26,058 nucleotides of DNA from a virus. Its lineage: Duplodnaviria; Caudoviricetes. The stretch covers positions 1 to 26,058 of IMG/VR virus record IMGVR_UViG_3300039208_000071, one strand, 5' to 3'. Both the position numbers and the translations under genes were made by a program. Position 1 is the first letter of the stretch; each line of letters starts with the position of its first letter. The notes below the pieces were generated by a model. It was not told the DNA's origin, did no database searches, and saw nothing but the letters and a program-made list of their open reading frames with translations. Positions 1-26,058 of this stretch are shown piece after piece.

Positions 1-360
1 GGGGAGCGAATAAATTTCGTTGTCGTCGGGATTAATGTAGCAGATCTTGCGAAGGATACGCTTGGCGTCTTTTGAGTACAGCCAATCGTTTACCATATCG
101 CAGCAACGGCTTTCCAAGCTGTCGTATTTGCTGCGCTTGTTATCCTCGCACCACTTGATAGCTTCTTCGAGCTTGGCGCGGTTAACGGGGCAGGGTTCGC
201 CTTGCTTGTTCGGCAAGGCATGCCAATTGTCGCAGCCGCCATGCCCGTCATTGCTAACGATGGCAGTGCGTACACCATCAATGTAAAGCGTAGCCTCGTA
301 GCAATGCGTTTCTTGTGAAGCGAATTCCGAGTGTTTGATGTTTTTTAGTTCTAAGTTCAT
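1..360 (-). CDS. Hypothetical early phage protein, partial (runs off the left edge)
   Basis: Hand translation from the ATG at 360 gives MNLELKNIKHSEFASQETHCYEATLYIDGVRTAIVSNDGHGGCD..., open to position 1. It is preceded by AGAGGAAACCAAACC. It is absent from the ORF track because no stop codon lies in the window. Confidence 0.85.
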   Translation of the reverse strand, partial: MNLELKNIKHSEFASQETHCYEATLYIDGVRTAIVSNDGHGGCDNWHALPNKQGEPCPVNRAKLEEAIKWCEDNKRSKYDSLESRCCDMVNDWLYSKDAKRILRKICYINPDDNEIYSLP

Positions 361-595
361 GGTTTGGTTTCCTCTATTCAGGGGTGAATTGAATGTCGAG
401 ATCATAAGCAAAACTACCATCGCTTAATTCTTCGGCGATCAGGTTGACGCGAATGTCGCTAACTTCGCAACCTTGGAAGTACACGTAATTGACGCCGTCA
501 GTCTTAGCGGTTTGCAATACTTCGATCAGGTCGTCGACGGTTTGTTCAACAGGCCACTGGCCGATAACTCTTCTATTCATGGTTTGGTTTCCTCT
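356..595 (-). repeat. Identical 20-bp translation-initiation segment in front of two consecutive genes (356-375 and 576-595)
   Basis: TTCATGGTTTGGTTTCCTCT occurs exactly twice and reads AGAGGAAACCAAACC-ATG-AA on the minus strand. Confidence 0.95.
374..580 (-). CDS. Small acidic hypothetical protein (68 aa, MNRRVIGQW...)
   Basis: The true start is probably the ATG at 580, directly behind the AGAGGA SD and downstream of a promoter. The track's extension to 757 crosses that promoter. Confidence 0.8.
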   Translation of the reverse strand: MNRRVIGQWPVEQTVDDLIEVLQTAKTDGVNYVYFQGCEVSDIRVNLIAEELSDGSFAYDLDIQFTPE

Positions 596-622
596 GTTTG
601 TTGATTGGTTACTACACTCCTT

Positions 623-650
623 ATTATAGATTATGTGCAGCAATATGCAA
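623..650 (-). promoter_or_regulatory. Leftward sigma70-type promoter
   Basis: The minus strand reads TTGCAT (650-645), a 16-nt spacer, then TATAAT (628-623). An AT-rich stretch lies upstream and the SD and ATG at 580 lie downstream. Confidence 0.75.
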
Positions 651-718
651 CACATTATTATATAGGGGCTAAGGCGACCGCGACCGACGCGCTCGGCACG
701 ACCACACGCAGCCGCGAG

Positions 719-735
719 CTGGCACGATCCTTGCA
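719..735 (+). promoter_or_regulatory. sigma54 (-24/-12) consensus site 1
   Basis: CTGGCACGATCCTTGCA fits YTGGCACG-N4-TTGCW, with GG(721-722)-N10-GC(733-734). Confidence 0.8.
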
Positions 736-738
736 TCA

Positions 739-754
739 TGCACGATTCATGCCA
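739..754 (-). promoter_or_regulatory. sigma54 consensus site 2 (opposite strand)
   Basis: The reverse complement is TGGCATGAATCGTGCA, with correct GG-N10-GC spacing. Confidence 0.65.
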
Positions 755-763
755 CATCGAGAG

Positions 764-780
764 TTGGCATCATCCTTGCA
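764..780 (+). promoter_or_regulatory. sigma54 consensus site 3
   Basis: TTGGCATCATCCTTGCA, with GG(766-767)-N10-GC(778-779). Confidence 0.75.
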
Positions 781-801
781 TGTTGTTGCTGATCGCTGAC
801 A

Positions 802-885
802 CTGACAGCTTGTAGGTCCAGGACTACAGCACGTAGGTCCAGGCTGACAGCGTGTAGGTGCCGGCTGACGGGGTGTAGGAGGGGG
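802..885. repeat. Four imperfect 21-bp tandem repeats (consensus about CTGACAGCGTGTAGGTCCAGG)
   Basis: Units lie at 802-822, 823-843, 844-864 and 865-885, and the GTAGG core recurs at an exact 21-bp period. Confidence 0.9.
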
Positions 886-1105
886 AAATAGTTTTTGGGG
901 GCGCTCGCTGGAACAAGTACCATATGAACCTAATCCACAGTCGCTCTTCGCTTTTTCGTTTTAACCCCTGGAAAATTTCCGCAACTATCAGGTTTTCCGA
1001 AATTGATAGATCGTTATCAGCGTTGATAGTGGTGCTTGCGGGTCCCATCCAGGCGAAAAATATAAATTTTTCGGAAATTTATAGCTTTCTTATATGTGCA
1101 GCATC

Positions 1106-1115
1106 GTGATACACT
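1106..1115 (+). promoter_or_regulatory. Putative rightward extended -10 promoter
   Basis: gTGaTACACT (TGn plus -10) follows an AT-rich tract about 85 nt upstream of the ATG at 1201. The -35 element is poor. Confidence 0.5.
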
Positions 1116-1124
1116 AAACCCACT

Positions 1125-1176
1125 CCCCGGAGCCGTCGAGTCAGAGGCGGTTCGCTGACTCGACGTAAGTCCGGGG
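1125..1176 (+). other. Long leader RNA hairpin
   Basis: An inner 11-bp stem (CGTCGAGTCAG 1134-1144 / CTGACTCGACG 1155-1165) and an outer 7-bp stem (CCCCGGA 1125-1131 / TCCGGGG 1170-1176) are separated by an internal loop. Confidence 0.8.
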
Positions 1177-1200
1177 GGCCAACTAACGAGAGAAACCAAT

Positions 1201-1629
1201 ATGTTTAGCTACTATTTCAAGTACCGAATGGCCAAAGACGCGCTCGAACGCGCGGACGAACTGGCCGAAGCAAAAACCAAGGAATGCCGCGAGTTCGCCA
1301 AGCGTTTATCGCAGTCGACTATCGACCTCGAGCTGGCAAACACGAAGGCCAACGACCAGGAACAAATAATTGCGCAGCTCAAACGCGAACTGAACGAGGC
1401 GAACGAAAAAATACGTGAGCAGACCGGCGCAGATTTGCTGGTCAATGCGCTGCGCGAACTCGGCGTCGTGCCGAAACCGGCGCCGAAGTATGATGCGTTC
1501 GCCGAACAGGCGCGGCTGCATCAATTGCTTTACAAGGATAACCGTGATTTAGGCAATCAACGCGCTGGCCAGTCGGCCCAGGCGCACAGAACGGGGTTGT
1601 CCGATGTGCTCGGGGGTGCGGTCCGATGA
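1201..1629 (+). CDS. Hypothetical coiled-coil protein (142 aa)
   Basis: ORF with a GAGAG leader, a heptad-like helical middle, and an ATGA overlap with the next gene. Confidence 0.8.
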   Translation: MFSYYFKYRMAKDALERADELAEAKTKECREFAKRLSQSTIDLELANTKANDQEQIIAQLKRELNEANEKIREQTGADLLVNALRELGVVPKPAPKYDAFAEQARLHQLLYKDNRDLGNQRAGQSAQAHRTGLSDVLGGAVR

Positions 1630-1805
1630 AAATCAACATGACGTTCGAGATTGACGACGAGGACCGGATGGCGTTAGCTATGCGCAACGGGACGAAAGGC
1701 CGCGCCGATCGAGAGACGATTGAGACGGAAATCAAGTCCCTGGTCGATACGGCTTTCGAGGATTACCGGTTCGATTACACCGTGTCAAAGGAGTTGGAAG
1801 CATGA
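1626..1805 (+). CDS. Small hypothetical protein (59 aa), possibly ribbon-helix-helix-like
   Basis: Hand translation gives MKINMTFEIDDEDRMALAMRNGTKGRADRETIETEIKSLVDTAFEDYRFDYTVSKELEA, with ATGA overlaps at both ends. It is not in the track, and the fold is a guess. Confidence 0.75.
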   Translation: MKINMTFEIDDEDRMALAMRNGTKGRADRETIETEIKSLVDTAFEDYRFDYTVSKELEA

Positions 1806-2005
1806 GCGAATACGACCCCGAGATATACAAGGAAGCCGCGCGGAAATGCTGCGAAGCGTTGGGGCAAAACCCCGATGAAATGGTAAGTTACCCGCACCCG
1901 AAAGGTTACGCGGTTCACGTGCAACATCCGCGCTGGATGTCCGTCGCCGTGGAAATGTACCGCCTTGATGTGATGATGGCTTGCCTGAAACGGTGGAAGG
2001 AATGA
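1802..2005 (+). CDS. Hypothetical protein (67 aa)
   Basis: AAGGAG lies upstream, and there is ATGA coupling on both sides. Confidence 0.75.
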   Translation: MSEYDPEIYKEAARKCCEALGQNPDEMVSYPHPKGYAVHVQHPRWMSVAVEMYRLDVMMACLKRWKE

Positions 2006-2175
2006 GCAAGCCCGATTTCTGGTACTGCCCGCGCTGTGTTTACCGGTTGACTGAAACCGAGTACCGTAGCAAACCGTTCGACTTTGTTTGCCCAAGGTGT
2101 TATCAAAACACGGAAAACCCGCCCAGGGTGATTGATTTCAAGCCGAACAACGCCGAAGCGAGGAAACGCCGATGA
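2002..2175 (+). CDS. Small zinc-ribbon protein (57 aa)
   Basis: Two CPRC knuckles (YCPRC...VCPRC). The ATG at 2002 overlaps the previous stop. Confidence 0.75.
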   Translation: MSKPDFWYCPRCVYRLTETEYRSKPFDFVCPRCYQNTENPPRVIDFKPNNAEARKRR

Positions 2176-2405
2176 AAGATTCAGAGGGTAACGTGATTAA
2201 AAAGGGCTGCCGGCTCAAGTCGAGCATGCACCCGGACGGGATTGAGATTATTTGCGACGAGGTCGGCCCGTCGACGGTGGCGTTGAAATCGCACCCGGAC
2301 GGACTGCCCTGGGTAATGACGCAGGAGGATTTGAATCACTCCAAATGGGTGGTCAGTAGTTACCCGTGGGTGGTCAGCAGCTACCCAAAAGCGACGCCGC
2401 CATGA
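2172..2405 (+). CDS. Hypothetical protein (77 aa)
   Basis: GAGGA SD, ATGA coupling, and a C-terminal WVVSSYP duplication. Confidence 0.75.
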   Translation: MKDSEGNVIKKGCRLKSSMHPDGIEIICDEVGPSTVALKSHPDGLPWVMTQEDLNHSKWVVSSYPWVVSSYPKATPP

Positions 2406-2668
2406 TCGACGCGTTAACACCGCTGGATTACCACATCGATGTATTCGTTGCACGGCTGCGTGCGGCGCTCTACGTGATGTTTCACCCGACCACGCGCATG
2501 TATGAGGAAACGAAAACGTTTGTGTGCCATCGGGACATCGAAACGCGCGAAGTGGTGCGCTGTGTTGCCGTCGTGAAAGGCTCTATTTTGCACGGCAACC
2601 TGCGCGCGGTGAAAATCTATTACGGCAAGCCCCAGGTACCGGTCGAATTGTTCAACGCTTCGCTGTAA
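2402..2668 (+). CDS. Hypothetical protein (88 aa)
   Basis: The ATG at 2402 overlaps the previous TGA. It is the last gene before an intergenic gap. Confidence 0.7.
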   Translation: MIDALTPLDYHIDVFVARLRAALYVMFHPTTRMYEETKTFVCHRDIETREVVRCVAVVKGSILHGNLRAVKIYYGKPQVPVELFNASL

Positions 2669-2689
2669 CTTCCCTTTTTCCGTTAACTG

Positions 2690-2700
2690 GTGGTAATATC
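2690..2700 (+). promoter_or_regulatory. Putative extended -10 promoter for the structural block
   Basis: gTGgTAATATc lies in the intergenic gap and resembles gTGgTATATTc at 13790-13800. Confidence 0.45.
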
Positions 2701-2731
2701 GCCCCGACTCGCGTTGCAACGAGGGCATACG

Positions 2732-3007
2732 ATGTCTTATCACCGAACCGGCGGCAAAGGCGGTACCCGAAATTCGCCGCGTGAGCGCCACGCGGATCGC
2801 TTCTTACCCAATTTCAACAAGTCCACGTCAGGCGGTCATTCCAGGAAGCCGAGCAAGGGCCGGCGCATGGACAACCCGGGCAAAGGCAGCAAACCGAAGG
2901 ACACGCCCGAGCAGCGCTACAAGCGCATGATGGGCGGGCAGAAAATGCGACGCACGGGCTTGGATCGCGCGTTAAGCGGCAAGTCTGGAATCACCGACAA
3001 GTACTAA
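2732..3007 (+). CDS. Small, highly basic Gly/Arg/Lys-rich protein (91 aa)
   Basis: GAGGG SD precedes the ATG at 2732 (MSYHRTGGKGG...). The composition suggests disorder, and there is TAATG coupling to the next gene. Confidence 0.8.
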   Translation: MSYHRTGGKGGTRNSPRERHADRFLPNFNKSTSGGHSRKPSKGRRMDNPGKGSKPKDTPEQRYKRMMGGQKMRRTGLDRALSGKSGITDKY

Positions 3008-3177
3008 TGCCGTTTACGAAGATGGCAAGCGGTAAGTACCGCAGCCCATCGGGGCGCGTGATGACCGGCGCCCAGGTTCGGGCTTACTACGCGAAGAAAC
3101 GCAAAGGTCCGAAACAAACTCCAAAAGCAAACAACCGACGGCGTAAACCAATGGGCAGGGCAGGAATGGGCGGATGA
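3007..3177 (+). CDS. Small basic protein (56 aa)
   Basis: Hand translation gives MPFTKMASGKYRSPSGRVMTGAQVRAYYAKKRKGPKQTPKANNRRRKPMGRAGMGG. It is coupled at both ends and is not in the track. Confidence 0.8.
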   Translation: MPFTKMASGKYRSPSGRVMTGAQVRAYYAKKRKGPKQTPKANNRRRKPMGRAGMGG

Positions 3178-4961
3178 ACGGCAGCACGGTAATCGCACAA
3201 CCTGGATCGGCGTTTGGCAGCGTCACGCTGCAACAGGCATACGATAACGCGTTTGCGTCGGATCCCCACATACTCGCGCAAACCGCGGACCCGATCCGGT
3301 TTCGCTCGGATGCGACCGGGCCGGTCTTGCAGGTTCAGGACACGGTCGGCGCCAACATTCTCGAGGTCGATGACACGTTCGTCGAGGTAGACGGTAATCT
3401 CAGGATTGTCGACGCGTTCGTCAACCACGGCGCAGCGAACTCGCTGACGCTCACAGACAACTACGATGCCGGCGTTCCGTTCATCGGCGGCGGCATCCTG
3501 TCGAACGGCACGGTCGGCTATTCAAACACGACCTGGATCTGGGCGTTGCTGCAAGAATCCAAGATTTACCAGGCAAGAGTCGGCCCTGGGTTTGCCGCGT
3601 TTACCCTGTTTAACGCGCTCGCGCGCATCGAGAACGATGGTAACTTTGACCTGGTTCAGGCGCTCGTTTTAAACAACGGCGTGCGCCATGCACGTACCAG
3701 CGCCGGTACCAGCACCACCGTTCAGAATATCGGTTTATCCAATAGCCCGTCGCTTCAAACCACGGTGCTCGGTGCGGTTATGACGAAGTCAACCGGCGAC
3801 ACGGCGGTTACGCACCGTCCTGGTTTTTCAACCGTCGGATTTTCCACCGTCAATTTCGGCACGTCTCGAGGACTTCACTACTTCGAACCAGCAGTAGTCT
3901 TGTTTGGTTCGGCAGCGGGCACGGAGAACGTCACGGCGGAAATCGCTGTCGATGTCGAGGCGTTGCCCAGTTTCGGTAACATCGTCAAAAACGCGCTGCG
4001 CTCACAACTGGCTGCCGCCAGTAACACGCGGGTAATTAACGCGCTCGGTACGGCGCAATCGGATTTCGGTGGCACGATCAACATGACCGCCGACCTCGTC
4101 GGTATTCAATACGGCGCCTCGCAAGACTGGTTCGAAGCCTGGGCCGGTGCGGGTTACAAGATCGAGCAAAATGCCAGTCCGCTTGAACAATTCCGTAAGT
4201 CGTTCCCGGCGGCGGGGCGCATGTTATTTGACTGGTCGAACGATATGGAATGGACGGTTAATTGCGTTGACGGTTTCAGCATCGGCGCGCAGTCAGGCGC
4301 GAACGGTAACCAGTACGGTAACGTGGTAACCAATGGCCTGACGCCCGCGGCGGCGGGTGATGCGACCGGTATTTTACTGACGCACGCCAACAACTTTGTC
4401 AACAACACGGTCGGCACACGTGGGCGCGTTTCGGCCTGGGTGATCAACGGGTTCAGCTATTCCAACTCGACCGGTACCGTTACTGATAGCGACACATTGA
4501 CCGTATCGGGCATGGTCACGAGCTCGCCGGGCGTGACGATTACCAATCGCCAATCGATCAACGTGATCGCAGGCCGGTCCAGGTTTCAAAGTGCCATGCA
4601 ATACAACCCGATCAACCCGGCGGCGTTGTCGGCGGGTGATAATAACGATTGGGCCGGGTTGCTGACGGGCAGTGCTAACAACGGCATGCGGCACTGGGCG
4701 CGAGTTACCCCGGACGGTGGCGGTACGTCGGTTATTACCGGTATCGACTCGTCATCGGCGCAAGACGGCGATTGTTTTAAGATTACCAACATTGGCACGG
4801 TCAACCTGACCATCGGCCATCAAGACGTTGCATCGTCGGCCAGTAACCGAATTATCAGCCCAACGGTAGCCGATTTTGTACTAGCGGCGACGCAAAGTTG
4901 TGAAGTAATATGGGATGCTGTGACTGATCGCTGGCGCTTACTTTACGGATCAGGAACTTGA
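3174..4961 (+). CDS. Putative virion fibre/spike protein (595 aa)
   Basis: Composition is G/T/N/A/S/V-rich and beta-like with very few Lys. The C-terminal ITGI...ITNIGTVNLTI...SNRI...WDAVTDRWR segment resembles phage fibre terminal domains. Confidence 0.6.
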   Translation: MNGSTVIAQPGSAFGSVTLQQAYDNAFASDPHILAQTADPIRFRSDATGPVLQVQDTVGANILEVDDTFVEVDGNLRIVDAFVNHGAANSLTLTDNYDAGVPFIGGGILSNGTVGYSNTTWIWALLQESKIYQARVGPGFAAFTLFNALARIENDGNFDLVQALVLNNGVRHARTSAGTSTTVQNIGLSNSPSLQTTVLGAVMTKSTGDTAVTHRPGFSTVGFSTVNFGTSRGLHYFEPAVVLFGSAAGTENVTAEIAVDVEALPSFGNIVKNALRSQLAAASNTRVINALGTAQSDFGGTINMTADLVGIQYGASQDWFEAWAGAGYKIEQNASPLEQFRKSFPAAGRMLFDWSNDMEWTVNCVDGFSIGAQSGANGNQYGNVVTNGLTPAAAGDATGILLTHANNFVNNTVGTRGRVSAWVINGFSYSNSTGTVTDSDTLTVSGMVTSSPGVTITNRQSINVIAGRSRFQSAMQYNPINPAALSAGDNNDWAGLLTGSANNGMRHWARVTPDGGGTSVITGIDSSSAQDGDCFKITNIGTVNLTIGHQDVASSASNRIISPTVADFVLAATQSCEVIWDAVTDRWRLLYGSGT

Positions 4962-4962
4962 T

Positions 4963-5475
4963 ATGACTACTTTACAAGAAGCTTTTGATGCTGGAATTGA
5001 CGCGGTAATAGCCGATAATTCCTTGAACCGCGGCGGCTTCGTTGACGCGATGCAAACCGTTATCTCACGTGGCCTTAGCAACGCCGAGGGCAATGCCTTC
5101 GTCGATGCCGTCGCGGTGTTTTACGAGCAAAACGGAATTATCAACAACCCGACGTACAACAACTTGCGCAACGAAATCGTCAACGAAGGCGCGGACGTAG
5201 CGAAACGGCTATTCCTGAACCTGGGCGCGGGTATCAATGCGCTGCCCGAAGCCGTGCCGGTAAACAACGCCGCGCGCTTGCAGGACTTACGCGAGGACCG
5301 CGACCAGATTGACGCGGGCCTGACACGCCTGGATGAACTCATCGCAGTCGAACCGCCTGGAACCGTCGGGCGTTTCGTCAAAGATATTTTGCGCCAGGGT
5401 AAACAACAGTTGCGCCAGTACAAGCAGGAAGTGCGCGATCAAATCCAAAACCTCACCGGTAACCCGGACTCATAG
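4963..5475 (+). CDS. Hypothetical helical protein (170 aa)
   Basis: AGGA SD. The C-terminus is a coiled coil, and the N-terminal TLQEAFD resembles a motif in the upstream protein. Confidence 0.8.
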   Translation: MTTLQEAFDAGIDAVIADNSLNRGGFVDAMQTVISRGLSNAEGNAFVDAVAVFYEQNGIINNPTYNNLRNEIVNEGADVAKRLFLNLGAGINALPEAVPVNNAARLQDLREDRDQIDAGLTRLDELIAVEPPGTVGRFVKDILRQGKQQLRQYKQEVRDQIQNLTGNPDS

Positions 5476-5486
5476 GAGACTCGCCA

Positions 5487-5735
5487 ATGTCGACCCAAAA
5501 CGAACCGAAAGAAAATCCGTCGAAGCCAAACGGCGGCAACGTAGCTGCAATGCCGAACGAGGCACCCCAAGCGCCGCCTACGGTGAAATGCTTTGTCGTG
5601 CCGATTGACTCGATGGAAGTGCTGCGCGATGCGGTGCGGGAAGCCCCGTACAAGATTGCTCAACAGGCCATCGCGCATATGTCGACGTTCCAAGTGATGG
5701 ACGTACCGGTCAACATGCCGCAAATCGATGACTGA
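5487..5735 (+). CDS. Hypothetical protein (82 aa)
   Basis: AGGAG SD and an overlap with the next gene. Confidence 0.75.
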   Translation: MSTQNEPKENPSKPNGGNVAAMPNEAPQAPPTVKCFVVPIDSMEVLRDAVREAPYKIAQQAIAHMSTFQVMDVPVNMPQIDD

Positions 5736-6168
5736 TATTGTTATACAAACAAAGCTGAACGGGGCCGTGGTTAACGGACTGGCTGCCGATCCTGACATTA
5801 CGATTGTCCGCCTGGATACGGATGCGGTGGTTGTGAACGCTGTCGATATGTCCGACCAGGGCGTCGGCGGACTGTACAAGTTTGACTTTACCGGCGCCGT
5901 GGCGGGGCTGCGTTACAGCGGTTTTGTTGACGCCGACCCGCTAAACACGGGGCAGGTCGATGATCGCTACTACATTCTTGCGTTCGATACCGAGCAGAAT
6001 GATATCTGGCGCGACCGTGGCCTAGATCCGGCGAACGCCAAAACCGTCGATGACAACGGCGTCGCGGATGACGCGGACATTGACGAAGACGTTGCCGCCG
6101 GTGATGGTGCGACGATCCATAAGGACGTACTGACCGCCGGTAACGTGACGACGATCACGAGAACGTAA
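5728..6168 (+). CDS. Acidic putative virion structural protein (146 aa)
   Basis: D/V/G/A/T-rich, with a beta-sandwich-like N-terminal half (ITIVRL...GLYKFDF). Confidence 0.65.
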   Translation: MTDIVIQTKLNGAVVNGLAADPDITIVRLDTDAVVVNAVDMSDQGVGGLYKFDFTGAVAGLRYSGFVDADPLNTGQVDDRYYILAFDTEQNDIWRDRGLDPANAKTVDDNGVADDADIDEDVAAGDGATIHKDVLTAGNVTTITRT

Positions 6169-6170
6169 AT

Positions 6171-6422
6171 GTGGGCGCCCCGAGCAGAATCGGAATCGCA
6201 ACGCACGGCTACCGCCGGGGTGATAGCAATCCGGGCAAGGTTTGCATTGCTACGCACGGTTATCGCTGCCTGGAACCGGATATTGTGGTCGATGACCCGT
6301 TCGGTGGCGGCATGGGCCACGGCGCCGTTATCCTGGACCAGATCGAACAGCGAAAGGATTTGCCCGTGGACCCGAAATATATAGCACTCGCCATCATCGC
6401 AATCGAGGAAATGAACGAATGA
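6171..6422 (+). CDS. Hypothetical protein (83 aa) with a duplicated IATHGYR motif
   Basis: GTG start 2 nt after the previous stop and an ATGA overlap downstream. The repeat copies differ only synonymously in this frame. Confidence 0.75.
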   Translation: MGAPSRIGIATHGYRRGDSNPGKVCIATHGYRCLEPDIVVDDPFGGGMGHGAVILDQIEQRKDLPVDPKYIALAIIAIEEMNE

Positions 6423-6841
6423 CGAGACTAAAAATATTACTGGCTGACTTGATGTTGATCCTGGTGATGTGCGCTAGCGTCAGCTGGCTGATCCTAATGT
6501 CACCTGCCCAGGCCAGCGGTTGCTACAAGTGCGTGACTAACGAATACCACACGACCGAAGTAACGCGTAAAGTGACCACGGTTACGGAAGGCATCAGCAA
6601 TTCGGATTTAGCTTCCGGGTTGACGATGACGGCTTCCGCCGGGGCGCATCAATTCGACTTTTCAACGACGGACTGGCAAGGTTCGATCACCGGCGCCTGG
6701 TATGATGACCATGACGCGGTTAGTTTCGGTATCGGCAAGCGTTTCAGCGAGGACTTTTTGCCGAATGTGCTATTACACGGTAATTACACGCAAAACGGCG
6801 ACGAACAACTATTTGTGATAGGCGGCACGTTTCGGTTTTGA
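6419..6841 (+). CDS. Secreted outer-membrane protein with a YadA-like (trimeric autotransporter) anchor domain
   Basis: An N-terminal hydrophobic signal ends in AQA. A helix (DLASGLTMTASAG) is followed by four amphipathic strands (WQGSITGAWY, DAVSFGIGKRF, VLLHGNY, FVIGGTFRF) ending in a terminal Phe. Confidence 0.75.
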   Translation: MTRLKILLADLMLILVMCASVSWLILMSPAQASGCYKCVTNEYHTTEVTRKVTTVTEGISNSDLASGLTMTASAGAHQFDFSTTDWQGSITGAWYDDHDAVSFGIGKRFSEDFLPNVLLHGNYTQNGDEQLFVIGGTFRF

Positions 6842-7293
6842 AGACACGCAACGGCGAAAGTGATCGGCGCAAGCAACCTCGAGTTGAGGGGGAGGTTTTG
6901 AGCGATGCAGAAATCAAACGCTTGCGCGGAGCATCGGCGTTCGATTGGGCGACCCTATTGCTTCCGAACGTGCCAGTCATCATCAAAGCCTTGTTGCTGC
7001 TCGGCGTGGGCGCGAGTGGCGCCGTTGCTGTTCCGCAGGTCTATCAATCGTTCACAGCCGAAGAACAGCCGCCGCCTATCGCGCAGGGAGAAACCGTGGT
7101 ACCAGTCACGATCACGCCGGAATTGCGGCAATCGCTGGACTCGTTTGATGCAGCGATTACCCGGCACGAAGCGGAGCTTAGTTCGTTGCGCGAAATGCTG
7201 GCTGAGGCGGTGGCAGCAACAGGGAAGAAAAGCGCCGATGCCGACGGCATTCAGGATGGTCGACTTGACAGACTTGAGGAACTAGTACAATGA
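6838..7293 (+). CDS. Single-pass membrane protein with a C-terminal coiled coil (lysis region)
   Basis: Basic N-terminus, hydrophobic segment VIIKALLLLGVGASGAVAV, Pro-rich linker and heptad tail. The TTG start overlaps the previous stop. Confidence 0.7.
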   Translation: MKTRNGESDRRKQPRVEGEVLSDAEIKRLRGASAFDWATLLLPNVPVIIKALLLLGVGASGAVAVPQVYQSFTAEEQPPPIAQGETVVPVTITPELRQSLDSFDAAITRHEAELSSLREMLAEAVAATGKKSADADGIQDGRLDRLEELVQ

Positions 7294-7718
7294 AATATCG
7301 ATTCGGTCAGGCATCCAGTAAAAAGCTTGCAACGTGTTGCCCTGAAATGATTGCCGTGGCCGCGCGAGCGCTCGAGTTGTCGCCTTACGATTTCACAATT
7401 ATTTTCGGCTTTCGAGACGAAGCCGAGCAGAACGCGATATTCGAACGCGGTGCAAGTAAAAAGAAATGGCCGGAGTCGAAACACAATGTGATGAACGGCG
7501 ACCAGCCTGCGAGCGAAGCAATTGATTTTGCGCCGTGGGTGAATGGCGGCATCAAGTGGGACGACACGCACATTTTTGCTGTTGTCGCCGGGTGTCTTCT
7601 GGCCGCAGCGAAAGAACTCGGCGTCACGCTCAGATGGGGTGGTGACTGGGACGGCGACGGCTTGAGCAAAGGCGATCAAACCTTTTTCGATTACGGACAC
7701 GTCGAGGTAATCCTATGA
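7290..7718 (+). CDS. Endolysin, M15-family (L-Ala-D-Glu-type) Zn peptidase
   Basis: Motifs GFR..EQ, SKH, AIDFAP, LRWGGDW and DYGHVE. Confidence 0.93.
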   Translation: MKYRFGQASSKKLATCCPEMIAVAARALELSPYDFTIIFGFRDEAEQNAIFERGASKKKWPESKHNVMNGDQPASEAIDFAPWVNGGIKWDDTHIFAVVAGCLLAAAKELGVTLRWGGDWDGDGLSKGDQTFFDYGHVEVIL

Positions 7719-8242
7719 GCTGGAAATCAATTGTTAAACGCGTTGCGCCGGTCCTGGGTACCGCGTTAGGCGGTCCGTTCGGCGGTATGGCGGTCAAGGC
7801 CATCACCAGCGCGGTGCTGCCCGAGGATAAACAGGGGCTTACCGGCGAGGCGCTGGAAAAAGAACTAGAAACCGCGATCAGCGGGAACCCCGAGGCGCTG
7901 TTAAAACTGCGCGAAGCCGACCAGGCGTTTGATGTCGAAATGAAAAAGCTCGATGTTGATATCCTGGAAATTGCGGCCAAAGACCGAGACAGCGCGCGCC
8001 AGTTGGCGAAAGATACGACTTTGCTGCCGCAGATGGTGCTGTCGGCGGTGTACGTTATCGCTTTCGCGGTGATACTGGTGGCGGTCATTACCGGTAAGGT
8101 TGAGCTGGCCGGCTTTCAGCAAAACATGGCCAACATGCTGATCGGTATTCTATCGGCGGGCCTGGTGCAAATTATGAACTTCTTTTTCGGCAGTTCCGCC
8201 GGATCGAAACAAAAAACCGAGAAGCTGGCCAATGGAAAATGA
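7715..8242 (+). CDS. Putative holin (GTA 3TM-holin-like)
   Basis: APVLGTALGGP N-terminus, DRDSAR, two TM helices and an FFFGSS motif. It is adjacent to the endolysin. Confidence 0.75.
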   Translation: MSWKSIVKRVAPVLGTALGGPFGGMAVKAITSAVLPEDKQGLTGEALEKELETAISGNPEALLKLREADQAFDVEMKKLDVDILEIAAKDRDSARQLAKDTTLLPQMVLSAVYVIAFAVILVAVITGKVELAGFQQNMANMLIGILSAGLVQIMNFFFGSSAGSKQKTEKLANGK

Positions 8243-8429
8243 AATCATGCTGGTGCTGGTTACCGCCGCAATAACTGGTGCGTTATCGACGGTCGGTACC
8301 GTGATTGCGTTGCGCGTTCACATCGGGTATCTGCGTGACCATATCGACAAGATCGAAGCAAATTTGACTCGCGTTCACACGCGCATCGACAACCTGATCG
8401 TTGCGAATGCGCGACCACTTGAGGAGTAA
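8232..8429 (+). CDS. Small membrane protein (TM plus short coiled coil)
   Basis: N-terminal hydrophobic helix and heptad tail, located in the lysis cluster. Confidence 0.75.
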   Translation: MENEIMLVLVTAAITGALSTVGTVIALRVHIGYLRDHIDKIEANLTRVHTRIDNLIVANARPLEE

Positions 8430-8434
8430 ACACA

Positions 8435-8620
8435 ATGAGCGGACACATCGGGCACGGCCCATATGAACCGAAAGCGCCGAAAGCGCCGAAAGAAACAAAG
8501 TTGAAACAAGCCTACAAGGATAAAAAAGACCCGAAGAAGGAAGGCGCGCCGACCGGCACTAAGGCTGTTCCAGGCGTAGCACCGAAAAAGAAAGCGGCGG
8601 CGAAAAAGAAAGCCAAATAA
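8435..8620 (+). CDS. Lys/Ala/Pro-rich small basic protein (61 aa)
   Basis: GAGGAG SD. It carries PKAPKAPK and PKKKAAAKKKAK, a histone-H1-like composition, and has TAATG coupling to TerS. Confidence 0.8.
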   Translation: MSGHIGHGPYEPKAPKAPKETKLKQAYKDKKDPKKEGAPTGTKAVPGVAPKKKAAAKKKAK

Positions 8621-9174
8621 TGGCGAAGGTTGCACTAAAGATAGGGATGGCGGGCAAGGATGGCATGGGCGACGAGGCGATCATGCGGGCGTCGGCTAAT
8701 CGGGCGAATACGAAGTATACGCCGGAAGTTGCCAGGGTGATCTGTGAACGGATCATGGCGAAGGAAACGCTGACGAAGATTTGCAAAGATCCTGCCATGC
8801 CGTCGATCCGCACGGTCATTCGCTGGTTTGCCGATCCTGAGCGCGCGGACTTTCGGGATATGTACTATTACGCGCGCCGGGTTTGTGCGGAAATGCTGGT
8901 CGATGAAACGATGGACATTCTCGATGATAACAGCGAGGACTGGATACAGACGTTCAACAAAAACGGCGAACCAAACGGTTGGAAGCCGAACCACGAAACC
9001 GCGGCGAATAAAAAACTGCGAATCGATACGATCAAGTGGTTTGCTATGAAAATGATCCCGCGGATTTACGGTGAAAAGCTCGAGGTCGAACACGGCGTGA
9101 CCGGTGACCTGGCTGATTTAATCCGTCAATCGTCAAACCAGAGCAGTGGCCTACCGACGCCGGTGAATGATTGA
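8620..9174 (+). CDS. terS: Terminase small subunit (Sf6 gp1-like)
   Basis: KYTPEVARVICERI...ICKDPAMPS..TV.RW HTH and LRIDTIKW...P..YGEK motifs, directly upstream of TerL. Confidence 0.9.
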   Translation: MAKVALKIGMAGKDGMGDEAIMRASANRANTKYTPEVARVICERIMAKETLTKICKDPAMPSIRTVIRWFADPERADFRDMYYYARRVCAEMLVDETMDILDDNSEDWIQTFNKNGEPNGWKPNHETAANKKLRIDTIKWFAMKMIPRIYGEKLEVEHGVTGDLADLIRQSSNQSSGLPTPVND

Positions 9175-10745
9175 TGGATACAAAGAAACTGGCTGATCCC
9201 TGGTGGCGGTTGAACAACCTGTACAAGATCAAGGATAAACAGGGTAACGTCATCAAGTTCAAGCCGAACTGGGCGCAAAAGCACCTCTACAATAACATGT
9301 GGTTTTTGTCGATTATCCTGAAAGCGAGGCAGCTCGGGATGACGACATTCATCCAGCTTTTCATGCTGGACCGGGCGTTATTCAACGACAATATCAGTTG
9401 CGGAATCGTCGCGCACAACAAGGAAGACGCCCAGGCGTTTTTTGCCGACAAGATCAAGTTTGCTTACGAGAACTTGCCCGAAGACCTGAAAAACCAGCTA
9501 CGCGCGGAAAGCGATACAACGAAGTCGCTGACGTTTAGTAACGGTTCGCGGATCAGCGTCGGTACATCGCTGCGATCCGGTACCTACCAGTATGTGCATA
9601 TCTCCGAGTTCGGAAAGATGTGTGCCAAGTTCCCTGAGAAGGCGGCGGAAGTCATCACCGGCACGTTGAATACGATTGCGCCGGGCCAGATTGCGTTTAT
9701 CGAGTCGACCGCCGAAGGCCCGTTTGGCGAGTTTTACGAAATGTGCAAGGCGTCGGAAGACCTAACTGCAGCCGTCGATAACGAGCAAACCACGTTTACG
9801 AAGCTTGACTGGAAATTCTTTTTCTACCCCTGGCACAAGCACCCGGATTACGTCTTACATGAAAGCGTTGAAATCCCTGAAAAGGCGATGCTGTATTTCA
9901 AGGAACTGCGCGAGGATCACGGTATTGACCTGAAACCGGAGCAAAAAGCCTGGTATGTTAAAAAGTCGTCCGAGCAGGGCGATATGATGAAACAGGAATA
10001 CCCGGCGACCGCAGCCGAGGCGTTCGAACGTTCAACCGAGTTAACCATCTATGGCAAACAATTGCGTCAGGCCAGGGTCGACAAACGAATTTGCAAACTA
10101 CCCATCGTGCGCGGTGTTCCGGTCAATACTTTTTGGGATATCGGTCGTAATGATTCGACGGCGATTTGGTTCCATCAACACGTCGAAGCCCGTCATCATT
10201 TTATCTATTATCTGGAAGGTCGGCTGGAAAATCTCCCCTACTACGTCTATCAGCTAATGGACCTGAAAGAGGACAATCACTGGAATTACGGCACGCACTA
10301 CCTACCGCACGACGTGGCGGTTGTTGACGTGTCCGAGATTATGAATCGTTCCAGGCGCGAAGTGCTTGAAGATGCTGGCTTACGGCCGATTCGAACCGTA
10401 CCGAAAATTCGTTACCTGAACGACGGTATCGAAATGGTGCGGCGGATTTTTGATAGCTGTTACTTTGACGAGGAAGGTTGCGAACAGGGCTTGCGGGCGT
10501 TGTACGGTTACGAATGGTCATGGGATGATCTAAACAAAACGACGCGCGAAACACCGGCGAAAAACTGGGCTAGGCATGGCGCGGATGCGTTTCGACAATT
10601 CGCGCAAGGCTACCGTGGCGATAAGTCGAGTTGGGCCGAGCAAGCGGCGGCGGCTGGACATATTGGCGGAAAGGGCAGAAAATACGCGCAAGCACGGGGT
10701 CGCCGAGGCGTGCTAACTAATCCATCACTCGATCACGTGGTATAG
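9174..10745 (+). CDS. terL: Terminase large subunit
   Basis: Walker A ILKARQLGMTT, Walker B YVHISE, motif III ESTAEG, and nuclease motifs WDIG, YLPHD and HGADAFR. The ATG at 9174 overlaps the TerS stop. Confidence 0.96.
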   Translation: MDTKKLADPWWRLNNLYKIKDKQGNVIKFKPNWAQKHLYNNMWFLSIILKARQLGMTTFIQLFMLDRALFNDNISCGIVAHNKEDAQAFFADKIKFAYENLPEDLKNQLRAESDTTKSLTFSNGSRISVGTSLRSGTYQYVHISEFGKMCAKFPEKAAEVITGTLNTIAPGQIAFIESTAEGPFGEFYEMCKASEDLTAAVDNEQTTFTKLDWKFFFYPWHKHPDYVLHESVEIPEKAMLYFKELREDHGIDLKPEQKAWYVKKSSEQGDMMKQEYPATAAEAFERSTELTIYGKQLRQARVDKRICKLPIVRGVPVNTFWDIGRNDSTAIWFHQHVEARHHFIYYLEGRLENLPYYVYQLMDLKEDNHWNYGTHYLPHDVAVVDVSEIMNRSRREVLEDAGLRPIRTVPKIRYLNDGIEMVRRIFDSCYFDEEGCEQGLRALYGYEWSWDDLNKTTRETPAKNWARHGADAFRQFAQGYRGDKSSWAEQAAAAGHIGGKGRKYAQARGRRGVLTNPSLDHVV

Positions 10746-10747
10746 AT

Positions 10748-13411
10748 ATGGGCGTTAGAGGCGGACAAGCAAACTCACCGAGCCGTAGTAACACCGGCGG
10801 CCGATATCGCGGTACAACCGGCGGCACGGCGAACCGCGGCACACAATCCTCATTACAAATGGGCGGCGGGCACACCCGCAGCGACTCAAACCGTCGTGAA
10901 TCCGGTCGGCACAACGACCAGGAAATGAGCGAAAGCCAGGTCGTCGGATTTCTCGGGCGAAAAATCTGGCAGGCCATGAACGACGAAGACGGGGATATTT
11001 CCGATCTTCGCAAGGAAAATTTCAACTATTACATCGGTACGGAATACGGCAACGAACGTGCCGGCTATTCCAGTTTCGTTACTCGAGAAGTCCTGGAAAC
11101 CATCGAATGGGTTTTGCCGTCGGTGCTGCGGGTATTTCTCGGTGGCGACAAGGTAGCGGTGTTTGACCCGGTTAGTGCGGATGACGAGTCCGCCGCCAAG
11201 CAGGAAACCGATATCACGAACTATTTCGTGATGAAAAAGAACCGCAGCGGCGAGGGCGGCTTTTTGTCACTCCATCACTGGATGAAAGATTGCTTGATGT
11301 ACCCGAACGGGTATTTGAAAGCTTACATGGAAGAAAAGACCCATACCGACATCGGCGTTATGACCGGTTTGTCGCCTTACGGGGTGCAAATGGTCGTCGA
11401 CAACCCTGAGCAGGAAATCCTTGAGCAGCGTTCACGTATGGTGCGCATGGAACGCACTGTTCCCTGGCAACCGCCGATGCAAAACCCGCAACAACCACCA
11501 GGGCCGCCTGGAATGCCACCAGGCCAGCCGCCTGGAATGATGCCGGGGGCCACGAATAACATGATGGGCGACCCAGCGCCAATGTCACCGGGTGGCCAGC
11601 CGAATCCGAACGATCCGCCGCCAATGGGGCCGCAAGGTTTGCCTGATAACGTGGTACCGATGGGCGGTGATTATGAGGAAGTCGAAGTTTTTGACCTGAA
11701 AGTCAGAACGACAAAGCAGATCATGGAACTGCGCATCGATCCCGTACCGCCTGAGGAATGCTTGGTCGACAATGATTGCGTCGACCTGAACCTGGATCGT
11801 GCGGATTTCGTGTGCCATCGCGTGCGCAAACCCTATACCCAATTAGTCGAAGAGGGCTTTGACCCGGATGAACTGGATCAGGTCGGACTCGGCGAGGACT
11901 ACCAGTGGAATGATGAACGTGTTAACCGCCTTTTCTACGAGGATGAAGACCCTGACGCAGAAGATGAAGATGATCCATCAATGCGTACCTTTTGGGTGCA
12001 TGAGTGTTACGCTTGGTTTGATTTTGACGGTACAGGACTGGCTCAACATCGAAGAGTCATCCTCATCGGTGACCGGGTTTTCGAGAACGTCGAAATAAAC
12101 TATCAACCGATGATTGCGATGTCGGCGGTGCTCATGCAGCACAAGCATACCGGTATGTCGTATGTCGAAATTGTGAAAGAGCTGCAAGTGCTGTCTTCGG
12201 TGCTGACTCGGCAATTGCTGGACAATACCTACAAGATCAACGTGCGCCGGAAGGTGTTCAGCGAAGACGCGCTGACCGAAGACGGATCGACGATGGAAGC
12301 AATCCTAAACACCCAAGCTGAATTCATTCCGGTGCGCGGCCCTGCGCAGGCAGCTTTCGTGCCCGAGCCGACTCAATCGATTATCGGCGACATTTTGCCC
12401 GTCATCGAATACGCGAAAAACCAGGTTGCGATGCGATCCGGTGTTACGCCGGAATCGGGCGTATCGGCGAACGACCTCCAGGAAGTGCGTCAGGAAGTGT
12501 TTTCTAACGCCCTCGATCGAGCGAGTCAGCGGATCGAAATGTTAGTGCGGATTTTTGCCGAAACCGGTTACCGCCAGTTAATGCTGAAAGTTCACCAGCT
12601 ACTGCGCTCGCACTGGGATATGGCGACCGCGATCAAATTGCGCGGTGAGTGGGTCGAGGTTGACCCGTCAGGCTGGCGCGACCGTACCGATATGACAATC
12701 AATGTCGGTTTGGGTTTCAACACGAAACAACAGCAAATGGGAATGCTGGTGCAATTGCTTTCCATGCAGAAAGAAGCTGCAAGCCAGGGGCTTGCCAGGC
12801 CACAGGAAATTTACAACTCACTCGAAAAGCTGATTCATGCTGGCGGACTGGGCGATGTCCGTCAATACTTCGTGGATCCAGACTCCGAAGATTACCAACC
12901 GCCGGAACCGCCGCCTGATCCAAATATGATTCTGGCCCAGGCACAAGCCCAGGCGTTGACCCAAGAACAGCAACGCAAGGGCGCTGAATTCCAGATCGAA
13001 GCGCAAAGCAAGCAAATGACCGCGCAACTGGAATTTCAGAAAAATCAGGCGGAAATGGCGGACAAGCAAGCCGACCGAGCTGATAAAGCTGCGGATCGCG
13101 CGTTGAAAGAGCGTGAGATTGCTATCAAGGAAGCTGAACTGGTCCGCGCCGGCGATATGTCGCAAGCGGAAATTGACAACAAGCGCGCTGATACGCGTGA
13201 GAAAGAAGCCAAGGCTGACAAGGCAATGGCCGAAGCGGCCGGCGTGATGATCGAGAACAGTGAAACCTTCCAGAAAGCGCTGCGGATCGTTTCGGAAGGC
13301 GCGGAATTGAATACGGGCGGGGAGCTATCCGCCAAACTGGAACCACCAGAGGATGACGACAATGGGGAAGATGCAGGATCAACTGGATCGGAAACCGAAG
13401 GAACAGAATAA
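10748..13411 (+). CDS. Portal protein (P22-like, with a long C-terminal helical barrel)
   Basis: It follows TerL. Motifs include YYIG...G.SSFV...V.ETIEWVLPS.LRVF, AAKQETD..NY, RIEM.VR.FAETG and INVGLG, plus a Q/A/K/E-rich C-terminal helix. Confidence 0.92.
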   Translation: MGVRGGQANSPSRSNTGGRYRGTTGGTANRGTQSSLQMGGGHTRSDSNRRESGRHNDQEMSESQVVGFLGRKIWQAMNDEDGDISDLRKENFNYYIGTEYGNERAGYSSFVTREVLETIEWVLPSVLRVFLGGDKVAVFDPVSADDESAAKQETDITNYFVMKKNRSGEGGFLSLHHWMKDCLMYPNGYLKAYMEEKTHTDIGVMTGLSPYGVQMVVDNPEQEILEQRSRMVRMERTVPWQPPMQNPQQPPGPPGMPPGQPPGMMPGATNNMMGDPAPMSPGGQPNPNDPPPMGPQGLPDNVVPMGGDYEEVEVFDLKVRTTKQIMELRIDPVPPEECLVDNDCVDLNLDRADFVCHRVRKPYTQLVEEGFDPDELDQVGLGEDYQWNDERVNRLFYEDEDPDAEDEDDPSMRTFWVHECYAWFDFDGTGLAQHRRVILIGDRVFENVEINYQPMIAMSAVLMQHKHTGMSYVEIVKELQVLSSVLTRQLLDNTYKINVRRKVFSEDALTEDGSTMEAILNTQAEFIPVRGPAQAAFVPEPTQSIIGDILPVIEYAKNQVAMRSGVTPESGVSANDLQEVRQEVFSNALDRASQRIEMLVRIFAETGYRQLMLKVHQLLRSHWDMATAIKLRGEWVEVDPSGWRDRTDMTINVGLGFNTKQQQMGMLVQLLSMQKEAASQGLARPQEIYNSLEKLIHAGGLGDVRQYFVDPDSEDYQPPEPPPDPNMILAQAQAQALTQEQQRKGAEFQIEAQSKQMTAQLEFQKNQAEMADKQADRADKAADRALKEREIAIKEAELVRAGDMSQAEIDNKRADTREKEAKADKAMAEAAGVMIENSETFQKALRIVSEGAELNTGGELSAKLEPPEDDDNGEDAGSTGSETEGTE

Positions 13412-13772
13412 CGGCAGCACCATGACGTTCCAGGTCGGGCAACCCGAGGTAACGGTGCGCGTACCTGAAATCAAAGTGCCAGAAATCAAAGTACCCGAAT
13501 CAAACGTGAACGTTGATATGTCCGCGGTTGCAACGGCGATTGAAAGCCTCGCGCAAACGATGGCGCAATTGGCGGCTCAGAATCAGGTGATGTTGCAGGA
13601 ATTGGCTGTTTCTAACAAATTGATCGAAGAACTTGCGAAAAATGTGCCAAATGTGGAAGTTAAAGCGCCGACGGTGAAGCTACCGCCCAGGCCGCGAGAA
13701 TACGACGTTATGTTTATCGAGGACGAAGACGGGGTAGCAGGGATGAAGATCAGAGCGAATTTGCCGAATTAG
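13362..13772 (+). CDS. Hypothetical head-module protein with VPEIK repeats
   Basis: GAGGA lies 8 nt before the ATG at 13362, overlapping the end of the portal gene. The start position is uncertain. Confidence 0.7.
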   Translation: MGKMQDQLDRKPKEQNNGSTMTFQVGQPEVTVRVPEIKVPEIKVPESNVNVDMSAVATAIESLAQTMAQLAAQNQVMLQELAVSNKLIEELAKNVPNVEVKAPTVKLPPRPREYDVMFIEDEDGVAGMKIRANLPN

Positions 13773-13807
13773 GCAAATAGGGCGGTGCAGTGGTATATTC
13801 TGCACCG
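13759..13807 (+). promoter_or_regulatory. Two adjacent inverted repeats; the second encloses an extended -10 element
   Basis: ATTTGCC-N6-GGCAAAT (13759-13778) and CGGTGCAG-TGGTATATT-CTGCACCG (13783-13807). Confidence 0.6.
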
Positions 13808-13838
13808 ATTGTAACAACCGCAACAATGAGGTACTAAA

Positions 13839-14006
13839 ATGCCTGGTAACTACGGCAGTAAAATGGGCGGTTCTACCAAGTCCACCGCGCGCAGTGCGCC
13901 GATGGAAAACAAGACGGGTAATTATGGCAAGGCTATCGGTGACACCGGTGCCAGGTCGAAGAAAGGCAATCGCCGTACTCGTCAAGCCGCCGACCGTTAC
14001 AAGTAA
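13839..14006 (+). CDS. Small basic Gly/Lys/Arg-rich protein (55 aa)
   Basis: GAGGT SD. Hand translation gives MPGNYGSKMGGSTKSTARSAPMENKTGNYGKAIGDTGARSKKGNRRTRQAADRYK. It is not in the track. Confidence 0.8.
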   Translation: MPGNYGSKMGGSTKSTARSAPMENKTGNYGKAIGDTGARSKKGNRRTRQAADRYK

Positions 14007-14008
14007 CG

Positions 14009-14350
14009 GTGCAGCCGGATCGCCATAACGCGCATATCCGGCGGGGTCCGGCCTCCCGGCGTCAGTCGCCCGAAGTTAAGGCCGACGAAGCGGAACGGTT
14101 GTTTAACGATCCTGCGTTCAAACGCGGGTTCGATGGAACCGAAAAAGCCATCGTCGAACTGATAGCGACATCGAAACACGACGGAAGCCCGGAATTTGAA
14201 GCCTGTGAACGGGAAATGTGTCGAACGCTGCGGACGTTACGTAGTTTGAAGCGCGCGATACTTATCACGATTCAAGGGCAAAAACTAAGGGTCGCGGATT
14301 TCAAGCCCATAGACCCGGATCAAGACCAGGAGCAAGCGAATGGCAGTTAG
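14009..14350 (+). CDS. Small helical head-assembly-region protein preceding the scaffold
   Basis: ADEAERLFNDPAFKRGFD helical pattern and its position between portal and scaffold. Confidence 0.75.
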   Translation: MQPDRHNAHIRRGPASRRQSPEVKADEAERLFNDPAFKRGFDGTEKAIVELIATSKHDGSPEFEACEREMCRTLRTLRSLKRAILITIQGQKLRVADFKPIDPDQDQEQANGS

Positions 14351-15539
14351 TCAATCTCCGACGCCCAGTAATGGGAATGAGGAAGGCACTGATTTACGTT
14401 CCGTAGCGCAGAACATCGAGGGGTTACTCGATTCAGACGGGCAATACAACCCAGGCGGAAAAGCGAGTCGCGCACTCGACCCTGAAAGCTATGAAAAATC
14501 TGAACCTGAACGCGATCCAGAAACCGGCCGGTTTGCTAAAGCTGCCGAACCAGCCGAAGAAGTAGAACCTGAACAGGAAGTCGAGCCTGAACAGGGAGCA
14601 GCAAGCGATGAACCAACCGAGGACGCCGAAGGCGACACCGACGAGGTTCTAGCAGATTCAGCAGTCGACGAAGATCAAGAAAATCCGGAAGAAACCGACG
14701 AACCTATTCGAACCGTAGCCGAATTGTCAGAGGCACTTGGGTTAACTCGCGAAGAGTTCCTGGAGTCAATCACTGACACGTTTGGCGCGGCGGGTGAAGA
14801 AATAACGGTCACGCTTGCGGATCAACTCAAGGGCTTCCAGAAAGATGCTGATTACCGACGTAGTACAACCGATCTAGCAAATGATCGACGCCAGTTTGAG
14901 TATGACCAGACTCAACGGATGCAGGAGTTCGAACAACATCACCATACAATGGCTGCGCATGTTAGCGCGGTCGAAGCGGTGCTGTTGGAAAAACTCAACA
15001 ATCCGCAAATGGCTGAGTTACGCCAAGCACGTCCGGAAGAATGGACTGCTTTGCAAATGGAACTCAATCAGGACTTGGCGAAGATTCAGCAAGTTCGGCA
15101 GGAAGCAGCGCAACAGTACATGCAGCATAAGCATAACCAGATGATTGAGCTGAAAGGTCGAGAACTGCAAGCGCTCCAACGTGAGCGGCCAGATTTCGGG
15201 CAACAACACATTCAGATGGCTACTGACGCGATGCTATCCCTAGGGTACTTGCAGGACGAAGTGAACCAGGTATTCGACCATCGGTTGATCCTGGGCGCGC
15301 TCGAGCTGCATGATTTGCGCAACAAGGTTGCCGAGTACGAGGAAGTAATGGCACGGGCGAACAAGACGGTCCAGACCGTCAAAAAGACCGTTCCAAAACT
15401 GACAAAACCCGGTAAACAGCGTTCGGGCAAATCAAGTGCCGCTTTGAAACGGGATAACGTTGCGAAGCTGAAAAGTCGTGCGGCTAAAACCGGCGATGTA
15501 CGCGACGCGGCTGCGGTAATTGAGCATTACATTGAATGA
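14340..15539 (+). CDS. Capsid scaffolding protein
   Basis: Very acidic N-terminal half with RDPETGRFAK, GFQKDADYRR.T..LA, a helical body and a basic C-terminus ending TGDVRDAAAVI. It lies directly before the MCP. Confidence 0.88.
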   Translation: MAVSQSPTPSNGNEEGTDLRSVAQNIEGLLDSDGQYNPGGKASRALDPESYEKSEPERDPETGRFAKAAEPAEEVEPEQEVEPEQGAASDEPTEDAEGDTDEVLADSAVDEDQENPEETDEPIRTVAELSEALGLTREEFLESITDTFGAAGEEITVTLADQLKGFQKDADYRRSTTDLANDRRQFEYDQTQRMQEFEQHHHTMAAHVSAVEAVLLEKLNNPQMAELRQARPEEWTALQMELNQDLAKIQQVRQEAAQQYMQHKHNQMIELKGRELQALQRERPDFGQQHIQMATDAMLSLGYLQDEVNQVFDHRLILGALELHDLRNKVAEYEEVMARANKTVQTVKKTVPKLTKPGKQRSGKSSAALKRDNVAKLKSRAAKTGDVRDAAAVIEHYIE

Positions 15540-15548
15540 GGTAGTCAA

Positions 15549-16562
15549 ATGAGTACAACCAACTTTGACCGCTTCGACCTGGCAACCGAAGGTGACAACG
15601 TCCGCGAGGACTTGACCGATGTTATTTATAATATCAGTCCCACCGAGGTGCCTTTCCAGGCGAACAGCGGACGGGGCAACGCCGATCAAACGTTGCACGA
15701 ATGGCAAATTGACGAGCTCGCGGCCGTCGATACCGCTAACGCGGCAATCGATGGTGCGGATTTCGGAACCGATAGTTCCGATCCCGCGCAGCGTATCGGC
15801 AACTTTGCGCAAATCTCGATCAAGTACATCGCGGTATCGCGTCGTGCAAACATCGTCAACAAGGCAGGTCGTCGCTCTGAACTCGCGTATCAAATCGCGA
15901 AGAAGGGCAAGGAACTGCGGCGTGACGTTGAAGCAATCGCCACTCTGAACCAGGCAGCCCTGGCCGGTAACTCCACTACCGCCTCGTTGACTGGTAGCCT
16001 GGGCGCGTGGATTGCAACCACGACCGACCGAGGCGCTGGTGGCGCCGATCCTGCGCTGTCCGGCGGTACGTTTGGTCAACCGACCACGGCAGCAACGGAC
16101 GGCACGGTTCGCGCGCTTTCCGAAGCAAGCGTTTTAGCCTTGCTCCGCGATGCCTATATCGAAGGCGGTAACCCGAACATGATGATGTGCGGGCCTACCG
16201 TTAAACAACTGTTCTCGAACTATATGTTCACGAGTTCCGCCCGGATCGCCACACAGCGTCAGGATCAGGGACCGGTGAACCGTGGTGGTGTTTCAGTTGT
16301 TGGCGCCGTCGACGTTTACGTTTCGGACTTCACCGTCATTGACGTGGTTCCGAACCGTTTTCAACGGGAACGGGATTTCTGGATTCTGGATTCAGAATAC
16401 TGGGAATTCTGCTACCTGGACGGTTATAAAACCGAAACCATCAGTAAGATCGGTGACGCCGAGCGTCGCCACATTCTGGTTGACTGGTGCTTGGCTTCTC
16501 ACAACGAAGCAGCTAGCGCAGTTTTCGCAGATGTGGACGAAACTACAGCGATGGTAGCGTAA
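15549..16562 (+). CDS. Major capsid protein (DUF5309 / SU10-type)
   Basis: REDLTDVIYNISPTEVPF, HEWQIDEL, GNFAQI, ELAYQIAKKGKELRRDVE, VDVYVSDF and VPNRF motifs, with a GAGGT SD. Confidence 0.93.
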   Translation: MSTTNFDRFDLATEGDNVREDLTDVIYNISPTEVPFQANSGRGNADQTLHEWQIDELAAVDTANAAIDGADFGTDSSDPAQRIGNFAQISIKYIAVSRRANIVNKAGRRSELAYQIAKKGKELRRDVEAIATLNQAALAGNSTTASLTGSLGAWIATTTDRGAGGADPALSGGTFGQPTTAATDGTVRALSEASVLALLRDAYIEGGNPNMMMCGPTVKQLFSNYMFTSSARIATQRQDQGPVNRGGVSVVGAVDVYVSDFTVIDVVPNRFQRERDFWILDSEYWEFCYLDGYKTETISKIGDAERRHILVDWCLASHNEAASAVFADVDETTAMVA

Positions 16563-16581
16563 TCAATCCGTAAGCGGAGGC

Positions 16582-16605
16582 AGTGGGCGGGTCCGCCCGC
16601 CCACT
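16582..16605 (+). terminator. GC-rich hairpin after the MCP (attenuator or mRNA stabiliser; no U-tract)
   Basis: AGTGGGCGGG-TCCG-CCCGCCCACT forms a perfect 10-bp stem. Confidence 0.55.
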
Positions 16606-16627
16606 CAATCCCGCAGGAGTAAATTGA

Positions 16628-17128
16628 ATGTCCTACATCAAAATTAAGCAGTTAAACGAGCGGGTCGCCACAGCGGGCCTTTTTATGGGTGAAGCAGAAG
16701 CCCCGAAATTTCGGCGTAAGCTGGAACCGGGCGAAATCGTCGAGATTCCCGACGATATGACAGTCAAGATCATCACGGACGACGTGAACTTGCTGGATAT
16801 GCTGCATGAAACCGGGCACATCGATATTGTGCCTTCTTCCTTCACACCGACCCGACCGCTGGACTACGACAACCGTCGTGAAGCTAAAGTTTGTTCGCCG
16901 ACATTCAAACCGCGTGATCCTACCGACGCGCGGGATATGGACCGAGCGCGTGCCAAATATGCGGCACGGTTGAATGAACTGTATTCGTCGCCTCAGTCGG
17001 AAAATCCCGATCAGGACTCGCCCGACGATGACGATTCGCACTCGAAACAGAAACCGCCCGTAACGCGGCGGGGTATGCGTCGAGCGCGTGCAGAGGCAGC
17101 CAAACATGGGGAAGCGCATACTACTTGA
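16628..17128 (+). CDS. Hypothetical protein (166 aa)
   Basis: AGGAG SD. The tail is acidic and then basic, and looks disordered. Confidence 0.8.
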   Translation: MSYIKIKQLNERVATAGLFMGEAEAPKFRRKLEPGEIVEIPDDMTVKIITDDVNLLDMLHETGHIDIVPSSFTPTRPLDYDNRREAKVCSPTFKPRDPTDARDMDRARAKYAARLNELYSSPQSENPDQDSPDDDDSHSKQKPPVTRRGMRRARAEAAKHGEAHTT

Positions 17129-17459
17129 TGTATCGCCGACAGGTATACAGCACAGTGTCGAAGTAGACGAAGATGGTTTCTACTACGAGGAACATACCCC
17201 TAGCGTAGTCGAGAACGAAATTCTCGATGAATGCTCGCGCTTGCGCGGGCTAGCCCAAAACCGAACCGGTAATTTTAAGTTCGCCGGTAAAATACCCCTG
17301 AATACTCATGCTGCCTGGCGGAAGGAATGGCAGCAAACCGCCGCGGATAAAATGACGTGGCCAACTTTCCTGGCAATCAAGATGAACAACCGCGATAACA
17401 AGAAGTTGCGAGTCGATGATGGCGCATTGCCGACCACGTCTAATCTGAGGATGATATGA
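17106..17459 (+). CDS. Hypothetical protein of the post-capsid region (117 aa)
   Basis: GAGG precedes the ATG at 17106. It has a FAGKIP...W..E...NN.DN..LR pattern and an ATGA overlap with the adaptor. Confidence 0.75.
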   Translation: MGKRILLDVSPTGIQHSVEVDEDGFYYEEHTPSVVENEILDECSRLRGLAQNRTGNFKFAGKIPLNTHAAWRKEWQQTAADKMTWPTFLAIKMNNRDNKKLRVDDGALPTTSNLRMI

Positions 17460-18130
17460 CCACGATTTCTCAGTTACAGGTTAGCGTCGACTCCTGGTTG
17501 GTTCGTAACGATGTCGCGGTTACTGGATCCGATTTTAACCAGATTTTGCTGATCGCAGAATCCAGTATCGCTCGAAATTATCGCTTTCTGGTTCAGGAAG
17601 TGACAACGACCCTGACGTTCACGGGTCGATCAGAAGATTTGCCTGCGGACTTTCTGGAAGTTCGTAACCCATTCATAGATGACAATATCCGAAAATTCGA
17701 ATACCAGACGCCGCAGGCAATCCGAGAAAATAGCGCTTGGGCAAACGGTCGAGCCGGGGCGTTTTACACACTCGAGGGAAGCGAGGACACGGTTAATAAC
17801 CCGGCGGTTGACGACCGGGTCAAGATGACTATTGCCGGGCCAGCGTCGGCGAGCTCACCCCTATCGGTTGACGTGAACTACTATCGGAGATTCCCTGCGC
17901 TTGATACCGGCACGCCGACAGATTCGAACTGGTTGTTAACGCAGCATTATGACGTGTACCTGTATGAAACCTTGCACGCGGCAGCGGTGTACCTCCAGGA
18001 AAGGGAACTCGCGGCCGATTATCTGGGGCTGTGCCAGGGTTTACGTAATGAGTTCAAACTGCAAGAAAATCGCAAGCGCTTTGCTGCCGTGCCGAAACAG
18101 GCTTACGCCAACCCGAGGGGTGTTGTATGA
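17456..18130 (+). CDS. Head-tail adaptor protein
   Basis: N-terminal helix (LQVSVDSWLVRND), LPADFLE, and NWLLTQHYDVYLY..L..A..YL. Its position before the nozzle fits. Confidence 0.8.
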   Translation: MTTISQLQVSVDSWLVRNDVAVTGSDFNQILLIAESSIARNYRFLVQEVTTTLTFTGRSEDLPADFLEVRNPFIDDNIRKFEYQTPQAIRENSAWANGRAGAFYTLEGSEDTVNNPAVDDRVKMTIAGPASASSPLSVDVNYYRRFPALDTGTPTDSNWLLTQHYDVYLYETLHAAAVYLQERELAADYLGLCQGLRNEFKLQENRKRFAAVPKQAYANPRGVV

Positions 18131-19596
18131 CGGTCCCGCAGGAAGTCCCGTTTGGCGAATGGTTACCCGACCTGCCAGCGCATAACAACCCTGGTGCGTT
18201 GATTGCGTTAAACGTGATCCCGCAGTTGAAGAGTTATCGCAGCCTGAATTCGCTCGCTTCGTTTTCCAATGCGTTAACAGGGGCTTGCTTGGGCACGTTC
18301 TGGGCGCCGGCAGCTAACGGCGACATATTCAATTTCGCCGGCGACACGTCTGCACTCTATAACCTTGTTTCCGGCACAACCTGGACCGATATCAGCGGCG
18401 TCAGTGCGCCTTACACCGCATCGAACTGGGAATTTACCAAGTTCGGTGAAACGATTCTGGCGGTCAATGACGATGACCCGATGCAGAAATACGAAATGAA
18501 TGTTGACGCGGTGTTTAGCGATCAGCCTGGAACCCCGCCGGACGCTGCGCACATCGCGACCGTTCGTGATTTCGTAATGATCGGCGATATACCGAGTCAG
18601 GGGCCGAACTTCGTGCGCTGGTCAGGCTACAATAACTCTGAAATATGGGACCCGTCGATTCGCACTCAGTCGGATTTCCAGGAACTTTTCGGGCGCGGTG
18701 GCCGCGTTCAACGGATCGTTCCAGGCGACTATGCGGTCATCTTCACCGAACAATCGATCTGGCGCGCGGACTATGTTGGCCCGCCGGTTATCTTCCAGTT
18801 CGACGAAGTCGACCAGAAACGCGGTACGCCGGCGCCGAATAGCGTTATCTGGCAAGGTTCGCACGTGTGGTATTGGGGTTGGGACAACTTCTATTATTTC
18901 AACGGCAGAGAGTCGAAGCCAATCAGTAACAACAAAGTTTCGCGGTGGTTCCAGTTGAATGCTTCAAGTGACGCCTGGGATTCGATGCGGGGTGCCTTAG
19001 ATCGGCTAAATCGACTTGTTATCTGGGCTTTTCGGACAAATGCGGCGAATTCGATCAATAACAACCTAATTATTTACAACTGGGCGGCAAATAAATGGTC
19101 GTATGCGGTGATCGATACGCAAGTCATCGACGAATACGTATCGCCCGGTTTCACGCTCGACGACCTTGACGGGCCGTTACCGGGCGGCATCGATGCGGAC
19201 TCAATTCTGGTGGATTCCAGCCAATTCCAGGGCGGCGGCATTAATATCCAGGCGTTCAACGCGTCGAACGAGGCGGCGACTTTCGACGGAACGCCGCTCC
19301 AGGCAACCATCGACACGAAAGAATTGAGCAGCCCGACGCAACAGCGGATGATGGTGAATTCACTGCGGCCGATGATCGAGGCAACCGGTTCGACGACGAT
19401 TAACATGCAGGTCGGCACTCGAGACCAGTTAACCGAAAACCCGTCGTTTACGATGCAGCAAGGGCAGAACGGTATCAACGGCGAGGTCAACGTGCGGGTG
19501 AACTCAAGATATCAGCGCTATCGGTGTATCATCGACGGCGGTTTCGACCACGCTAACGGCGTGAAAGCAAACGTAAGACAAGCGGGGCGCAGGTAA
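18127..19596 (+). CDS. Tail nozzle / head-stabilisation hub (P22 gp10-like beta-propeller)
   Basis: FGEWLPD start, WEFTKFG, VRWSG.N...W and V.SRYQR motifs; beta-rich, and it follows the adaptor. Confidence 0.8.
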   Translation: MTVPQEVPFGEWLPDLPAHNNPGALIALNVIPQLKSYRSLNSLASFSNALTGACLGTFWAPAANGDIFNFAGDTSALYNLVSGTTWTDISGVSAPYTASNWEFTKFGETILAVNDDDPMQKYEMNVDAVFSDQPGTPPDAAHIATVRDFVMIGDIPSQGPNFVRWSGYNNSEIWDPSIRTQSDFQELFGRGGRVQRIVPGDYAVIFTEQSIWRADYVGPPVIFQFDEVDQKRGTPAPNSVIWQGSHVWYWGWDNFYYFNGRESKPISNNKVSRWFQLNASSDAWDSMRGALDRLNRLVIWAFRTNAANSINNNLIIYNWAANKWSYAVIDTQVIDEYVSPGFTLDDLDGPLPGGIDADSILVDSSQFQGGGINIQAFNASNEAATFDGTPLQATIDTKELSSPTQQRMMVNSLRPMIEATGSTTINMQVGTRDQLTENPSFTMQQGQNGINGEVNVRVNSRYQRYRCIIDGGFDHANGVKANVRQAGRR

Positions 19597-20210
19597 TGAG
19601 CGGTCAAGGTTTTGGCGGTGGTTGGGGCAACCCGATAGGGCAGCTACCGACGAATATGCAAAGCTATATCGGCGGTTCGGGGCCAATGGACCAGAGCGAT
19701 CCGGCAGGGATGAACGCATCGTTGCCCGGGGCTGAGGTTCAAGACACCGCAGGCGCCTTTCAGGATACGCTACAACAGGATAACTACGGCGGCGCGGCGT
19801 GGCCTGGTTTCGGCTACGGCGGCATGCCAGGACGCTACCAGGGCGGCTACGGCGGCTCGATGGGCGGGATGGGTAACTACGGCTTCGGCGGTGGCGGCTT
19901 CGGTTACGGCGGTTACAGTCCGTGGGGCTACGGCCCAGGCAGTTACTCTCCGTGGGGCGCGGGCAGCATGGGCTACGGCGGTGGTTCTGGAATGTATGGC
20001 GGGCCAATGCGTCCGTTTAGCGGGTTTGGCGGTGGTTTTGCGCCTCACCAGACGTGGGCGCAGAATGCGGCAGGCGGCCCAGGGTTTGGCGGCATGTATT
20101 CGCCTTTTAGCCCTTCCAGTATCCCGTTCTGGCAAGCTCCGAAACCGCCAACTAGGCCCACGCCGGCGGCGGTTAACACCGGTCACGGCGGAGGAGGACC
20201 GGCCAGGTGA
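19596..20210 (+). CDS. Gly/Tyr/Phe/Met-rich low-complexity protein (204 aa)
   Basis: It has TAATG and GTGA coupling to both neighbours and many GYG/GFG repeats. Confidence 0.75.
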   Translation: MSGQGFGGGWGNPIGQLPTNMQSYIGGSGPMDQSDPAGMNASLPGAEVQDTAGAFQDTLQQDNYGGAAWPGFGYGGMPGRYQGGYGGSMGGMGNYGFGGGGFGYGGYSPWGYGPGSYSPWGAGSMGYGGGSGMYGGPMRPFSGFGGGFAPHQTWAQNAAGGPGFGGMYSPFSPSSIPFWQAPKPPTRPTPAAVNTGHGGGGPAR

Positions 20211-20641
20211 CCGATGCGGCTGAAAAAATGAATGATGGGATACCTATCGGCGGCGTACCGTCCGAGCACATCATGGTTGTCTGGGACAAGGTCGAGCCGT
20301 TGTTAGCGCGCGTCGTCAAACCGGAAACCGGTCACACGCTCGACAGCGTGCGCGCGGATCTGTTTATGTCCAAGTCACAGCTCTGGGTTGTCGGCGACTT
20401 TCAGGGCGTTATCATAACGACCATCGAAGAACGGCCGGCGCATCGAGTGCTGTTTACGACGTTCCTGGCCGGCGATCACATGGATGATTGGTTGAGTGAC
20501 TGGATCGATATCCAAGATCAATACGCGCAACACAACGGTTGTGTTGCAGTCGAATTTGCGGGGCGTAAAGGCTGGAACAAGATCGGCGAAAAACGCCCCG
20601 AGTGGAAGCCGATACGAACTATTTTCAGGCGGGAGTTTTAA
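20207..20641 (+). CDS. GNAT-like protein (position equivalent to T7 gp13 / P22 gp14)
   Basis: VWDKVEPLL...LWVV...LAGDHM..W...GC..VE..GRKGW pattern, located between the nozzle and the ejection genes. Confidence 0.7.
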   Translation: MTDAAEKMNDGIPIGGVPSEHIMVVWDKVEPLLARVVKPETGHTLDSVRADLFMSKSQLWVVGDFQGVIITTIEERPAHRVLFTTFLAGDHMDDWLSDWIDIQDQYAQHNGCVAVEFAGRKGWNKIGEKRPEWKPIRTIFRREF

Positions 20642-20643
20642 TC

Positions 20644-21612
20644 ATGAGCGGCGGCAGTAAGAGCAGCACACAAAAAACAGAACCTTGGGCGGGGCAACAG
20701 CCGTATTTAAGAGATCTGTTTAAACAGGCGAAAAAGATTTACCGGAAAGGTTACGGGCAAGAATACTACCCCGGCCAAACCGTGGCACCATTCAGCCCTT
20801 ATACTGAACAAGGTTTGCAGAGTATGGGGCAGTTCGGCGCCATGCAATCGCCGCAACAAATGGCGATGGGCAATTGGCTTAACCAGTCGATGTCGAACCC
20901 CTACGGCATGGCGGGCCTAGGTATGGATTATGTTGGCGGCGGGCAATTTGTTCCCGGCGGCGGATTCGGCGAGTCTACGTTACCAGGAGGCCAGCCGCCA
21001 ACGCCTTACTTTAGCGGTAATCCGCATCTTGATCAGATGTTTAATACCGTCGCGCAGCGGTCAGGCGAACAATTTGCCGAGCAAACGATGCCTGAAATCG
21101 CCTCGATGTTTGGCGGGGCCGGTCGAACGGGCAGCGGCATCCAACAGGAAATCGTTGGGCAGGCGGTTGATGATTTCAATCAAAACTTGATGCAGCAAGC
21201 GGGTGACATTTACGGCCGAGCCTACGAAACCGGTATGGATCGCGATCTGGCGCGCCGTCAGCTTGGCGCCGACATCGGTATGCAAGGTGCGGCAATGGCG
21301 CCGACCTACCAGCAAATGCAGATGAACCAGATCGATCAGATGATGCGCGCGGGCGCACTAACCGAAGACCAGGCACAGCGGTTGATGGATGCGCAGAAAG
21401 CCCAGTTTGATTTTTACCAGCAAGCGCCCTGGCAAGCGTTGGGACAGTACGGAAACATTATTCAAGGTATGCCGGGGGGTTATGGTACAACCACAGGAAC
21501 CCCGGCGCGTGGCAGCCGTTTGCAAGGCGCAGCCGGTGGCGCGGCGGCTGGTTCGACGTTTGGACCGTGGGGCACAGCCATCGGCGCCGGCTTAGGCTAT
21601 CTGGCGAGTTAA
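20644..21612 (+). CDS. Ejection / DNA pilot protein
   Basis: GGGAG SD, then MSGGSKSSTQKTEPWAGQQPYL. It is Q/G/M-rich with a C-terminal Gly zipper (GAAGGAAAGSTFGPWGTAIGAGLG). Confidence 0.75.
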   Translation: MSGGSKSSTQKTEPWAGQQPYLRDLFKQAKKIYRKGYGQEYYPGQTVAPFSPYTEQGLQSMGQFGAMQSPQQMAMGNWLNQSMSNPYGMAGLGMDYVGGGQFVPGGGFGESTLPGGQPPTPYFSGNPHLDQMFNTVAQRSGEQFAEQTMPEIASMFGGAGRTGSGIQQEIVGQAVDDFNQNLMQQAGDIYGRAYETGMDRDLARRQLGADIGMQGAAMAPTYQQMQMNQIDQMMRAGALTEDQAQRLMDAQKAQFDFYQQAPWQALGQYGNIIQGMPGGYGTTTGTPARGSRLQGAAGGAAAGSTFGPWGTAIGAGLGYLAS

Positions 21613-21625
21613 CGAGGATAATATT

Positions 21626-22135
21626 ATGATGAATCCACACGCAGGCATGCCCACAGGGCTAACTCAGTCCGCACCGTCGCCACAACAGGCGCCGGCGGGA
21701 CCGCTCGGATCCTGGAACAACCCGTTTACGTTGAGCGGGATTCTCGAAGACCCGTCGCAACTGAACCAATTGAATCAAAACCCGATGTGGCAGTTCGGAA
21801 TGGGACTACTTGCGTCGACTTACGATGCTAACGTCAACCCGTTCACGGCGATGCAGCAAGGGCTATCCGCATCACAAGGATTTCAGAACGAGGCGGAACA
21901 ACGTGAAACCCTGGAAGCGCAGCGAAAGATGCTCGAGGACTTTTTCAAGGCGCAAACGGACGAACTGAACCGGCAGCGAACACTCAGCGGCACGCGGACC
22001 GGTGAACAACCACGAACCGCGTTTGAAACAGCCGTCAGCCCGTCGGTCCGCCGTGGCCTGGGGTCGGCGGCGTTAACCGGGCAGAACGAAGACCTTTACC
22101 GGCGTATGGCGTGGCGTGAAATTTTAGGTAAATAA
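21626..22135 (+). CDS. Putative small ejection protein
   Basis: GAGGA SD, an amphipathic FGMGLLA helix followed by a coiled coil, and gene order. Confidence 0.6.
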   Translation: MMNPHAGMPTGLTQSAPSPQQAPAGPLGSWNNPFTLSGILEDPSQLNQLNQNPMWQFGMGLLASTYDANVNPFTAMQQGLSASQGFQNEAEQRETLEAQRKMLEDFFKAQTDELNRQRTLSGTRTGEQPRTAFETAVSPSVRRGLGSAALTGQNEDLYRRMAWREILGK

Positions 22136-22137
22136 TC

Positions 22138-23241
22138 ATGGCAAACGGTTTACTGGCTCCAATGCCGAACGTGGCGCAACCGCAGCAAGCGGCAAACGAC
22201 ACGTTACAGCAAATGCAAATGCAAAAAGCAAATGCGCAGGGGTTACTCGTGCCCGGGCAGGGCGGAATGCAGCAAGCGCAGCAATACATGAATCCTGAGT
22301 CGATCAGCCAGTTGTACGGCATCCTCGCGCAAGGCGCAACCGACCCGCAACAGCTCGGGGCGCAATACATTAGCGCGATGCAAGCGCAACAGCGGTCAGA
22401 CCCGTTGCAAAACGTCATGCAGTTGTTCGGCAAAATTAACCCGCACGACTACAGCCCTCAGTCGATCCAGAAGTTTTACAATCACTTGATGCAGACCGGT
22501 GAACCGCGTTACGACTTTCTCGCTGAACGTGAACGATTGAGTTCGACCGAAGAAAAAGCGTTGCTGGATTCTTACAACGAAATGACCTCAGCCAGCAGTG
22601 CGCTTGCAAACATCGGTAACTTAGCAGAACGGTTTCAAGGTGCTATCGGCGAGTATCGGCAAGGTTTATACGGCACGCTGGATAGCTGGTACAAGAAATC
22701 TATTTCAGGCGATCAGGACGATCTGGACTTGCTGAAACAGCAATACATTCAGCTCCGTAACGAGCAGGTCATCAAAAACCTGCCTCCAGGCGTGGCGTCG
22801 GATCGCGACATTGCCATCGCTCAGGAAGGTTGGCCGCCGCCGAATGCGAACGCCGAATACATCGCATCATTCCTGCGCGGCGTGCAAAAGATGCAGGTCA
22901 TCAAGTACGCTTCGGCCATGCACCGGAACAACTACATTAGCGCAAATCAAAACATGCGTTTCATGGGCCAGGACTGGGGTTCGAAAGCTGATCTGTACAC
23001 GCTCGAATCGATGCGTGCGAACGGCCTAGAACCGAACTTGATCGATACGGACGAAACGCCGCAACAGTACGCACGTCGGATGCTGCGTGGCGGCACGACG
23101 GATCGAGTCGGCGGGCAGCCTGACCTGATTCCGAGCGGTGGGTTTGTGGAGTTTGAAGGCAAGCGCTTGGATCAGATGGATTTCGAAGAGCGGGATGCTG
23201 CGCGCGATAAAATGCTGGATCAAATGTTAGGTAAAGACTAA
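22138..23241 (+). CDS. Putative ejection / DNA transfer protein (367 aa)
   Basis: Q/M-rich N-terminus, a helical body with an LPPGVASDRDI motif, and gene order. Confidence 0.7.
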   Translation: MANGLLAPMPNVAQPQQAANDTLQQMQMQKANAQGLLVPGQGGMQQAQQYMNPESISQLYGILAQGATDPQQLGAQYISAMQAQQRSDPLQNVMQLFGKINPHDYSPQSIQKFYNHLMQTGEPRYDFLAERERLSSTEEKALLDSYNEMTSASSALANIGNLAERFQGAIGEYRQGLYGTLDSWYKKSISGDQDDLDLLKQQYIQLRNEQVIKNLPPGVASDRDIAIAQEGWPPPNANAEYIASFLRGVQKMQVIKYASAMHRNNYISANQNMRFMGQDWGSKADLYTLESMRANGLEPNLIDTDETPQQYARRMLRGGTTDRVGGQPDLIPSGGFVEFEGKRLDQMDFEERDAARDKMLDQMLGKD

Positions 23242-25403
23242 TGGCCGAACCGAAGTATTCGTATAACGAATTGCGAGACGCCGCGAAAATGGCGATGGAC
23301 CGCGGCGATCAGGGTATGCTCGATCATATCGTCGGCAAGATTAAAAACCGCGATTACAAGGATGAACAAAGCGATGTGGTTTCGGCCGGTATCGGTTTTT
23401 CTCAGGGCGCCACGCTCGGGTTTGGCGATGAGATTGCGGCAGGGCTGCGCGCGACACTTGAAGGCCAGCTCGATCCGCTGATTTTTGCAACCGAACAGAG
23501 CATACGCCGCGGCCTGGGCGACGAAGATCAGCCCGAAGAATGGAAAAATATGTCATTCGGCGACCTATACGGTCAACGCCGTGAATTGTTTTGGGAAGGT
23601 TCGGACTGGATGGATCGCTACAAAGCGGCCCTGGGTAGCGGTCGCGGTATGCTCGAGACTGCACGCCGTGAGGATCCGTGGATTACCGCAGGCGGCGAGC
23701 TCGCCGGTGGTTTGTTACAAGGCGGACGCGGTGCGGCGAAATCATTTGCCACAGCGGGCAAAGAAGGTTTCAAGGAAGGGCTAAAGGAAAGCATGAAACT
23801 CGGCGGAAAGTACGGCGCGGCTTACGGTTACGGGTCGTCCGAGGCCGACCCGATGGCGGCGCTGCTCGCCGGCGAGAATTTTAGCGAAACTGCCAGCGAG
23901 GCATTCGAGGCGCTGAAAGATACCGGCGAATCCGGTGCGGCGGGCGTCGCGTTTGGCGGCATGTTTCCGGTCATCGGCGCTGGTTTGCGCAATATGGCGC
24001 GTTTCCTGACCCGCTCGGGCACGAAGAACGTGCGCCTGAACGAAGCTGGCCGCCGGCAAATCGCCGAAGCGATCGAGGAAGACCTGGTTTTGCGCGATAT
24101 CACCCCCGAACAAGCGATAAAAGAAATCAACGCCACGCCTGGAATGACGCTTGCGGACCTGGGGCCGAACGTCCAGGCGCGTATGGAACAGCTTGTTACG
24201 TCGGGTACGCGATCCGGCAAAATACTCGAGGACTTCCTGGAAACCCGTGTCGCCGGGCAATACGACCGGATTGTCCCGTCGATGTCGAAGGCGCTCGGCC
24301 TGAAAGGTGAGCCGTCAATGTTCCACCACCATGTTCAAAAACTGCTCGACAGCGCTGAGGAAGCCGCGACGCCGTTGTATCGCGAAGCCTATACGTCTGA
24401 TATCACGCTGACGCCGCGAATGATCAATATCCTGAACAATACCGGTACGGGAAAAGCGGGCCGTAAAGAGGCCATAGCGTTAGCCGAAGAGGCTTTGGAA
24501 GACATCGGATCGAAACTCCGCCGCGATGACTTGGTTGTTGGCGGTAAAGTGCCGATGAAACACATGGATTTTGTGCTACGCGGTATGGATGGGCACGTCG
24601 ACGGGTTGTTCCGATCCAAGGGCGCCAAACGTAGCCGTGCTTTCGACGCTGGCAAACGCCGGGACGATTTCCGCGCGGAGCTGTTTAAACAGAACCAGGC
24701 ATTCGAGGATGCGCGCGCAGCCTGGGCTGGACCGCAGCAAAGCAAGCGGGCGCTCGAAGCCGGTAAAAGCATTTTCAAAGAAGATGCCGAGATTACCGCG
24801 ACTCAGCTCGGCAAAATGAGCGAAGGCGAACGGCTGTATTACCGCGTCGGTGTTCTGAAAGCGGTCGAGGACAAGCTCGCACGTAAAAAGGATTACCAGG
24901 ATCTTGTCAGCGATCTGAAAAGCGTCAAGTCGACGCGGGACGCGCTACGGGTTGCTTTTGGCAGCGATCAGAATTTCGATGATTTCATGGATCTGTTAGG
25001 CCGCGAGGCGATGATGCAGCAAACCGCCTCGCGTGCGCTCGGTAATTCGGCTACCGCCCGACGGTTAGCAGAAAAAGGCAGCGACTTCGGTGAACAGTTG
25101 GCCGCCCTTGGCGGTTACGGCGTGTCCCTGAGCTTCGGCGGGTGGGTTCCGCCTAGCATCGGTGGTTATCTGTCTCGGCGCGGCTACCAGGCATTTGATC
25201 CGCAGCGGCAAGCCACAGAAGCCTACAAGCAGATCGCAGGCAATCAGGCTGGTATGCTAATGGGTTCCGATTTACAGCAAGCCTTGCAAAAGCAAACGCT
25301 CGGCGGTTTGCTCGATACTGGCGTACCGACCAGCACCGTTCCGTTGACCGGCGCGGCGGCTACTACCGGCCTCCTGAATCCAGAAACGCAGTACGGTCTA
25401 TGA
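23241..25403 (+). CDS. Large ejection / DNA transfer protein (720 aa)
   Basis: QGATLGFGDEI.AG, Gly-zipper segments, TLADLG, PLY.EAY and GNSATARR motifs; all-helical. Confidence 0.75.
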   Translation: MAEPKYSYNELRDAAKMAMDRGDQGMLDHIVGKIKNRDYKDEQSDVVSAGIGFSQGATLGFGDEIAAGLRATLEGQLDPLIFATEQSIRRGLGDEDQPEEWKNMSFGDLYGQRRELFWEGSDWMDRYKAALGSGRGMLETARREDPWITAGGELAGGLLQGGRGAAKSFATAGKEGFKEGLKESMKLGGKYGAAYGYGSSEADPMAALLAGENFSETASEAFEALKDTGESGAAGVAFGGMFPVIGAGLRNMARFLTRSGTKNVRLNEAGRRQIAEAIEEDLVLRDITPEQAIKEINATPGMTLADLGPNVQARMEQLVTSGTRSGKILEDFLETRVAGQYDRIVPSMSKALGLKGEPSMFHHHVQKLLDSAEEAATPLYREAYTSDITLTPRMINILNNTGTGKAGRKEAIALAEEALEDIGSKLRRDDLVVGGKVPMKHMDFVLRGMDGHVDGLFRSKGAKRSRAFDAGKRRDDFRAELFKQNQAFEDARAAWAGPQQSKRALEAGKSIFKEDAEITATQLGKMSEGERLYYRVGVLKAVEDKLARKKDYQDLVSDLKSVKSTRDALRVAFGSDQNFDDFMDLLGREAMMQQTASRALGNSATARRLAEKGSDFGEQLAALGGYGVSLSFGGWVPPSIGGYLSRRGYQAFDPQRQATEAYKQIAGNQAGMLMGSDLQQALQKQTLGGLLDTGVPTSTVPLTGAAATTGLLNPETQYGL

Positions 25404-25804
25404 GTTTCAATATAAGCCATGCGCAGGGCGAACTACTGGCCCAGGTTCGGCCGGGAGTGACCACGCCCGTTACTGCGGTTACGGCTGACGCGCTGCGCAT
25501 TGAAATCACGCTGATTACCGCCGCCATCGACCCGACCGCGGTGTTGTCTACCGCCGGTCAGACCGATGTTGCGGTCTATCACGATGACGACGGGACCACC
25601 TATGATCAGACCTCAATCATCTTGTCGGAAACCCGGCTGCAGTTATTGCAGGACAGTATTTTATTCCAGGCGCAGCACCCTGGTTCCGGCATACATATCC
25701 TTCCAGGCGGAAATCTGGCCGTTGAAACCGCAGACGCCAACGATGTTACCTTCTCAATCTACGGTATTACTGAGACTCGCGCCGAACGCGTAGTCGGGCG
25801 GTAG
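25400..25804 (+). CDS. Putative small beta-rich virion protein (134 aa)
   Basis: ATGA overlap and a jelly-roll-like strand pattern ending VTFSIYG. Confidence 0.65.
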   Translation: MSFNISHAQGELLAQVRPGVTTPVTAVTADALRIEITLITAAIDPTAVLSTAGQTDVAVYHDDDGTTYDQTSIILSETRLQLLQDSILFQAQHPGSGIHILPGGNLAVETADANDVTFSIYGITETRAERVVGR

Positions 25805-25806
25805 CC

Positions 25807-26058
25807 GTGGCGCTGTCAGATATCGCGCGCGAAGTCCGCAAGTGGCGGCAGCTCGTTTGGGGTAACTACGATCCTAACCTAGGGTCGCTCGATGATGTCC
25901 CGCATTCGGACGGATCAGGCGGGATAACTTGGAAAGCTGCCAGCGGTGGCGGTGGTGACGCCACGCCGACCATCACTTACGTCACGTCGTCCAACGCATC
26001 GTTCACCCCGCAAGCCGATACCGCCGAGATTGAATTTATCGCGGTCGGCGCAGGCGGT
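25807..26058 (+). CDS. Gly-rich tail fibre-like protein, partial (runs off the right edge)
   Basis: GTG start. It reads MALSDIAREVRKW...SDGSGGITWKAASGGGG...FTPQADTAEIEFIAVGAGG, the typical opening of a Gly-rich fibre domain. Confidence 0.7.
   Translation, partial: MALSDIAREVRKWRQLVWGNYDPNLGSLDDVPHSDGSGGITWKAASGGGGDATPTITYVTSSNASFTPQADTAEIEFIAVGAGG

Follow-up and report, generated by a model that had tools for sequence, protein, structure and literature searches.

The 62-bp stretch at positions 719–780 of the window, as the whole analysed DNA of 26,058 nucleotides is called here, harbors three sigma54-type sites in +/-/+ orientation and is a small, minimal member of a widespread phage class of sigma54 consensus-site arrays. 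Judged from the sequence, the triplet may serve to park non-firing complexes of host sigma54 or its holoenzyme, which would form a barrier on DNA that is early and probably close to a genome end; this is the best explanation found and is put forward tentatively. As an earlier note on this DNA had stated, all three sites are located in non-coding DNA and show exact GG-N10-GC spacing, i.e. the arrangement required of the sigma54 consensus (GG at -24, GC at -12, exactly 10 bp between them). The sites and the control region around them comprise the following features, given with coordinates and strand.

377–580 and 4–360, minus strand: two small leftward ORFs, early-like by position, with identical leaders
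623–650, minus strand: predicted sigma70-like promoter for the leftward genes, TTGCAT-16-TATAAT, 69 bp from site 1
693–710, plus strand: degenerate fourth site with GG at 695–696 and GC at 708–709 (N11), its frame beginning 26 bp ahead of site 1
719–735, plus strand: site 1, sigma54-type, CTGGCACGATCCTTGCA, 13/13 (full consensus), GG-N10-GC
739–755, minus strand: site 2, sigma54-type, GTGGCATGAATCGTGCA, 11/13 (weakest of the triplet), GG-N10-GC
764–780, plus strand: site 3, sigma54-type, TTGGCATCATCCTTGCA, 12/13, GG-N10-GC
802–879, plus strand: three to four tandem repeats of 21 bp adjoining the array; beyond them, up to about 1090, tracts rich in G and in A/T
1087–1115, plus strand: extended -10 sigma70-like promoter candidate, TTCTTA-17-TACACT, read by eye, ahead of ORF 1201

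Scores denote matches out of 13 to the consensus YTGGCAYRNNNNTTGCW, which agrees with the base frequencies of 507 distinct sites on other contigs. Sites 1 and 2 are positioned head-to-head at an offset of 20, and the 3-bp gap between these convergent sites described previously is confirmed; site 2 is directed at the leftward early-like genes and stands back-to-back with site 3 at an offset of 25. The mis-spaced N11 element upstream of site 1 is also found as reported and probably represents a decayed former site. Within the window the exact pattern TGGCAY-N5-TTGC has two matches, which are sites 1 and 3. Loose matches with two mismatches are not enriched over the whole window (56 seen versus 49.3 expected), and not one of 300 dinucleotide shuffles of the window contained even two sites of at least 12/14 within 100 bp. 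The array is spanned without a letter change by contigs of two sequencing runs, which does not amount to independent support since both belong to one study and the contigs are possibly the window's own source.

Two further 12/13 sites of this phage, over 44.5 kb, fall within coding sequence. An 11/13 match on the minus strand in terS (8782–8798) is probably a by-product of coding, as the terS genes of relatives contain no site of at least 12/14 there. A structured RNA, hairpin or cruciform is ruled out by the unremarkable folding of the array stretch (z = -0.44), by the lack of any Rfam match up to E = 1 and by the independently varying arms of arrays elsewhere.

The motif recurs widely in viruses. 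Extrapolation from 7 of 64 parts (126 listed) puts the viral stretches with same-strand pairs 21–51 bp apart at about 1200, versus 69 in a control with one extra base per site; for head-to-head pairs the estimate is about 720 (from 11 of 64 parts), versus 4 when the control spacing is off by one base. The complete +/-/+ pattern, for which the search was modelled on this window, gave about 150 viral matches corresponding to 122 loci and 46 crude lineages, a lineage count that may be too high because 42 of the 122 loci had little flanking DNA. The same pattern was matched five times in 185,579 prokaryotic genomes (596 Gb), in all five cases beside phage-like genes (two near terL, three near other PHROG hits). 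On these sequence comparisons, the N10 spacing is under selection. In blastn searches of cultured phages with the junction or the array only chance-level matches were obtained, and the long arrays L110 and L067 returned nothing useful as queries.

For the analysis of array geometry one locus per lineage was taken from 93 lineages, using a pattern that required no opposite-strand site. Convergent offsets lie at 18–23 bp in 35 of 43 cases (20 in the window) and divergent offsets at 20–25 bp in 22 of 38 (25 in the window). Among 141 same-strand spacings of 21–62 bp none is below 24 bp and 69 are at 24–30 bp, a pattern suggestive of bulky protein molecules bound next to one another; no same-strand spacing is seen more often in other arrays than the 26 bp separating the relic from site 1. 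There is weak helical phasing past the first peak, with p = 0.04 for a period of 10.5 bp and 0.007 for 11 bp. Paired sites resemble each other in their free spacer bases no more than random pairs do (1.57 versus 1.66 of 5, 163 pairs), so that the pairs are neither hairpins nor recent duplications and it is the consensus itself that is kept. The window thus displays the geometry of the class, with at least two non-coding N10 sites and offsets of 18–23 bp (+/-), 20–25 bp (-/+) and 24–30 bp (same strand).

The arrays also occupy a characteristic place. Within 33 lineage representatives terL was located in 19, at 0.9–7.3 kb from the array and reading away from it in 19 of 19, in a search of only 84 ORFs of 330–750 aa with the first 280 residues of each. 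This figure overstates the case and a null of 50% is too lenient, because coding sequence fills most of the region downstream of terL and any large gap would fall upstream. Crude ORF calls gave 14 divergent, 11 tandem and 4 convergent flanks in the 33 representatives, with 4 cut off. Terminases, endolysins and two unknown families recur among 140 ORFs beside 80 arrays, while most of these ORFs are unmatched. The motif GGGTCC was considered as an end marker near arrays and rejected, its occurrences being too few (6 of 19 on the terL side versus 2 of 19 on the other). The stretches read of MW202796 and AM24, reached via the phrog_1392 neighbour, contain no array.

In the window the array is likewise positioned upstream of the terminase operon, in a 620-bp gap separating the leftward small genes from the rightward operon. 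On the rightward side, ORF 1201 and the operon pass through lysis genes to terS (8620) and terL (9171) and on to the genes for portal and capsid. The terL start is 8.4 kb from the array and the gene reads away from it, with the leftward small genes on the opposite flank. The genes for endolysin, an Sf6-like TerS, TerL, portal, scaffold, capsid and ejection proteins all run rightward. An 18.5-kb record (G006) overlaps window bases 1–99 with 100% identity, and its first ORF resembles a continuation of the window's last, glycine-rich ORF; overlap and apparent continuation together indicate that the window and G006 probably make up a nearly complete genome of 44.5 kb. The source is apparently a lytic podovirus of about this size. 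The G006 half encodes PolA, an SNF2 helicase, a primase-polymerase, two DNA methylases, a Tad6-like Thoeris inhibitor, RadC/JAB and a PAPS-reductase-like protein (the last three at L263:13037-13666, 17768-18280 and 7968-8723). Neither an integrase nor a sigma54 activator nor a sigma54-like domain was found among the scanned ORFs (39 from the window; 26; 28; and 7 more from G006), and the previous statement that no activator is encoded in the window extends, for these ORFs, to about 44.5 kb of the genome.

Several other elements of this region deserve description. Over the 44.5 kb the 10-bp word ATGTGCAGCA is found only at 633–642 and 1094–1103, in each case within the spacer of a candidate sigma70 promoter, and is a possible operator. 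The two leftward ORFs are preceded at 356–378 and 576–598 by almost the same leader, about 20 bp long and containing a ribosome site, which recurs in G006 (L263:17695-17715); a similar copy is located at 1180–1199 before ORF 1201. The leader of ORF 1201 also contains a perfect 11-bp inverted repeat with a 10-nt loop at 1134–1165. Further downstream, 6419–6841 encodes a 140-aa ORF without Pfam or PHROG match that has an apparent signal peptide and a C-terminal F which, by eye, is outer-membrane-anchor-like. The 21-bp repeats together with the adjacent tracts are a candidate end or origin signal. Contig depth across 1–4000 steps down from about 9,300 to about 350, with about 350–500 beyond 2.4–2.7 kb in both deep runs, reflecting either amplification bias or an over-represented subgenomic molecule. 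Motif searches of 1–1300 gave no LexA-, Fur-, IHF-, Chi- or parS-like match (IHF at one mismatch) and one weak DnaA-like match with one mismatch.

In the preferred reading host sigma54 or its holoenzyme would dock on the sites as closed complexes from which no transcript is made. Where early and late genes meet, these silent complexes would then form a protein barrier effective in both directions, and in this phage that place would probably be near the DNA end that enters first. The barrier could be directed against read-through transcription or against a nuclease moving along the DNA, or it could act on slippage or anchoring during entry. The alternating orientation, tight packing and fixed early/late place of the sites are best fitted by such a bound, silent and bidirectional barrier. 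According to excerpts of two articles (PMC7057263, PMC3844500), the closed complex made by the sigma54 holoenzyme is stable and fires only with an AAA+ activator, and the parts of a third (PMC6028918) describe its contacts to -24 and -12 with the downstream DNA at the cleft. If correct, parking would be a cis-acting use of a host factor for which the phage has to encode no protein. It is conceivable, if rather doubtful, that many unrelated phages employ the activator-locked sigma54 polymerase more generally as a structural clamp shielding or holding the first-entering end, with the present triplet, which is among the smallest arrays, as its minimal unit; such a clamp would represent a non-transcriptional use of a sigma factor.

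An alternative role as conditional promoters is considered unlikely. Here transcription would be set off by an activator of the host, for instance PspF or NtrC, from site 2 towards the early genes or from sites 1 and 3 towards the late operon, and the overlapping pair would act as an either/or switch tied to stress of the host. The near-consensus sites do face genes on both flanks, 14 of the 33 representatives have divergent flanks (crude ORF calls), and there is a precedent in phage YuA, which is reported (PMC10914365) to use a sigma54-like promoter; excerpts of another (PMC3844500) indicate that activators can work from distant enhancers. Against this, sigma70-like promoters already precede both flanking operons. 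That of the leftward genes was obtained from a scan for the consensus motif, a simple promoter scan not reporting it, and that of ORF 1201, equally missed by the simple scan, was read by eye; the earlier claim that the nearest plus-strand gene is more than 400 bp away and has its own promoter agrees with ORF 1201 and the candidate at 1087–1115. Moreover, sites 1 and 2 each cover the start point that the usual -12 numbering predicts for the other (about 746 for site 1, about 728 for site 2), so that the two presumably cannot be open at once. The predicted start of site 3 (about 791) is free of other sites, but is about 410 nt from ORF 1201 with its own candidate promoter. Arrays elsewhere reach 9–23 sites in mixed orientation, well beyond the need of a promoter, prokaryotic genomes hardly ever show the +/-/+ layout, and 1–1300 has no IHF-like site at one mismatch. 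The earlier judgement that these sites are unlike ordinary promoters is upheld by their mutually overlapping predicted starts, the lack of an activator among the ORFs scanned and a geometry that is typical of phages and almost absent from prokaryotic genomes.

Among the larger arrays, one comprises 23 sites in about 1 kb (L110:1-1066). Another has 10 sites in almost entirely alternating orientation (L390:31-305); its short contig had been placed by binning in the assembly of a bacterial genome.

Quite improbable is a function as a sponge, in which replicated copies would jointly titrate RpoN and thereby dampen the Psp response, motility or other sigma54 regulons. The near-consensus quality of the sites and their number of up to 23 in some arrays would suit this role, as would the link of Salmonella Psp, and possibly cas, genes to sigma54 given in excerpts of PMC3844500. 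However, only three sites per genome are present here, and they are placed where timing suggests the earliest phase of infection; the fixed place of the arrays upstream of terL or in terminal repeats and their narrow offsets would be left unexplained. RpoN titration appears the weakest of the three functions proposed in the earlier note, because three sites per incoming genome could bind very little RpoN and a sponge would need no fixed position. Phage resistance linked to rpoN is ascribed to receptor loss, glutamine or RpoS in the consulted sections of PMC11877940 and PMC8744999.

Very unlikely is an operator or iteron for a phage terminase, initiator or repressor whose resemblance to sigma54 sites would be due to chance. 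The sites do adjoin the 21-bp repeats, in a region that is likely an end or an origin, and among the G006 genes is one for a ribbon-helix-helix protein with a weak match (L263:11344-11601), yet the same consensus is found next to several unrelated terminase families, the phage's other two 12/13 sites are intragenic and the scanned ORFs contain no sigma54-like domain. A decaying or neutral remnant of a swapped control region, unused in the present host, would account for the mis-spaced site, the imperfect site 2 and the lack of an array in the closest relative, but is highly improbable given that exact N10 is kept in three sites despite differing spacers and that both offsets fall in the commonest ranges.

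This closest complete relative (G001) has a terL 75% identical to that of the window and the same divergent layout. Its junction contains no site of at least 10/13, and no cluster is found anywhere in its genome, which points to an accessory role of the element. The junction of G001 harbors a 43-bp perfect duplication as well as G-rich and A/T-rich tracts like those of the window. Clusters were also absent from all 25 terL loci, most of which are too short to reach the junction, and from all 30 loci of the early ORF 4–360. Conservation in the nearest relatives, which the earlier note had itself chosen as a test of its proposal, is accordingly not seen.

Cultured carriers were found by motif search and not by position. 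The sites of the Vibrio phage VpV262 are described below together with the known systems; here the placement of sites relative to genome ends is compared. VF16 has all 8 of its 8 exact matches within its two 7.4-kb terminal repeats; its head-to-head pair is among them, though at 4.5 kb from the end, a distance that counts against the preferred reading. Thalassa has 4 of 4 sites in its duplicated ends. SYP carries 7 of 8 sites in the first 12 kb, with one pair at offset 19, in a stretch of record that bears no annotation of the ends, and Amme-3 contains scattered sites only. No array was detected in RIO-1, ICP2, LUZ24, SIO1, CVT22, T5 or YuA (first 50 kb). Closeness to a genome end is seen from record annotation for VpV262 and VF16, and the earlier idea of an end-related role gains support from these two phages. 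For the phage studied here the terminase points the other way: TerS is Sf6-like, and the nearest cultured relatives of TerL are Bcep22-like (40–45%). Bcep22-like phages and Sf6 are headful packagers, and with relatives of this type the end of the present phage need not lie at the junction. If phages do array these sites to park protein and not to make RNA, a function would be assigned to non-coding stretches near phage ends, and arrays could help to locate termini or to recognize uncultured phages whose host possesses RpoN. Such sites are carried by cultured phages whose hosts are named (VpV262, VF16, Thalassa, Ceto and SYP), which makes the idea directly testable.

In order to place the array among known systems, it was compared with bacterial sigma54 promoters and with phages that engage sigma54. 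Bacterial -24/-12 promoters such as pspA, glnA and rtcBA, as presented in excerpts of PMC3844500, PMC7057263 and PMC6028918, share the consensus with GG-N10-GC, and a like closed complex is expected on the window's sites. Unlike these promoters, the sites of the window alternate in orientation, have overlapping starts and are located beside sigma70-like promoters without an activator gene. The intragenic sigma54 sites of Salmonella, whose function is uncertain and for which the passages drawn from PMC3844500 propose repression or transcriptional interference, are similar in not being assigned a promoter role; they are separate and lie inside chromosomal genes, whereas the phage arrays are intergenic, narrowly spaced and located in control regions. 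The sigma54-like promoter of YuA (AM749441) is the nearest published phage case, YuA being reported (PMC10914365) to engage host sigma54. Its sites differ in being single annotated promoters of the late region, with none of at least 12/13 and no array in the first 50 kb. In a search of titles and abstract openings, with subscription literature mostly outside its scope, no published description of such phage arrays was found, and a phage array with this geometry apparently constitutes an undescribed class, the individual site being textbook.

Non-coding DNA at phage ends offers a further comparison. By eye, DnaA-like and LexA-like boxes are recognized in the terminal non-coding DNA of Thalassa (L264:300-880), Ceto (L265:280-860) and T5 (L267:9140-10200), and Fur-like boxes in the terminal regions of Ceto and T5; to these the Vibrio phages add sigma54-type sites and T5 none. 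These boxes are presumably sites of the proteins named, and the same applies to the boxes read by eye in the T5 injection-stop region. The latter region (NC_005859) is, like the junction of the window, non-coding first-transferred DNA with apparent boxes for host proteins; T5 has no sigma54 site of at least 12/13 in its first 12 kb, and the window in turn has no LexA-, Fur- or IHF-like box in 1–1300. The T5-like phages VF16, Thalassa and Ceto carry the same motif as the window in their terminal repeats, but as single or paired sites.

VpV262 shares with the window the motif, a +/-/+ core between the end and the first early gene, and the divergent plan of early and late genes. Its six sites at 172, 213 and 254 (plus strand), 276 (minus), 309 (plus) and 331 (minus) span 172–347 ahead of ORF1, compared to three sites and a relic in the window, and only two more 11/13 sites occur across its other 45.6 kb. 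The record stretches read for VpV262, VF16, Thalassa and Ceto carry no annotation of these sites. The terminal repeat of VpV262 is annotated at 1–138, and the first site of the array is thus located 34 bp inward of this repeat.
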